From assembly GCA_963708135.1 (NCBI GenBank), contig OY970192.1, positions 2,048,001 to 2,112,000 on the forward strand: a stretch of DNA of 64,000 nucleotides, written 5' to 3'. The notes below the pieces were generated by a model. The model saw only the letters and a program-made list of their open reading frames with translations. It made no database searches and was not told the origin of the DNA. Positions 1-64,000 of the stretch are shown here, one piece after another. Source of the stretch: an uncultured Gemmatimonadales bacterium (GTDB lineage: Bacteria; Gemmatimonadota; Gemmatimonadetes; Longimicrobiales; RSA9). How positions within the stretch are numbered: position 1 is the stretch's first letter; each line of letters starts with the position of its first letter. Position numbers and translations under genes: made by a program.

Positions 1-12
1 TGCACGCTTCAT
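1..12 (-). CDS. 5' end of an unidentified gene running off the window (MKRA...)
   Basis: ATG at 12 preceded by AGGGGA RBS-like sequence, downstream of the promoter at 247-275. Confidence 0.45.
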
Positions 13-246
13 GTGGGTTCCCCTGTTGGATTGTGGTTCATCGAACCGAAGAGCGGCGGATACGATCGCGATGCGAAACCGTTGGGGAATGGCTCCGCTC
101 GCACGGACGCGTTCCGCCCATGCAGGGCGGCGCGCGTCCACGCTGGGTTGGCCGTCATCGACGAGTGCTCCGGTTTTCATGAAGACGAAGGGTCGGGTCG
201 AACTCGGGCTCGGGCGGCGGCTCTCAGCTTGATTCGCGACGCGCCC

Positions 247-275
247 AAGCTAGACCCCCGCGCGGGTAGCGTCAA
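247..275 (-). promoter_or_regulatory. sigma70-type promoter TTGACG-N17-TAGCTT
   Basis: Minus strand reads TTGACG ctacccgcgcgggggtc TAGCTT; same -35 and spacing as the mraZ promoter. Confidence 0.6.
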
Positions 276-414
276 GGTGCTTTTCGGTACGTGATCCGAC
301 CGTTACAGCCGCCTTGCGGTCGGCGGGCCGGGCTCGTCGCGCGGGAGGCAGAATGGGCCCCCCGCGCCCACCCCCGGCAAGGTCCCGAAAGGTGCTCGAC
401 GGCCGGAGGTGCGC

Positions 415-1449
415 TCAGTCCCCGGCGCCGACCGGCAGCTCCTCCGCCTCCTCGGCGCCGAGGAAGCCCTCGGCCATGTCCACGAACTCGCGGGAGCCGA
501 GGTAGAGGGGGGTACGCTGGTGCAGCGCGGTCGGCTCGAGGCCGAGGATGTCGCGGCTGCCGTCGGAGGCCCGGCCGCCGGCGTGCTCGCAGACGAAGGC
601 CAGCGGCGCGGCCTCGTAGAGCAGCCGCAGCTTGCCGCGGGGGTTCCGCGTGTCGGCGGGATACATGAAGATTCCACCGTAGAGGAGCGTCCGGTGGAAG
701 TCGGCCACGAGGGAGCCGATGTAGCGCGATGAGAAGGCGGGCCCCGCCTCACCATCCAGCCCCTTCAGGTGGTCGATCAGGCGGCGCTGGCCGGCCGACC
801 AGCGGCCGTAGTAGCCCTCGTTCACGCTGTAGATGCGCTGGGGCGGTCTCGGGATGCGGATGTCGGGGTGGCTGAGCAGGAACTCGCCGATGGAGGGGTC
901 CAGCGTGAAGCCGTGCACGCCGTTGCCGGTGGTGTAGACGAGCATGGTCGAGGAGCCGTACACCACGTACCCGGCCGCGACCTGGCGCGTGCCCGGCTGG
1001 AGGCAGTCCTCGAGGCAGCCGCGCGGCGCGTCGGAGACCTTGCGGTGGATGGAGAAGATCGTGCCGACGGAGACGTTGGCCTCGATGTTGGAGGAGCCGT
1101 CCAGCGGATCGTACAGGAGCGCGTAGCGGCCGGTGGGGAACTTCTCCGGGATCGGAATGATCTCCGCGGCCTCCTCGGAGGCCATGCAGCAGAGCAGGCC
1201 GCCGTGGTCGAGGGCCTTGAAGATCGCCTCGTGCGCGTACACGTCGAGCTTCTTGACCTCCTCGCCGTGGACGTTGATCTGATCCGCGGAGCCGAGGATG
1301 TCGACGAGGCCCGCCTTGTTCACCTCGCGCGCGATCAGCTTGGCGGCGAGGGCGATCTCGTAGAGGATGTTGCTGAAGGCGCCCGTCGCCTCCGGGAACA
1401 GGCGCTCCTGCTCTATGATGTGCCGCTCGATCGTGACGACGGACGTCAT
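415..1449 (-). CDS. fbp: class 1 fructose-1,6-bisphosphatase
   Basis: Motifs [44 protein letters not shown]; start [10 protein letters not shown]. Confidence 0.95.
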
Positions 1450-1808
1450 GGCGTCTCTCCTGGCGACCGGTCTCGCTCCGCCTCCCTCGCCTCGACCTCG
1501 TACGGGTTGGACTCGTAGCCGTGGCGAAGGTGGCCCACTACGTACCGCACGGGGAAGGCCAGCGGCGATGCCTGCCACTGCCGCACGTGCGCCAGCTCGT
1601 GGCGGACCAGCCGCGCCGTCAGCGGCGCGCCCGGGTGTACCACGATCGTGCGCCCCAGCGTCACGGCGGCCGCCGGCCCGCTCATCCCGGACAGCAGCCC
1701 GCCCAGCCACGGGATCCACCGTCCCCGGCGGACCTCCACGCCCGGCGGCAGCGCCTCGGGCGAGTCCGCGCGCGCGCCGGCCGCGGCGCGCACCAGTCGA
1801 TCGATCAT
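1446..1808 (-). CDS. small DUF4157-like zinc metallopeptidase-domain protein
   Basis: AVTLGRTI...HELAHVRQ...NPYEVEA (HExxH plus downstream E); 4-nt overlaps with both neighbours. Confidence 0.7.
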
Positions 1809-4180
1809 CTCGCGGCCTCCACCCGGAAACTGCCATCCCGCTGCGCGCGCACCGTGATCGTGCCTTGCTCATCCGTGCGCCAAATGGCGACGCCGTGCCG
1901 CCGCAGCCGGGCAAGAACCTCCGGCGCCGGGTGGCCGAAACGGTTGTGCCGCCCGACCGACACGAGTGCCAGCGCGGGCGCGGCGGCCGTCAGGAACGCC
2001 TCGGACGTCGCCGTGCGGCTGCCGTGGTGCCCCGCCTTGAGCACCTGTACGCGCAGCGCGGCGCCCTCGCGCGCCACCAGCTCCTGCTCCACGTCGGCCG
2101 GCGCGTCGCCCATGAAGAGGGCGCCGAACCGGCCGAAATGTAACAGAAACACCACGGAAAGCTCGTTCGTCTGCGCGGGGGCGTCAAGCGCCGCACGGAG
2201 CGGCGCGAGCACCTGGAGCGTCGCGTCGCCGATCCGGATCTCACGGCCGGCGCGCGCGGCCGCCCACCGGGTGCCGTGGTGCATGGCGTCGCGCACGGTC
2301 TCCAGGAACAGCGGCTTTCCCTCCACCACACCGGGATCCACCACCAGGTCCACCGGGAACGCGTCGAGCACGGCCTTGGCGCCTCCGATGTGGTCCGCGT
2401 CCGCGTGCGTCAGGACGAGCAGCGCGAGCCGCCGCGCGCCACGGCTGAGCAAGAACGGCACCACACGGGTCCTTCCCGCGTCGAAGCGCGCGTCGCGCGG
2501 TCCGGCGTCCACAAGGATCCAGGCGCCGCCGGGTACCCGGATGGCCAGCGCATCCCCCTGCCCCACGTCGATCGCATCGATCTCGAGGACGTCGCCCGCC
2601 GAGGAGCGGACCGCCACCGGCCAGGCGACGAGGGCGGCCGCCGCGAGGCCGGCCGCGATCATCCGTCGCGGCCACGGCCGGATCCCATCCCGAAGCGCGA
2701 GCCCCGCCGCGGCGGCCCCGGCCAGCAGCGCCGCGGCGAGCCAGCCGAGCGTCGTGTCCCGCGCCACGACGAGACTGCCGTACGGCACCGCCGCCGCGGC
2801 GCGCGCGGTGCCATCCAGCGCGGCCAGCACGAGCCGGCCCCCCGGCGCGAGCAGGCCCCCCGCCGCGGGGGACGCCATCCCGATCGCGAGCGTCGCCCCC
2901 AGCGCCGGCACGGCGAGCCCCGCCAGAGGGATGGCGGCCAGATTCGCGACGATCCCGATCGGCGCGAAGCGCCCGAACTGCAGCGCCGCGATCGGGGCCG
3001 TGGCGGCCGTCGCCGCCAGGCTGGCCGCGAGCGCCTTCCGCAGCGCCGGCCGGATGTGCGCCAGCCGCGCCTCGACCGGACGGCGCAACACCACGAGCCC
3101 GGTGATCCCGGCGAACGACAGCTGGAATCCGGGCTCGAGGATCATCAGCGGATCCACGGCCAAAAGCGCCAGCGCGGCCGCCGCCAGGAGCGCCAGCGGG
3201 TCCGCCGGCCGCTGGAGCATCCGCGAGGCGAGGAAGAGCCCGATCAGCAGTGCCGCCCGCGCCGCCGCCGGAGGCGCGCCGATGCCCAGCACGTAGATCC
3301 CGGTCACGAGCGCGGCCGCGGCGTCCGCGCGCCGCCTCGGCAGCCGGAGGAGCCCGCACACGAGCAGCGCCACCGCCGCGATGATGCCGGCGTGGAGCCC
3401 GGAAATCGCGAGCACGTGACTGAGGCCTGAGCGCGCGAAGCGGTCCCGGATGGCCGGGTCGAGCCCGTCGCGGCGCGCGAGAAGCATGGCCTCGACGAGA
3501 CCCGCGTCCGCGCCGAACAGCCGCCGCGTCCGCCGCTGCAGCATCCCGCGGAACGCCGCCAGCCGGTCGGCGCGGCCGGGGAGGAACGCCAGCGAGTCCA
3601 CCGTGAGCCGCCCCGCCCGCTCCGCCGCGCGCGGCCAGCCGGAGGCCGGCGGCTCCACCCACCAGCTCCCCCTCAGACGGACCGGGCGGCCCGCCAGGGA
3701 CGGCGGCCGGGGCAGTGCGCGCCGGACCGGCCGCCCACCGGGCGATGTCACGGGGAGAGGCCTCCCGGCGCGCGGCCCGCCGCCGTGCGGCAACGCGGCC
3801 ACGCGCGCCCAGATCCGGCCGGTGCACGCCACGCTCGTCCGGCCAACGACCAGCCGCGTCAGCCGGAACGGCGCCGCCGCGCCCGGCCACGGCTCGGCCT
3901 CGAAGTAGCCATCCGCCCGGACCTCGGCGCCATCGGCCAGCCGTGCCCGGCAGTCCCGCACCGCCCGGGCCGCGCCGCCCCCGCCCAGCGCCGCGCCAGC
4001 GGCCGCGAAGAGGGCGAGCACCGCCGCGGCGCGCGTGAGCCGGCCGCAGAGCGCCGCCGTGAGGCCGAGGAGCGCGGCCGCCGCGAGCGGAGTCCCGAGC
4101 GAGGGGAGCCGGAGTCCGAGGAGAAGCCCCGCGCCGAAGGCGAGGGCGTAACGGGCGAGGGGAGGGAGCGGACGGCTCAC
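1805..4180 (-). CDS. comEC: ComEC/Rec2 DNA internalisation competence protein
   Basis: [13 protein letters not shown] competence domain; C-terminal metallo-beta-lactamase ([34 protein letters not shown]). Confidence 0.93.
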
Positions 4181-4255
4181 GGCGGCGCGTCCGCCGAGCT
4201 CGCGACCGACCCCTCTGCCTGCTTCGACTGCCCGGGGGAGGTGCCGAGCCGGCCG

Positions 4256-5776
4256 TCAGGCCGCGGCGGAGCCGGCGTCCACGGGCGCGCCCGTGAAGGT
4301 CGCGCCGCTCGTCGCCGTGAGGCGGACGGTGCGGAACCGTCCGATGAGGGAGGTGTCCCCGGGGAACGCCACCACCCTGCTCGTGCGGGTGCGGCCAAGC
4401 ATGTCACCGGCCGAGCGCGCCTCGCGCTCGACCAGCACCTCGACCGTGCGCCCGACCTCGCCCCCGTTGATCTCCGCCTGGATGCCGCGCTGGAGCTCGA
4501 TGAGCCGCTCGAGACGCTCCTGCGCGAGCGCCGGCGCGATGAAGTCCGCCGCCGGCAGCCGCGTGGCCGGCGTCCCCTCACGGGCGGAGTACTTGTAGAG
4601 GTAAGCGTCGTCGTAGCGCACCTCGCGCATGAGCGCCAGCGTGGCCTCATACTCCTCGTCCGTCTCGCCCGGGAAGCCGACGATCACGTCCGTCGAGAGC
4701 GCGATCCGCGGGATCGCCGCGCGCACGAGCGCCACCTTCTCCAGGTAGGACGCCACCGTGTAGCGCCGGAGCATGCGCCGCAGCGTGCGGTCGTGGCCCG
4801 CCTGCACCGGGAGGTGCAGCTGCTCGCATACCGCCGGCTCCTCCGCCATCACCTCGACCAGCGCCTCGGTCACGTCGCCGGGATGGGGCGAGGTGAAGCG
4901 CACCCGCCGGATCCCGTCCACCCGCGCCACCGCCCGCAGCAGCCGGGCGAAGTCCCACGCCCCGTGCCGGTACGAGTTCACGGTCTGCCCGAGCAGCACC
5001 ACCTCGGGGATCCCCCGCTCCGCAACGGCGCGCACCTCCGCCAGCACCTCGTCCGCCGCACGGTTCTTCTCGGGCCCCCGCACATACGGCACGATGCAGT
5101 AGGTGCAGCGGTGGTCGCAGCCGCGCTGTACCGGGACCCACGCGCTCACGCGCGAGCTCCGCCGGACCTCCAGCCCCTCGTAGTTCTCCTCCGGCCGGAA
5201 ATCGAGCACGGCGACGCGCCCCTCCTCCAGCTCCGGCACCGCACCGACCACGGGCAGCGACGGGCCCCGGCGCGCCGCGCGAGCTCCGACGCCGCCCGGC
5301 GCCCGCGCGCCTCCGGCCGCCGGTGATGAGGCCGGCGCCGGGGCAGGTCCGGCGGCGCTATCGCCTGTACCGGCGGCGCCCGGCAGCACCCCGGGCCGCA
5401 GCGCGGCCAGCGTCTCGGGTATGCTCCGGTAGCCGTCCGGGCCCATCACGAAATCCACGTAGCCCGCCCGACCGAGCAGGCGCTCGCCGAGACGCTGCGC
5501 CATGCAGCCGGTCACCCCGATGACGAGCTCCGGCCGCTCCCGCTTGATCCGGTTCAGCTCGCCCACCCGGCCGAGCACGCGCCGCTCGGCGTGCTCGCGG
5601 ATCGCGCACGTGTTGACGAGCACCACGTCCGCATCCTCCGGCCGGTCCACCAGCTGGTAGCCGCCCGCCGCGAGGATCCCCTCCATCAGCTCGCCATCGC
5701 TGATGTTCATCTGGCAGCCGTACGTCTCGACGTAGGCCGTTCGCGGCGCGTGCTGTCGATCGGGAGTTTGCGGCAT
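4256..5776 (-). CDS. miaB: tRNA i6A37 methylthiotransferase MiaB
   Basis: TYGCQMN, NTCAIRE, GCMAQ, radical SAM CDHRCTYC, C-terminal TRAM; start may be 5794. Confidence 0.95.
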   Translation of the reverse strand: MPQTPDRQHAPRTAYVETYGCQMNISDGELMEGILAAGGYQLVDRPEDADVVLVNTCAIREHAERRVLGRVGELNRIKRERPELVIGVTGCMAQRLGERLLGRAGYVDFVMGPDGYRSIPETLAALRPGVLPGAAGTGDSAAGPAPAPASSPAAGGARAPGGVGARAARRGPSLPVVGAVPELEEGRVAVLDFRPEENYEGLEVRRSSRVSAWVPVQRGCDHRCTYCIVPYVRGPEKNRAADEVLAEVRAVAERGIPEVVLLGQTVNSYRHGAWDFARLLRAVARVDGIRRVRFTSPHPGDVTEALVEVMAEEPAVCEQLHLPVQAGHDRTLRRMLRRYTVASYLEKVALVRAAIPRIALSTDVIVGFPGETDEEYEATLALMREVRYDDAYLYKYSAREGTPATRLPAADFIAPALAQERLERLIELQRGIQAEINGGEVGRTVEVLVEREARSAGDMLGRTRTSRVVAFPGDTSLIGRFRTVRLTATSGATFTGAPVDAGSAAA

Positions 5777-5851
5777 CGTTCGGTGCGGGTCCATGGCAGA
5801 TCGGGCCATCCTGGACGGACGGGGGGTGCTACCCGGGCGGCGCGGAAAAGG

Positions 5852-7057
5852 TCAGCGCCCGAAGAGCGCGAGCGAGATGGTGAGACGCCAGAAGCTCTCC
5901 TTCAGCGGCGTGGCCACCGGCCCGCCCGTGCGGCGGCCGCGCTCGATCGAGAAGTCGCCCACGGCGTAGGGCGAGTCCTCGTTGCCGGCGAAGCGGTAGC
6001 CGATCCCGGCCGAGCCCGACCACTCGTTGGCCGGCGTCTCGCCCGCCACGTAAAACGGCAGCTGGGCGTAGTTGAAGCCGAGGCGCAGCGGGAAGGTGCG
6101 GCCGGCGGAGGAGCGGGCGCCACCCCACTCGACGCCGCCGCCGAGGTGATAGACGTCGCGGGCGGTGGTCTGCTGGTTGGGGCTGTCCGCGCCGGCCCCG
6201 GCCTGGCGGAAATCTCCCGCCGCGGCGGACCAGCCCGCCCAGCCACCGCCGAGCACCGCCATGACCCGCGGCGAGAGCACGGCGCTCAGGCCGCCGTCCA
6301 GCTGGAGCGGGAGCCCGAAGGTGCGGCTCGCCGCGCTGTCGGTGGTGGCGTGGAGATTCCCGGCCCACGTCCCGCTCACACCGAGCCGTACGAGGTTCCC
6401 CGCATCCACCCGCAGGCCCACGGATGCCAGCGGGGCGCTGTACGCCCACTGCGTGCGCGAGTGGAAGCCGTGGAGGTCGAAGGTCACGCTGTCGGGGAAG
6501 CTGCGCGTGACCTCGCGCGCCACGTTCCCGGTATAGACGCCGCCCGCCACGCCGATGGCGACGGAGGGCGAGAGCATGTACGCGCCGCCTACCCGAAGCT
6601 GTGAGATGCCGCCGTTCGAGCTCACCACGTCCTTGGACTCGACCGAATCGGTGCCGAACAACTCGGTGTGCGTGTTCGAGACCGCCCACGACTGGTCGAG
6701 GAAGCCGCCGAAGCCGGCGCTCAGCACCACGCGCCGGCTGAGCGGGTACATCACCCGGATGAGCGGAAAGCGGGATGAGCCGACCGAGCCCTTCTGCCCC
6801 CCGAGCTCCTCCGTCCGCGACGACGGCTGCAGCGTGGCCACGCCGCCGCGGAATAGCACGCCCGCCAGGTCGGCGGGATTCACCATCGAGGGATTGAAGC
6901 CGAAGAGTCCCGTGGCGACGCCGCCGAGCGCGCGCGCCCGGCCGTCCACGGCCTGGACCGGGACCCCGAGCCCGCGGGTCGCGAAGAGGGACTGCGCGCC
7001 GGCCGGCGCGGCCATCCCGGGGGCGAGGAGCACGAGCAGCAGAAGCGCGCGTCTCAT
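5852..7057 (-). CDS. putative outer-membrane beta-barrel protein (FadL/OmpP1-like)
   Basis: Signal peptide MRRALLLLVLLAPGMAAPAGAQ, ARALGG and NPA motifs, alternating beta strands, C-terminal LTISLALF. Confidence 0.6.
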   Translation of the reverse strand: MRRALLLLVLLAPGMAAPAGAQSLFATRGLGVPVQAVDGRARALGGVATGLFGFNPSMVNPADLAGVLFRGGVATLQPSSRTEELGGQKGSVGSSRFPLIRVMYPLSRRVVLSAGFGGFLDQSWAVSNTHTELFGTDSVESKDVVSSNGGISQLRVGGAYMLSPSVAIGVAGGVYTGNVAREVTRSFPDSVTFDLHGFHSRTQWAYSAPLASVGLRVDAGNLVRLGVSGTWAGNLHATTDSAASRTFGLPLQLDGGLSAVLSPRVMAVLGGGWAGWSAAAGDFRQAGAGADSPNQQTTARDVYHLGGGVEWGGARSSAGRTFPLRLGFNYAQLPFYVAGETPANEWSGSAGIGYRFAGNEDSPYAVGDFSIERGRRTGGPVATPLKESFWRLTISLALFGR

Positions 7058-8364
7058 GGCAGCTGGACCTCCGTGGCAAGGGTCACCACCAGGCGCAGAC
7101 GCGGCGCCGCCGCACCCGCGGAGAGCGGGGCGAACGCGGCGAACCCGAAGTAGCCGCCCTCCGCCGGAGGCAGCAGCACGAGCACGTTGGGCGGCGCCGC
7201 GCTCGAGCCGGCCACCGTCGTATCCGCCACCAGGCTGGTGATGAGCGGCGTGATCGGCAGCTCGACGCGGCCGTCGGTGCCACCCTCCTCGAAACGCGAG
7301 GACGGGATCGTGTCCCGCATCAGCCCGACCACGCCACCGAGCGGCGAGCGGCTCAGCGGGATCAGCGGCGAGGTCTCCGCCTGGCGCCCGTAGATCTGGA
7401 CCCGCTGCGTCGGCCGGTAGCCCGGCGGCGGCGCGACGGGCTGGAGCAGCAGCGCGGCGTAGTTGATGGTGGCATCCTTCAGCGCCACCGTGCACCCGCC
7501 GTCGCCGCCCGGGCACGGCAGGACCAACGAGCGCAGCTCGCGCTTCAACTCGAGGAACGAGCGCCACGCCTGGATGCCGCCGACCCGCAGGTTTGAGGAC
7601 GGCGGCGGCGGCGGCGTGTAGATGAACGTGCCGCTCGTCACCGTCCCGGCCGTCACGATGGTGTCCGTCCGGATCGACGGGTGAGCGTTCACCGTCAGCG
7701 AGATGCTCGCGGCGCGCAGGCGCACGTCAGGCGTGGTGGCCGCCAGCAGCAGCCCCGCGGCCGCGTTGCTCGTATCGGCGAGCGTGTGGATCGTGGCGGA
7801 GTCCAGCGCGAAGACGGCCGAGTCGCCCTCCGTGGGCGCGAAGACGGCCGTGTCCAGCACCGGGCCGTGGCTGCCGCCCGGCGTCGTCCAGGACAGCGAT
7901 TCCCCCGTGCTGTCCACGCGCAGCGTCCACGACACCGTGGACCGGTCCCAGTGCTCGGTCGTGGGATACACGGCCAGCGTGGTCGGGCCGGGCACCCGCG
8001 AGGTGGCCGTGTCGAAGTGCACCACGAGGGTGCCGTCCGCGAAGCTGGGCAGCGTGTCCGTCTGCAGGTTGCCCGAGGCGTCACGCACGCTGACGGAGAC
8101 GGGGAACAGGAAGTGGAGGAGCGTGTGCGCCTCGACCCCGCCGAACTCGTGGGCCACCAGCTGGAACGCCGCGTTCGATGTGCGGATGTAGCCCGAGAAC
8201 GCCGTGTCCGACGCGAGGAACTGCAATGCGTCCAGGTCGAACTCGAAGCTGCGCAGCGCCCCGCCCGGGATCAGCTCGCCGCCGACTCCCGTCGGCTCGT
8301 CCCGACCGCACGCACCCAGCGCCAGCGCCCCCAGCAGGATCCCGCACAGAAGGCCGCGCGTCAT
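7054..8364 (-). CDS. hypothetical lipoprotein
   Basis: Lipobox LGAC; Thr/Ser/beta-rich; ATGA overlap with the barrel gene. Confidence 0.7.
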   Translation of the reverse strand: MTRGLLCGILLGALALGACGRDEPTGVGGELIPGGALRSFEFDLDALQFLASDTAFSGYIRTSNAAFQLVAHEFGGVEAHTLLHFLFPVSVSVRDASGNLQTDTLPSFADGTLVVHFDTATSRVPGPTTLAVYPTTEHWDRSTVSWTLRVDSTGESLSWTTPGGSHGPVLDTAVFAPTEGDSAVFALDSATIHTLADTSNAAAGLLLAATTPDVRLRAASISLTVNAHPSIRTDTIVTAGTVTSGTFIYTPPPPPSSNLRVGGIQAWRSFLELKRELRSLVLPCPGGDGGCTVALKDATINYAALLLQPVAPPPGYRPTQRVQIYGRQAETSPLIPLSRSPLGGVVGLMRDTIPSSRFEEGGTDGRVELPITPLITSLVADTTVAGSSAAPPNVLVLLPPAEGGYFGFAAFAPLSAGAAAPRLRLVVTLATEVQLP

Positions 8365-8415
8365 CGTGCGCCCCGCCTCCCCACCACCCTGGAATGATAC
8401 GTCAAGAGCACGCGC

Positions 8416-8814
8416 TCACCTTTCTCCGCTCTCAAGCCTGAAAGCCTCCGGCAACAGGGCGCTTAGCGTCCACGACGCCAGCGAGCCGTTCTCGCCCACC
8501 GAGATCACCTCGAGCCCGGGCGCAAGCTCGGCCAGCACCTGCCGGCACACGCCGCACGGAGCGACGGGCTCCGGGGCGTCCGCCACGATCGCGATGCGGC
8601 GGAACGAGCGCGCGCCCGCGGCCACCGCCGTCCCCACGGCCACCCGCTCGGCGCACACCGTGGCGGAGTACGACGCGTTCTCCACGTTGCACCCGCCGTA
8701 GACCGTGCCGTCCTCCGCCTCGAGCGCGCACCCGACACGGAAGCCCGAGTAGGGCGCGTAAGCTCGCTCCCGCGCCGCGCGCGCCGCCTCGACCAGCCCC
8801 TCACTCCCCGCCAT
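8416..8814 (-). CDS. cdd: cytidine deaminase
   Basis: AYAPYS, NVENASY, CAER, PCGVCRQ. Confidence 0.95.
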
Positions 8815-9946
8815 GGGCACCCCGCTCCACCCGCGGCAGCCGCCGCGTGAGTCCCGTCAGGATCTCGTAACCGATCGTCCCCGCCTGCGCGGCCACGTCG
8901 TCGAGCCGCAGCGCCTCGCCGCCGTCCTCGCCGATGAACGTGGCCACATCCCCCTCCCGCACTTCCGGCACGTCGCTGATGTCTACCACGGTCATGTCCA
9001 TGGAGATCCGTCCCACAATCGGCACCCTTCTTCCCGCCACCAGCGCCGAACCGCGGTTCGACAGGCTGCGCGGCAGGCCGTCCCCGTAGCCGATCGCCAC
9101 CGTGGCCCACCGCTCCCAGCCGCGCGCCTTGTGCGTCGCGCCGTAGCCGACCGTCGTTGCGGGCGGAACCTCGCGGACGAGCACGATGCGCGCTCGCACC
9201 GCCGCTACCGGCCGCGGCGCGGGCACGCCCGCCACCCCCGGCGCGGGATGGCCCCCGTACAGGAAGATCCCGGGACGGTAGCCATCCGCCACATAGGCCG
9301 GAAAGCGGAGCGCCGCCGCGCTGTTGCACGCGTGGACCATCAGGTCCTCCCGCGAGACCGGCAGCTGCGCCAGCGCATCGTTCAGCCGCTTCCACTGCGT
9401 CGCCGTCGGCGCCGCCTCGGCCGCGTCTGCGCCGTGGAAGTGCGTGAACACCCCCGTCCACCTCAGCCGCGGGCCCACCAGCGACTTCACCGCCTCGCCC
9501 CAGCGCGCCGTGTCCCGCCAGTCGAAGCCCGCCCGCCCCATCCCCGTGTCGATCTCGACGTGAAAGTCGAGCGGCCTCGGCGCCGCCGCGGCCGCCGCCG
9601 CCCAGCGCTCGAGGCCTGCAAGGTCCGAGATCGTCGCCGTGAGCCCCGCCGCCGCCGCCTGCGCCACCGCCTGTGGCGGCAGCGGCCCGAAGATCACGAC
9701 GGGCCGCTCCACCCCGTAGCTCCGCAGCGCCACGCCCTCCGCCGCCGCCGCCACGCCGTACCCCCATGGCGCGAGGGGGTCGAGCGTCCGTACCATCCGC
9801 TCGGCCCCCAGCCCGTACGCGTCCGCCTTCACCATGGCGATGGCCGCCGAGCGCGGCCCCGCGGCGCGGCGCAGCGTCAGGAAATTCTCACGGACCGCGT
9901 CGAGGTCAACATCGATCCAAGCGCGTGATTCTGCGATATTTGACAT
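8801..9946 (-). CDS. alr: alanine racemase
   Basis: [40 protein letters not shown]. Confidence 0.95.
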
Positions 9947-9969
9947 GCTCGGCAAAGGCCGTTTAACAT
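9940..9969 (+). promoter_or_regulatory. sigma70 promoter of mazG, TTGACA-N18-TAACAT
   Basis: Perfect -35 and TAnnnT -10 ending 9 nt before the mazG GTG. Confidence 0.55.
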
Positions 9970-9978
9970 AGGTGCCCC

Positions 9979-10758
9979 GTGAACCCATCGCAAGGCGACC
10001 CGACCCTCGACCGCGCCCTGGCGCTCGTCCGCTTCCTGCGCCGGGAATGCCCCTGGGACGCGGCCCAGACGCCCACTTCGCTGCTCCCCTATCTGCTCGA
10101 GGAAGCCCACGAGGTGGCCGAGTCGGCGGCCGAGGGCGACGACGCCGCCCTGCGCGCCGAGCTCGGCGACCTGCTCCTCAACCTCGCGTTCCAGATCGTG
10201 CTCGCCGAGGAGCGGGGGACCTTCGACGCGGAGGCGGTCGTCGCCGCGCTCGAGGAGAAGATGCGCCGTCGCCATCCGCACCTCTACGGCCTCGGGCCCC
10301 GGCAGGACTGGGAGGTGCTGAAGGCGCGCGAGAAGCTGGACACCGGCTCGGCCTCCGTCCTGCACGGGCTGCCGCGCGGGCTCGATCCCCTCGCCAGGGC
10401 GCACAGGATCCAGGAGAAGGTGAGCGGCGTGGGCTTCGACTGGGCGGACGCCCGCGGGGGCTTCGAGAAGGTCGCGGAGGAGCTCGAGGAGGTGCGCCTC
10501 GCGCTGGAGTCCGAGCCGTCCGCGGCGCTGGAGGAGGAGCTCGGGGACCTGCTCTTCGCGGTCGTGAACCTGACGCGGCTGGCCGGCTCGCACGCCATGG
10601 GGGCGCTGCAGCGGGCGAACCGGAAGTTCACGGGCCGGTTCCAGGCGCTGGAGGCGCTGGCGCGGGAGCGCGGGGTCGAGCTCGGCGCGGCGCCGCTCGA
10701 GGCGCTGGACGCGCTCTGGGACGAGGTCAAGGCGCGTGATCGGGACGGTAGCCCCTGA
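9979..10758 (+). CDS. mazG: nucleoside triphosphate pyrophosphohydrolase MazG
   Basis: CPWDAAQT, EEAHEV, two ELGDLL motifs, RRHPH, GFDW. Confidence 0.93.
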   Translation: MNPSQGDPTLDRALALVRFLRRECPWDAAQTPTSLLPYLLEEAHEVAESAAEGDDAALRAELGDLLLNLAFQIVLAEERGTFDAEAVVAALEEKMRRRHPHLYGLGPRQDWEVLKAREKLDTGSASVLHGLPRGLDPLARAHRIQEKVSGVGFDWADARGGFEKVAEELEEVRLALESEPSAALEEELGDLLFAVVNLTRLAGSHAMGALQRANRKFTGRFQALEALARERGVELGAAPLEALDALWDEVKARDRDGSP

Positions 10759-10794
10759 CCGATCCACACCCCCCGGTCTCGATCCTGGGTCTCC

Positions 10795-12093
<1,299 letters not shown>

Positions 12094-12108
12094 TCACCCG
12101 CTCCACAC

Positions 12109-13305
12109 ATGAAGAAGCGACACGCCGCCGCGAGCCGGCTCGCGGCGGGGGGCGAAAAGCTAGAGAGCGCCCGAAAGGGTGTCAATTTCGCGGCCGCGGC
12201 CCTGCTCCTCGCGCTCCTCGGCGCCCCGGGCTGCACCCGTCCGAAGGCGCCACTGCCCAGCCCCCTGCCCGCCGGCCGGTGGCCGACCTACCTCGGCAGC
12301 CAGAGGCGGGACGCGTACGCGCGCGAGGCGGCGCCGGACACGCCGGCAGTGGCGTGGCGCTCGGATGCCGGCGACGGCGTGATCGCCCCCCTCGTGCTCG
12401 ATGGACCGATGCTGTTCGTGCCGTCCACCAACCGGCTGGCTCTCGCGCTCTCCGCGCAGTCCGGAAAGGCCTACTGGACCCGCCTGCTTGCGGGCGCCCC
12501 GACGGGCGGGATGGTCGAGGCGGGTGGCCTGCTTTTCATGGCCACGGAGGGCGGCGCGGGCGGCACCGTCACGGCGCTCCCCGTGGCCGGCGGCAAGGCG
12601 CGCTGGTCGCGCGACGCGCCGTACTCGCCGCACTCGCCGCTGCTGCGGGGGGACACGCTCGTCGTGGCCACGGAGACGGGGGCGGTCATGGCCCTCGCCA
12701 CCGCCGATGGAGCGCTCCTCTGGCGCGCCCGGCTCCCGGCAGGGGTGGCGGCCACACCGATCGGGCTGCCGGGCGGCGGACTCGCGCTGGCGGCCGCGGA
12801 CGACTCCCTCTACGTGCTCGACCCGGAGACGCACGCCATCGCCGCGCGCGCGCCGCTGGGCGGCACGGTATCGGCGGAGCCTACGCTCGCGGGGGACACC
12901 CTCATCGTCCCCCTCGGCACGGGCGACGTCGCGGCGTTCCACGTCCCGGACCTGGCTCCGCTGTGGAGCGCCGCGATCGGCGCGCCCGTGCTGGCCGCCG
13001 TCCAGCCGGGGCCCGACGGCGCCCTCTTCGCCCTGAACGGCTCCGCGGAGCTGTGGCGCATCGAGCCCGGGACGGGAGCGCCGCGGCGGCTCGCGGCGCT
13101 CGGCGGCGCCGCCCGCGGCGCGCTGACACTCACCCGCGACGGCCTGCTCGTGGGCCGCCTCGATGGCACGCTGTTCCTGCTGCGCTTCGATGGGGCGACG
13201 GTCTGGCGGACGACGCTCGATGCCGCGCTCGTCGCGCCCGCCGCCGTGCGTTCGGGTGAGATCTGGGTCCCGCTCCAGAGCGGGGCGGTGGTGAAGCTGC
13301 GCTGA
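12109..13305 (+). CDS. PQQ-like beta-propeller lipoprotein (BamB-like)
   Basis: Hydrophobic segment followed by APGC, repeated G..LW propeller motifs; start uncertain. Confidence 0.65.
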   Translation: MKKRHAAASRLAAGGEKLESARKGVNFAAAALLLALLGAPGCTRPKAPLPSPLPAGRWPTYLGSQRRDAYAREAAPDTPAVAWRSDAGDGVIAPLVLDGPMLFVPSTNRLALALSAQSGKAYWTRLLAGAPTGGMVEAGGLLFMATEGGAGGTVTALPVAGGKARWSRDAPYSPHSPLLRGDTLVVATETGAVMALATADGALLWRARLPAGVAATPIGLPGGGLALAAADDSLYVLDPETHAIAARAPLGGTVSAEPTLAGDTLIVPLGTGDVAAFHVPDLAPLWSAAIGAPVLAAVQPGPDGALFALNGSAELWRIEPGTGAPRRLAALGGAARGALTLTRDGLLVGRLDGTLFLLRFDGATVWRTTLDAALVAPAAVRSGEIWVPLQSGAVVKLR

Positions 13306-13315
13306 GGGGGCGCCT

Positions 13316-15397
<2,082 letters not shown>

Positions 15398-15413
15398 CGC
15401 GGTGCCGGGCGGG

Positions 15414-16343
15414 TCAGGCGCTGAGCACGGCGCGGGCGAAGGTGTGCGGCTCGAACGTCTCGAGCGCGTCCGGCTCCTCGCCCGTGCCGACGAGCTTCAC
15501 GGGCAGATCGAACTCCTCGCGCAGCGCCACGATGCAGCCGCCCTTCGCGGTGCTGTCGAGCTTGGCCACCACCAGTCCCGTCAGCGGTACGGCCGCGGAG
15601 AACGTTCGGACCTGAGCGAGCGCGTTCTGCCCCACCGTCGCATCCAGCACGAGGAGGGTCTCGTGCGGCGCCCCCTCGACCTTCCGCGCCACGACGCGGT
15701 GCACCTTGCCGAGCTCCGCCATGAGATCGCCCTGCGTGTGCAGCCGCCCGGCCGTATCGATGAGCACGATGTCGGAGCCGCGCGCCAGGGCGGCATCGAT
15801 TGCATCGAAGGCGACCGCCGCCGGGTCCGCCCCCGCCTTGGCCCCGACGAAATCGACGCCCGCGCGATCGGCCCACAGCTTGAGCTGCTCGATCGCCCCG
15901 GCGCGGAAGGTGTCGCCCGCCGCGAGCAGGACGCGGTGGCCCCGCTTCTTCAGCCGGTACGCCAGCTTGCCCGTCGTGGTGGTCTTCCCCACCCCGTTCA
16001 CGCCCAGCATCAGATAGACGCTCGGCCCCTCGCCCCGGCTCAGCTCCAGAGATCCCACTGTCTCGTCCGGTGGCGTCAGGATGCGCACGATCTCCCGCTC
16101 GACCGCCGACCGGAACTCGGACTCCGTGCGCACCTTGCCGCGGCGCGAGAGGTCCTCGACGTACTCCACGAGGCGAGTCGTCGCCGGCACACCGAAGTCG
16201 CTCGCGAGCAGAAGCTCCTCGAGCGCTTCCAGCGAGCCCTGGTCGAGCCCCTTCACGGCGACGGTGACATCCGTCAGCGCGATGTCCTTGATCTTCTGCC
16301 AGAGAGACTTCTTCTCTCCCGACCGCTTCATCAGTCTGGTCAT
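15414..16343 (-). CDS. ftsY: SRP receptor FtsY
   Basis: GVNGVGKTTT, DTFRAGA, DTAGRL, KLDSTAKGG. Confidence 0.96.
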   Translation of the reverse strand: MTRLMKRSGEKKSLWQKIKDIALTDVTVAVKGLDQGSLEALEELLLASDFGVPATTRLVEYVEDLSRRGKVRTESEFRSAVEREIVRILTPPDETVGSLELSRGEGPSVYLMLGVNGVGKTTTTGKLAYRLKKRGHRVLLAAGDTFRAGAIEQLKLWADRAGVDFVGAKAGADPAAVAFDAIDAALARGSDIVLIDTAGRLHTQGDLMAELGKVHRVVARKVEGAPHETLLVLDATVGQNALAQVRTFSAAVPLTGLVVAKLDSTAKGGCIVALREEFDLPVKLVGTGEEPDALETFEPHTFARAVLSA

Positions 16344-16422
16344 GCGTCTCCGTCTTCGGGAAAGCGACGATTGCTCCGCACTCGGAATACCCCGCTGCCG
16401 AGGGGTTGTCCCCGCGACCGCC

Positions 16423-18420
16423 TCAGCGCAGCCCCCAGCGCCGGCGCAGCACCCACTCGGTGGCGACCAGCAGGACGAGGAGAACGTACGGGATCGGTGT
16501 CGCGTGCAGCGGGATCCCCGGACGGGGGCCCACCTCCTCTCCCGCCACCGGGGTACCCGCCGCGTCGAAGCCGGCCGGCGCAACCAGCGGCCGGATGAGC
16601 TCCGGTGTGTAGGTCTCGACCGTGAACGGCCCCTCCGCCGCGCCCGCCTCCTTGCCGCTGCCGAAGGCGCGCGCCCGGTACCGGTAGTCCCCGGGGGCGA
16701 GCGGACGCAACGCCGCCGTGTCGCCGCGCACGAGCGAGACGGTCGTGTCCAGCGAAAACCCGCCCGCCCCCGTCACCGCGACGGCCACCGAGTCGGCGGC
16801 GAGGCCAGGCGCCACGAAGCGCACCGGCGCGCCGCGCGGGATCACCCGCTCCGCCGCCCGGACGGCCACGCCGGTGGCCGCGCGCGACTCGGCGGTCAGC
16901 CACCCCGCCAGCGCGGACCAGAGGCGCTGGTAGACCTCCCGCGCGTTCCCGCCCCGGAACGCCCACTGCCAGTAGCCGCTCCCCAGCGCGACCACCCAGC
17001 GGCGCCCGCCCTGCTCGCCGGCCACCGCGATCGGCGTGGCGCCGCCGCCCCGGCGGCCGCGGCTGGCCAGGAGCGGGGCCCAGTCCCCCGCCGGCACGCG
17101 TGCCGGACGCAGAGCCTCCAGCGGCGGCAGGTCCTGCACCGCCAGCCCCGCGAGCAGCGGCGCCACCGGGGAAGGCGGCACCTCCGGCGAGGCGAACCAG
17201 TCCCCCGGCGACTCGGCCGGCAGCGAGAGGCCGAGACCGAGGTTCGGCGCGGGATCACCGGGCAGGATCAGCGCGTGAGCGTGCCGCCGCGCGTCCTGCA
17301 GCGCCCAGTCGGGCGAGCTCGCGGACAGGCCGTGGAGCACGACGAGATCCGCGCGGCCGGCTGCCTTCTCGACCTCCGACGCCGCGACCTCGGCACCCGC
17401 GCTCATCCCCGTCCCCAGTGTGATGTAGCGCCCGTTCTGCACGGCGATGAAGCCGCGCACCGGAAGTCCCAGGGCATCCTCGAGGACCGGCTGCAGGAAG
17501 CGCGGCTCCCAGTCCGCGGCGAACGAAACGAGCACGATGCCCGGCGGACGCTCCCCGACGAAGACGTAGAATGGCCGGACATCGTCCTCCGGCACGCTGT
17601 CGCTGCGCTCGAGAGCCGCCTCGAAGCGGACCAGCCCGCCCGCCGCTTCCGCAGCCGGCGTGAGGTCCAGCCCGACCGTGGCCAGGCGCCCCGCGGACGG
17701 CGCCGCGACCCGCGCCCGCGCGAGGACCTTGCCCGCCCGCCGCAGCACGATCGTCGCCGAGTCCGTCGGCGGCGGCGACGTGGTCGAGGCCACGCTCACG
17801 GAGACGCGCAGCGGCTTCCCCGCCTCGCCCCACCCCGGCGCCTCCACGTCCGAGAGCGCCAGGTCCGGCAGCGGCGCCGGAGCCACCGGCACCACCCGGA
17901 GGTCCAGCCCGAGCCGGGTGCGCCAGCGGGCCACCTCCACGCCATCCTGCACTCCGCCGTCCGTGAGCACCACCGCCTCGCGGCTCCCCGTCTCGGACGC
18001 CGACTCCAGCGCGGGGAGCAGCCGCGTCGCCATGTCCGTCGGCCGTGCCCGCGTCAGCGAATCCAGCGAGATCGTGCGCGGCGCCTCGCCGAACAGCATC
18101 ACGCGGCGCGCGCCCAGACGGCGCGCCGCCGCGACCGCGCTGTCCCAGCGCGTAGGGCCGCCCGGGCGCACCGGCAGCGCCATGCTGAGCGACGCATCCA
18201 CCAGCACCGTGCGGCCCGCGCCGCCGGCCCCGATCGCGCGCCGCGCCGGAAGCAGGGGATCGAACAGGAGGAGGAGCACCAGGGCGAGCGTCAGCCAGCG
18301 GAGCGCCGCGAGGACCCCCCGCCCCCGCCCCGCCGCCTCACGGCGGCGGTAGACATACCCCACCACCACTCCCGCCAGAAGGGCCGCCAGCGCGAACAGC
18401 GCCCAGTCGAGAAGGGCCAT
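16423..18420 (-). CDS. membrane protein with VWA-like domain
   Basis: Two N-terminal TMs, DASLSM (MIDAS-like), VLTDG, C-terminal TM ending EWVLRRRWGLR. Confidence 0.7.
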   Translation of the reverse strand: MALLDWALFALAALLAGVVVGYVYRRREAAGRGRGVLAALRWLTLALVLLLLFDPLLPARRAIGAGGAGRTVLVDASLSMALPVRPGGPTRWDSAVAAARRLGARRVMLFGEAPRTISLDSLTRARPTDMATRLLPALESASETGSREAVVLTDGGVQDGVEVARWRTRLGLDLRVVPVAPAPLPDLALSDVEAPGWGEAGKPLRVSVSVASTTSPPPTDSATIVLRRAGKVLARARVAAPSAGRLATVGLDLTPAAEAAGGLVRFEAALERSDSVPEDDVRPFYVFVGERPPGIVLVSFAADWEPRFLQPVLEDALGLPVRGFIAVQNGRYITLGTGMSAGAEVAASEVEKAAGRADLVVLHGLSASSPDWALQDARRHAHALILPGDPAPNLGLGLSLPAESPGDWFASPEVPPSPVAPLLAGLAVQDLPPLEALRPARVPAGDWAPLLASRGRRGGGATPIAVAGEQGGRRWVVALGSGYWQWAFRGGNAREVYQRLWSALAGWLTAESRAATGVAVRAAERVIPRGAPVRFVAPGLAADSVAVAVTGAGGFSLDTTVSLVRGDTAALRPLAPGDYRYRARAFGSGKEAGAAEGPFTVETYTPELIRPLVAPAGFDAAGTPVAGEEVGPRPGIPLHATPIPYVLLVLLVATEWVLRRRWGLR

Positions 18421-18570
18421 GAGGCCAATATAGCATGCAAGGAGCCCGCCGGCTCGGGGCCGGCGGGCTCCATCCATCCGCGCACGCCCCCCGCGTACGC
18501 TCACCTCGATTCGGCGTGTCCCGGCCGAATCCGTCCGTCCGGCGCGCCCGTCCCTTCCACCGCCGGCCGG

Positions 18571-19881
18571 CTACCTGCCCTGCGCAGGCGCCGGCGCCTG
18601 TCTCGCTGCTTGCGTGCTGGCCAGCCGGCTTGCCGTCTGCGTGGCCTCCTCCAGCAGCGCGAGGCGCGTCCGCACGACTTCCGCGTACGCCGTCTTCTGC
18701 GCGGCCGCCACGCCCCCCGCCGGCGGCAGGTGCGCCGTGCGCGGGTTCAGTGGCCGGCCGTTCAGCCGGATCTCGTAGTGCAGGTGCGGGCCCGTCGCGA
18801 GCCCCGTCTGCCCCACGTACCCGATCACCTCGCCCTGCTTCACGTGCTCGCCCCGGTGCAGCCCGCGCGCGAACCGGCTGAGGTGGCCGTAGCGCGTCGT
18901 GTACCCCGCCGCGTGCGACAGGATGATCAGATTGCCGTACCCACCCGAGCGGCCATCGAATTTCACCCGCCCGTCCGCCGTCGCCTTGACCGGCGTCCCG
19001 TACGCCGCCCCGAAATCCGTGCCCAGGTGGGCCCGGTAGATCCCCAGGATCGGGTGGTAGCGGTGCCACGCGAAGCTCGACGTGATCCGGACGAAGTTGA
19101 CCGGATAGCGCCGGAACCCCTGCCGCATCGATTGCCCGGCCCGGTCGTAGTAGGAGCCCCCGTCCTTCCCCTCGAACCAGAACGCCACGAAGCTCTTGCC
19201 CTCGTTGTCGATCTCCGACACCAGGATCCGCCGCTTGCGCGCCGTGCCGTCCGGCCGCGCCTCCCGCTCATACACCGCCCGGTAGGTGTCGCCCGGCTGG
19301 ATCTCGTGCGCGAAGTCCAGCTTGTACGCGTAGATCTCCGCCAGATCGTACACGAGCTGGTAGCGCTCCCGCGCCGGTAGATCCAGGTCCTCGTTCTCCG
19401 CGATCGACTCGAACAGCGTCTTGCCTGCCTCGATCCGCCCCGCCACGTACACCGTGTCCGTGTGCGTCGGCGTTACGATCACCCGCCCGTCCCAGCCGCT
19501 CGAGCTCCGGCTCAGCACCACCGTTCTGTCCGCGTTCAGCCGCACTTCCACCGCCCGCGGCTGCCCGTCCGCCGCCCACCTGTGCACCGTGATCTCCGTC
19601 CCCGGCGCCAGCAGCCGCGGATTCTCGTGCTCCCGCAACTCCAGCAGCAGGTCCGCCTGCTCCGCACCCGTGATCGATGCCTCGGCCAGTATGCCCGAGA
19701 GCGTCTCCCCGCGCGTAAGCTCGTGCGTCTCCACCTGCTCCACCGGCCGGGCATACTGCACGCCCAGCGTCGGCGCTGCGGACGGGCCCGGCGCCGTACG
19801 TGCCGGCGCCAACATGGCCACCAGCGCCCACGTCACCGCGCCGATGAAGCCCAACGAGAGGGTGCGTGCCGGGTTCGTCAT
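18571..19881 (-). CDS. M23 family peptidoglycan DD-endopeptidase (MepM-like)
   Basis: HPILG, HLGTDFGA, GYGN, YGHLS, TGPHLHYE; start may be 19899. Confidence 0.92.
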   Translation of the reverse strand: MTNPARTLSLGFIGAVTWALVAMLAPARTAPGPSAAPTLGVQYARPVEQVETHELTRGETLSGILAEASITGAEQADLLLELREHENPRLLAPGTEITVHRWAADGQPRAVEVRLNADRTVVLSRSSSGWDGRVIVTPTHTDTVYVAGRIEAGKTLFESIAENEDLDLPARERYQLVYDLAEIYAYKLDFAHEIQPGDTYRAVYEREARPDGTARKRRILVSEIDNEGKSFVAFWFEGKDGGSYYDRAGQSMRQGFRRYPVNFVRITSSFAWHRYHPILGIYRAHLGTDFGAAYGTPVKATADGRVKFDGRSGGYGNLIILSHAAGYTTRYGHLSRFARGLHRGEHVKQGEVIGYVGQTGLATGPHLHYEIRLNGRPLNPRTAHLPPAGGVAAAQKTAYAEVVRTRLALLEEATQTASRLASTQAARQAPAPAQGR

Positions 19882-19911
19882 CAAACCTCCAAGCAGCATC
19901 GAGTGCCGGCA

Positions 19912-21090
19912 CTAATCCATCTGCCGGCGTATGAACGTCGGGATGTCCAGGTCGTTCAACTGACTGCGACCGATGGGCCGGACCGGGGGACGCGGGAACG
20001 GTACCGACTCGCTGCCAAACCCGGGTGCTCTCCCCATTGCCACAACCGGAGCCGCCGTCGCGGCGGTCGGAAACGGCCCGCGGGAACCGAACGGAGCACG
20101 GATCAGGTTCTCTCGCAGCAACTCCTCTTCGTCCTGCGCGAGGCCCGTCGCGATCACCGTCACGCGAACCTCGCCCTCCAGCGACGGATCGTGCACCGCA
20201 CCGAAGATGATTTCGGCCTCGTCACCCGCCGCCTCCTGTATAATGGAGGCAATCGTGGTCACTTCGTCAATAGTCAGATCCATCCCCCCCGTGATGTTGA
20301 TCAGCACCCCCGCGGCCCCTTCAATGGACACACTGTCCAACAAAGGGGACGAAATCGCCTCCTGCGCCGCCTCCATGGAGCGGTTCTCGCCCTTGCTGTA
20401 GCCCGTGCCCATCAGGGCGGGGCCGCGGTTCTGCATGACCGTGCGCACGTCGGCGAAGTCGACGTTGACCTCGCCCGTAACGTGGATGAGGTCGCTGATG
20501 CCCTGGGTGGCGTGGAGGAGCACCTCGTCGGCCTTCTTGAGCGCCTCGCGGAAGGAGGTTCCCTTGCCGACCACGGAGAGGAGCCGCTCGTTGGGGACGA
20601 CGATGACGGTGTCGGCCGTGCGCTTGAGCTCGGAGAGGCCCTGCTCGGCCTGGCGCATGCGTTTCTTGCCCTCGAAGAGGAAGGGCTTGGTGACGATGCC
20701 GATGGTGAGGGCGCCCTGCTCGCGGGCGATCTCGGCGATGACGGGAGCTGCGCCGGTGCCGGTGCCGCCGCCCATTCCGGCGGTGATGAAGACGAGGTCG
20801 GCGCCTTCGAGGACGCGGCCGACCTCGTCGCGGTTCTCCTCGATGGCCTGGCGTCCGATCTCGGGCCGGGCGCCGGCGCCGAGGCCGCGGGTGAGCTGCT
20901 TGCCGATCTGGATCTTGACCTGGGAGTGCGAGAGCTTCAGCGCCTGCGAGTCGGTGTTGACGCTGATGAACTCGACGCCCTCGAGCTGCTCGTCGACCAT
21001 GCGATTGACGGCGTTGCCGCCGCCGCCACCGACGCCGACCACCTTCATGCGTGCGTTCTGCAGGGCGGCTTCTTCGAACTCAAAGATCAT
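19912..21090 (-). CDS. ftsZ: cell division protein FtsZ
   Basis: [21 protein letters not shown]-terminal LDIPTFIR. Confidence 0.98.
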
Positions 21091-21187
21091 CATGCTGTCA
21101 CCCTCCTCTGGGTGTGCCGGAGCAGGCGGCAATGCCTGGCCCGGATCTGGGACGGAACGGATCGGGAACGGGTGGGCCTCGGGGCCC

Positions 21188-22420
21188 CTAGAAGAACTCC
21201 TTGAGCCAGGCGATGAGGCTTCCGACGGCGTTGTCGCGGAAGCCCGGGACCGCGCCGGTCTCGATGCGACGGTTCACGCCGTAGAGCACGAGCCCGGCGG
21301 CGGTCGCGAATTGTGGCTTGCGGACGGAGTCGGCGAGCCCGGCCAGGCCTTCGCCGGGGGCACCGACGCGGACCGGCAGGCCGAAGACGTGCTGGGCGAC
21401 GTCGACCGCGCCGGAGAGGGCCGCGCCGCCGCCGGTCATGACGACGCCGGCGCCCTGTTTGCCGAGCTCGCCGGCGTGCTCGATCTCACGTGCGGCGAGG
21501 CCGAGGATCTCGTCGAGGCGCTGCTCGATGATGTGGGCGATGAGCTCGCGCGTGACCTCGCGGGTGGAGCCTGGTCCCGGGCCGGGCAGCTCCACGCTCT
21601 CGCGCGGATCGACGAGCTGGGCGAAGGCCACGCCGTAGCGCTCCTTGGCTCGTTCGGCTTCGGCGAAGGTGATCGAGAGCCCCTTCGCGAGGTCGTTGGT
21701 GATGGTCGAGCCGCCCCACGGGATGCTGGACAGGTGGCGCATCTTGCCGTCGCGGAAGACGGCGATCTCGGTGGTCATGCCGCCGACGTCGATGAGCGCC
21801 ACGCCGACATCCTTCTCGTCCTCGGTCAGCACGGCCGCGGCGGTGGCGAGCGGAGCGTGCACGAGCGCCTCGACCTTGTAGCCGGCGCGCGTGACCGCCT
21901 TGGTCAGGTTCTGGTTGAGCGTGGCCGAGCTGGTGATGATGTAGACCTCGGCCTCCAGGCGGGTGCCGGCCATCCCGATCGGGTCGCGGATCCCCGCCTG
22001 GTGGTCCACGATGTACTCCTGCGGCAGGACGTGGAGCAGCTCGCGGTCCGCGGGCACCACGACGGCGCGCGCGACCTCGTGCACCCGCTTGAGGTCGGCG
22101 GGGCCGATCTCGCGGTCGCCGCCCACGGCGACGACACCTGTGGACGTGGTCGCGTGGATGTGCTCCCCGCCGACGCCGGCCACGACGCGGTCGACGCTCA
22201 CGCCGGCCATGAGCTCGGCCTCCTTGATGGCGGCCTTCACGGACTCGGTCGTGCCCTCGATGTCGGTCACGACCTCGCGGCGCATGCCGCCGGTGCGGGC
22301 CTGTCCGACGCCGAGGATCTTCACGACGAGAGCGCGGTGGGGCTCGCCACCCAGCTCGGCGATGACCGCGCAGGTCTTGGTGGAGCCGATGTCCAGCCCC
22401 GTCACGAGGTTCTGCCGCAT
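21188..22420 (-). CDS. ftsA: cell division protein FtsA
   Basis: LDIGSTK, DVGGMTT, ITNDLA, VMTGGGA; directly upstream of ftsZ. Confidence 0.96.
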
Positions 22421-22422
22421 GG

Positions 22423-23169
22423 TCAGCTCGGGGCGCCGTGGTTGAAGAGGACGACGATCTGCTCCTGGAAGCGGGCGTCGATGCGTCTGACGCGGTCCAT
22501 CTCGCCACGCCGGGCGAGGTCGGCGAGGGTCAGGCCGAGTTCGCGGAGCGTCCGGGCCGTCGGCTCGTCCTCCACGAGAACGCCGCCCCCGAGCGGGTCG
22601 CGCAGGTCCAGCCGTACGCCGCCCTCCGCGGGCGACGCCTCCGAGACCAGGGCCGCCAGCGCGGGATCGAGGACGCGAATCCGGGCGAGGGTCCGCAGCA
22701 CGGCCAGCGCCGACGCGTCCCGCAGCCTGCCGTCCTTGCCGACGTTGCAGGCGGTCGCGAGCACGGGTAGGTCCACATCCACCCCCCCATCGCGCAACGG
22801 GAGGACCACGCCGCGCGCGTCCACCGGGCGCAGATCCGGCGTGCGCGCGAGCGCCACCGGCTCCGCTTCCTCGACGTCCACCACGAGCGTGGACGGGAGG
22901 CGCCGCTCGATGCGGACATCGAGAACCGCCGGATCCCGGAGCAGTGCGCGCCGCCACGGCGCGGGGTCGTCGAACAGGTTCGACGCCGCGGTTATCCCGC
23001 TGGCGCGCACGACCTCGCGGGGCGGCAGGTAGCGCGTGCCCTCGACCACCACGCGCTCGACCCGGAAGCCGTTCACGTTGCGCAGCAGCCGCGGCGCGGC
23101 GGCGGAGGCGCCCGTGGCCACGAGGGCCGCGCCCAGCACCACCAGCCAGCGGAGCAGCCCCGGCCTCAC
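22423..23169 (-). CDS. ftsQ: cell division protein FtsQ/DivIB
   Basis: TM, POTRA (FRVERVVVEG, RRLPSTL), C-terminal IDARF; position in dcw. Confidence 0.88.
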   Translation of the reverse strand: MRPGLLRWLVVLGAALVATGASAAAPRLLRNVNGFRVERVVVEGTRYLPPREVVRASGITAASNLFDDPAPWRRALLRDPAVLDVRIERRLPSTLVVDVEEAEPVALARTPDLRPVDARGVVLPLRDGGVDVDLPVLATACNVGKDGRLRDASALAVLRTLARIRVLDPALAALVSEASPAEGGVRLDLRDPLGGGVLVEDEPTARTLRELGLTLADLARRGEMDRVRRIDARFQEQIVVLFNHGAPS

Positions 23170-24578
23170 GTCGCGCCTTCCTTTTGCAGCCGCGCGACGA
23201 GCGCGCGCCCGACGCCATCGATGTCGCCCGCGCCCATGACCAGGCAGAGGTCGCCGGCGCGCACCGCGCCCAGGAGAGAGTCCGTCAGAGCATCCAGACG
23301 CGCCTCGTAGTGAACCTCCGGCGCCCCGGCGGTGCGCGCGGCCTCCGACACCAGCCTGCCGCTCACGCCCTCGATCGGCGCCTCGCGCGCCGGGTAGACG
23401 TCCGTCACCCACACCGCGTCCGCCCGCTCCAGCGCCCGGCCGAACGGCTCCGCGAAGTCGCGGGTCCGCGTGTACAGGTGCGGCTGGAAGACCGCGACGA
23501 GGCGCCGGTCCGGGTGCGCTTCGCGCGCCGCCGCCAGCGTCGCCTCGATTTCCGTCGGGTGGTGCGCGTAGTCGTCGATCACCAGCACGCCGGCCGCCTC
23601 GCCCAGCTCCTCGAACCGGCGGGCGACCCCGTGGAAGGCGCCGAGAGCGCGCTCCGCGGCGCCAAAGTCCGCGCCCACATGGCGGGCCACGGCCAGTGCG
23701 CCCAGCGCGTTACGCACGTTGTGGAGCCCCGGGACGGCGATCTCCAGACGGCCGAGCGGCCTGCCCCGCAGGACCACGTCGAAGCGGCTGCCCCGTCCGC
23801 GCGGCTCGATGCGCTCCGCCCGCAGCGCGGCGTCCGTCCCCGTGCCGTAGGGGAGCGCGCGTCCACCGGGCAGCTCGGAGAGCAGGGCGCGGGTGCCGGC
23901 GTCGTCCGCGCAGCCGGCCACCAGGCCGCCCTCGGGGACGAACCCCAGGAAGCGCCGGAACGCATCCACTACGCCCTCGAGCGAGCCGTAAACGTCGAGG
24001 TGGTCCGCTTCCAGCGATGTCAGCGCCACGGCCCAGGGGCGCAGCGTGTGGAACGAGCGGTCGTACTCGTCCGCCTCCACCACGAACAGCTCGCTCGAGC
24101 CCGGCCGCAGTCCGCCTCCCCAGCCGGGAACGCGGCCGCCCACGAAGCCCGTAGGGTCGAGCCCTGCCTCGGCCAGGATCGCCGTCGCCATGGCGGTCGT
24201 GGTGGTCTTCCCGTGCGTTCCGCAGATGGCGACGACGGTGCCGCGGTTCACCAGCGCCCCGAGCGCCAGCGCCCGCTTCATCACCGGGATCCGGCGCTCG
24301 CGCGCCGCCACTAGCTCGGGGTGGTCGGCCGGCATGGCCGCGGTGGTGACCACGGCGACGGCCTGCGCGACGTGCGCCGGGTCGTGTCCTGCGAGGACCT
24401 GCGCTCCGCGCGCGGCCAGCGCCTCGCCCACCTCGCCCGGATGCGCGTCGCAGCCGCTCACCTGTCCACCGCCACGGAGCACCACCTCCGCGAGGGCCGA
24501 CATCCCCGCGCCAGCGATGCCGACGAAGTGCACGACGCCGGTGCGGGCAAGCGCCTGGAGGTCGGGCATCTCGTTCAT
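23166..24578 (-). CDS. murC: UDP-N-acetylmuramate--L-alanine ligase
   Basis: HFVGIAGAGMSALA, GTHGKTTTT, EADEYD, DDYAHHPTEI, FQPH. Confidence 0.96.
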   Translation of the reverse strand: MNEMPDLQALARTGVVHFVGIAGAGMSALAEVVLRGGGQVSGCDAHPGEVGEALAARGAQVLAGHDPAHVAQAVAVVTTAAMPADHPELVAARERRIPVMKRALALGALVNRGTVVAICGTHGKTTTTAMATAILAEAGLDPTGFVGGRVPGWGGGLRPGSSELFVVEADEYDRSFHTLRPWAVALTSLEADHLDVYGSLEGVVDAFRRFLGFVPEGGLVAGCADDAGTRALLSELPGGRALPYGTGTDAALRAERIEPRGRGSRFDVVLRGRPLGRLEIAVPGLHNVRNALGALAVARHVGADFGAAERALGAFHGVARRFEELGEAAGVLVIDDYAHHPTEIEATLAAAREAHPDRRLVAVFQPHLYTRTRDFAEPFGRALERADAVWVTDVYPAREAPIEGVSGRLVSEAARTAGAPEVHYEARLDALTDSLLGAVRAGDLCLVMGAGDIDGVGRALVARLQKEGAT

Positions 24579-25702
24579 GCCGCCACCAGTGTCAGGAGCC
24601 GCCGGGCGATCTCTCGCGCCGCGTCGGGCCGGGCGCGCTCCCGCGCCGCCGCCGCCATCGGCACCCGGCGCGCCTCGTCGCCCGCCAGCGACAGGAGCTC
24701 CGACCAGAGCCGCTCCGGCGTGAGCTCGGACTCCGGGAGGAACACGGCCGCGCCGCTCCCCGCCAGCGCTCGCGCGTTGTGGGTCTGGTGGTCGGCCGCG
24801 GCCGTGGGCAGCGGCACGAGGATGGCCGGGATCCCCCACGCCAGGAGCTCCGCCGTGGCCATGGCTCCCGCGCGCGACACCGCCAGGTCCGTTGCCGCGA
24901 GCGCCCGCGGCATGTCCTCGATGTAGCCGCGTGCCCGCACCCGGCCGGCCAGCGCCAGCGGAGCGAGCCGGGCGCCCACCGCGTCGATGTGCGCGGGCCC
25001 CGTCGCCCACAGGATCTGCACGCCCTCTGGCAGCGGCGGAAGCCGGCCGGCGTCGGCGGCCTCGAGGGCACCGAGCAGCGCCTGGTTCACCGCGCGCGCC
25101 CCCTGGCTCCCTCCGACCACCAGCACGACCGTGCCGCCCTCGTCCAGGTCGAAGCCGCGCCGGCACCCTGCGCGCTCCAGCGCCGGGTCCGGCGGGCGGA
25201 TCGGATTGCCCAGCGCGAAGACCTGTGTACGCGGACCGGGGCGTAGCCAGCGCTCGGCCTCCGGGAAGCCGAGGTGGACCTGGCGCGCCCACCGGCTGAG
25301 CCAACGGATGGTCAGCCCGGGATAGGAGTTCTGCTCCTGCAGCGCCACCGGGGTTCCGCGCGCCAGTCCCCACAGGCAGGCTGGCCCGCTCGCGTAGCCG
25401 CCGGTGCCGACCACGAGACTGGGCCGCAGCCGCCGCCAGAGGCGGCCGAGCCCCCGCGCCGTTCCGATCGCCGCGGGCACGAGCCGCCAGTTGCGCCAGA
25501 CCCGGCTGCGGTAGATCGGCTCGGCCGGCAGCAGCGTGTGCGGCCGTCCCTGCTGCGGCAGCACGCGCGCCTCCACGCCGCGCTCGGCCCCGACGAAGTG
25601 CACCTCGACATCCGGCCGCTCGCGGCACACCGCGTCACCGAGCGCGAGGGCCGGGTAGAGGTGGCCGCCCGTGCCGCCGCCGGCGAAGAGGACGACGCTC
25701 AC
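24575..25702 (-). CDS. murG: lipid II GlcNAc transferase MurG
   Basis: GGGTGGHLYP, GGYAS, EQN, GNPIR, GGSQGA, SRAGA. Confidence 0.96.
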   Translation of the reverse strand: MSVVLFAGGGTGGHLYPALALGDAVCRERPDVEVHFVGAERGVEARVLPQQGRPHTLLPAEPIYRSRVWRNWRLVPAAIGTARGLGRLWRRLRPSLVVGTGGYASGPACLWGLARGTPVALQEQNSYPGLTIRWLSRWARQVHLGFPEAERWLRPGPRTQVFALGNPIRPPDPALERAGCRRGFDLDEGGTVVLVVGGSQGARAVNQALLGALEAADAGRLPPLPEGVQILWATGPAHIDAVGARLAPLALAGRVRARGYIEDMPRALAATDLAVSRAGAMATAELLAWGIPAILVPLPTAAADHQTHNARALAGSGAAVFLPESELTPERLWSELLSLAGDEARRVPMAAAARERARPDAAREIARRLLTLVAA

Positions 25703-26898
25703 GCCGCCTCCCGCTCGCCGGCGCGCGCGATGCTCAGCAGGATCCCCACCGCCACGAACGAGACCAGCAGGCTCGAACGCCCGTAGGACATGAACGGCAG
25801 CGTCATGCCGGTGGTGGGCACCAGCGCCAGCGCGACCGCCATGTGCAGGAAGGCCTGCACCACGATCAGGTTGGTCAGCCCGATGGCCAGCAGGAACCCG
25901 AACAGGTCCGGCGCCTGCCGCGCGATCCGGTAGCCGATCAGCGCGAACGCCGTGAACACCAGCACGAGCGCCAGCACCCCCACGAACCCGAGCTCCTCCC
26001 CGATCATCGAGAAGAGGAAGTCGTTGTGCGGCTCCGGGAGGAAGCCGAACTTCTGCTGGCCGCTGCCGAAGCCGCGGCCGAAGATGCCGCCGCTCCCAAT
26101 GGCGATGAGCGACTGGTTGATCTGGTAGCTGACCCCCGCCGGATCGTGGGACGGATCCAGGAACGCCGCGATCCGCCGCATGCGGTAGGCGGCCCCCTCG
26201 ACCTGGCTCCAGAGCAGCGGCAGGCCCAGCACGCCGAGCAGGATGAAGTGGCCGATGCGCGCTCCCGCGGCGAACACCACCAGCGAGCCCATGAGCAGCA
26301 CCAGCGCCGCGCTCGAGAGGTTCGGCTGGAGCAGGATCAGCACGTCCAGCCCGCCCCAGATCAGGAGGAACGGCAGCAGCCCGCGGCTGAGGCTGGGCAG
26401 CCGGTCCTGCTTCTTCACCGCCAGGGCAGCCGTCCAGACGATCACCGCCAGCTTGGCCACCTCGGCCGGCTGGATCACCAGCGGCCCGATCGCGATCCAG
26501 CGGCGCGCACCGTTGATCGACGGCGCCAGCGCCCGCGTCCCCGGCATGACCGTGATCGCCAGCAGCACCGCCACCCCGCCGAGCAGCGGCCAGGCCAGCC
26601 GCCGCCACCGCCGGTAGTCCACCTGCGCCGCAAGTGCCAGCAGCACGAGCCCCATCGCCCCGCCCAGCGCCTGCCGCACCACGAAGTAGTAGTCCGGCTG
26701 CCCCATCGACTGCGCCATGACCGCGCTGGCGCTGTAGACCATGAGGAGCCCGGCGCACAGGAGCGCCACCGTCGCCAGCAGGAGCGCCGTGCCCTCCCAT
26801 CCGCGGCCCAGCCGCGACGCGCCGCCGGAGCCCAGCTCCGGCACGCCCCCCGCGGCAGACCACCCCGTGGTCTGCACGACCGCCGCCCTACGCGCCAT
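25699..26898 (-). CDS. ftsW: SEDS peptidoglycan polymerase FtsW
   Basis: MVYSAS, NGARRWI, QPAEVAK, LPEPHNDF, LPFMSYG. Confidence 0.95.
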   Translation of the reverse strand: MARRAAVVQTTGWSAAGGVPELGSGGASRLGRGWEGTALLLATVALLCAGLLMVYSASAVMAQSMGQPDYYFVVRQALGGAMGLVLLALAAQVDYRRWRRLAWPLLGGVAVLLAITVMPGTRALAPSINGARRWIAIGPLVIQPAEVAKLAVIVWTAALAVKKQDRLPSLSRGLLPFLLIWGGLDVLILLQPNLSSAALVLLMGSLVVFAAGARIGHFILLGVLGLPLLWSQVEGAAYRMRRIAAFLDPSHDPAGVSYQINQSLIAIGSGGIFGRGFGSGQQKFGFLPEPHNDFLFSMIGEELGFVGVLALVLVFTAFALIGYRIARQAPDLFGFLLAIGLTNLIVVQAFLHMAVALALVPTTGMTLPFMSYGRSSLLVSFVAVGILLSIARAGEREAA

Positions 26899-28264
26899 GC
26901 GCCGCCTCCCCCACGCCGCCCATTGCCAGCGCCTTGAAGCGACGGCCGCGCTCCTCGTAGTTCTCGAACATGTCGTAGCTGGCGCACGCCGGCGCGAGCA
27001 GCACCGCGTCTCCCGGTCGAGCGAGCCTCGCGGCCCGCTCCACGACATTCGCGAAGGAGCCCTCGACGCGCTCCACCGGCACGGCATCCCCGAGGTCGGT
27101 GGCGACCTCGCCCGCCGCCTCGCCGTAGGCGACGACCGCTCGGGCGTGATCCCGAAGCGCCGGGAGAAGCGACGTGTACGGCTCGCCCTTGTGCCGCCCC
27201 CCCAGGAGCAGGACCGTCGGACGCGTCATGCTGCGCAGGGAGACGAGAGCCGACGCCACGTTCGTCGCCTTGGAGTCGTTGATCCACAGGATCCCGTCGC
27301 GCTCGCCCACCACCTCCATCCGGTGCTCCAGGCCGGCAAAGGTGCGCAGCCCTTCCCGCACCGGCCCGACGGCGACACCGGCCAGCGTGGCGGCCAGGGC
27401 GGCCGCGAGCGCGTTCGCCCGGTTGTGCACGCCCAGGATCCGCAGCTCCTCCGAGCGGACGAGCGGCGTCGTCCCTCCGTCGAGACGGAGCGTCAGCACG
27501 TCCTTCTCGATCACGGCGCCCTCCTCGCCCGCGGCGAGGGAGCTCTCGGTCCGGAACAGGTAGCGCCGGCCCGGCGCCTCGCCCGGAAGCGCCAGCACCT
27601 CCCGCTCGTCGCCGTTCAAAATCCAGCGCGAGGCGGGGCTCGCGTTCGCGAACAGCCGCGCCTTGTCGGCGTAGTAGGCGCGCACCGACGGGTACCGGTC
27701 GAGGTGGTCGGGCGCGAGGTTCGTCACGATCCCGATCGCCGGCGCGAACGTGTCCACGTCCGCGAGCTGGAACGAGCTGGCTTCCACCACCACCCAGTCC
27801 GGCGCCGTGTCCCGTAGCGCCACCTCCGAGAGGGCGACGCCGATGTTGCCGGCCGCCGGCGCATCCAGGCCCGCCTGGCGCAGCAGGTGCGCGGCGAGCG
27901 CCGTGGTCGTGCTCTTCCCGTTCGTGCCCGTCACCGCAATGACGGGGGAGGACAGCTGCCGGAACGCGAATTCGAGCTCGGACACCCGCGGTACCGCTCG
28001 GACGCGCGGCTCCACCAGGATCGGCGCGTTCGGCGCGATGCCGGGGCTGACCACCAGCAGGTCGCACGCCGCGAGCTTCTCGGCCGTGTGCCCGCCCACC
28101 TCCGCCTGGCCGCCCAGCCGGCGCACCAGCGTCGCGGCCGCACGCGCTTCGTCGGAGCCGCCCCCATCGGAGGCGAACACGGCCATCCCCCGCTTCAGCG
28201 CGAGCTGCGCCGCCGCGCGGCCGCTGCGGGCCAGGCCGATCACCCCCACGCGGAGCTCGCTCAC
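26888..28264 (-). CDS. murD: UDP-MurNAc-Ala--D-glutamate ligase
   Basis: GLARSG, SPGI, TGTNGKST, SSFQL, HRME, NDSKATN, PACASYD. Confidence 0.96.
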   Translation of the reverse strand: MSELRVGVIGLARSGRAAAQLALKRGMAVFASDGGGSDEARAAATLVRRLGGQAEVGGHTAEKLAACDLLVVSPGIAPNAPILVEPRVRAVPRVSELEFAFRQLSSPVIAVTGTNGKSTTTALAAHLLRQAGLDAPAAGNIGVALSEVALRDTAPDWVVVEASSFQLADVDTFAPAIGIVTNLAPDHLDRYPSVRAYYADKARLFANASPASRWILNGDEREVLALPGEAPGRRYLFRTESSLAAGEEGAVIEKDVLTLRLDGGTTPLVRSEELRILGVHNRANALAAALAATLAGVAVGPVREGLRTFAGLEHRMEVVGERDGILWINDSKATNVASALVSLRSMTRPTVLLLGGRHKGEPYTSLLPALRDHARAVVAYGEAAGEVATDLGDAVPVERVEGSFANVVERAARLARPGDAVLLAPACASYDMFENYEERGRRFKALAMGGVGEAAHGA

Positions 28265-29367
28265 CGGATCTTCAGCGTGCTGAAGGCGATCAGGGAGAAA
28301 AGGATCCCGAGGATCCAGAAGCGGGCGATGATCTTGCTCTCCGCCCACCCCGCCTTCTCGAAGTGGTGGTGCAGCGGCGCCATCTTGAGCAGCCGCATCC
28401 CGCGCCCGTACCGGCGGGCCGTGTACTTGAAGTAGCCGACCTGGGCGATCACGGAGAGCGCCTCGAGGACGAAGATCCCACCCACGATGCAGAGCAGGAA
28501 CTCGGCCTTCAGCAGGATGGCCACCGCGCCGATGGCGCCGCCGATGGCGAGCGAGCCGGTGTCGCCCATGAAGACCTCGGCGGGATGTGCGTTGTACCAC
28601 AGGAAGCCGAGGGAGGCGCCGGCCAGCGCCACCGAGAACACGGCCAGCTCGCCCGAGCCGGGCAGGTAGAAGATCCCGAGGTAGGCGGAGGTGTCCACGC
28701 GCCCGACGAGGTAGGCGAAGACCGCAAAGGTCGCGGCCGCGATCGCCGACAGCCCGCCGGCCAGCCCGTCAAGTCCGTCCGTCAGGTTCACCGCGTTCGA
28801 GGAGCCCGCCAGGATGAACATCACCCAGGGCACGAAGAGCACCCGCGCGATCTCCAGGTGCCAGTCGGCCAGGAATGGCAGGCTGGTCCAACTGCTCGGA
28901 ACCGGACTGATCGGGTGCACGATCAGGAACACCGCGATGATGAAGCCGATCAGCCCCTGCCCGATCAGCTTGTAGCGGCCTACGAGGCCCTCCGTGCGCC
29001 GCCGCACGACCTTCAGGTAGTCATCCAAGAAGCCGAGCGCGCCCATCCAGATCAGCACGGAGAGCGTGATGATGATGTAGGGGTTGCCGAGGTCGGCCCA
29101 GAGAAGCGTCGAGACCACGCACGCGATGAGGATCAGCAGCCCGCCCATGGTCGGCGTGCCGGCCTTCCTGAGGTGCGTCTCCGGCCCCTCCTCCCGGACC
29201 ACCTGTCCGAAGCGCAGCCCGTGCAGCCACCGGATCACGGCCGGACCCAGCGCGAACGCGATGAGCAGCGCCGTGACCATCGAGGCCGCCGCCCGGAACG
29301 TGATGTAGCGGAACAGGTTGAACACGATGTAGCGGTCCGCCAGCGGCGCCAGGAGGTGGTAGAGCAC
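28261..29367 (-). CDS. mraY: phospho-MurNAc-pentapeptide transferase
   Basis: KAGTPTMGG, NAVNLTDGLDGL, VFMGDTGS, MAPLHHHFE. Confidence 0.97.
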   Translation of the reverse strand: MLYHLLAPLADRYIVFNLFRYITFRAAASMVTALLIAFALGPAVIRWLHGLRFGQVVREEGPETHLRKAGTPTMGGLLILIACVVSTLLWADLGNPYIIITLSVLIWMGALGFLDDYLKVVRRRTEGLVGRYKLIGQGLIGFIIAVFLIVHPISPVPSSWTSLPFLADWHLEIARVLFVPWVMFILAGSSNAVNLTDGLDGLAGGLSAIAAATFAVFAYLVGRVDTSAYLGIFYLPGSGELAVFSVALAGASLGFLWYNAHPAEVFMGDTGSLAIGGAIGAVAILLKAEFLLCIVGGIFVLEALSVIAQVGYFKYTARRYGRGMRLLKMAPLHHHFEKAGWAESKIIARFWILGILFSLIAFSTLKIR

Positions 29368-29368
29368 G

Positions 29369-30889
29369 CTACTCTCCCGTCCGGCGGACAACGTCTTCGC
29401 CGTCCTCGTTGGCGGACTCGGCGGAAAACCCTGGGAAGCGCTCCGCCGGGCGCGCCTCGTCACGCATCCCGGCTCGAGCATTCGACTCCCGCGGCCCGAA
29501 GGCCTCCCCGTGCGGGCGGAGCGTTCCCCAGTGCTGCTCGAAGCGCGGGAGCAGCCGCTCGAGAGCGACCCCGCGCGATCCCTTCAGAAGAATCACCTCG
29601 TCGCCCCGCAGCCGCGGGACGAGGAGGTCGAATGCGTCCAGCGGATCCTCGGCGCTCAGGAGGCGCTCCCCCAGCTGCCGGCGGAGCGGCTCGAACGCGG
29701 CCGTGAAGGCGCCCGTCGCCACGACGACGTCCAGCCCCGCCCGGGCCACCACCGCCGCCGTCGCGGCATGGATCTCCGCCGAGCGAGGCCCCAGCTCGAG
29801 CATCGTGCCGAGCACCGCCACCCGGCCGCCCCGCCGCGGCATCGCGGCCAGCGTGTCGATGGCGGCGGCCACGCTCGGCGGATTCGCGTTGTAGCAGTCG
29901 GAAAGCACGAGGATCTCGCCGTAGCGGTGGAACTCGCCGCGCATCCGGCCGGGCTGGAGCGCGCGCAGCGCGGCCACCGCGGCGTCCGCTTCCACGCCCC
30001 ATTCCACCGCGAGACCCAGCGCGAGCAGGGCGTTGCGCGCGCTGTGGCGGCCCCGCAGCGCGAGCGCCACCTCCCTCCCCTGCCACCGGAAGCGCACCGT
30101 GCCGTCCTCGGCCAGGCGAATGTCCTCGGCCCGCAGCGCCGCGTCCGCGCGCTCGCTCCACCCCGCCACGCGCACCGTCGCCGCCAGCGCTCGCGCCCGC
30201 TCAGCGAGCTCCGCCGGCTCGTCCGCCACCAGCGCGACGCCCTCCTCGCCGAGGGCGTCGAGCACCGCCGTCTCCTCGCGCAGCACGCCCTCGAGATCAT
30301 GCAGCCCCTCGAGGTGCTCCTCGCCGATCGATGTCACGATCGCCACATCCGGCTCGACGATCTCCGCGAGCCGCGCCACCTCGCCCGGCGCGTTGGTGCC
30401 CATCTCGATGACGAGCGCTTCGGCATCCGCCGGCGCCGCCAGCAGCGTCAGCGGAACGCCGACCAGGTTGTTCAGGTTGCCCGTCGTCGCATGGACCCGG
30501 TAGCGCGCCCCCAGCGCCGCACGGGCCAGCTCCTTCGTGGTCGTCTTGCCGTTGCTGCCGGTGATCGCCGACACCCGCGCGGAAAGCGTGCGACGGTGGA
30601 AGCGCGCGAGCCGGCCGAGCGCCACCAGCGTGTCCTCCACCACGTACCGTGCGAGCCCGGCGGGCGTGTCCTCCGGCACCCGCGCCACGACCGCACCCGT
30701 CGCGCCTCGCGCGGCGGCGTCGGCCAGGAAAGCGTGCGCGTCGAAGCGCTCGCCGCTGAGCGCCACGAACAGCGAGCCCGGCTCGATCGAGCGTGTGTCC
30801 GTGCTCACGCCGGTGTAGCGCAGCTCGGGGGCCGCCTCCCCCTCGAGCCCCAGAGCCTCGCGCACCATCGCGTCCGTCCAGACGCTCAC
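29369..30889 (-). CDS. murF: UDP-MurNAc-tripeptide--D-Ala-D-Ala ligase
   Basis: TDTRS, TGSNGKTTTKE, GNLNN, EMG, YNANP, LLKGSRG. Confidence 0.95.
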   Translation of the reverse strand: MSVWTDAMVREALGLEGEAAPELRYTGVSTDTRSIEPGSLFVALSGERFDAHAFLADAAARGATGAVVARVPEDTPAGLARYVVEDTLVALGRLARFHRRTLSARVSAITGSNGKTTTKELARAALGARYRVHATTGNLNNLVGVPLTLLAAPADAEALVIEMGTNAPGEVARLAEIVEPDVAIVTSIGEEHLEGLHDLEGVLREETAVLDALGEEGVALVADEPAELAERARALAATVRVAGWSERADAALRAEDIRLAEDGTVRFRWQGREVALALRGRHSARNALLALGLAVEWGVEADAAVAALRALQPGRMRGEFHRYGEILVLSDCYNANPPSVAAAIDTLAAMPRRGGRVAVLGTMLELGPRSAEIHAATAAVVARAGLDVVVATGAFTAAFEPLRRQLGERLLSAEDPLDAFDLLVPRLRGDEVILLKGSRGVALERLLPRFEQHWGTLRPHGEAFGPRESNARAGMRDEARPAERFPGFSAESANEDGEDVVRRTGE

Positions 30890-32379
30890 GAGGCCACCTC
30901 TCGGAGCGCGTTCCACTCGCGGACGACGCGCCGCTCGTCGAACGGCACCTTGCGCGTGCCGACGACCTGGTAGTCCTCGTGTCCCTTGCCAGCGAGCAGC
31001 ACCGCGTCGCCCGGCCCCGCCTCCTCCAGCGCCCGCCCGATCGCCGCGCGCCGATCCGTGATGCGCAGAAACGAGCGCCCCTCGAACCCAGCCACGATCT
31101 CGTCGATGATCGCGTCCGGGTCCTCAGTGCGCGGGTTGTCCGACGTCACCACCACGAGGTCCGCGCCCCGTTCGGCCGCGCGCGCCATGAGCGGCCGCTT
31201 GCCCCGGTCCCGGTCGCCGCCCGCGCCGAACACGACGATCAGACGGCCGGGAACCTGCGGCCGCAGGGCCGCAAGGGCGCGCTCCAGCGCGTCGGGGGTG
31301 TGGGCGTAGTCGGTCAGTACCGGGCAGGGCGAGTCGGCCACCCGCTCGAGACGGCCCGGAACCTGGGGCGCGTCCGACAGCGCGGCCGCGACGTCGGCTG
31401 GCGAGATCCCGAGCGCGATCGAGGCGGCCGCCGCAGCCAGGGCGTTGTCCACGTTGTACGCCCCCACGAGAGGCAGCCGCACATCCGCCTCCGCCTGCGG
31501 CGTGTGCAGGCGGAACCGGGCGCCGTCCGGGGCGAGCTCCACATCCCGCGCGCGCACCTCCGCACCCTCGGCCCGCCCGAACGTGACGCGCCGCGGAGCA
31601 CGCGACGCCGCCCCCGCCCACGCCGGTTCGTCCGCGTTCAACACCGCCACACCCTCCGGCCGAAGCAGCTCGAGCAGGGTGAGCTTGGCGGCGCGGTACG
31701 CCTCCATCGTGCCGTGATAATCGAGGTGGTCGCGCGAGAGGTTCGTGAACACGGCGGCATCGAAGCGCAGTGCCTCCAGCCGCCCCTGCGCCAGCGCGTG
31801 GGACGAGGCCTCCATGGCCACGGCGGCGATCCCGTCATCCGCCAGGTCGCGCAGCAGCCGGGCGGACTCCACGGGACCGGGCGTCGTAAGGCCCTCCGAC
31901 CCGGGCAGGAGCGAGCCATCCGCGAGCCGCACGCCCAGCGTGCCGATCGAAGCGGCCGGCGCCGCGCGCGACAGGATGTGGCGCGTGAGCCAGACCGTCG
32001 TCGTCTTGCCGTTCGTCCCGGTCACACCCGCCAGCCGGAGCGCGTCCTGCGGATCGCCGTATACCAGCGCCGCGGCCGCCGCCGCGGCCCGGCGGCCGTC
32101 GCGCACCTCGATCTGGGGGATCGACAGATCCTGCATCCGGCGCTCGACCAGTGCTGCCACGGCGCCGGCCGCGGCGGCCTGGCCGAGGAACGCGTGCGCG
32201 TCCACCGCCGTACCGGCCCACGCACAGAACAGGTCGCCCGGACGCACATCGCGGCTGTCGGCCGTGATCCCCGTGAGACGAGCGTCCCCGGGGGAAGCCG
32301 AGAGCAGGAGCGCCTCGTTGCGCAGGCGCTCGGCGAGCCGGTGCAGCGAGACCGGCGGCCGCGGGGCGCGCGGCTTCAT
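30886..32379 (-). CDS. murE: UDP-MurNAc-dipeptide--meso-DAP ligase
   Basis: TGTNGKTT, TTP, DYAHTPDAL, GGDRD, DNPR (DAP-type motif), GKGHE. Confidence 0.96.
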   Translation of the reverse strand: MKPRAPRPPVSLHRLAERLRNEALLLSASPGDARLTGITADSRDVRPGDLFCAWAGTAVDAHAFLGQAAAAGAVAALVERRMQDLSIPQIEVRDGRRAAAAAAALVYGDPQDALRLAGVTGTNGKTTTVWLTRHILSRAAPAASIGTLGVRLADGSLLPGSEGLTTPGPVESARLLRDLADDGIAAVAMEASSHALAQGRLEALRFDAAVFTNLSRDHLDYHGTMEAYRAAKLTLLELLRPEGVAVLNADEPAWAGAASRAPRRVTFGRAEGAEVRARDVELAPDGARFRLHTPQAEADVRLPLVGAYNVDNALAAAAASIALGISPADVAAALSDAPQVPGRLERVADSPCPVLTDYAHTPDALERALAALRPQVPGRLIVVFGAGGDRDRGKRPLMARAAERGADLVVVTSDNPRTEDPDAIIDEIVAGFEGRSFLRITDRRAAIGRALEEAGPGDAVLLAGKGHEDYQVVGTRKVPFDERRVVREWNALREVAS

Positions 32380-34382
32380 TCGTCCCCCCCGCCGGCGCCC
32401 CGCAGGTGGACCAGCGTACCGGACGTCGCGACCGTTCCCGCCTCCGGGTCGCTGGCCTCCACCGCTCCGGTGCCGTCCACCTGTACGCGGAACCCGTCCG
32501 CGAGCAGCCGACGGGCCGCATCCCGCAGTGGCAGCCCCGTGACCGCGGGAACCGTCCGCGAGGAGGGCGCGGCCGCTCCCGCCCGACGGGCACGGCCGCC
32601 GTTCAGCGCGAACACGTAGGGCCCCCCGGCCGGGGCCGCCGCGGCGGCCGCGGGTCCCGGCGCCGTCGCGGCGTCGGCGCCGCCCCGGTCGCCAGCGCGC
32701 GCCGGCGTGGCGGAGCGTGCCACGGCCGCGCGGTCGAGCGGGGTGTGCCAGGCGGCGAGCGCGGCGGCCAGCGTCGCCCGCGTCACGGGCGCCGCGGCCA
32801 GCCCGCCGTAGATGGCGTGCTGCGGACGATCGATCTTCACGAGAAAAACCAGTTGCGGATCCTGCACCGGGAAGAAGCCCGCGAAGGAGGCCGTGTATGC
32901 ACCACGTTCGTAGTGTCCGGCGCGGAAGACCCGGGCCGTGCCGGTCTTCCCGGCCACGGGGAACGGCCCCAACCCCGCACGCGTGCCGGTGCCGTCCTCC
33001 ACGACCTCCGCCAGCACCTCGCGCAGCGATGCGGCGATGCGCGCGGGAATCACCCGCCGCACCTCGCGCGCCCCGAAGGCCTCGATGGTGCGCCCGTCCC
33101 GGGAGCGCACTTCGCGTACCAGCCGCGGCTCCATCAGCATCCCGCCGTTGGCGATGGCGCCATAGGCCAGCGCCATCTGGAGCGGCGTGACGCCCACCTC
33201 GTAGCCGATCGCAAGGCTTCCCTGCGAGTAGCGGGACCAGCGCGACGGCGGCCGCAGCGTGCCGGTGGACTCGGAGGGGTAGCGTACGCCCGTGGGAGAA
33301 CCGAAGCCGAAGTCTCGCAGGTAGCGGTACTGCTGCTCCGGGTCGAGGCGGCTCGACATCTTCACCATCGAGATGTTCGACGAGACCCGGAGCGCGTCGC
33401 GCAGCGTCAGCCAGCCGTTCGGCTCGACGTCCGACACCGTGCGGCCTGCATAGGTGTAGCGTCCCTCCTCGGCGTACACACGATCCGCGAGGGTCGCCCG
33501 GTGCGTCGCGAGCAGCGTCGCCACCAGGAACGGCTTGAACGTCGAGCCAGGCTCGTACGTGTCGGTGGCCGCGCGCCAGTGCGTGGCCCCGGCGCTCCGC
33601 AGGCTGACTGCCGCCAGGATCTCGCCCGTGTACGGGTCCGCCATGATCAGGTCGCCGCCCGCCGCGCCGGTGCTGTCCACCGCCTGCGCCAGCGCCTCCC
33701 GCGCAATGTCCTGGAGGCCCGCGTCGATCGTGAGATAGAGGTCGTTGCCGGGGACCGGCTGTACGGCGCTCAGCATCGCGCCCGGGATCGTCCGCCCGTG
33801 CGCGTCGCGGCGCACCACGGCGTAGCCCGGCGTGCCCGAGAGCAGCGAGTCGAACTCGAGCTCCAGCCCGCCGAGCGCCTTCCCGTCCGCCGTGACGGGC
33901 CCGATCAGGTCCCGCGCCAGCGGGCCGTGCGGGTAGAAGCGCCGGACCACGCCCTCGAAGTAGACGCCCCTCAGCCCTTCCAGCCGCCCTTTCGCCGCGG
34001 CGTCGTAGAGGCCGGGCAGCACCACCCAGCGGGGCCGCCGGTCGATCGCGCGCCGGACCTCCGCCACGCCCAGATTCAGCGCCGCCCGCAGCCGCGCCTC
34101 CGCCGACGCGCGGTCCCTCAGCTCCCGCGGCGCCACGGCCACCCGGAACGCCTCCGCGCTCGCCGCCAGCGGCACGCCGTTGCGGTCGTACACCGTGCCG
34201 CGCGGCGCCGGAAGCACCATGCGGTCCGCGTGCTCGTCCTCTGCACGGCCGCGCCACAGCGTGGAATCGAGCGCCTGGAGCTGGAAGGAACGCACCAGCA
34301 CGGCCACGCCCGCCAGCAGGACTCCCGCCAGCAGCAGGCGCCGCCGCGCTCCGTGCCTCGGCCCCTTCGGCGCCTTCCTCAC
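32376..34382 (-). CDS. ftsI: class B PBP FtsI with C-terminal PASTA-like domain
   Basis: RGTVYDRNG, EPGSTFK (SxxK), SSN, KTGT. Confidence 0.93.
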   Translation of the reverse strand: MRKAPKGPRHGARRRLLLAGVLLAGVAVLVRSFQLQALDSTLWRGRAEDEHADRMVLPAPRGTVYDRNGVPLAASAEAFRVAVAPRELRDRASAEARLRAALNLGVAEVRRAIDRRPRWVVLPGLYDAAAKGRLEGLRGVYFEGVVRRFYPHGPLARDLIGPVTADGKALGGLELEFDSLLSGTPGYAVVRRDAHGRTIPGAMLSAVQPVPGNDLYLTIDAGLQDIAREALAQAVDSTGAAGGDLIMADPYTGEILAAVSLRSAGATHWRAATDTYEPGSTFKPFLVATLLATHRATLADRVYAEEGRYTYAGRTVSDVEPNGWLTLRDALRVSSNISMVKMSSRLDPEQQYRYLRDFGFGSPTGVRYPSESTGTLRPPSRWSRYSQGSLAIGYEVGVTPLQMALAYGAIANGGMLMEPRLVREVRSRDGRTIEAFGAREVRRVIPARIAASLREVLAEVVEDGTGTRAGLGPFPVAGKTGTARVFRAGHYERGAYTASFAGFFPVQDPQLVFLVKIDRPQHAIYGGLAAAPVTRATLAAALAAWHTPLDRAAVARSATPARAGDRGGADAATAPGPAAAAAAPAGGPYVFALNGGRARRAGAAAPSSRTVPAVTGLPLRDAARRLLADGFRVQVDGTGAVEASDPEAGTVATSGTLVHLRGAGGGDE

Positions 34383-34669
34383 CGCGCACCCGAGTCCGGC
34401 AGGATCACGATCTCGGCGCCGGACGGAACTCGCATTCCCATGCGCGTGCCCGCTACCGCCACGACCCGCTCGCGGCCTTCCAGCCGCTGGATCCGCTGCT
34501 GCTGCTCCGCCCGCTCCGCCTCCACCACCGCCACGGCCGTCCGCGCGCGGTCCAGCGCCCGAAGCGCGACCAGCGCCCGGCTCTGGCGGTACACCACCAG
34601 GCTCAGCGCCAGGAGCAGCACCGCGAACGCCATCGCGAGACGGATCACGCCCGAGCCCCGTCGCATCAC
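34379..34669 (-). CDS. ftsL: cell division protein FtsL-like
   Basis: Short TM plus coiled coil ending ...GMRVP; lies between rsmH and ftsI. Confidence 0.75.
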   Translation of the reverse strand: MMRRGSGVIRLAMAFAVLLLALSLVVYRQSRALVALRALDRARTAVAVVEAERAEQQQRIQRLEGRERVVAVAGTRMGMRVPSGAEIVILPDSGAR

Positions 34670-35601
34670 GCGGCCCTCCGCCAGGCGCGCAACCGGACGC
34701 TCCGCGCCCGCGGGTTCGCCGCGACCTCGGCCTCCGACGCGAAAACCGGCTTTCGCGTCAGCGTCGTGCCCAGAGGAACCCCCCTGCACCGACACACGGG
34801 CAGCTCCGGCGGACAGACGCAGGCGCGACTCCACTCCCGGAACGCCTCCTTGACGCGCCGGTCCTCCAGAGAATGGTAGGAGAGCACCACGAGGACGCCC
34901 GCTCCCGGCGTCAGGAGGTCCCGCAAGGCCGGCAGCGCACGCTCCAGCGCATCCAGCTCTCCATTGACTGCGATACGGAGAGCCTGGAAGATCCGGGCGC
35001 GGTCCTGCGCGTCCAGCCGCGGCCCCAGCGCCCGCGCCATTGCGGACACCAGGTCGTCACTCGTGGTAAAGCGAGAGATCTCACGCCGGCGAACCACCTC
35101 TCGCGCAAGGCGACGCGAGCGCCGCTCCTCGCCATAGCGGTAGAAGAGGTCCGCCAGCTCCGATTCCGGTAACTCGTTCAGCAGATCGGCGGCCGTCGCA
35201 GCCCCGCCCGCCTCGCCGCCCATCCGCATGTCCAGAGGCGTGCCGGGCCGGAAGGAGAAGCCACGCCCCGCCTCATCGATCTGATGCGACGAGATCCCGA
35301 GATCCAGCAACGCCCCGGCCAGAGGCTCGCCTGGCGACGCCGCTCCGTCCGCGAAATTCGCGCGCACCAGCCGCACACGATCCCCGTATCCCGCTAGCCG
35401 CCGCTTCGCCACCTCGAGCGCCTCCGGATCCTGGTCCACACCGATCACGCGAGCCGCCGACCCCGCCTCGAGAATCGCCGCGCTGTGCCCTCCCCCGCCC
35501 ACCGTACCGTCGAAGTACAGCCCGCCCCGCTCCGGCTCGAGGTACTCCAGAACCTCCCGTGTCAGCACGGGAACGTGGTAGGTCCCGTCCTCGTCTTCCA
35601 C
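34666..35601 (-). CDS. rsmH: 16S rRNA m4C1402 methyltransferase
   Basis: HVPVL, DGTVGGGGHS, DLGISSHQ, FQALRIAVN, HSLEDR, NPRARS. Confidence 0.97.
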   Translation of the reverse strand: MEDEDGTYHVPVLTREVLEYLEPERGGLYFDGTVGGGGHSAAILEAGSAARVIGVDQDPEALEVAKRRLAGYGDRVRLVRANFADGAASPGEPLAGALLDLGISSHQIDEAGRGFSFRPGTPLDMRMGGEAGGAATAADLLNELPESELADLFYRYGEERRSRRLAREVVRRREISRFTTSDDLVSAMARALGPRLDAQDRARIFQALRIAVNGELDALERALPALRDLLTPGAGVLVVLSYHSLEDRRVKEAFREWSRACVCPPELPVCRCRGVPLGTTLTRKPVFASEAEVAANPRARSVRLRAWRRAA

Positions 35602-35603
35602 GC

Positions 35604-36095
35604 TCAGCGGAAGATTTGCGGCGCGAACTGGGAGAACCGCTCCGCTTCCTTCCGGACCGAGTCCTCGAACCGCGCCGGGTTCCAGATCTCGATCTTGTCG
35701 ATCGCGCCCACCAGCATCGCCTGCCCGTCCAGCCCGGCCGCCTCCTGCAGCTTCGTCGGAATCAGAATCCGACCCTGCCCATCAGGCGTCACCTCCACCG
35801 CGTTCGCCATCATCGATAGCACGAACAGCCGCGCCTCGGGCTGATGCCGGACCAACTCCGTCATCCGCTCTTCCACACCGGCCCATTCCGACGCCGGATA
35901 CAGCGCCAGCGACGGCGAGTACGCCTGGATCAGCACGAACCGCGGCGCGGCCGTCCCACGACGAAAGGCGGCCGGAAGACTCACCCGCCCCTTCTCATCG
36001 AGCTGGAACAGGTAGCTGCCCAGGAACCGCAGCGCCGTCCCGGCGGCTTCCGCCGCCTGCTCAGCGTCTATGCTGGATCCGGTCTTCTTCGGCAT
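35604..36095 (-). CDS. mraZ: dcw transcriptional repressor MraZ
   Basis: Two DxxGR motifs (LDEKGR, DGQGRI), IEIW; first gene of dcw. Confidence 0.93.
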   Translation of the reverse strand: MPKKTGSSIDAEQAAEAAGTALRFLGSYLFQLDEKGRVSLPAAFRRGTAAPRFVLIQAYSPSLALYPASEWAGVEERMTELVRHQPEARLFVLSMMANAVEVTPDGQGRILIPTKLQEAAGLDGQAMLVGAIDKIEIWNPARFEDSVRKEAERFSQFAPQIFR

Positions 36096-36115
36096 GGGCT
36101 CGGACTGGATGGTGT

Positions 36116-36181
36116 CCCCACTGCCCCCCACTTCTCCCCACTTGCCGCCACCAACCTACCCCGGGCACCAGAGGACGTCAA
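36116..36181 (-). promoter_or_regulatory. dcw promoter (TTGACG-N17-TAGGTT) followed by MraZ operator repeats
   Basis: GTGGCG/GTGGGG/GTGGGG/GTGGGG at an exact 10-bp period (36116-36151), just downstream of the -10 (36153-36158). Confidence 0.85.
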
Positions 36182-36336
36182 GAGTTTCCTGCGCCCACGC
36201 GTGAACCGCACATCCGGCGCCGCTCCGAAGCCATCTCAGCGGAAGCGAGGCAAGCGGGTGCGGGTCAGGAACTTGCACGGCGGAGCGGAAGCCAGGCTTC
36301 AGGTCTGCTGGGGATTTCCGTCGAGAGGAGAGTGCT

Positions 36337-37221
36337 GTGGGGCTGAGGATCGGTCTGATCATCCGGCCGCGGGAGGAGGACCCGCGCATGGCCGGGGCGC
36401 GCGAGGCCGTGGCGCAGCTGCGCGCGGCGGGGCACGACGTGCGGCCGCGGCTGACGTTCGAGAGGGAGGATGCGGTGAGGTTCGCGCGCGAGGCGGCGCG
36501 GGCCCGCTGCGACCTCGTGATCGCGGCGGGCGGCGACGGGACGGTCAACGAGGTCGTGAACGGGATTGCGGCGTCACACTGGCAGCCGCGGCTGGGGATC
36601 ATCCCGCTCGGGACGGCGAACGACTTCGCGGCCGGGGTCGCTCTTCCGAGCGCCATTCCCGACGCGGTCGCCATCGCGCTGGAGGGCAGGGCGGTCGCCG
36701 TGGACGTGGCCCGTGTGAATCGCCGCTACTTCATCAATGTCTCGACGGGCGGCTTCGGCGCGGAGGCGACGGAGCAGGCGCCGGCGGACGCCAAGCGGCG
36801 CCTGGGCGCGCTGGCCTATCTGGTCTCGGGCGCGAAGCAGTTCCTCGGGCTGCGCCCGACCAAGGGCCGGTTCGTGGTGGACGGCCGGGAGCTGCACTCC
36901 GGCCGCTTCCTGCTGTTCGCCGTCGGCAACGCCCGGCGCACGGGAGGCGGCACGCTGCTGACCCCGCGGGCGCAGCTCGGAGATGGGGAGCTGGACGTCG
37001 TGGTGGTGCCGGGCCTGTCCCGGCTGGAGTTCCTGTCCCTGCTGCCCGACCTGCGCGCGGGGACCCACCTGGCCAGCCCGGACGTCCTGTACGTGCGGAC
37101 GTCCGACCTGCTCGTCGAATGCGAGGAGTCGATCCGCGTGAACGCGGACGGCGAGTCGGTCCCGGGGAATCGGTTCCGGTACCGGGTCGCCCGGCGGCCC
37201 CTTTCCGTGATGCTCCCGTAG
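36337..37221 (+). CDS. YegS/DAGK-family lipid kinase
   Basis: GGDGTVNEV, PLGTANDFA, GNARRTGGG, NADGE. Confidence 0.92.
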   Translation: MGLRIGLIIRPREEDPRMAGAREAVAQLRAAGHDVRPRLTFEREDAVRFAREAARARCDLVIAAGGDGTVNEVVNGIAASHWQPRLGIIPLGTANDFAAGVALPSAIPDAVAIALEGRAVAVDVARVNRRYFINVSTGGFGAEATEQAPADAKRRLGALAYLVSGAKQFLGLRPTKGRFVVDGRELHSGRFLLFAVGNARRTGGGTLLTPRAQLGDGELDVVVVPGLSRLEFLSLLPDLRAGTHLASPDVLYVRTSDLLVECEESIRVNADGESVPGNRFRYRVARRPLSVMLP

Positions 37222-37260
37222 CCCGCGCCGACGGGCAGGCCACGGGAGGCGCCCGATGCA

Positions 37261-37300
37261 CGACGGCCGCCCTCCCCTTCCCCGGGGACGGCGGCCGTCG
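37261..37300. terminator. GC-rich hairpin between convergent genes
   Basis: CGACGGCCGCC...GGCGGCCGTCG 11-bp arms plus inner TCCCC/GGGGA; no clear U tract. Confidence 0.5.
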
Positions 37301-37317
37301 AACGAAAGCGCCGGCGC

Positions 37318-39084
37318 TCAGTGCCGTGAGGCGGCCTTCGCCTTGTTCACGGCGTCGATGAACTTGTGGGAGTAGCCCACCATCTGGTTGAGCTGTGAGC
37401 GGATCCCCGGTTGGGCCTGGGCGTACGCGTCGGCCTGGTTGAAGTACGTGAGCGCCTTCTCGAAATCCGGCTCCGCCTTCCTGGCGGCCGCGGCGGTGCC
37501 CGGCTTGGCCAGGGCGATGCCGCGCTGGTAGTAGACGAGGCCGATCCAGAAGTTGGCCATCGCCTTGGTCTCGGGGCTCTCGGCCAGGTCGCGGGTGGCG
37601 GCGAAGTACTCGAGCGCCGCATCCTTGTCGCCCTTCTGGTACTTGTCGTTGTAGCCGATCCCGAACAGCAGGTTCGCCGCGACGTCCGCCTTCAGCTTGC
37701 CGCGGCTGATCGCCTGCTGGAACGCCGCCTTGGCCGCGCTGAGCTGTCCCCGCTGGGCCAGCCACTGCCCGCGCTTGGCGAACAACGGGTACTCGTTGTT
37801 CTTGTCGTACGCCTGCGCGGAGTCGAGCGCTGCGAGCGCCTGGTCGTACTGCCCCGTCGCGTTGAGCGCATCGGCGTAGGCGGACCAGATCAGCGGCATG
37901 CCGGGCTTCGCCTTTACGAGCTTGGCGCCGATCGTGGCGGCCTGCTGCGACTGGCCCTCCAGGTTCATGATCAGCAGCATGTTGCCGAGCACCGACGGAG
38001 CCGTTGCCGTGTCCTGCTGCTGATACAGCTGCATGTAGGCCGCGAGCGCCCTCTGATAGAGCGAGTCCACGTGCGCCGAGCGCCCGGCCGTGTCGGCCTT
38101 GGTCGTGTCCGCCTTCTGCGCCGCCTGCAGGGCCCAGTGCCCCTCGAACGTCAGCAGGTCCGGATTCACCCTGTTCAGCGAGTCGGGCTTGAGGCCCGGC
38201 GCGAGGATCGCGAGTGCGGCCTCGAAGTCTCCGGCCTTGGCCGCCTCGTTCGCGACGTTGATCCGTACGTTGGCGTCCCCCGGGTTCAGCTCCAGGTACT
38301 GGTTGAAGTACTGCAGCGACTCAGCGGAGTTGCCCAGCTTGGCCGCCACGATCCCCGCCAGCCGCAGGGCGTCCTGATGCGCCGGGTTCAGCTGGATCAC
38401 CTTCTTGAGCGCCTCCATGGACTGCTGCAGCGAGTCCATCTCCTCCAGCGCGCGGGCCTTGCCGTACAACGCAGTCGCCGACTTCGCGTTGATCTCGAGC
38501 GCCTTGTCGCACGCCTCACGCGCGTTCGACCACTGCTGGCTGCCCAGGTAGTCGCTGCAGAACGCCGTCTGCTGAAGCTGGTTCACGTAGGTCTTGAACG
38601 CCGTGAAGATCGACTGCGCCGCCTGCTCCGGCTTCGACGCCGTGAACGCCGGAACCTCGAACGTCTCGCCGTTCTTCGCACCCACGAACTGCGCCGTCAC
38701 CTGCATGACGTCGCCACCGGCTGGCTTGTACTCGCCGCACATCACGAGCTCGGCGTTGATCTGCACCGCCAGCTGGCGCGACTTGATGCAGTCGAGATCC
38801 TCTTCCTTTAGCTTGTATTTGCGCAGGTTGTCCTTCAGCTCATCCTTCGAGACCGCCTGGTGCCGCGGCATCTGCTCGATGAGCTTGCGCATGTCGTCGG
38901 CGACGTCCTTGCCGAAGCCGTCATCGACGTCCTTGGGATGGTCGAGGTTCGGAACCAGCACCCGGTAGCGCTGGCCCGACTGCTGCGCCGGCTGCTGGGC
39001 CGCCGCCGGCGAGGCCACGGTCCACGCGCCCGCGACCGCCAGCCCGAGCGTGAGGGCCATGCTCAGCCGCTGGTTCATGCGCAT
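37318..39084 (-). CDS. exported tetratricopeptide-repeat protein
   Basis: Signal peptide ending AAAQQ and many TPR-like helical repeats; start at 39078, 39084 or 39093. Confidence 0.85.
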   Translation of the reverse strand: MRMNQRLSMALTLGLAVAGAWTVASPAAAQQPAQQSGQRYRVLVPNLDHPKDVDDGFGKDVADDMRKLIEQMPRHQAVSKDELKDNLRKYKLKEEDLDCIKSRQLAVQINAELVMCGEYKPAGGDVMQVTAQFVGAKNGETFEVPAFTASKPEQAAQSIFTAFKTYVNQLQQTAFCSDYLGSQQWSNAREACDKALEINAKSATALYGKARALEEMDSLQQSMEALKKVIQLNPAHQDALRLAGIVAAKLGNSAESLQYFNQYLELNPGDANVRINVANEAAKAGDFEAALAILAPGLKPDSLNRVNPDLLTFEGHWALQAAQKADTTKADTAGRSAHVDSLYQRALAAYMQLYQQQDTATAPSVLGNMLLIMNLEGQSQQAATIGAKLVKAKPGMPLIWSAYADALNATGQYDQALAALDSAQAYDKNNEYPLFAKRGQWLAQRGQLSAAKAAFQQAISRGKLKADVAANLLFGIGYNDKYQKGDKDAALEYFAATRDLAESPETKAMANFWIGLVYYQRGIALAKPGTAAAARKAEPDFEKALTYFNQADAYAQAQPGIRSQLNQMVGYSHKFIDAVNKAKAASRH

Positions 39085-39294
39085 TCGCTGCATCTCCGCG
39101 GTCTCCACTCGAAGAATGAACACTCCCGGCGGCTCCCGCCGCCGCTCCTGAACTGCTAACCCGAACGCACGAAAAAAGTTCGCTCCCTCGGGCCGTGCCG
39201 CAGGAACGCAACTCCGGGTCATCGGTTGACTTCGTGCGGATTCAGGGGACCGTCCCGGGAGACGGACCTGGGGGACCGTCCAAAAAGCCGGACC

Positions 39295-39323
39295 ATTGTA
39301 TCCGCTCCCGCGTACGCGCGCAA
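39295..39323 (-). promoter_or_regulatory. sigma70 promoter TTGCGC-N17-TACAAT for the TPR gene
   Basis: Near-consensus boxes with a 17-nt spacer. Confidence 0.65.
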
Positions 39324-39348
39324 GCCTCACGCCACCGGCCGGCGAATC

Positions 39349-39364
39349 GGGAACGTCGCTTGCA
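39349..39364 (+). promoter_or_regulatory. candidate sigma54 promoter GGGAACGTCGCTTGCA
   Basis: GG-N10-GC with TTGCA, about 65 nt upstream of ATG 39429. Confidence 0.4.
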
Positions 39365-39428
39365 CATCAGGGGCCAGGGAAGAGTCCTAGGACGGCGCAG
39401 CAGCGCCGTCCCCGCCGTGGAGGCCGAG

Positions 39429-39942
39429 ATGTCTGAGCGAACCGGGAGAACGACCGGCGCGAGGGGCCGGGCTGGAGCCCTCGAGGCGCTGGAGCGATAT
39501 CGCGCAGAGGCGGGAGGCGGCGGCGCGGACTGCCTGCTGAGAAGCGCACGGGCGGTCGGGCGTGGGGCCGAGCCGCCCCGGCGCCGGGCCGAGCTCGTCG
39601 AGCGGGCCATGCGTGAGAGCGGCCTGGCGTGGCAGGCGGCGGAGGCGCTCTACGCGCTCGCGCTCGAGGAGGAAATCGAGCCGGGCTTCGCCTTCGAGCT
39701 CGTGCGCTGCGGCGTCGGCGTCCGCCCGCCGGAGGAGCCCGAGGCGGCACCGGAGCGCTCGGTCGAAGAAACGCCGGAGTGGGTGGAAAGCTCCCGTCCC
39801 CGGCCCGAGGAGGCGGCGTGGGAGAGGCGGGCGCGGGCGAGCTTTCGGCGGCTCAGGCATCTCGCTCGAGGCGCACGCCACGCCGGAGGCCGCGCTGGCC
39901 GCGTACGCGGAGGAGCCGGACCTCGAGGAGACGGGCTACTGA
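39429..39942 (+). CDS. hypothetical protein with apparent +1 frameshift near 39864
   Basis: MSERTG...RRLRHL continues in another frame as LEAHATPEAALAAYAEEPDLEETGY*. Confidence 0.6.
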
Positions 39943-39956
39943 CCGCCGCTCGCCCC

Positions 39957-40730
39957 TCAGCCGTCGAGGCGGCCCAGGAGGCGCAGCAGGGCGTCGAGGA
40001 TGGTGAGCGGGTGGGGGGGAAAGCCCGGGATCCAGAGATCCACCGGCAGGATGTCGTTCACACCGCCCCAGGTCTCGCTCGACTCCCTCCACGGCCCGCC
40101 GGAGATTGCATCGGCCCCGAGCGCGATGACGAGCTTCGGCGCGGGAATCGCGGCCCAGGTCCGCTCCAGCGCGGCGCGCATGTTCCGCGGCACCGGTCCG
40201 GTGACCACCAGCCCGTCGGCATGCCGCGGCGAGGCGACGATCTGGATGCCGAAACGGCCGAGATCGTAGACGATCGTGGAGAGCACGTTCACCTCGGCCT
40301 GATCGGCGCCCGCGTCACCGGCGGACACGTGCCGCAGGCGGAGCGAGCGGCCGAAGAGGCGGCGTGCCCGCGTTTCCAGCGCCGCCGCGCGCCGGTACGG
40401 CTCCCCTTCCACCACCACCAGGTCCTCCCCTCTCCCCGCCGCGAGGCGGTGGTCGCGCGTGAAGCGCACGGCGCCTCCGGGGCACGCTTCCTCGCAGGCT
40501 CCGCAGAACAGGCAGCGACCCAGGTCGAGGCGGAGCTTCCCCCCGCTCTGATCGAGTGCCTCCGTCGGGCAGGCCTCAATGCACGAGCTGCAGTCGTCAC
40601 CGCAGCGCGAGCCATCGAGAACGGGAAGTCCCCGGAACCGCCCCGGCAGCCCGGGCGCGTCGGGCCGGTCCACGGGCGGATCGATCGTGGGAGTACCCTG
40701 CCTCACCCGGTTCCTCAGGATCTCCAGCAT
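39957..40730 (-). CDS. Ehr-type small subunit: 2[4Fe-4S] ferredoxin fused to a NuoB/HycG-like domain lacking Cys ligands
   Basis: CGDDCSSCIEACP and CLFCGACEEACP; FGRSL, SPRHAD..VTGPV, PVD..IPG.PP. Confidence 0.9.
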   Translation of the reverse strand: MLEILRNRVRQGTPTIDPPVDRPDAPGLPGRFRGLPVLDGSRCGDDCSSCIEACPTEALDQSGGKLRLDLGRCLFCGACEEACPGGAVRFTRDHRLAAGRGEDLVVVEGEPYRRAAALETRARRLFGRSLRLRHVSAGDAGADQAEVNVLSTIVYDLGRFGIQIVASPRHADGLVVTGPVPRNMRAALERTWAAIPAPKLVIALGADAISGGPWRESSETWGGVNDILPVDLWIPGFPPHPLTILDALLRLLGRLDG

Positions 40731-40737
40731 CCCCGCC

Positions 40738-42252
40738 TCACAGGTCGTGTCCGCCGTAGGAAAGATTGAAGCTCTTGTTGCAGAGGGGAAAATCCGAGAT
40801 CGCCTGGCCGCGCAGCGCCAGCTCGAGCGCGGGCCAGTTGTGGAACGAGGGGTCGGTCACCTTGTAGCGGCGGAACCTTCCGCTGCTCCCGCTCAGCGCG
40901 ACGTGGGCAGCCTCGCCGCGCCACGCCTCCACGAGCGAGACGACTCCCGCACCCGCGTCCAGCGCGCCGCACTCGACCCGGACGGCTCCCGCCGGCAGCT
41001 CCTCGAGCAGCGCCCGGGCGAAGGAGAGCGAGCGCTGCGCCTCGAGCCAGCGGATGCTCGCGCGCGCGAACACATCTCCCTCGGCCGTTGTGACGGGCGG
41101 CACGTGCGCCAGGCGGTACATCCCGAACGGATGGTCGTGGCGCACGTCGCGCGCGAGACCGGAGGCGCGCGCCGCGGGTCCGACCATTCCAAGCGCGCGA
41201 GCTTGCGTTTCCGCGACGATCCCGGTCCCCTCCATGCGGTCCTGCACGCCCGCGTTCGACAGGAGCATCCCGGCCGCGGCCGTCAGCTCCCGCTCGGCCT
41301 CCGCCAGCGCGGTCGCCAGCAACCGGATCTGCTCCGTGGCCGGATCGACGCTCACTCCCCCGGGCCGCAGGAAGCAGCGCCCGAACCGGCTGCCGCAGAG
41401 GCTCGCGGTCATGTTCAGGAACGCGCCGCGCAGCCGCCCGCAGGAGGCCGCCGTCGGCTGGAATGCCACATCGCCCGCCAGCGCGCCGAGGTCTCCCGTG
41501 TGGTTCGCGAGACGCTCGAGCTCGAGCGCCAGTGCACGCAACGCGTGGGCGCGCGCCGGCACCGCGCAGCCGGCCAGCGCCTCGACGGCCTGCACGTAGG
41601 CCAGCGCATGGCCGATCGTGGTGTCCCCCGCGAGGTCCTCCATCCGGAAGACGGTCACCCGGTCCGGTCCCCCCACGAGCAGCGCCTCCAATCCTCGGTG
41701 CTGGAATCCCAGCATGATCTCGAGGTGGTAGACCGTCTCACCATGGCACTGGAAGCGGAAGTGGCCCGGTTCGATCACGCCCGCATGCACGGGCCCGACC
41801 GCGACCTCGTGAACCTCGAGGCCGTCCATGTGGAAGAAGGGGTAGTCCGCGCCGATCGGGAGCGTCGCGTCGTGCAGTCGATGCGACCCGGGCGGCGCCG
41901 CTGCGGGGCTGCGCAGCGGCTTGAGCCACGGATGTCCCTCCGGCACGATGCCGAGCTGTTCCGCGATCTCGCGCTCGAACCGGCTGGCGGCCACGCAGGC
42001 ATCCGAGAACGCGGGATAGCGCTCTCCCACCTCGGTCCGCATCACCGCGAGCCGTGCCGAGGCGTCGTCCGCGAGCACCGCCCACAGGCCGGAGCGCCCG
42101 CCTCCGAGCGGCTCCCCGAACAGCGTTACGAGACGCCAGCCGTCGCGCAGCCGCTCCAGGGCCAGCCGGCGGAAGCCGACGGGGTCGGCGGCGGCTACCC
42201 CGCCCGGCTGGAAGCGCTCGGCGTTGCGCACGAGAAGCGCAGGGGCGCTCAT
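40738..42252 (-). CDS. Ehr-type large subunit (HycE/NuoCD-like, no NiFe CxxC motifs)
   Basis: VGPVHAGVIEPGHFRF, HRGLE, EDLAGDTTIGH, ELERLANH, DPSFHNW, DFPLCNKSFNLSYGGHDL. Confidence 0.92.
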   Translation of the reverse strand: MSAPALLVRNAERFQPGGVAAADPVGFRRLALERLRDGWRLVTLFGEPLGGGRSGLWAVLADDASARLAVMRTEVGERYPAFSDACVAASRFEREIAEQLGIVPEGHPWLKPLRSPAAAPPGSHRLHDATLPIGADYPFFHMDGLEVHEVAVGPVHAGVIEPGHFRFQCHGETVYHLEIMLGFQHRGLEALLVGGPDRVTVFRMEDLAGDTTIGHALAYVQAVEALAGCAVPARAHALRALALELERLANHTGDLGALAGDVAFQPTAASCGRLRGAFLNMTASLCGSRFGRCFLRPGGVSVDPATEQIRLLATALAEAERELTAAAGMLLSNAGVQDRMEGTGIVAETQARALGMVGPAARASGLARDVRHDHPFGMYRLAHVPPVTTAEGDVFARASIRWLEAQRSLSFARALLEELPAGAVRVECGALDAGAGVVSLVEAWRGEAAHVALSGSSGRFRRYKVTDPSFHNWPALELALRGQAISDFPLCNKSFNLSYGGHDL

Positions 42253-43683
42253 CCGCCTCCCCCTCCCACCAGCCGCGCCGCGGCCGTGAGTAGCTCGCGC
42301 AATGGAGCCGGAATCCACACGCCGAGCACCAGCACGGCCACGCCCAGCGCCAATGGCGGTAGCACGGCGGACGCACGTTCCACCGTCCCGGCGCGCAGCT
42401 CATCGGTCGGGGACTGGCCGAGGGCCATCCGGAGCACCACGCCGGCCATTCCCGCGAACACGGCGGCCAGCGCGCCAAGGTAGAGCGCCGCCACGACCCA
42501 GCGTCCGGCATCCAGAATGCCCTTCAGGATCGTCAGCTCGCTCAGGAACAGGCCAAAAGGGGGTGCTCCCGCGATGGCCAGGAAGCCGGCCACCCAGAGC
42601 GGCCCCGAGATCGGCAGGCGCCGGATGGCGCCGCGCACATCCGCCACGGCCTTGCTGCCATAGGCGGCCAGGAGGTTGCCGGCCGTGAGAAAGAGGAGGC
42701 CCTTGGCCAGGCCGTGCCCGAGCGCGTGCAGCATCGCCCCCCACGCCGCCACGCCGCCCACGCCGACGCCCAGCGCGAGGATTCCCATGTGCTCCATGCT
42801 CGAGTAGGCGAGAAGCCGCTTGAAGTCCTGCTGTCCGATAATGAACGCGGCCGACAGCGTCAGCGAGAGGAGTCCGAACGCCACGAGCACCGGCCGCACG
42901 AAGCCACCGAGCCCCGCCGCGAGGCAGACCTGCACCCCGCGAAGCAACGCCAGAAAGGCGCACGTCAGCAGTCCCCCCGACAGCAGGGCCGAGGCCGGCG
43001 CGGGCGCCTCGCTGTGGGCGTCGGGCAGCCACGCGTGCATCGGGGCGAGCCCCATCTTCGTTCCGTAGCCCGACGAGCAGGAAGATGAAGGCGGCGCGCA
43101 GCAGCTGCGGATCCAGGCCGGGCGCCGCGCGGAGAAGCGCGTCGAGGACCAGGGGCGCGCCCGCCGGCCCGCGGGTCGCGGACAGCGCGAGCAGGAACGT
43201 GCCGACGAGGGCGAGGGCGATCCCCACGGAGCAGAGGAGCAGGTACTTCCAGGCCGCCTCGAGGGCCTGCCGGGTGCGGTGGTGGTAGACCAGCGGCGCG
43301 CTGGCCAGCGTGGTGGACTCGACGGCCACCCAGAGGAGCCCCAGATGTCGGCTCACCGCCACCAGCGTCATCGCGGCCAGGAACCAGAGGAAACAGGCGA
43401 CGAAGGCGCGATCCTCCGCCCCTTCCCCCGCCAGGCTCCCCTGCACGGACGACGCCGTGGCCAGGAAAAGGAGCGTCACGAGGGCGAGCACGAGCCGGCC
43501 GAGGGCATCGAGGCCGATCCACGCCCCCGGGTGCGCGGGCGCGGGATGGAGGATCACCCAGGTGGCGATCCCGCTGTGGAGCAGCGCGCCGAGCACGAGA
43601 AGCGTCCTGCGCGTGGCGACCCTGCCCGAGGCGAAGGCGAGCGCACCGAGCAGCGCGGGGACGAGGACCAGGAGAACGAGCAC
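42249..43683 (-). CDS. HyfF-like antiporter-type subunit, frameshifted near 43070
   Basis: EAAWKY, FIFLLVG | YGTKMGLAPMHAWLPDAHSEAP, KRLLAYSS; one extra G in GTC GG(G)C TAC. Confidence 0.85.
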
Positions 43684-43687
43684 GCGG

Positions 43688-44341
43688 TCAGTCCCGGAGC
43701 GAGGCGAGCTCGGGCACGCTCATGTGGTCGAACTCGCGGTTGATGTGGAAGATCGCGATCCCCATGACGAACACGCCCACCAGCACGTCGAGCAGGATGC
43801 CCATCTCGACAAGGGTGGGCAGGCGGCTGGCCAGCGTCTGCCCGAGCAGGAAGATGCCGTTCTCGAGCAGCAGATACCCGAGCACCTGCGTCACCGCCTT
43901 CTTCCGCGACACCATCACGAGCGCGCCGATCATGAAGGTGGTCAGCGCGACCGGCACGAGGAGCGGCGCGGCCGGTGGAACGGGGACCGGCAGATCGCGG
44001 GCGAGCGCGAATGCGGCGGCGGTGAGCAGGCCGCCGATGACCAGCGATGCGGTGAAGCCGATGAACGGCTCGACCTCGCGACGGACGGCGGCCTCGCGCA
44101 TCGCACGGCCGAGCAGCCACGGGATCAGGACCCCCTTCACGCCCGCGGCCGTGAGCGCGAAAGCGGCCGTATGCGCGGCCGGCACGCCGCCGTGCAGCAG
44201 CAGCGGCAGCGCCCCGAGCAGCAGCCCCTGCGCGGCCACGATGCGGATCGACGCGCTCAGGCGGCTCGAGCCCAGGATCGCGAAGTCCGTGAGTACGACG
44301 AGCACGAGCAGCAGCTCCGTCGCGGAGGCCACGACGCTCAT
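43688..44341 (-). CDS. HyfE-like membrane subunit
   Basis: Multi-TM; K..LIP.LL, REVEP, LLLENGI, VEMGILLD. Confidence 0.85.
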   Translation of the reverse strand: MSVVASATELLLVLVVLTDFAILGSSRLSASIRIVAAQGLLLGALPLLLHGGVPAAHTAAFALTAAGVKGVLIPWLLGRAMREAAVRREVEPFIGFTASLVIGGLLTAAAFALARDLPVPVPPAAPLLVPVALTTFMIGALVMVSRKKAVTQVLGYLLLENGIFLLGQTLASRLPTLVEMGILLDVLVGVFVMGIAIFHINREFDHMSVPELASLRD

Positions 44342-45249
44342 CGCAGGGAGAGCACCACGGCGAAGGCGGCCAGCACGGCTGCGCCGACCAGGAGCTGTGG
44401 TACGCGCGCGAGCCGGAGTCGTGCCGTGACGGACTCGAGGATGCCGACCGCGACGCCGAGCCCGAGCAGGCCGGCGCCGAATAGCGCCATGTCGCCTTGA
44501 CTGCTGCCCGTCCGGAACGGCAACAGGAGGTCGCCGAGCAGCGCGGCGTAAAGCCAGAGCTTGAGCGCGGCGGCGTACTCGAGGAGCGCGAGGTCGGGAC
44601 CACCGTGGTCGAGGATCATGACCTCGTGGATCATCGTCAACTCGAGGTGCGTTGCGGGGTCGTCGACGGGGAGCCGGGCATTCTCCGAGAGTAGCACCAC
44701 GAGGAGGGCCGCCGCCGCCAGCGCGGGCGCGGCGGCGTTGGCGGCCCAGACCGCGCGCAGATCGGGGCCGAGCAGCCCGCTGAGCGACGCGTGGCGCGTG
44801 CCCAGCGCGAGCACGAGCACGACGCCGAAGAGGGCGAGCTCGGCCAGCGCCGAGAAGAACAGCTCCCGGCTCGCCCCCATCCCTTCGAAGCTCGATCCGG
44901 TATCCAGCGCGGCCAGCGCGGTCGCGAAGCGGGCGAGGCCGAGCGCGTAGGCCACGGCGATGACGTCGCCCGGGAACGCGACTGCCGCGGTCTGCCCGGC
45001 GGCGGGCACGAAGAGCAGTGCCACGGCGACGCCCGCGAGCCCGGCCACCGGGCCGAGGCGGAACAGCCAGGTGGTCGTGCGGCTGTAGACCGCGCCCTTC
45101 CCGAGCAGCCGGGCGAGGTCCCGGTACGGTTGCAGGATGGGCGCCCCCCGACGGCCCGCCATCCGCGCCTTCGTCCTGCCGATCACCCCGCTCAGGAGCG
45201 GCGCCAGGACCAGCGCCGCGAGCCACGTGGCCAGCCCCGCCCCGCTCAC
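44338..45249 (-). CDS. HyfC/HycD (NuoH-like) membrane subunit
   Basis: GRRGAPILQPYRDL, SFEGMGASRE, ENARLPVDDPATHLELTMIHE. Confidence 0.9.
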   Translation of the reverse strand: MSGAGLATWLAALVLAPLLSGVIGRTKARMAGRRGAPILQPYRDLARLLGKGAVYSRTTTWLFRLGPVAGLAGVAVALLFVPAAGQTAAVAFPGDVIAVAYALGLARFATALAALDTGSSFEGMGASRELFFSALAELALFGVVLVLALGTRHASLSGLLGPDLRAVWAANAAAPALAAAALLVVLLSENARLPVDDPATHLELTMIHEVMILDHGGPDLALLEYAAALKLWLYAALLGDLLLPFRTGSSQGDMALFGAGLLGLGVAVGILESVTARLRLARVPQLLVGAAVLAAFAVVLSLR

Positions 45250-47240
45250 CGAAGCCACCCCACGGCGAGCACGAGCAGCACGATCAACGCCGCGAAGATG
45301 TAGAGCAGGTAGAGGTGTGTGCCGCCCCGCTGCAGCCCGCGCGCACGGCCGAGCCATCCCTCGATCCGCTCGAACAGCGGCTGATAGAGCCGGCTGCGAA
45401 ACAGGTCCGGCGTTTCCGAGGCCAGCGAGGCCGCTTCCGGATGGAAGCCCTCCGGCGCGACCACCTCGGCGCGCCGGCTGCTCAGCGTGGGCCGGAAGAA
45501 CGACAGGAGCGGGTCCAGGAGCGACGAGCCCGTGTACTGCGCTCGCGGCGCCGCCTCCCCCTCGTAGCCACACCCCCAGGTCTCGTCCTCCGTCTGCGGC
45601 CGCCCGTGCAGGAGTCCGCGCCGCAGCAGCCCCACCACACCTCCGAATACCAGCAGAGCGACGGCGATCCGCGTGGGCCACCACGCGAGCCGAAACAGCA
45701 GGGTCACAGCGTCCCCCTTGAACGCCCTGAGCGATGCCGTGAGCTCGAGCACCGGACGCACCACCACCAGCATGCCGAGCGACGGAAACACGCCGAGCAC
45801 GACACAGAGCAGCGCCAGAACGTGCATCGGGATCCGCATGGCGCGCGGCGCTTCGTGAGCCGATGCTGCGGCGGCGCCGCGCGGCCGTCCCAGGAAGGCC
45901 ACCCCGAACGCCTTGGCGTACACGGCCGCCGCCACCGCGCCGGTCAGCGCCAGAACGCCGACGAGGAGGAGCCCGGGCCACGCATAGGGAGCCCGGATCG
46001 TCGTCACCAGCGCGAGCCCCGCCGAATAGAGGAAAAACTCGCTGGCGAAGCCGTTCAGCGGCGGTAGCGCGACCCCGGCCAGGGCCCCGATCAGGAAGGT
46101 CGTGCCGGTGTCCCCCATCCGGCGGAGGAGCCCACCGAGGCGGTCCAGCTCGAGTGTGCCCGCCCCGTGCCGGATCGATCCCGCGCCGAGAAAGAGCAGC
46201 CCCTTGAAGAGCGTGTGGTTTACCGCGTGGAAGAGCGCCGCCGCGAAACCGAGCACCGCGGTCACGGCGCTGCCCGTGCTCATTCCGAGGAGCCCGACGC
46301 CGATCGCCAGCGCGAGCACGCCGACGTTCTCGATGCTCGAGTAGGCCAGCAGGCGCTTCAGGTCCTGCTGCGCCCCGGCCGCCAGGATGCCTCCGAGCGC
46401 GCTGACCCCGCCGACGAGCACCAGGAGAGCGCCCCACCACCACGCCGGCGCACCGAGCAGGAGCAGCACCCTGAGGAGCCCGTAGATCCCGGTCTCGATC
46501 ATGACACCGGACAGCACCGCCGAGACGTGGCTGGGCGCTGCCGGATGCGCCTCGGGCAACCAGATGTGGGCAGGCACCAGTCCCGCCTTCGTGCCGAAGC
46601 CGACGAGGCCGAGCAGGAACATCGCGCCGGAGGAAACCCCGCCGGCCGCGACGTACGGCGCGCGGAAGTCCGGAGCACCGCCATGCCCCAGGAGCAGGAA
46701 GAGGACGAGCAGGAACGCCGTGCCGATATGGGTCGCGACGAGGTACGTCCACCCCGCGCGGCGCACCTCCGCCCGCTCGTCCTCGAAGACCACCAGGAAA
46801 TAAGAGGTGAGCGACATCACCTCCCACGCCACCAGGAACAACACCCCGTTCCGGGCCGACAGCACCAGCACTATGGCGGCCATGAGCAGATCGAAGAACA
46901 GCCACGACCACGCCGCTCGCCGCTCGCCCGTCCACGCCTCCAGGTATCGCGCGCCGTAGAGTGCCGCCGCGGCGAAGAGCACGTAGGCCGGCAACAGGAA
47001 GACGGCGCTGAGCCCGTCCGCCTGCAGCGTGAAGGCACCCAGGGGAACGGCCCACGGCAGAGACAACGCGATCGGCCCGGCGCCGAACAGGACGCCGGCG
47101 GCTGCAAGCACGCCCGCTGTCGAGCCTGCGATGCACGCGCCCGCACCGAGCACTCCGGCGCGACGCGTGTTCCGTCCCGCGAACGGAGCGAGGAGCCCGC
47201 CAACGACGGGCAGCAGCAGAGACAGGAGAAGCAGCGTCAC
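45246..47240 (-). CDS. HyfB/HycC-like antiporter-type subunit
   Basis: WEVMSL, KAGLVPAHIWLPEAHPAAPS, KRLLAYSSIEN, PPLNGFASE, WGCGY. Confidence 0.9.
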   Translation of the reverse strand: MTLLLLSLLLPVVGGLLAPFAGRNTRRAGVLGAGACIAGSTAGVLAAAGVLFGAGPIALSLPWAVPLGAFTLQADGLSAVFLLPAYVLFAAAALYGARYLEAWTGERRAAWSWLFFDLLMAAIVLVLSARNGVLFLVAWEVMSLTSYFLVVFEDERAEVRRAGWTYLVATHIGTAFLLVLFLLLGHGGAPDFRAPYVAAGGVSSGAMFLLGLVGFGTKAGLVPAHIWLPEAHPAAPSHVSAVLSGVMIETGIYGLLRVLLLLGAPAWWWGALLVLVGGVSALGGILAAGAQQDLKRLLAYSSIENVGVLALAIGVGLLGMSTGSAVTAVLGFAAALFHAVNHTLFKGLLFLGAGSIRHGAGTLELDRLGGLLRRMGDTGTTFLIGALAGVALPPLNGFASEFFLYSAGLALVTTIRAPYAWPGLLLVGVLALTGAVAAAVYAKAFGVAFLGRPRGAAAASAHEAPRAMRIPMHVLALLCVVLGVFPSLGMLVVVRPVLELTASLRAFKGDAVTLLFRLAWWPTRIAVALLVFGGVVGLLRRGLLHGRPQTEDETWGCGYEGEAAPRAQYTGSSLLDPLLSFFRPTLSSRRAEVVAPEGFHPEAASLASETPDLFRSRLYQPLFERIEGWLGRARGLQRGGTHLYLLYIFAALIVLLVLAVGWLR

Positions 47241-47935
47241 GGGCGCGCTTCGATTCCGGCTCCGCGAGGCGGCGCGCTTCGCTCCAGGCGACGGACCGCC
47301 TCGATGATCTCCACGCCCGGACCGGCGGCGTCCACCAGCGCCCTCACGCCGCCGTCCCGGAGCGCGAACGCCAGCCGCGCGAGCAGGTGGAGGTGCGTTC
47401 GCACGGTCGGGCTGACGATCACGAAGAGCGTACGAACGCCGAGGCCGTCGGGCGAGGCGAGATCAAGCGGGCACCGGAGAAATGCCAGCGTGACGGTGGG
47501 GGCGGCCACATCGAGCACGATCGGCCGGCGAACGTGCGGCACGGCGACCCCGCCGCCTATGGCCGTGGAGCCGAACGTCTCGCGGGCGAGAAGCGCCTCG
47601 AGCAGGAAGGCGCGCTCGCCTTCCGCGGGAAGCGGCAGCCGCGCGACCACCTCGCCGAGAACGCCGGGCAGATCCTGTCCCGGCAGGTCGTGGTGGATTC
47701 CGCCGGCCGCGAGGGCTTCGGCGAGCGAGTCGGCGGGCGAGTCCCCCCACGCGAGCAGGGCGTCGGATCCCAGGTCGATTCCGCGCGCGCCGGCCCACTC
47801 GAGCAGCTCGTCGCGGCTCAGCATCCAGCGCTCACGCGCGTTGTGCGCGGGCAGGCTGCCGTCGCGGATGCCGCGCAGGATCAGCCGTTCCGGAACGTGC
47901 AGCAGGGTCGCGGCGTCGCGAACCGTGAGTCGCAT
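47237..47935 (-). CDS. excisionase-like HTH fused to PTS EIIA (PtsN-like) domain
   Basis: N-terminal LTVRDAATLL..PER; RE..GSTAIGGGVAVPH phospho-His motif; HL.LLARLA. Confidence 0.88.
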   Translation of the reverse strand: MRLTVRDAATLLHVPERLILRGIRDGSLPAHNARERWMLSRDELLEWAGARGIDLGSDALLAWGDSPADSLAEALAAGGIHHDLPGQDLPGVLGEVVARLPLPAEGERAFLLEALLARETFGSTAIGGGVAVPHVRRPIVLDVAAPTVTLAFLRCPLDLASPDGLGVRTLFVIVSPTVRTHLHLLARLAFALRDGGVRALVDAAGPGVEIIEAVRRLERSAPPRGAGIEARP

Positions 47936-48177
47936 TCAGCGCGGACTCGGTCTGGGGTTTGTGCGTCGGGAACTGCAGCCGGGAAGGTGGTCGCGCCCGA
48001 TCTCGTGAAAAGGATAGCGACGGCCGGGGGGCCCGACAAGACATGCCGGGCAGCGGCCCACCCTTCGCCGTTTCCGCTTGCCCGTGGCGTGAACGGCAGC
48101 CAGTATGGAGCCGTCTCTCCGCCGACCCGCGCCGCTGCGGGAGCAGGCGCGGGAGCGACCTGCGTACGGAGCATCGA

Positions 48178-49149
48178 ATGAAGCGAATTCTCGTGACCGG
48201 AGCGGCCGGGCAGATCGGCTCCGAGCTGGTCCCGGCGCTGCGCGCCCGCTACGGCACGGACGCGGTTCTGGCCACCGACTTGCGCGTCCCGGAGGACAGC
48301 GCGGGCGGTCCGTTCCTGCGCCTCGACTGCACGGATCGCAAGGCCCTGGCGGCCGCCGTCCGGGAGCACGGCGCGAACGGGATCTACCACCTTGCCGCCA
48401 TCCTCTCGGCGACCGCGGAGAAGGACCCCCAGCGCGCGCTGGAGTTGAACCTCGGCACCCAGATGAACGCCCTCGAGGTGGCGCGCGCGGCCAGCTGCGC
48501 GCTGTTCACGCCCAGCTCCATCGGCGCGTTCGGCCCCACCACCCCACGCGATCCCGCTCCCCAGGACACCATCCAGCGGCCGACCACCATGTACGGCATC
48601 ACCAAGGTGGCCGGCGAGCTTCTCTGTGACTACTACCACGCCCGCTACGGCGTGGATGCGCGCGGCGTCCGCTACCCTGGCCTCATCTCCTACGTCTCGC
48701 CGCCCGGCGGCGGGACCACGGACTACGCCGTCGACATCTTCTACGCCGCGGTCGAGGGGCGAGCGTACGAGTGCTTCCTCGCCGAGGACACGCAGCTCGA
48801 CATGATGTACATGCCGGATGCCGTGAACGCCGCGATCGCCCTGATGGAAGCCGACCCCGCCCGCCTCCAGCACCGCAACGCCTTCAACGTCGCCGCCATG
48901 CAGCTCACCCCCGCCCGCCTCGCCGAGGCCATCCGGCGCTACGTGCCCGACTTCCGCGTGACATACCGCGTCGACCCGGCGCGCCAGGCCATCGCCGCAT
49001 CATGGCCGCGGCGCATCGATGACACCGCGGCGCGCCAGGAATGGGGCTGGGCCCCGGAATACGGCCTCGATGCCATGGTGGTCGACATGCTGGAACACCT
49101 GTCCCTCAAGCTGGGACGGGCGCTCCCCGCGCTGGAGCGCCGTTCCTGA
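48178..49149 (+). CDS. SDR-type L-threonine 3-dehydrogenase
   Basis: TGAAGQIG, HLAAILSA, PSSIGAFG, YGITK, PGGGTTDYAV, MMYMPD; adjacent to kbl. Confidence 0.88.
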   Translation: MKRILVTGAAGQIGSELVPALRARYGTDAVLATDLRVPEDSAGGPFLRLDCTDRKALAAAVREHGANGIYHLAAILSATAEKDPQRALELNLGTQMNALEVARAASCALFTPSSIGAFGPTTPRDPAPQDTIQRPTTMYGITKVAGELLCDYYHARYGVDARGVRYPGLISYVSPPGGGTTDYAVDIFYAAVEGRAYECFLAEDTQLDMMYMPDAVNAAIALMEADPARLQHRNAFNVAAMQLTPARLAEAIRRYVPDFRVTYRVDPARQAIAASWPRRIDDTAARQEWGWAPEYGLDAMVVDMLEHLSLKLGRALPALERRS

Positions 49150-49172
49150 CCCCTTGCCGAGGAGATGCTGGA

Positions 49173-50399
49173 ATGCCGCTCGATCGAGTCGGACCCGTGC
49201 TGCAGCGCCACGTGGGCGAGCTGGAGGAGAAGGGCACCGCGAAGGGGCGCGAGTCGGTCGTCGCCGGCGTGCTCGCCGCCGAGGGGAGTCGCGGCCCCCG
49301 GTTCCTGCTGGAGGGCCACGGCGACAGACGGTTCCTGCGCATGAACTCCAACTCCTACCTCGGCATGGGGCTCCGTCCGGAGATCGTCAAGGCGGAGGAG
49401 GAGGGAACCGGGCGCTACGGCGCCGGACCGGGAGCGGTCCGCTTCATCAGCGGCACCTACGCCCCGCACGTGCAGCTCGAGCGGCGGCTCGCCGCCTTCC
49501 ACGGCCGCGAGTCCGCCATGATCTTCAGCTCCGCGTACGCCGCCATGATCGGCGTGCTGGCCCCGCTCCTGAGCGCCGATACGGTGGTCGTGAGCGACGA
49601 GCTCAATCACAACTGCATCATCAACGCGATCCGCCTTTCCCGTCCGCTGGACAAGGCCGTCTACCCGCATCTCGACATGGCCGGGCTGGAGGCCGCCCTG
49701 GAGAAGGCCGCAGGCACCGGACGGCGCGCCGTCGTCGTCACGGACGGCATCTTCAGCATGCGCGGAGACCACGCCCCGCTCGATCGCATCATGGAGATCG
49801 CGCGCCGCTTCGACGCCCGCTTCGAGGAAGGGGTGGTGGTGGTGGTGGACGACTCGCACGGCGTGGGCGCGTTCGGCGCCACCGGCCGCGGCACCGAGGA
49901 GCACACCGGGGCGCCTCCGGCCGACCTGCTCGTCGCCACCCTCGGCAAGGCGCTGGGAGTGAACGGCGGCTACGTCGCCTCCTCGGCCGCCGTCATCCGC
50001 TACCTGCGCGAAACGGCACCGATGTACATCTACTCGAACCCGATCACGCCGGGGGAAGCGGAGGCCGCCATCGCCGCGCTGGAGATCCTGGACAGCCCGG
50101 CCGGCGTGAAGCTGGTCGAGCGGCTGCGTGCCCTGACGCGGCGCTTCGAGGCGGGACTGGTCGAGCTCGGCTACGAGGTGATCCCGGGCGAGCACCCGGT
50201 CGTCCCCCTCATGGTGCGCGACACCACGCGTACCCGCGCCCTCGTGAAGCACCTCTTCGAGAACGGCGTGCTGGCCACGGGCCTCGCCTTCCCGGTCGTC
50301 CCCCGCGGCGATGAAGAGATCCGCTTCCAGGTGAACGCCGACCACACGGAGGCGGACATCGACTACGCGCTGGGCGTGCTCGCGGCGGCTCGAAGATAG
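49173..50399 (+). CDS. kbl: 2-amino-3-ketobutyrate CoA ligase (glycine C-acetyltransferase)
   Basis: NSYLG, VRFISGT, DELNH, DGIFSM, DDSHG, TLGKALG, FPVVPRG. Confidence 0.85.
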   Translation: MPLDRVGPVLQRHVGELEEKGTAKGRESVVAGVLAAEGSRGPRFLLEGHGDRRFLRMNSNSYLGMGLRPEIVKAEEEGTGRYGAGPGAVRFISGTYAPHVQLERRLAAFHGRESAMIFSSAYAAMIGVLAPLLSADTVVVSDELNHNCIINAIRLSRPLDKAVYPHLDMAGLEAALEKAAGTGRRAVVVTDGIFSMRGDHAPLDRIMEIARRFDARFEEGVVVVVDDSHGVGAFGATGRGTEEHTGAPPADLLVATLGKALGVNGGYVASSAAVIRYLRETAPMYIYSNPITPGEAEAAIAALEILDSPAGVKLVERLRALTRRFEAGLVELGYEVIPGEHPVVPLMVRDTTRTRALVKHLFENGVLATGLAFPVVPRGDEEIRFQVNADHTEADIDYALGVLAAARR

Positions 50400-50448
50400 C
50401 CGCGGGGCGGGCCGACAGACTCGGGCCGACCCTGGGCACGGCGACGAC

Positions 50449-50495
50449 CCTGCGAGCCTGCCTCCCGGCTTCGCCGGGAAGCGAGCCCGCCAGGG
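50449..50495. terminator. hairpin between convergent kbl and Ig-repeat genes
   Basis: Core TCCCGGC-TTC-GCCGGGA with extended imperfect arms. Confidence 0.4.
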
Positions 50496-50511
50496 CCTCA
50501 CCGATGACGGC

Positions 50512-51450
50512 TTATTTCAGCGCTGCGGTCACGTAGATCTGGGCCGTCGCCGTCAAGCCGTTGAGGCTCGCCCTGATGGTGGCCGATCCGGCGGAGAGCG
50601 CCTTGATGACTCCCGTCGCGCTGACCTTCGCCACGGCCGAGTTGGAGCTGCTCCACGTGGGGGTCGCGGTGGTGTAGACATAGTGACCCGAGGAGTCCAG
50701 CTCGATGGCCGATGCCTGACGGTACTGGCCGATCGCCAGAGTGGCGCTCGACGGGAAGACCGTCAGCGTGTACGAAGAGGATGACGTCGGGGCGGACGCG
50801 GTGATCGTGACCGCCGCCTTCGCCAACTTGCCGCCGGCCGCGGCCGTGATCGTGGCGCTGCCCGCCGCGATCCCCTTGACGACTCCGTTCGAGTAGACCC
50901 GGGCAACCGCCGAATTGGAGCTCGTCCAGGTGATGGTGTACCCGCTGAGCGGTGTGCCGGATGCATCCAGCGGGACGGCGGCGATCTGCTTCGACTGACC
51001 CACCGCCTCGCTCAACGAGGTCGGCGTGAGCTTGATCGACGCGACCGGCGCGGACGCCAGGACCGTCAGGGTCCCGTGCCCGCTATGGCCTCCCGCGGTG
51101 GCCGTGATCGTCGTCGTCCCGCTGCCCCGTCCGTACGCCACCCCCCGGTAGTTCACGGTGGCGGCCGCCGTGTTCGAGCTCGTCCACGTGATCGGCGGCG
51201 GCGACGTCATGACCTGGCCATAGCCGTTGAGAACCAGCGCGGAGAACTGGCGGTACTGGCCCTTGTCGATCGTGGCCGACGTCGGATAGACCGCGACCGC
51301 GACCACCATCGTCAACAGGTCCGCGTGCACGCGGGGATTGGGGACCGCGGAGGATTCGACCGCCGTAGGACTCTGATCGGCGCACGCGCCGGCGCTCGCC
51401 GCCAGCACGAGAAGCGTGACTACCATCCGTCGCCGGTTAGGACTCTTCAT
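50512..51450 (-). CDS. lipoprotein with three bacterial Ig-like (Big_2) repeats
   Basis: Lipobox AGAC; three repeats of P.S....GQ..Q...TWTSSN.A.A.V...GV.....G.ATI.A. Confidence 0.85.
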   Translation of the reverse strand: MKSPNRRRMVVTLLVLAASAGACADQSPTAVESSAVPNPRVHADLLTMVVAVAVYPTSATIDKGQYRQFSALVLNGYGQVMTSPPPITWTSSNTAAATVNYRGVAYGRGSGTTTITATAGGHSGHGTLTVLASAPVASIKLTPTSLSEAVGQSKQIAAVPLDASGTPLSGYTITWTSSNSAVARVYSNGVVKGIAAGSATITAAAGGKLAKAAVTITASAPTSSSSYTLTVFPSSATLAIGQYRQASAIELDSSGHYVYTTATPTWSSSNSAVAKVSATGVIKALSAGSATIRASLNGLTATAQIYVTAALK

Positions 51451-51861
51451 TTCGATTCTCCTGCTGGTGATCCGCGTCAATCGGGCGGACACGTCGGCTC
51501 GTCCGCCGCTGCCAGGCTGCCAGTGTGTCCCTGCTGCGCGAGATCCCGGCGACCGGGTGGATCCCACCCGCACGCCTTCGGCATTGGTCCGTCGGGTGCG
51601 CTGGACCGTTGCCGCCGCTGTCCGGAACGTAGGACTCTCACCTCGCGGGCAGGATCCGCCCGCGTTCCGGGGCCGTCGGCGGCTCTTGCCTGTACAGTCA
51701 CAATGTGGTGTGGCTCACCACCGCGGAACGATGGGTTGGACTGCGAGGCGCTGCTCGAATCCTGTGCTGCAGGGACGCCCTACTTTACCTGGCAGGATCC
51801 GGATGCGCAACCCCCGGACGGGAGCGCCGCGATGGCGCCCCCCCCCGGGGGGCTTGTCCCA

Positions 51862-51893
51862 CCGGCTACGCGGCCCTCGGGCCGCGTGGCCGG
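51862..51893 (-). terminator. hairpin downstream of PEP-CTERM gene A
   Basis: CCGGCTACGCGGCCC-TC-GGGCCGCGTGGCCGG. Confidence 0.45.
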
Positions 51894-51906
51894 CCATCTC
51901 GCGCCG

Positions 51907-52578
51907 TTACGCCGCGTCCTGGTTCCTCCGGCGCCGCCCGGCGAATCCCAGCAGACCGCTGAGACCGGTAGCGAGGAGGATCACCGACGCGGGTTCCGGG
52001 GTCGTCGTCGTCGCAGTAAAGAACCCCGTGATCTGCGTGGTGTTGTCCGGCGGCAGCGAGGTGTTGTTGGCGAGCACCGTCAGCGTCCCGCTTCCGCCCC
52101 CCGGGACCGCGCCCGTGAACGAACGGGTGAGGGTTCCCGTCGAGAATGCCAACTCGACCCCGCCCGTGGTCGGATCGGTCGAAGCCGTCCCATGGATGAG
52201 CGCATAGAACGTCACATCCGGTGAGGACACCGTGGGTGTGAGGAAGGTGAGCAGGAGCGTGAACGGCTCGTTCACCGCGAGTCCGCTCGCCGCGTTCAGC
52301 GTGATCTCCCCGAAGTCGCCGGTCGTTCCATTGATCGCCAGGTCGCCGTTCGAGGTCGTACCATTGAAGTCGACCGGGCTCAGACTCGTGTACTCGAGAG
52401 TCGCCCCGCTCGTGGTGGTGAAGACACCCGTGTTCTCCACCGGCGTGCAGCCAAGGGAGAAGCAGGCCAGGGCGTTCCCGACGATCAGGATGTCCTGCGC
52501 TCGGGCCGCGGTCGCGCTCGCGACTAGCGCGATCACCCCGAGCGCTACGGGTCTGGCGGTTCGTAAGAGTCCCCTCAT
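51907..52578 (-). CDS. PEP-CTERM sorting-domain protein A
   Basis: Signal peptide ending ARAQD; Thr-rich; TTTTPEPAS + TM + RRRR. Confidence 0.92.
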   Translation of the reverse strand: MRGLLRTARPVALGVIALVASATAARAQDILIVGNALACFSLGCTPVENTGVFTTTSGATLEYTSLSPVDFNGTTSNGDLAINGTTGDFGEITLNAASGLAVNEPFTLLLTFLTPTVSSPDVTFYALIHGTASTDPTTGGVELAFSTGTLTRSFTGAVPGGGSGTLTVLANNTSLPPDNTTQITGFFTATTTTPEPASVILLATGLSGLLGFAGRRRRNQDAA

Positions 52579-53228
52579 ACCGTTCCTCCCTCCGCTGTAA
52601 ATTCGGGGCGGCGCTCCTGCCTCTCCCCGTGCTGTGCCTGCGGCGCGGCCAGAGGCGCAGGCTCCCTCTCGGTGTTCGCCGTCGGCGGTGCCGACGACGC
52701 CCGGCCGGTCTTGTGGATCAGCAACGTCTGCTGCCGGTCGCGCGCTCGCTGGCGCGTCCTCGCCCACCGGCGCGCCCAGCGGAACCCGACCACCGCTGTC
52801 GCGGTCGTCATGACGATATACGCCGCCAGAGCTCCGGCCGCTCTGAGGACGGAGAGATCGTAGGTGTGTCGCGCCCTCGGCACGACGCTCCGCCGCAGCT
52901 GTACCGCGTCCAGCGCGAAGCCGCCGGCGACTACGATCAGGGCGAGCGCGGCGATGGCCGACACGAGGACCAGCAGCTGGAAGCCGCGCCGATGCTCGAG
53001 CGTCAGCGTCAGGAACATCGCCAGCACCACGGCGAACACCGGCATTGCCAGATCGCCGCTCAGCAACCCGACCATGCCGACTCGCCACTGCACGCTGCCC
53101 AGGTGGACGGACAGGCCGGTGGAGAGCGCAAATTCCCAGAGCGGCACGACCATCAGAACCGCGCAGAGCAGGTACAGCGGCAGCGCGAGCACTCTGACGG
53201 GCCTGGGATCGCTGGCGAAGCTGGTCAC
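52575..53228 (-). CDS. 4-TM membrane protein A (HpsJ-like by inference)
   Basis: Four hydrophobic segments; LGSVQW and FALD motifs shared with 62136-62636. Confidence 0.7.
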   Translation of the reverse strand: MTSFASDPRPVRVLALPLYLLCAVLMVVPLWEFALSTGLSVHLGSVQWRVGMVGLLSGDLAMPVFAVVLAMFLTLTLEHRRGFQLLVLVSAIAALALIVVAGGFALDAVQLRRSVVPRARHTYDLSVLRAAGALAAYIVMTTATAVVGFRWARRWARTRQRARDRQQTLLIHKTGRASSAPPTANTEREPAPLAAPQAQHGERQERRPEFTAEGGTV

Positions 53229-53328
53229 TCGACACTCCCGACAAATAGAAACCCCGGCACCCCGCCGGCTTCGTCCGTGGGCGCCCGGACACGGGCCGTC
53301 TGTTCACGCGTACGCGTTGCCTCGCTCA

Positions 53329-53344
53329 AGCAACAGCCGTGCCT
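53329..53344 (-). promoter_or_regulatory. sigma54 promoter AGGCACGGCTGTTGCT
   Basis: Near-consensus GGCACG-N4-TTGC about 100 nt upstream of 53228. Confidence 0.75.
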
Positions 53345-53451
53345 TGGCAGGCCCGGAATCGGAGCCTTGCTGGATGCACACGCGGCCAATGCCTTGCGTC
53401 GCGCCCCCGTCCGCTCGGGGGACCGCTCGGCCGTGGAGGTCTGGCCACGTG

Positions 53452-53469
53452 TGTTGTACCGGACCTACA
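53452..53469. promoter_or_regulatory. candidate enhancer site TGT-N12-ACA
   Basis: TGTTGTACCGGACCTACA about 110 bp upstream of the sigma54 site. Confidence 0.5.
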
Positions 53470-53497
53470 GCAGAAATCGGCGTGCGCTGCTTCGTCG

Positions 53498-54127
<630 letters not shown>

Positions 54128-54131
<4 letters not shown>

Positions 54132-55144
54132 GGTCGGAGCAGCACCTTTCCGAAGTTCTTCCGGTCCTGGATGTAGAGGTGCGCATCCGCCGCGCGCTCG
54201 AACGGGAAGACCCGGTCGACCACCGGCCGGAAGACGCCGTCGCCGGCGAGATCGATGATCCGGGCGAGCTCCTCGCGGAGCACCTCGGCCCGGTCCCACA
54301 GGCGGCCGACGTTCAGGCCGATCACGCCGCGATTCTCGTTCATGAGCCGGACCGGCCGGAACGCCGGCATGCGCACGAGCCCGGAGACTGCGGCGAGCAG
54401 GCTGCGCCGCTTGCCCGGCGCCAGCGCGGAGACCCCGTACAGGAAGAGCCGGCCGAGCGGCGCCAGGCACGCGTAGCTGGTCCGAGGCGAGGCCCCGCCG
54501 ATGCCGTCCAGGGCGAGGTCCACGCCGTGCCCGCCGGTCTCGCGGCGCACCGCGGCGAGCACATCGCCGCCGCGGGAATCGATGCAGCAGGCGACGCCGA
54601 GCGCGCGTAGCCGCTCGTGCTTTTCCGGCCCCGCGGTGCCGATCACGCTCGCGCCCCGCCAGAGGCAGATCTGGAGCGCCGCCTGCCCGACACCTCCGGC
54701 GGCCGAGTGCACCAGCACGCGGTCGCCGGCACGAACGCAGCCGAGCCGCACGAGCATCAGCCAGGCGGTCAGGTAGTTGACGGGGAGCGCGGCCGCTTCC
54801 TCGGTGGAGAGCGCGTCCGGAATCGGGAAGGCGAGCTGCACGGGGATGACCACGGCGTCGGAGTAGCCGCCAAAGCGCGTGAACGCGGCCGCGCGCTGCC
54901 CCGGGACCAGCCCCTGCACGCCCGGACCGGTTGCCTCGACGGTCCCCGCCACCTCGTAGCCGACGACGGCAGGCAGGCGCGGCGCATCGGGGTAGAGACC
55001 CATGCGGGCCATGATGTCGGCGAAATTGACCCCGGCGGCGGCCACTCGGATGCGGACCTCGCCCGGACCCGGATCCGGGTCCGGCGCCTCCCGCACCTCC
55101 AGGACCTCGGGGCCGCCCCGGCGGCGGATCCAGACCTGCCTCAC
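54128..55144 (-). CDS. zinc-independent MDR quinone oxidoreductase (VAT-1-like)
   Basis: GGPEVL, GVNFADIMARMGLYP, PVNYLTA, HSAAGGVG, RKNFGKVLL. Confidence 0.88.
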
Positions 55145-55193
55145 GCCCGGATCGCGCCCGGTCGCGGCGGGACGGCCGGGTGCGTGGACGCCA

Positions 55194-55601
55194 TCAGCCG
55201 ACGGGCCACGGCTGCTGCTCCAGCTCCGCCACGAGCTCCTCGTTGGTGCGCCCGGCATAGAAGGTCATGTGGTCCACCGCCTCGAGCATGGCCGCGCGCA
55301 CCTGCTCGACTCTGCGCCGGGCGGCTTCCGGGTCGTGGCGGCGCTCCAGCGCGGCCGCGTTGAGCTGCCGGACCAGCACGACGAACTCCTCGACCGCGGC
55401 GCGGAGGCCCACGTAGCGCCGCTCATCGCGGAAGAGCGGGTCCGCGAGCTTCCAGACCCCTGCCTCGATGATCAGCAGCCCGATGACGACCACGGTGACC
55501 TGCAGCGGCAGGTCCCCCGCCAGTCCCAGCACGGCGGCCAGGACGACCACGATCCCGGCAATGGGCAGCCCGATGTCGAGCAGCTTCCGGATGCGTCTCA
55601 T
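55194..55601 (-). CDS. hypothetical 2-TM protein
   Basis: GGAGAGG RBS, two TMs and a helical C-terminus. Confidence 0.65.
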   Translation of the reverse strand: MRRIRKLLDIGLPIAGIVVVLAAVLGLAGDLPLQVTVVVIGLLIIEAGVWKLADPLFRDERRYVGLRAAVEEFVVLVRQLNAAALERRHDPEAARRRVEQVRAAMLEAVDHMTFYAGRTNEELVAELEQQPWPVG

Positions 55602-55708
55602 CGTCCTCTCCCGGCTGGCGATCGCAAGAGTTGCCGCCCCGGGTGACGGCCGTGGGCGGATGCGGTAAGATGGTGCGCCGGGTCGTGCGGCGGAAGGCCA
55701 ACGCCGCC

Positions 55709-57856
55709 TCAGCGCGTGGCAAGCGCCGCGATCAGGTCCGCCAGCGCCCGCACGTCCCCGAGATCCGCGACCTCCACCGGCGAGTGCGAGTACCGGCCGG
55801 GCCAGGACAGCGGGATGTCCACCGCGCCGCCGGCCAGCCAGACCGCCCCGTCGTTGCCGCCGTTCGTCATTCCGGCCTGGATCGGGATCCCTGCCGAGTG
55901 CGCGAGCCCCAGGACTCGGTCGGCATCCGCCTCGGGCGCCACGTTGGAGCTGTCGATCACCCGAACCACCGCGCCGGCGCCGAGCGGCTGGTCCGCGAAC
56001 CGCGGCGATTCCAATGGAGCGTCGGCGGAAACGAAGGTGTCGACCGCGTACACCCGGCTCACATCCGGCATCTCCGCCGCGAGCGCGCGCGAGCCGAACA
56101 GGCCGATCTCCTCCTCGACTACCCAGGCGAACGTCTCGGTCCCCTTCACCGCCGCGGGATCGAGCGCCCGGATGGCGAGAAGCTGCGCCGTGTCACCGAC
56201 CCGGTCATCGAAGGCGCGCGCGAGCACCCGGTGCGGCCCGATCCGGAACATCCGCTTGGGCATGGTCACCTGCTGGCCCACGCGCACGCCCAGGGTCTCC
56301 GTGGCGGAGGCGCTGGTCGTCCCCACATCCACCGTGAGAGGCGACTCCGGTTCCCGCCGCTCCGCGTCCCTCCAGCCTTCGCGGGGCTCGAAGACGCCGG
56401 GCACGGCCCCGCTCGGCGTCTGCACCAGCGCCGCCTGCGCCTCCCACAGCGAGGGATAGAAGCCGCCACGCCGGCCGAGCACCAGCCGGCCGTCCGGGCG
56501 GATGGAGTCGACCACGAAGCCGACCTCGTCCATGTGCGCGACGAACACCGTATGCGGAGGGCCGCTCCCCACAGTCACGTAGAGGTTGCCCTTCGCGTCC
56601 ACCTGCGGGTGGGCCCACGCCGGCAGCCGCGAGCGGATAGCCTCCCGCACCTGCGTCTCGTGGCCGCTCACGCCGTAGCCCTCGACGAGCGAGCCGAGGA
56701 TGCCCGCCGCCTCCGAATCCGCCGGCGCCGTGGCCGGCTCGACGAGCGCGACGGACTGCGAGAGCGGCGGGATCTTCGCCCGGGCGGAGGCCTTGCCGCC
56801 CGCAGCCATGAGAAAGACGTCCGCCAGACGTGCCACATCCGCCAGCGCGACCGTCTCGACGGGGGTATCAGCATACCTCGTGGGCAGGCCGATGTAGCCC
56901 ACGCGCGCGCCGCTCCAGGCCGGTCCGCCCGTGTACGCGGCCGGCGGCGGCGCAAGATGGGGAGCGGTCGTAACGCCCGTGAGCGTCGCCGCGGCACCGG
57001 CGGCGAGCGGGCCGCTCCCCGGCTCGGGCAGCGGGGCGGCCTTCAGGTCGCGTCCCGTGCCCGTCCAGCCGAAGCCGTCGCTCGCGAGCAGAGCCTCCTG
57101 AAACGGCCCGTGCGCGGCCACGACGTGCTCCAGCCCCTTCCGGCCCATGATCTCCCGGGTGGTCCAGGCGAACACGGCCGTCCCCCGCACGCCTCCCCCG
57201 GCCGCGCGCCGGGCGGCGTCCACGAGCGCCATGCAGGCCGCCTTCCGTGCGGCGGCGGGCGCCGCCACGAGTCCGCCTGCGAGCTCCGTCGGGCGGCGGA
57301 GCAGCGCCACCGGGTCGAGGATCCGGATCCCGAGCGCGCGGACGTCGGCGGCGCTACCCGCGCCCACATCCACATACGCGTCGTCGAGCGTGAAGGGTGG
57401 ATCGCCGCCCGCCCGGCTGCGGTGCAGATGGGTCGAGCGCACCCCCACCGCCGCGGGGACCGGCCCACGCCGTGTCACGATCTCGGCCGTCTGACCCTCC
57501 ACGAATTGATCAACGAGCGCCCCCCGCGGAGGGCGCCCGACGCGATCGAGGCGTAGATAGCCATCGTCCTGGATCCCAGAGACCACGTACCCGGCCTCGT
57601 CCATGGGGCAGGCCAGCAGCCGCCGCGGCATCCCGCTGCCGACGGTCAGCGTCAGGTCGCCAAGCGCATCGGTCCGTACGGGCAGCGCGCCCAGCCGCGC
57701 CCGCACGTAGCGCATCGCCCACCCCTCGCGGCCCGACACGGCAATCGTCCGGAGCAGTCCGTCCAGCTCCGCGGAGAGGCTCGGCGGCGCCGGGCGCGGC
57801 GGCAGGGGTGCGGCAGCGCCGAGCGCGACCAGAAGCAGCAGGCGGGCGAGATCCAT
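55709..57856 (-). CDS. exported tandem M42/M20-clan metallopeptidase
   Basis: Signal peptide; two M42-like units; the C-terminal one has AHMDE, FDDR, EEEIG, D, HS. Confidence 0.85.
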   Translation of the reverse strand: MDLARLLLLVALGAAAPLPPRPAPPSLSAELDGLLRTIAVSGREGWAMRYVRARLGALPVRTDALGDLTLTVGSGMPRRLLACPMDEAGYVVSGIQDDGYLRLDRVGRPPRGALVDQFVEGQTAEIVTRRGPVPAAVGVRSTHLHRSRAGGDPPFTLDDAYVDVGAGSAADVRALGIRILDPVALLRRPTELAGGLVAAPAAARKAACMALVDAARRAAGGGVRGTAVFAWTTREIMGRKGLEHVVAAHGPFQEALLASDGFGWTGTGRDLKAAPLPEPGSGPLAAGAAATLTGVTTAPHLAPPPAAYTGGPAWSGARVGYIGLPTRYADTPVETVALADVARLADVFLMAAGGKASARAKIPPLSQSVALVEPATAPADSEAAGILGSLVEGYGVSGHETQVREAIRSRLPAWAHPQVDAKGNLYVTVGSGPPHTVFVAHMDEVGFVVDSIRPDGRLVLGRRGGFYPSLWEAQAALVQTPSGAVPGVFEPREGWRDAERREPESPLTVDVGTTSASATETLGVRVGQQVTMPKRMFRIGPHRVLARAFDDRVGDTAQLLAIRALDPAAVKGTETFAWVVEEEIGLFGSRALAAEMPDVSRVYAVDTFVSADAPLESPRFADQPLGAGAVVRVIDSSNVAPEADADRVLGLAHSAGIPIQAGMTNGGNDGAVWLAGGAVDIPLSWPGRYSHSPVEVADLGDVRALADLIAALATR

Positions 57857-57858
57857 GG

Positions 57859-59655
57859 TCACCGTTCGGTCGGAGAGATAAAGGGGCGCCCCGAGGCGGG
57901 TGGGGCCGGTGAGGGTGTACGGCGCACCGCGGCGGTCCGCCCATCCCGGGGACCGCGACAGCCGCAGAGCACACGGACGTAGCGCACGAGCGCGCGGATC
58001 TGCACGGAATCGAGCGTCTGCCCGAACGCCGGCATCCCCGGGCTGCGACCGATCGAGGGCCCGCCGCCCGATATCGCGGCGAACAGCTGGGCATCGGTGC
58101 GCCTCGCCATGGTAGAGGAGTCGGCTTGATCGCCGGGTGGAACCGACAAGAAAGGCGCATCGAAGCCATGCCCCCGCCCGTCGATGCCGTGACAGGGTGC
58201 GCATGCGCGCCCGTACAGCTCCCGGACCCCCGTTCTCCGCGTTGGAACGAGGATCGGATTCCGCGTGAGATCGAGGTAACCCTGCGCTGCCGGCCCCGTG
58301 CGCTGCCGCAGCAGGACATCGCCCAGCACCGCGAGCTCCGCCGAATCGAGCGGGGAGCGCGGCATGTTGGACCAGGGAGCGAGATGCCGCGGATCAGCCA
58401 ACACGGCGCGCACGTACGCGCGCTGCAGGCGCGAGCGGACGTCCGAGAGGTCGGGTCCGATTCGGCCGCCGCGGCCGCCCAGTGCATGGCAGCCGAGGCA
58501 GGCGGCCCGGCGCGACAGGAGGCTGTCGGCCCGCGTCCTCCTGGCGCCGCTGAGTGACGCGCTGCCTTCCAGCTTCTCCGCGCCCTGCGCGACGCCGCCA
58601 TCCAGCCGCATCAGATACGCGGCCAGCGAGTCCGCATCGTCCTGTGACAGCCTGAAGTCAGGCATCCGGCTGCCCGAGCCCGGATAGGCACCATAGGGCC
58701 GGATCGCCGTCGGATGGAGAAGCCAGCCGCGCAGCCACTCGGAGCGCACTCGCGCGCCCTCCCCCGCGAGGTCGGGGCCGGCCCGCCACGCCTGCTGTGG
58801 CGACCGAAGGTGGCATCCGGCGCAGTCCAGCGCGGCGAAGATGCGCCCGCCCATCGTCGCATTCACGTCGGGGTTGGCGCGACGCGCGGCGGCGAGCGCA
58901 TCCTCCTGGGCCCTCGCCGTGTCCTTCTCCAGCCGGAAGATGTAGTCGACGAGCGCGGTGATCTGACGCGCCGGCTCGGCGACGTACGCGCGAAGGCCGG
59001 CGCCCTCCGGGCGATAGAAGAACGCCGGCATCGGGGATTGCGGATCGTAGCTTCGCGGCCAGGCCAGGAAACGCTCCATCCAGTCGTGCCGCAGCCGACG
59101 CCCCTGTCGCGACAGATCGAGCGCGAACGGGCCGCCCACGCCACGAAACAGGTGGCAGCCGGTGCAGTTGTGGCGGGCGAGGACCGTGGGTCCCGATGAG
59201 GCGTCGCCGGCGCCATTCACGGCGGCCGGCCAGCGCGGCGGCGGCGGGGAGATCCGCGTCTGGCGCTCGAGGTAGAGCGTGAGAGCCAGTGCCTCGCGGC
59301 TGCTCAGATGGAAATCGGGCATCCGGCTGCGCCCGATATGGCGGCGCACCCGGCCGGGGTCTCGCAGGTAGCGGAAGAGATAGCCCGGCTGGTACTTCAG
59401 GCCGGCGTAGATCAGGTCCGGCGCCCGCGTCGCCATCGCCCCGGACCAGGGAAGCCCCGTGTGGCACGCGGCGCACCCGAAGTCCCCAGCGAGGAGGGCG
59501 CCGGACGCAGGCCCGATGGTGAGATTTCGGGCCGCCGCCGTGTTGACCACGCCCGGCGGGGCCTTCTGAAACCGCATGTGCTGCTGCGCACGAGCCGGCC
59601 CGGCCCCTGCCGCGAGGAGCGCGGCGATCGCCGCCAGACTCCGACCGGCCTTCAT
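57859..59655 (-). CDS. pentaheme c-type cytochrome
   Basis: Signal peptide; CAACH, CTGCH, CAGCH, CLGCH, CAPCH, each followed by an MP motif. Confidence 0.9.
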   Translation of the reverse strand: MKAGRSLAAIAALLAAGAGPARAQQHMRFQKAPPGVVNTAAARNLTIGPASGALLAGDFGCAACHTGLPWSGAMATRAPDLIYAGLKYQPGYLFRYLRDPGRVRRHIGRSRMPDFHLSSREALALTLYLERQTRISPPPPRWPAAVNGAGDASSGPTVLARHNCTGCHLFRGVGGPFALDLSRQGRRLRHDWMERFLAWPRSYDPQSPMPAFFYRPEGAGLRAYVAEPARQITALVDYIFRLEKDTARAQEDALAAARRANPDVNATMGGRIFAALDCAGCHLRSPQQAWRAGPDLAGEGARVRSEWLRGWLLHPTAIRPYGAYPGSGSRMPDFRLSQDDADSLAAYLMRLDGGVAQGAEKLEGSASLSGARRTRADSLLSRRAACLGCHALGGRGGRIGPDLSDVRSRLQRAYVRAVLADPRHLAPWSNMPRSPLDSAELAVLGDVLLRQRTGPAAQGYLDLTRNPILVPTRRTGVRELYGRACAPCHGIDGRGHGFDAPFLSVPPGDQADSSTMARRTDAQLFAAISGGGPSIGRSPGMPAFGQTLDSVQIRALVRYVRVLCGCRGPRDGRTAAVRRTPSPAPPASGRPFISPTER

Positions 59656-59674
59656 GGCCCCGGCCCCCTGCTCC

Positions 59675-61228
59675 CTAGCGCCTGGCCCCGAAATCGACGT
59701 ACCCCCGGTGCTCGTCCACCTCGAGCAGCTGCACGTCCACGCGGTCGCCGACGTCCAGACCCCGTTCTCCCCGGATGACGCGGCCCTCGACCGGCGGCTG
59801 CAGCAGGCGCACCCACGTTCCCTTCGGCGATGCGCCCGTGACGATCGCAGGGAACCACTCGCCGACGTGCTCGGCCATCAGGTGCGCCGCGGCGATCTTC
59901 CGCGCAAGCCGCTCGACCCTCTGCGCCGCGTCCTCCATCGCCGTGCAGCGCTCGGCGAGGGTCCTGAGCTCCAGGTCCGTGTAGGGCATGGGCCCGCCCG
60001 CGAGCACAGCCTTGACCAGCCGCTGCGTGAGCAGGTCGGCGTAACGCCGGTTGGGCGCCGTCGAATGCGTATAGTCCTCGACCGCGAGGCCGAAATGTCC
60101 CTCCAGGTCCTCGCCACGGCGCTCAAGCACGTACTCGCCGCGTCCCAGCAGCTTGACCACCGCGAGCGAGAGATCGGGGAACCGGAGCGGGTCCGCCCGC
60201 CGCTGCGCGCGCAGAAAGGCGGCCAGCGCCTCTCTGTCCGGCTCGGCCGGCAGATGGCCGCCGTGACCCGCCGCCAGCTCCACGATTCGCGCCCAGCGGC
60301 GCGGCTTGCGCACCATCCGCCGGATCCACGAGACATCGTGGGCCTCGAGGAACTCCGCGATGGCCGTGTTCGCGGCGATCATGAAGTCCTCGATCAGCTC
60401 GCTGGCCCGGGTCTTCGGGCGGACCTCGAGGTCGATGACGTGCCCATCGTCGAGGATCGGCCGCGCCTCGATCGTCTCGAGCTCCAGCGCGCCGCGGCTC
60501 TCGCGCTGCGCCCGCAACCGCTGCGCCGCCTCGTCCTGCAGGCGGAGCTGCTGGTCCAGCCCGGCGAGGGCAGCCGCCGCCGCGGGCAGCGGCCCCTGCC
60601 CCAGCAGCCAGGCGCCCAGACTCCCGTAATCCAGCTGTGCCCGGTTGTGCACCATCGCGCGGTACAGGCGCGCCGAGTGGCAGCTCCCGTCCTCGCAGAC
60701 CATGAATTCCGCCACCAGCCCGAGCCGATCCTCACCCGGATTCAGCAATGTGAGGCCCGTCGACAGCGCCTCCGGGAGCATGGGATAGACCGCGCCGCCG
60801 GCGTAGACCGATGTGGTGTTCGTCCCTGCGTGAACATCAATGGGAGACTCCTTCGGGACCAGCGCGTCCACGTCGGCCACGCCCACGCGAACGAGGATGT
60901 CTCCGCCCGGGCCTGCCTCCGCCACCTCGATCTGGTCCAGGTCCCGGCTCTCGCGGTTGTCGATCGATGACCACGGCAGCGCCCTCAGGTCCCGAACATC
61001 GCCCTCCCCGGCCACCGCCGGCCCCGTGCGCTCGAGCTCGGCCAGCTGCGCGCGCGCCGCCGCGCTCAGCTCGACCTCGAACCCCTTCTCCCGGAGCGCC
61101 GCGATCGTGGCCGCCTCCAGGTCCCGGCGCCCGATGAAGTGGGTAACCGGATGCCCGCTCCCCGCGTGCGCGCCAGCCGCCGAGCGCCGGCCCTTCCGGC
61201 GCCGGTGGTGGCGATCACCGCGGGGCAT
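59675..61228 (-). CDS. RNB-domain (RNase II/R family) exoribonuclease
   Basis: SIDNRESRDLDQ, IEDFMIAAN, HFGLA, YTHSTAPNRRYADL, C-terminal S1; start uncertain. Confidence 0.88.
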   Translation of the reverse strand: MPRGDRHHRRRKGRRSAAGAHAGSGHPVTHFIGRRDLEAATIAALREKGFEVELSAAARAQLAELERTGPAVAGEGDVRDLRALPWSSIDNRESRDLDQIEVAEAGPGGDILVRVGVADVDALVPKESPIDVHAGTNTTSVYAGGAVYPMLPEALSTGLTLLNPGEDRLGLVAEFMVCEDGSCHSARLYRAMVHNRAQLDYGSLGAWLLGQGPLPAAAAALAGLDQQLRLQDEAAQRLRAQRESRGALELETIEARPILDDGHVIDLEVRPKTRASELIEDFMIAANTAIAEFLEAHDVSWIRRMVRKPRRWARIVELAAGHGGHLPAEPDREALAAFLRAQRRADPLRFPDLSLAVVKLLGRGEYVLERRGEDLEGHFGLAVEDYTHSTAPNRRYADLLTQRLVKAVLAGGPMPYTDLELRTLAERCTAMEDAAQRVERLARKIAAAHLMAEHVGEWFPAIVTGASPKGTWVRLLQPPVEGRVIRGERGLDVGDRVDVQLLEVDEHRGYVDFGARR

Positions 61229-61467
61229 GTGGCTCGGTCCGGCTTCGGGCGCGCATGGCTCCTCCGTACGGTGGAGATGTGGACTGACCTGCGGAGGAGC
61301 TATCCTAGGGGGTGAGCCTCGGCGCTGCAACGACCCGTGCAGGCGCCTGGAGCTCGCGAGCTCACCGGGTGGGTGGATGGCCCCCGACAAGAGAACGCCC
61401 GCGAGCCCGGCATTGCCGGACCCGCGGGCCTGGTCCCTTGTTCGGAAAACTCGGCTCTACTGCGTCG

Positions 61468-62139
61468 TCAGCCGTTCTCGACGTCTACGCCACGACGCCG
61501 ACGACGGATCGCACCGATGCCCAGCAGGCCCGTCGCCAGAAGGATGCTGGAAACCGGCTCCGGCGTCGTCGTGGTCGGCGTGCCGCAGGTCGCCGGATCC
61601 GGCGCGCTGCCGACGTTGCCCGGAGCGCCTGTCGCCAGCTTGATCGAGCAGCTGGTGTTGTTGTAGGCCTGGATGTGGCCGTTGATGAAGTACGTCCCAT
61701 TCGTCAGGTAGGCGCCCACGTCCGTGTTCGTCATGAACGTGAAGGTCAGCGTCTGGCCCGGCATGAGGCCCGTCCCCACCGGCGGCGGAGTCGAGGCCGC
61801 GCAGACCTGCGTCGTCCCCGGCAGGTCCGAACAGTGCGAATCGCTCCCCGTGTACACGAGGAAGTCGTTCGCCGCGCCGGAGCCACTCGCGGTCCCCGCC
61901 GTGAAGAACGAGCCGCCGCCGTAGATCCCGACAGCGGTCAGGACGCCGGCGGCCGACGCTGCGTCGTAGGTGACCGTCATCGTCCATGTGCCCCCCGAGC
62001 CGGTGAGGCCGAAGTCGAAGCACAGGGAGAACCCGGACACGCACACGTCACTCGCGGACCAGTCGGTCGCCCGCGCGCTGGCAGGCACGAGGGCAAGGGC
62101 CGCCGCGACGGCCATTACCGGCAAGAATCGTTTCGTCAT
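61468..62139 (-). CDS. PEP-CTERM sorting-domain protein B
   Basis: Signal peptide ending SARA; Cys/Thr-rich; TTTTPEPVS + TM + RRRRR. Confidence 0.92.
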   Translation of the reverse strand: MTKRFLPVMAVAAALALVPASARATDWSASDVCVSGFSLCFDFGLTGSGGTWTMTVTYDAASAAGVLTAVGIYGGGSFFTAGTASGSGAANDFLVYTGSDSHCSDLPGTTQVCAASTPPPVGTGLMPGQTLTFTFMTNTDVGAYLTNGTYFINGHIQAYNNTSCSIKLATGAPGNVGSAPDPATCGTPTTTTPEPVSSILLATGLLGIGAIRRRRRGVDVENG

Positions 62140-62636
62140 GTCCTAGCCCTCCTCTTAAGGGACCTCAGTGAAAACAGTGCGGCAGCCAGATAGCCGCCTC
62201 CGAACGCCACTCCCATCAGGCTCGTCCGCGCAATGCCTCGCCGAACTCCAACCGCCACCGCCGTCCGGGCACTCGCCCGCAGCGCCAGCGGCACGTCCAG
62301 CAGGAAGACCACGTAGACCCCGAGCACCGCGACCGCCGCGAGGATCAGCACCACGGTCATTGTGACGATCCCCCAGCGGACCCCGCGGGCCAGGAACGAC
62401 CCGAGCATCGCCGCCAATCCCACCGTGAGGACCGGCAACAGCGCGAAGCTTGCCCCGATCGTCGCGAACTCCCACTCCGGCGAACCCAGCCCCAGCGGGT
62501 ACCAGTTCACCAGAATGTCGCCCAAGCCCACCAGCGCGAGCAGAAGACCGAACCAGCCGATGGCCTTCCACGCGGTGTCGGCCGACGGCCGAACGTCAGG
62601 CCGCTTTGCCTGCGGCTCCGGGAGGGTGACTCTCAT
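62136..62636 (-). CDS. 4-TM membrane protein B (HpsJ-like by inference)
   Basis: GWFGLLLAL..LGD....YPLGLGSPEWEFATIG....LPVL..GL; FLLD. Confidence 0.7.
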   Translation of the reverse strand: MRVTLPEPQAKRPDVRPSADTAWKAIGWFGLLLALVGLGDILVNWYPLGLGSPEWEFATIGASFALLPVLTVGLAAMLGSFLARGVRWGIVTMTVVLILAAVAVLGVYVVFLLDVPLALRASARTAVAVGVRRGIARTSLMGVAFGGGYLAAALFSLRSLKRRART

Positions 62637-62743
62637 ACCAGGTCTCTCATCTCCGGCGGGCACGACCGCCGTAGCACAAGCTCTTCCTGGCGCTCATCGA
62701 TTCCGGAGCACGACCGGACCGACGGAACTCGGGAAAGCCTGGG

Positions 62744-62759
62744 TGCAAGGCGCATGCCC
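62744..62759 (-). promoter_or_regulatory. sigma54 promoter GGGCATGCGCCTTGCA
   Basis: GGCAT-N5-TTGCA about 110 nt upstream of 62636. Confidence 0.72.
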
Positions 62760-62842
62760 TGCCAAGTGGTCGGGTGAATGGGACAAACTCCTTGCGGCTC
62801 AATGACAATGACCTTCAACGCAACGCTCCGAGAGACGACACC

Positions 62843-62860
62843 TGTGGCGAGACCGCAACA
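62843..62860. promoter_or_regulatory. candidate enhancer site TGT-N12-ACA
   Basis: TGTGGCGAGACCGCAACA imperfect palindrome about 85 bp upstream of the sigma54 site. Confidence 0.5.
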
Positions 62861-62991
62861 ACCCGCCACCACGCCTGGATGTCTCCTCTTTGCTCGGAAG
62901 CCGGCGGATGGGGCCTGCCCGACGCCGGCCGGACCTCCTGTGGACCGCCTACGCTCCGCTCCAGCGGCGCGACATCCTGGTCGCGGCCAGC

Positions 62992-63807
62992 CTAGTGACG
63001 AGCCAGCAAGGCGACGAGGGCAATCACCGGACCGGCAAGGTACGTGAGCACCCGGACCGTCTGCCACCCGTTCTTCGGCTCCGGCACGACGATGCGATCG
63101 CCGGCGCGGAGGCTGAGCTCATCGAGCGTGCGGCCCTCGGTGATCATCTGCTGCAGCGCGTCGCCCTGCCAGATGCTGCGGCCGGCCCGCTCGATCTTGA
63201 TGTCCGAGATCCTGGCTCCTGGCGCGGGCCCACCGGCAGCCATCAGCGCGTCGGTGAGCAGGGATTCCGATGGAAGCACGTAGAACCCGGGCTGCTTGAT
63301 CGCGCCGACGATGGACACGCGCAGCAGGGAGCGCGCGTGCACCACCGGATCGCGCACGTAGCGGGCGATCTCCTTTGTCAGGTATGGCTCGAGCTCGGAG
63401 CGGAGCACCCCCTTCAGCTGCACGCCGCCGACCATGGGGAGCGTGAGCACCCTGCCGGTCCCCACGGTGAAGGTGTCGGTGAGCGCCTGCTGGCCCTCGA
63501 CCACGAGCTGGACGCGGTCTCCGACCTGGAGATCCCCCTCGGCGAGCCGGGCGCGGATCAGTGTGGCCTCCTCGCCGGCGCGCGCGCGGAAAGCGGCGCT
63601 GTAGCCCTTCGATTCGCCCACCTGGGTGTACTCGGTGAGGAGCTTCTGGAGCTCCGCCCGGCTGACCTGGGTCTTCGCGGGGTCGGGCGCCGCGGGGGCC
63701 GCCGTGGCCTGCGCGCGCGCCTCGCCCGCCGCGAGCGCGAGGGAGAGCGCGGCTAGAACGGCCGCGCGCCTGCGGAGCCTCGTACCAGCTCCTGCGTTGT
63801 GCTGCAT
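62992..63807 (-). CDS. polysaccharide export (Wza/OPX-like) protein with SLBB domain
   Basis: LQVGDRVQL, LTLPMVGGVQLKG, GAIKQPGFY, DALMAAGG, LRAGDRIVVP. Confidence 0.85.
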   Translation of the reverse strand: MQHNAGAGTRLRRRAAVLAALSLALAAGEARAQATAAPAAPDPAKTQVSRAELQKLLTEYTQVGESKGYSAAFRARAGEEATLIRARLAEGDLQVGDRVQLVVEGQQALTDTFTVGTGRVLTLPMVGGVQLKGVLRSELEPYLTKEIARYVRDPVVHARSLLRVSIVGAIKQPGFYVLPSESLLTDALMAAGGPAPGARISDIKIERAGRSIWQGDALQQMITEGRTLDELSLRAGDRIVVPEPKNGWQTVRVLTYLAGPVIALVALLARH

Positions 63808-63845
63808 CCAGTCCACTCTTTCCAGTGACTGCGTGGTCTGCGGGG

Positions 63846-64000
63846 CTACGCCGGCAGCTCGTCCGGAATGATTGCTTCGGACCGCTCCGGGAGTCCGGCC
63901 AGCACCGCTTCCTCCTCGACCTCATAGCCGGAGATATAGGAGTAGTACCGGTAGACGCCGGCGTCGTCCGCGCCGTTCATCACCGCACCGAGGACGCGGA
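63846..64000 (-). CDS. C-terminus of a Wzc-like BY-kinase (partial)
   Basis: Translates RVLGAVMNGADDAGVYRYYSYISGYEVEEE...*: G.V.N followed by a Tyr cluster; next to the wza-like gene. Confidence 0.75.
   Translation of the reverse strand, partial: RVLGAVMNGADDAGVYRYYSYISGYEVEEEAVLAGLPERSEAIIPDELPA

Follow-up and report, generated by a model that had tools for sequence, protein, structure and literature searches.

Recurrent loss of the proximal Fe-S cluster cysteines in the fused small subunit of Ehr-type complexes

Ehr complexes are, to our knowledge, widespread, and we know of no substrate for them. In all models of Ehr, complex I and the membrane hydrogenases that are known to us, electrons pass from the terminal NuoB-like Fe-S cluster to a pocket in the large subunit.

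The name Ehr was given to EhrA-D, L and S of Geobacter sulfurreducens (GSU0739-0745), the subunits of which are abundant on formate according to the accessible part of the source (PMC7894505). The accessible parts of the papers on Ehr (PMC6349859, PMC7894505, PMC10284858, PMC4758237, PMC7304191) mention only the loss of NiFe ligands from the large subunit. The locus described here resembles that of Geobacter in its HyfB-, HycD-, HyfE- and HyfF-like subunits, in a large subunit free of NiFe Cys and in the fusion of ferredoxin with NuoB; loci of Geobacteraceae, Geomonas limicola and Pelobacteraceae fall into the same family with 54-57% identity. The best solved relatives, by sequence as well as by predicted fold, are HycG/HycF of the E. 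coli formate hydrogenlyase (7Z0S/7Z0T) and Pyrococcus MbhJ (6CFW), in whose systems the ferredoxin and the small subunit are separate proteins, the [4Fe-4S] cluster is held by four Cys and the large subunit carries NiFe. NuoB/NDUFS7 of complex I has the same fold and the same interface position with the NuoD-like subunit, and the counterpart of the proximal cluster there is N2. The Mrp antiporters are alike in their working, not by membership: they possess PF00361 antiporter-like subunits and no redox input.

Here we describe the Ehr operon found in the window, i.e. the whole stretch of 64,000 nucleotides analysed, which comes from an uncultured Gemmatimonadales bacterium, probably a member of the Longimicrobiales (Gemmatimonadota). 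Its features are collected in Table 1.

The fused small subunit and its four ligand positions

EhrS is encoded by the final gene of the seven-gene operon and consists of an N-terminal ferredoxin and a NuoB-like domain. Pfam places 4Fe-4S ferredoxin domains at residues 36-88 approximately. Residues 4-105 align with HycF (7z0s_F, E 5e-14, phmmer against the PDB), and all eight ferredoxin ligands are present (C43, C47, C50, C54, C73, C76, C79 and C83). Residues 144-250 match PF01058 (NuoB/20 kDa) with 74.1 bits at a Pfam cut-off of 27. The phmmer matches of EhrS in the PDB include HycG, MbhJ, NuoB and HycF, the closest being HycG (7z0s_G) and MbhJ (6cfw_J) with E-values of 9e-25 and 2e-23. The predicted fold (pLDDT 85.1) gives target-normalised TM values of 0.75-0.85 against NuoB/MbhJ chains in Foldseek.

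The positions of the four proximal-cluster ligands were mapped onto EhrS by phmmer alignment to the solved HycG and MbhJ chains. They are occupied by Ala140, Asp143, Asp207 and Phe237; the NuoB part contains no Cys at all and, accordingly, no tandem Cys. The original prediction, made from the DNA alone, that all four ligands are lost while the FGRSL-type flanking motifs and the fused ferredoxin are intact is confirmed by these data. Acidic residues are clustered at the site (Asp139, Asp143, Glu146 and Asp207, together with Asp228 of the large subunit EhrL), and the arginine of the HRGxE motif, Arg208, which adjoins the pocket, is invariant. The carboxylate-rich site with three Asp that had been proposed is real insofar as acids do gather there, but the three-Asp pocket is peculiar to this copy: it is not a conserved solution, because its closest relatives have S/E/S/F there. 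At three sites conserved to at least 95%, EhrS carries a substitution that is unique to it (G139D, E144Q and G247A).

Table 1. Features of the Ehr operon in the window (positions count from the first letter of the window).
Feature	Position	Strand	Basis
EhrS gene (NuoI/HycF-like ferredoxin + HycG/NuoB-like small subunit), 257 aa	39957..40730	-	ORF, Pfam, PDB phmmer
Cys-free NuoB/HycG-like domain of EhrS, residues about 124-253	39972..40361	-	Pfam, phmmer, fold
F237 (codon TTT), proximal-cluster Cys 4 position (GCPP motif)	40020..40022	-	alignment, DNA, run X1 contig
D207 (codon GAT), proximal-cluster Cys 3 position (GAC motif)	40110..40112	-	alignment, DNA, run X1 contig
D143 (codon GAT), proximal-cluster Cys 2 position	40302..40304	-	phmmer alignment, DNA
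A140 (codon GCG), proximal-cluster Cys 1 position	40311..40313	-	phmmer alignment, DNA
2x[4Fe-4S] ferredoxin domain of EhrS, residues about 36-90	40461..40625	-	Pfam Fer4 families
EhrL, HycE/NuoCD-like large subunit, 526 aa	40738..42318	-	Pfam PF00346/PF00329; alignment to HycE 7z0s_E, MbhL, Nqo4
D228 codon of EhrL	41635..41637	-	column counts, predicted complex
HyfF/NuoN-like antiporter-type subunit, two frames	42249..43683	-	ORFs 42400..43683 and 42249..43055; PF00361 on 3' part
HyfE-like membrane subunit	43688..44350 (start approximate)	-	PF00420 below its cut-off; orthologues in 104 loci
HycD/NuoH-like membrane subunit	44338..45240 (start approximate)	-	PF00146
HyfB/NuoL-like antiporter-type subunit, 664 aa	45246..47240	-	PF00361
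Head gene, HTH_17 + PTS EIIA-2 (EIIA-Ntr-like)	47237..47935	-	PF12728 and PF00359

It might be thought that the missing Cys are an artefact of sequencing or assembly, as the genome is apparently metagenome-assembled and contains some frame breaks. Such an artefact would have had to hit four separate codons, three of which are at least two bases away from TGY (TTT is one base away). Contigs of a public soil-metagenome run (X1) match positions 39900-40153, with the codons of Asp207 and Phe237 inside, without a single difference, and positions 40415-40960 with one synonymous difference; the codons of Ala140 and Asp143 (40302-40313) lie outside the clear cover. The contigs thus confirm two of the four codons; X1 may be the source sample of this genome's assembly. 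One public DNA run contained 46% of the sampled words, and no RNA run was among those listed for them. Ten sequences of the same clade, obtained from other samples, carry the Cys-less state as well, so that sequencing error, judged improbable in the original prediction from the codon distances, is excluded in practice: the codons, the two contig-confirmed positions and the conservation throughout the clade leave the artefact an extremely improbable explanation.

Recurrence of the loss and selection after it

Four Cys at the ligand positions (CCCC) are kept by about 90% of the species-level loci; the counts are 76 of 84 for loci from genomes and 73 of 80 for those from metagenomes. All Cys-poor forms among the loci come from MAGs or metagenome contigs and none from a cultured organism, whereas the CCCC form is found in the cultured Geomonas limicola, Geothrix paludis, Anaeromyxobacter oryzisoli and Geobacter. 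The ligand state in the database was surveyed for the nearest 120 of roughly 8000 homologues, where the Cys-poor variant makes up 61 of the 120 clusters and 21 distinct non-CCCC patterns occur; the possibility that the gene is a unique oddity is thereby rejected. At least one Asp or Glu stands at the four positions in 76 of 89 ungapped Cys-poor sequences (there is none in the other 13), and an aromatic residue, bulky Phe or Trp, occupies the fourth position in 51 of 86. The variant is thus common in metagenomes, but no published description of it was found. Full-text literature yielded no account of Cys loss in the Ehr small subunit, which supplements or subscription journals could still hold, and the accessible parts of PMC6349859, PMC7894505, PMC10284858, PMC4758237, PMC7304191, PMC3578206, PMC12361115 and bioRxiv 10.1101/2021.08.23.457424 contain none.

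The query sequence belongs to a clade of Cys-less forms comprising 12 rows with a support of 94 in the FastTree tree of 222 rows, and 11 rows, ten of them Cys-poor, with an SH-aLRT of 97 in a quick IQ-TREE tree of 82 rows. The placement of one long-branch CCCC locus (L008) is unsure, since it lies inside the query clade in the IQ-TREE tree and outside in the FastTree one. A Cys-less clade sharing the AxxD/GAD/GFPP residues of the window had been envisaged; the clade exists, but its members mostly read S/E/S/F, among them two genomes of the same family, G014 (SESF) and G006 (SDEF). Further loss clades in the 222-row tree make up, with this one, the series SESF, SCEW, DACN/DSDN, NEEW, DVCW, DTDN and DVDS/DIDD, all with members having Asp or Glu. 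From the states SCCF, SECF and SESF it would seem that ligand positions 1 and 4 are the earliest to be lost. At least seven changes between the Cys-full and Cys-poor states are needed on this tree, six of them forced by starred branches; the minimum is nine on 82 rows and five on 72 rows. A single origin of all Cys-poor forms is rejected by the AU test (log-likelihood difference 165, p 1.05e-6) on the set of 72 rows, which omits ten long-branch rows (P0146, P0133, P0184, P0186, P0155, P0177, P0137, P0147, P0125 and L008). The loss is inherited within the clade and has been repeated in this Ehr subfamily.

The eight Cys of the ferredoxin are invariant in an alignment of 39 sequences (A1) that includes Cys-poor forms, and no Cys-poor sequence among the 120 nearest matches and the loci lacks any of them. 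Exceptions (19 of 98) are all distant representatives at 50% identity. As seen in the search of these representatives, some distant lineages also do without one ferredoxin cluster; otherwise the search tells little, since at this level the entire subfamily is merged into a handful of clusters.

Purifying selection on the NuoB domain continues after the loss of Cys. At matched ferredoxin divergence the identity of the domain is 0.77-0.91 for Cys-poor pairs versus 0.74-0.91 for Cys-full pairs. For pairs that include the window, the NG86 dN/dS of the domain lies at 0.20-0.27, and a pair of SESF relatives gives 0.09; these values are blind to a recent relaxation because the pairwise dS (0.9-1.6) is near saturation. 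Within this limit, neither identity nor dN/dS gives any sign of the relaxed selection that would have spoken against the original prediction.

The large subunit, the membrane arm and the state of the operon

In alignment with HycE the positions of the NiFe-binding Cys of EhrL are occupied by Ala230, Thr233, Ser520 and Gly523, and at most one Cys occurs at these four columns in any of the 81 related loci that include a large subunit. This agrees with the earlier assignment of the locus to an Ehr-type complex. The quinone ligands of Nqo4, His38 and Tyr87, align with Ile182 and Gly231 of EhrL (2fug_4), both of which are invariant in the family alignment. Column 228 of EhrL corresponds to Arg84 of Nqo4 and Arg141 of Yarrowia NDUFS2, the complex I arginine adjoining cluster N2. 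Of the Cys-full loci, 113 of 125 have Thr in this column, against none of 12 Cys-poor loci, Asp being the residue here; the conserved Thr is replaced in every lineage of loss. A sign test on four independent pairs, a number with which significance is unreachable, gives 3.5 in the same direction and none in the opposite (p 0.125).

The complex of EhrL with EhrS was predicted with an ipSAE of 0.78 (best control 0.00). The model supports docking of the two subunits, but since similar complexes are solved, this pass may stem from those structures. Solved complexes attain the mark applied to ipSAE in 116 of 157 cases, mismatched pairs in 2 of 215. Between runs, at least 94% of contacts agree, and partner pLDDT is at least 79. 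In the predicted complex Asp228 of EhrL touches Asp207 and Phe237 of EhrS.

The set of Ehr membrane subunits (HyfB/NuoL, HycD/NuoH, HyfE and HyfF/NuoN) is present, and the gene order is shared with related loci. In the six sequences of structural subunits that were tested, columns conserved to at least 95% are kept at 201 of 206 positions (74/78, 58/58, 19/19, 14/15 and 36/36). The HycD-like (58/58) and HyfE-like (19/19) subunits have lost none, and in the HyfB-like subunit (74/78) K249E is the sole change at a conserved charged site. The head gene, whose stop overlaps the start of the hyfB-like gene, keeps 15 of 15 conserved columns, His134 included. Such an HTH_17 + EIIA-2 gene is typical of this Ehr subfamily: a homologue stands upstream in many related loci, with 71 homologues of at least 80% coverage and many of the contigs short. 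There is no Rfam match at gathering scores across the whole window, hence no riboswitch (e.g. for fluoride) at the Ehr operon.

The hyfF-like gene is broken by an apparent one-base insertion in the GGG run at 43069-43071; a coding-frame scan puts the junction at 43068. In the relative G014 this gene is a single ORF with no frameshift. The same scan finds 54 breaks of this type in 4473 coding segments of the genome, a single-contig metagenome genome, and genes are split in loci of related long-read MAGs (L051, L061, L079 and L108, as well as hycD in G014), which fits residual indel errors of assembly. It is possible that the hyfF-like frameshift is such an error. The X1 contigs do not clearly extend over the insertion, and two short public records near position 43000, with three differences over 37 bases, seem to stem from other organisms. 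One of the 54 breaks lies in a gene resembling that of uridine kinase, at a distance of 10 kb.

Possible modes of action and comparison with known systems

The repeated, separate losses of the proximal cluster suggest that the Ehr complex probably works without the usual electron wire. With somewhat better than even confidence we take the wire to be cut and the complex to persist as an ion-moving machine. All four Cys ligands being replaced, the proximal [4Fe-4S] cluster would be absent in this lineage, and an aromatic side chain seems to fill its pocket together with carboxylates, Asp228 of EhrL among them. If the cluster is absent, the distance from the ferredoxin clusters to the pocket of the large subunit cannot be bridged; with neither the NiFe ligands nor the quinone ligands of complex I in EhrL, no redox chemistry would be expected at the usual site. 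The NuoB-like/NuoD-like pair may then be retained as a cap, structural or gating, of the strongly conserved membrane arm of Mrp/Nuo type, which most likely moves protons or cations and would be powered by an existing gradient. The two ferredoxin clusters could be kept because they stabilise the protein or sense the redox state. The different chemistry or non-redox role proposed earlier for the variant complex fits the evidence, as far as it can be read from sequence.

Several observations do not sit easily with a cut wire. A complex entirely free of redox work would have little reason to keep the two ferredoxin clusters so strictly, the co-variation of column 228 amounts to four independent pairs (p 0.125), and Cys-poor forms among the loci are confined to MAGs and metagenome contigs. 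There are also possible signs of decay, and the cluster loss could be real at the level of the clade with the operon of this genome being a young pseudogene without function. The frameshift not shared by G014, the three unique changes of EhrS together with K249E in the HyfB-like subunit, and a long terminal branch (0.47 versus a median of 0.15 in the 222-row tree) are what would be expected of it. Every other gene of the operon is, however, open, the highly conserved columns are almost all kept (201 of 206), dN/dS is 0.2-0.3, and the frame breaks elsewhere in this genome and the split genes in related MAGs fit assembly indels, so that we regard decay as quite unlikely. The acids at the former ligand positions pose another difficulty: because they could bind a different metal, the absence of the cluster need not mean the absence of chemistry.

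This leads to a rebuilt site, in which a carboxylate-lined metal or cation site (Fe, Mn, Mg, Ca, Na or a proton) stands in for the cluster, either as a titratable charge driving the membrane arm or with new chemistry. The prevalence of Asp or Glu at the ligand positions (76 of 89 sequences, and members of each loss clade listed) argues for it, as do the grouping of Asp139, Asp143, Glu146 and Asp207 with EhrL Asp228, which the model puts against Asp207, and the still invariant Arg208 beside the pocket. But the replacements vary widely between clades (21 patterns among the 120 nearest matches), 13 of the 89 sequences have no acid, S/E/S/F of the nearest relatives is no recognisable metal site, and the large side chain of the Phe or Trp found fourth in 51 of 86 rather suggests the filling of a cavity; a rebuilt site is in our opinion rather unlikely. 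To a similarly limited degree we credit the view of the subfamily as a natural series, in which an aromatic plug and carboxylates would have taken the place of the terminal coupling cluster on at least five occasions. With every such exchange the partner residue of the large subunit would change, the negative charge facing the HRGxE arginine would come from carboxylates and no longer from the cluster, and a redox-switched charge would become a protonation- or cation-switched one, the membrane arm being driven or gated without electrons. A wire left intact, with a [4Fe-4S] or other Fe-S cluster still held by non-Cys ligands, is very improbable. Some proteins do use Asp or Ser as Fe-S ligands, and Asp143 and Asp207 stand at two of the ligand positions; Ala and Phe at the remaining two cannot ligate iron, the domain is devoid of Cys, and no loss lineage retains the conserved Thr at the EhrL position that faces the cluster. 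In Yarrowia complex I, moreover, the change of a single non-ligand arginine beside N2 (R121M) already removes the N2 cubane, according to the accessible part of PMC8042128.

The preferred reading, a complex that moves ions with its electron wire cut, would make the proximal cluster dispensable here: it was lost repeatedly, and selection still acts on the fold, on the subunit interface, on both upstream clusters and on the membrane arm. Repeated loss under continued selection argues that at least part of the family works without redox at the classical site. Natural operons that match except for the presence of the cluster are a tool for studying the coupling role of the cluster and the function of Ehr; should the natural series be true, they would test for the complex I superfamily whether charge at the N2 position drives ion translocation. 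The names "NADH-quinone oxidoreductase subunit B" and "hydrogenase small subunit", which occur in annotations, are misleading for the Cys-less genes.

Compared with the described systems, the complex stands apart at several points. Loci of the Geobacter type (L084, L099, L102 and L115) are CCCC, whereas EhrS here has none of the four Cys. The proteins separate in the HycG and MbhJ systems are fused here, and cluster ligands and NiFe ligands are both absent; EhrL lacks the CxxC pairs that bind NiFe in group 4 [NiFe]-hydrogenases (Hyc/Hyf/Mbh/Ech). Complex I has tandem Cys and reduces quinone, whereas here there is no tandem Cys, and Gly231 and Ile182 stand at the positions of Tyr87 and His38; the same genome also encodes a canonical NuoB with four Cys (L002). 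The Mrp antiporters have no NuoB/NuoD/NuoH-like module, while this Ehr operon has all three. The nearest parallel to a complex deprived of its terminal cluster is NDUFS2-R121M of Yarrowia, in which complex I assembles intact without the N2 cubane and has no quinone reductase activity, as stated in the accessible part of the report (PMC8042128). That is a dead laboratory mutant, whereas the Cys-less EhrS is natural, inherited and under selection.

The small subunit and its operon

The small subunit EhrS is encoded by the last of seven co-directional genes (see the table). PF01058 (NuoB/20 kDa) is assigned by Pfam to its residues 144–250 with 74.1 bits against a cut-off of 27, and 4Fe-4S ferredoxin domains to residues ~36–88. 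Among solved structures the best matches are to HycG (7z0s_G, E 9e-25; E. coli formate hydrogenlyase) and MbhJ (6cfw_J, E 2e-23), and the N-terminal 105 residues align with HycF (7z0s_F, E 5e-14). The EhrS model has a mean pLDDT of 85.1 and a target-normalised TM of 0.75–0.85 against NuoB and MbhJ chains. The four ligand positions, set on family alignments, are occupied by Ala140, Asp143, Asp207 and Phe237 (codons GCG, GAT, GAT and TTT), which stand opposite the cluster Cys of HycG and MbhJ. The NuoB part contains no Cys, in agreement with the original prediction that all ligands of the proximal [4Fe-4S] cluster are lost. The fused 2[4Fe-4S] ferredoxin is intact, as was also predicted: Cys43, 47, 50, 54, 73, 76, 79 and 83 are all kept, and these eight do not vary in an alignment of 39 sequences, Cys-poor forms among them.

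Genes of the operon (window positions)
Feature	Position	Strand	Basis
HTH_17 + PTS-EIIA-2 protein (head gene)	47237-47935	-	Pfam
HyfB/NuoL-like subunit	45246-47240	-	
HycD/NuoH-like subunit	~44338-45240	-	
HyfE-like subunit	~43688-44350	-	
HyfF/NuoN-like subunit, two frames	42249-43683	-	
NuoCD/HycE-like large subunit (EhrL)	40738-42318	-	
EhrS, 257 aa	39957..40730	-	ORF call and translation

In the alignment, EhrL carries Ala230, Thr233, Ser520 and Gly523 at the four NiFe Cys positions of HycE, and Ile182 and Gly231 where Thermus Nqo4 has its quinone ligands, H38 and Y87. As EhrL lacks both sets of ligands, the complex is, judging by sequence, of the Ehr (energy-converting-hydrogenase-related) type: hydrogenase-like, without NiFe and without the quinone site of complex I. 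The gene order (regulator, one or two hyfB, hycD, hyfE, hyfF, large, small) is kept across phyla in related loci. The stop of the head gene overlaps the start of the hyfB-like gene, and its homologues stand first in related Ehr operons of many phyla. The EIIA-2 domain is EIIA-Ntr-like, with a conserved His134 in a G-x-G-x-A-x-P-H-like motif, which we take from PtsN to be the phospho-accepting site.

Three Cys of EhrL are frequent near the former NiFe site in Cys-full loci: Cys522 (94%), Cys471 (81%) and Cys242 (75%). The query reads Val, Ala and Gly at 242, 471 and 522. Cys471 and Cys522 are gone in all five members of the query clade with data and kept in other Cys-poor clades; the two might belong to a so far unrecognised Ehr active site.

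Distribution and repeated loss of the ligands

About 8000 homologues were retrieved from 5.8 billion protein clusters. Among the best 120 (58–68% identity), 59 carry all four Cys (CCCC, naming the residues at the four positions) and 61 do not; as these hits are ordered by similarity to a query that itself lacks the Cys, such forms are over-represented among them. The main non-CCCC patterns there are SCEW (22), SESF (9) and DACN (8), and the query pattern ADDF is unique. The Cys-less state is thus not confined to one gene. In the available parts of PMC6349859, PMC7894505, PMC10284858, PMC4758237 and PMC7304191, Ehr is described as lacking NiFe ligands in the large subunit and as of unknown function, and small-subunit Cys loss is not mentioned. 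Full-text literature searches returned no account of it either, although an earlier description may exist.

All four Cys are kept at 76 of 84 loci from species-representative genomes, and the other eight lack two or more ligands; these come from one Actinomycetota-labelled MAG, several Planctomycetota (Isosphaeraceae among them) and two Opitutae. Of 80 metagenome loci, 73 are CCCC, six Cys-poor and one truncated. None of the large subunits found in 81 genome loci has more than one Cys at the NiFe columns. The whole subfamily is therefore Ehr, and retention of the proximal cluster is the rule in it. RsmH of the genome is 65–68% similar to that of Longimicrobiaceae and Longimicrobiales MAGs, so that the organism probably belongs to Longimicrobiales (Gemmatimonadota). 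An orthologue is present in 5/24 genomes of the window's taxonomic family and in none of 16 genomes from other families of its order. These close orthologues are divided: the Cys are lost in G014 (SESF) and G006 (SDEF) and kept in G002 and G015, and G016 is partial with the last two ligands Cys (G015 and G016 being unpublished genomes).

The four ligand columns were left out of every tree. FastTree, run on 222 rows, recovers a 12-row Cys-less clade (support 94) that contains the query, G014 and the Actinomycetota-labelled MAG. The expected Cys-less clade therefore exists, but its members do not share the query's ADDF pattern. At least seven changes between CCCC and non-CCCC are required, six of them forced by starred branches, and none of 500 label shuffles gave so few. 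A quick IQ-TREE of 82 rows requires nine changes, six forced, and places the query in an 11-row set (SH-aLRT 97). Ten rows of this set are Cys-poor, G006 and G014 among them; the other is CCCC, a long branch whose place is unsure. Five changes are left in 72 rows after dropping ten long ones. A single origin of the Cys-poor forms is ruled out on these 72 rows, as joining all 33 Cys-poor rows costs 165 log-likelihood units even in the best such tree (AU p 1.05e-6). By this reconstruction the changes are losses, because the outgroups HycG, MbhJ and NuoB all carry the Cys. Partial states (SCCF, SECF, SCEW, DACN, CCDW) show that the remaining Cys decay once the first ones are gone.

The nearest genomic relative of the query is L044 (contig CAWCVN010000005.1; 64% identity, SESF), from a MAG labelled Actinomycetota. 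The Cys-less clade is scattered over phyla, which points to mis-binning or to the operon as a whole having been transferred horizontally.

Selection and the subunit interface

At matched ferredoxin-domain divergence the NuoB domain is equally conserved in Cys-poor and CCCC pairs: its identity is 0.768 vs 0.753 at 50–60% ferredoxin identity and 0.819 vs 0.787 at 60–70%. The dN/dS (NG86) of this domain is 0.20 and 0.27 when the window is compared with the two members of its clade for which there is DNA, 0.09 when these are compared with each other, and ~0.22 for SESF vs CCCC genes. The selection check thus revealed no relaxation, these values being long-term averages as dS is 0.9–1.6, near saturation. 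All eight ferredoxin Cys are present in every Cys-poor sequence among the loci and the best 120 of ~8000 homologues. They are incomplete in 19 of 98 non-CCCC rows, all distant 50% representatives, several of which retain the ligands for exactly one cluster. Six distant homologues (P0155, P0177, P0184, P0186, P0250 and P0252) have DTDN, DVDS, DIDD, DDDS or DNDH at the proximal positions and exactly four ferredoxin Cys (xxxCCCCx), the ligands of one ferredoxin cluster being gone as well; this looks like stepwise cluster loss.

Family columns at least 95% conserved are kept in 74/78 cases by the HyfB-like, 58/58 by the HycD-like and 19/19 by the HyfE-like subunit, in 14/15 and 36/36 by the two parts of the HyfF-like one, and in 15/15 by the head-gene regulator. 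The only change among the conserved charged residues of the membrane arm is K249E of the HyfB-like subunit, at a position where at least 95% of the 85 homologues have Lys.

A scan of EhrL for columns conserved in CCCC loci but altered in Cys-poor ones singled out column 228. With the added metagenome loci it is Thr in 113 of 125 CCCC loci (Ala 5, Ser 5, Asn 1, Gln 1) and in none of 12 Cys-poor ones (Ala 4, Glu 3, Gln 2, Val 2, Cys 1); the query has Asp and its SESF relatives Glu. On the tree there are four independent contrasts, on average 3.5 in the same direction and none opposite, for which a sign test gives p 0.125 at best. The column aligns with R84 of Nqo4, three residues ahead of Y87, and its Yarrowia counterpart is R141 of NDUFS2, three ahead of Y144. 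The predicted complex of EhrL residues 160–526 with the NuoB domain (residues 112–257) has an ipSAE of 0.78 vs 0.00 for the best control, with at least 94% of contacts agreeing between runs and partner pLDDT of at least 79. The ipSAE mark is reached by 116/157 solved complexes and 2/215 mismatched pairs. As complexes of this kind are solved, the pass shows likeness to them rather than proof of binding. In this model Asp228 of EhrL contacts Asp207 and Phe237 of EhrS. Arg208 of the HRGxE motif, invariant in the family, lies within the modelled interface; its counterpart in Yarrowia complex I is 3.7 Å from N2, the counterpart of the proximal cluster, which requires it (available part of PMC8042128).

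Proposed working, alternatives and known systems

The proximal cluster is probably absent from the query's complex. Because EhrL also lacks NiFe and quinone ligands, electrons on the two ferredoxin-type clusters could not reach the classical pocket, and the electron wire would be cut. The Yarrowia R121M enzyme, which assembles intact without the cubane while electron transfer stops (PMC8042128, in the part available), shows that a complex of such architecture can assemble in this state. As the cap fold, the cap interface and the membrane arm with its conserved charged residues are under selection, the complex would be an ion-translocating machine of non-redox type, with the NuoB/NuoD-like module structural or regulatory. 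The kept ferredoxin clusters may be structural or serve as redox sensors; cluster N7 of complex I, which is off-pathway and contributes to stability only, is a precedent for the former.

Acidic residues do gather at the site, as in the original prediction: Asp139, Asp143, Glu146 and Asp207 together with Asp228 of EhrL make the query the most acidic copy. At least one Asp or Glu is found at the four positions in 76 of 89 ungapped non-CCCC sequences, and the fourth position is Phe, Trp or Tyr in 51 of the 86 sequences with a non-Cys residue there. Compared with 65 other Cys-poor sequences, the query alone has G139D, E144Q and G247A at three near-invariant sites. That this site was rebuilt to bind a metal or a cation is nevertheless rather unlikely, and an Fe-S cluster held by non-Cys ligands is highly improbable. 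An artefact can practically be dismissed, as predicted. Contigs of the public soil-metagenome run X1 (possibly the same sample as the genome's source) match window 39900-40153, with the Asp207 and Phe237 codons, exactly. The Ala140 and Asp143 codons are not clearly covered. Over 40415-40960 there is one difference, A in the window and G in X1 at 40578, synonymous by codon reading (Ile51 of EhrS); either strain variation or, at a depth of 4.5, a plain error may explain it.

Decay of the query's own operon copy is improbable, somewhat more so than a rebuilt site. The HyfF-like gene speaks for it, as its frame switches at a GGG run (43069-43071, outside the coverage of public reads) and one base fewer restores it; G014 has this gene in a single frame and its hycD split instead. 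Scanning codon usage across all 5.45 Mb of the genome (72% G+C) finds the junction again, but among 54 same-strand frame breaks in 4473 coding segments (vs 1350 ordinary close junctions), and several related long-read MAG loci have multiple split genes. On these grounds the break is more likely an assembly indel, a real recent inactivation being less likely. The 54 candidates, one of them an apparent frame change near 53663 in a uridine-kinase-like gene (ORF 53304-54470, minus strand; P-loop GGSGSGKT), suggest residual indel errors in the assembly.

The first interpretation is partly supported: an Ehr-type complex with all four proximal ligands gone has stood. The complex is an Ehr variant and no unique oddity. 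What is new here is a lineage in which the proximal cluster alone is lost and both ferredoxin clusters stay, repeated loss inside one close-knit subfamily whose majority keeps the cluster, and the matching change at EhrL position 228. Since matched operons that have or lack the cluster occur in nature, one can test what the terminal cluster does and what Ehr is for. In contrast to HycG and MbhJ, which have their cluster-binding Cys, EhrS of the window has none; the same genome also encodes a canonical NuoB (L002) with all four.
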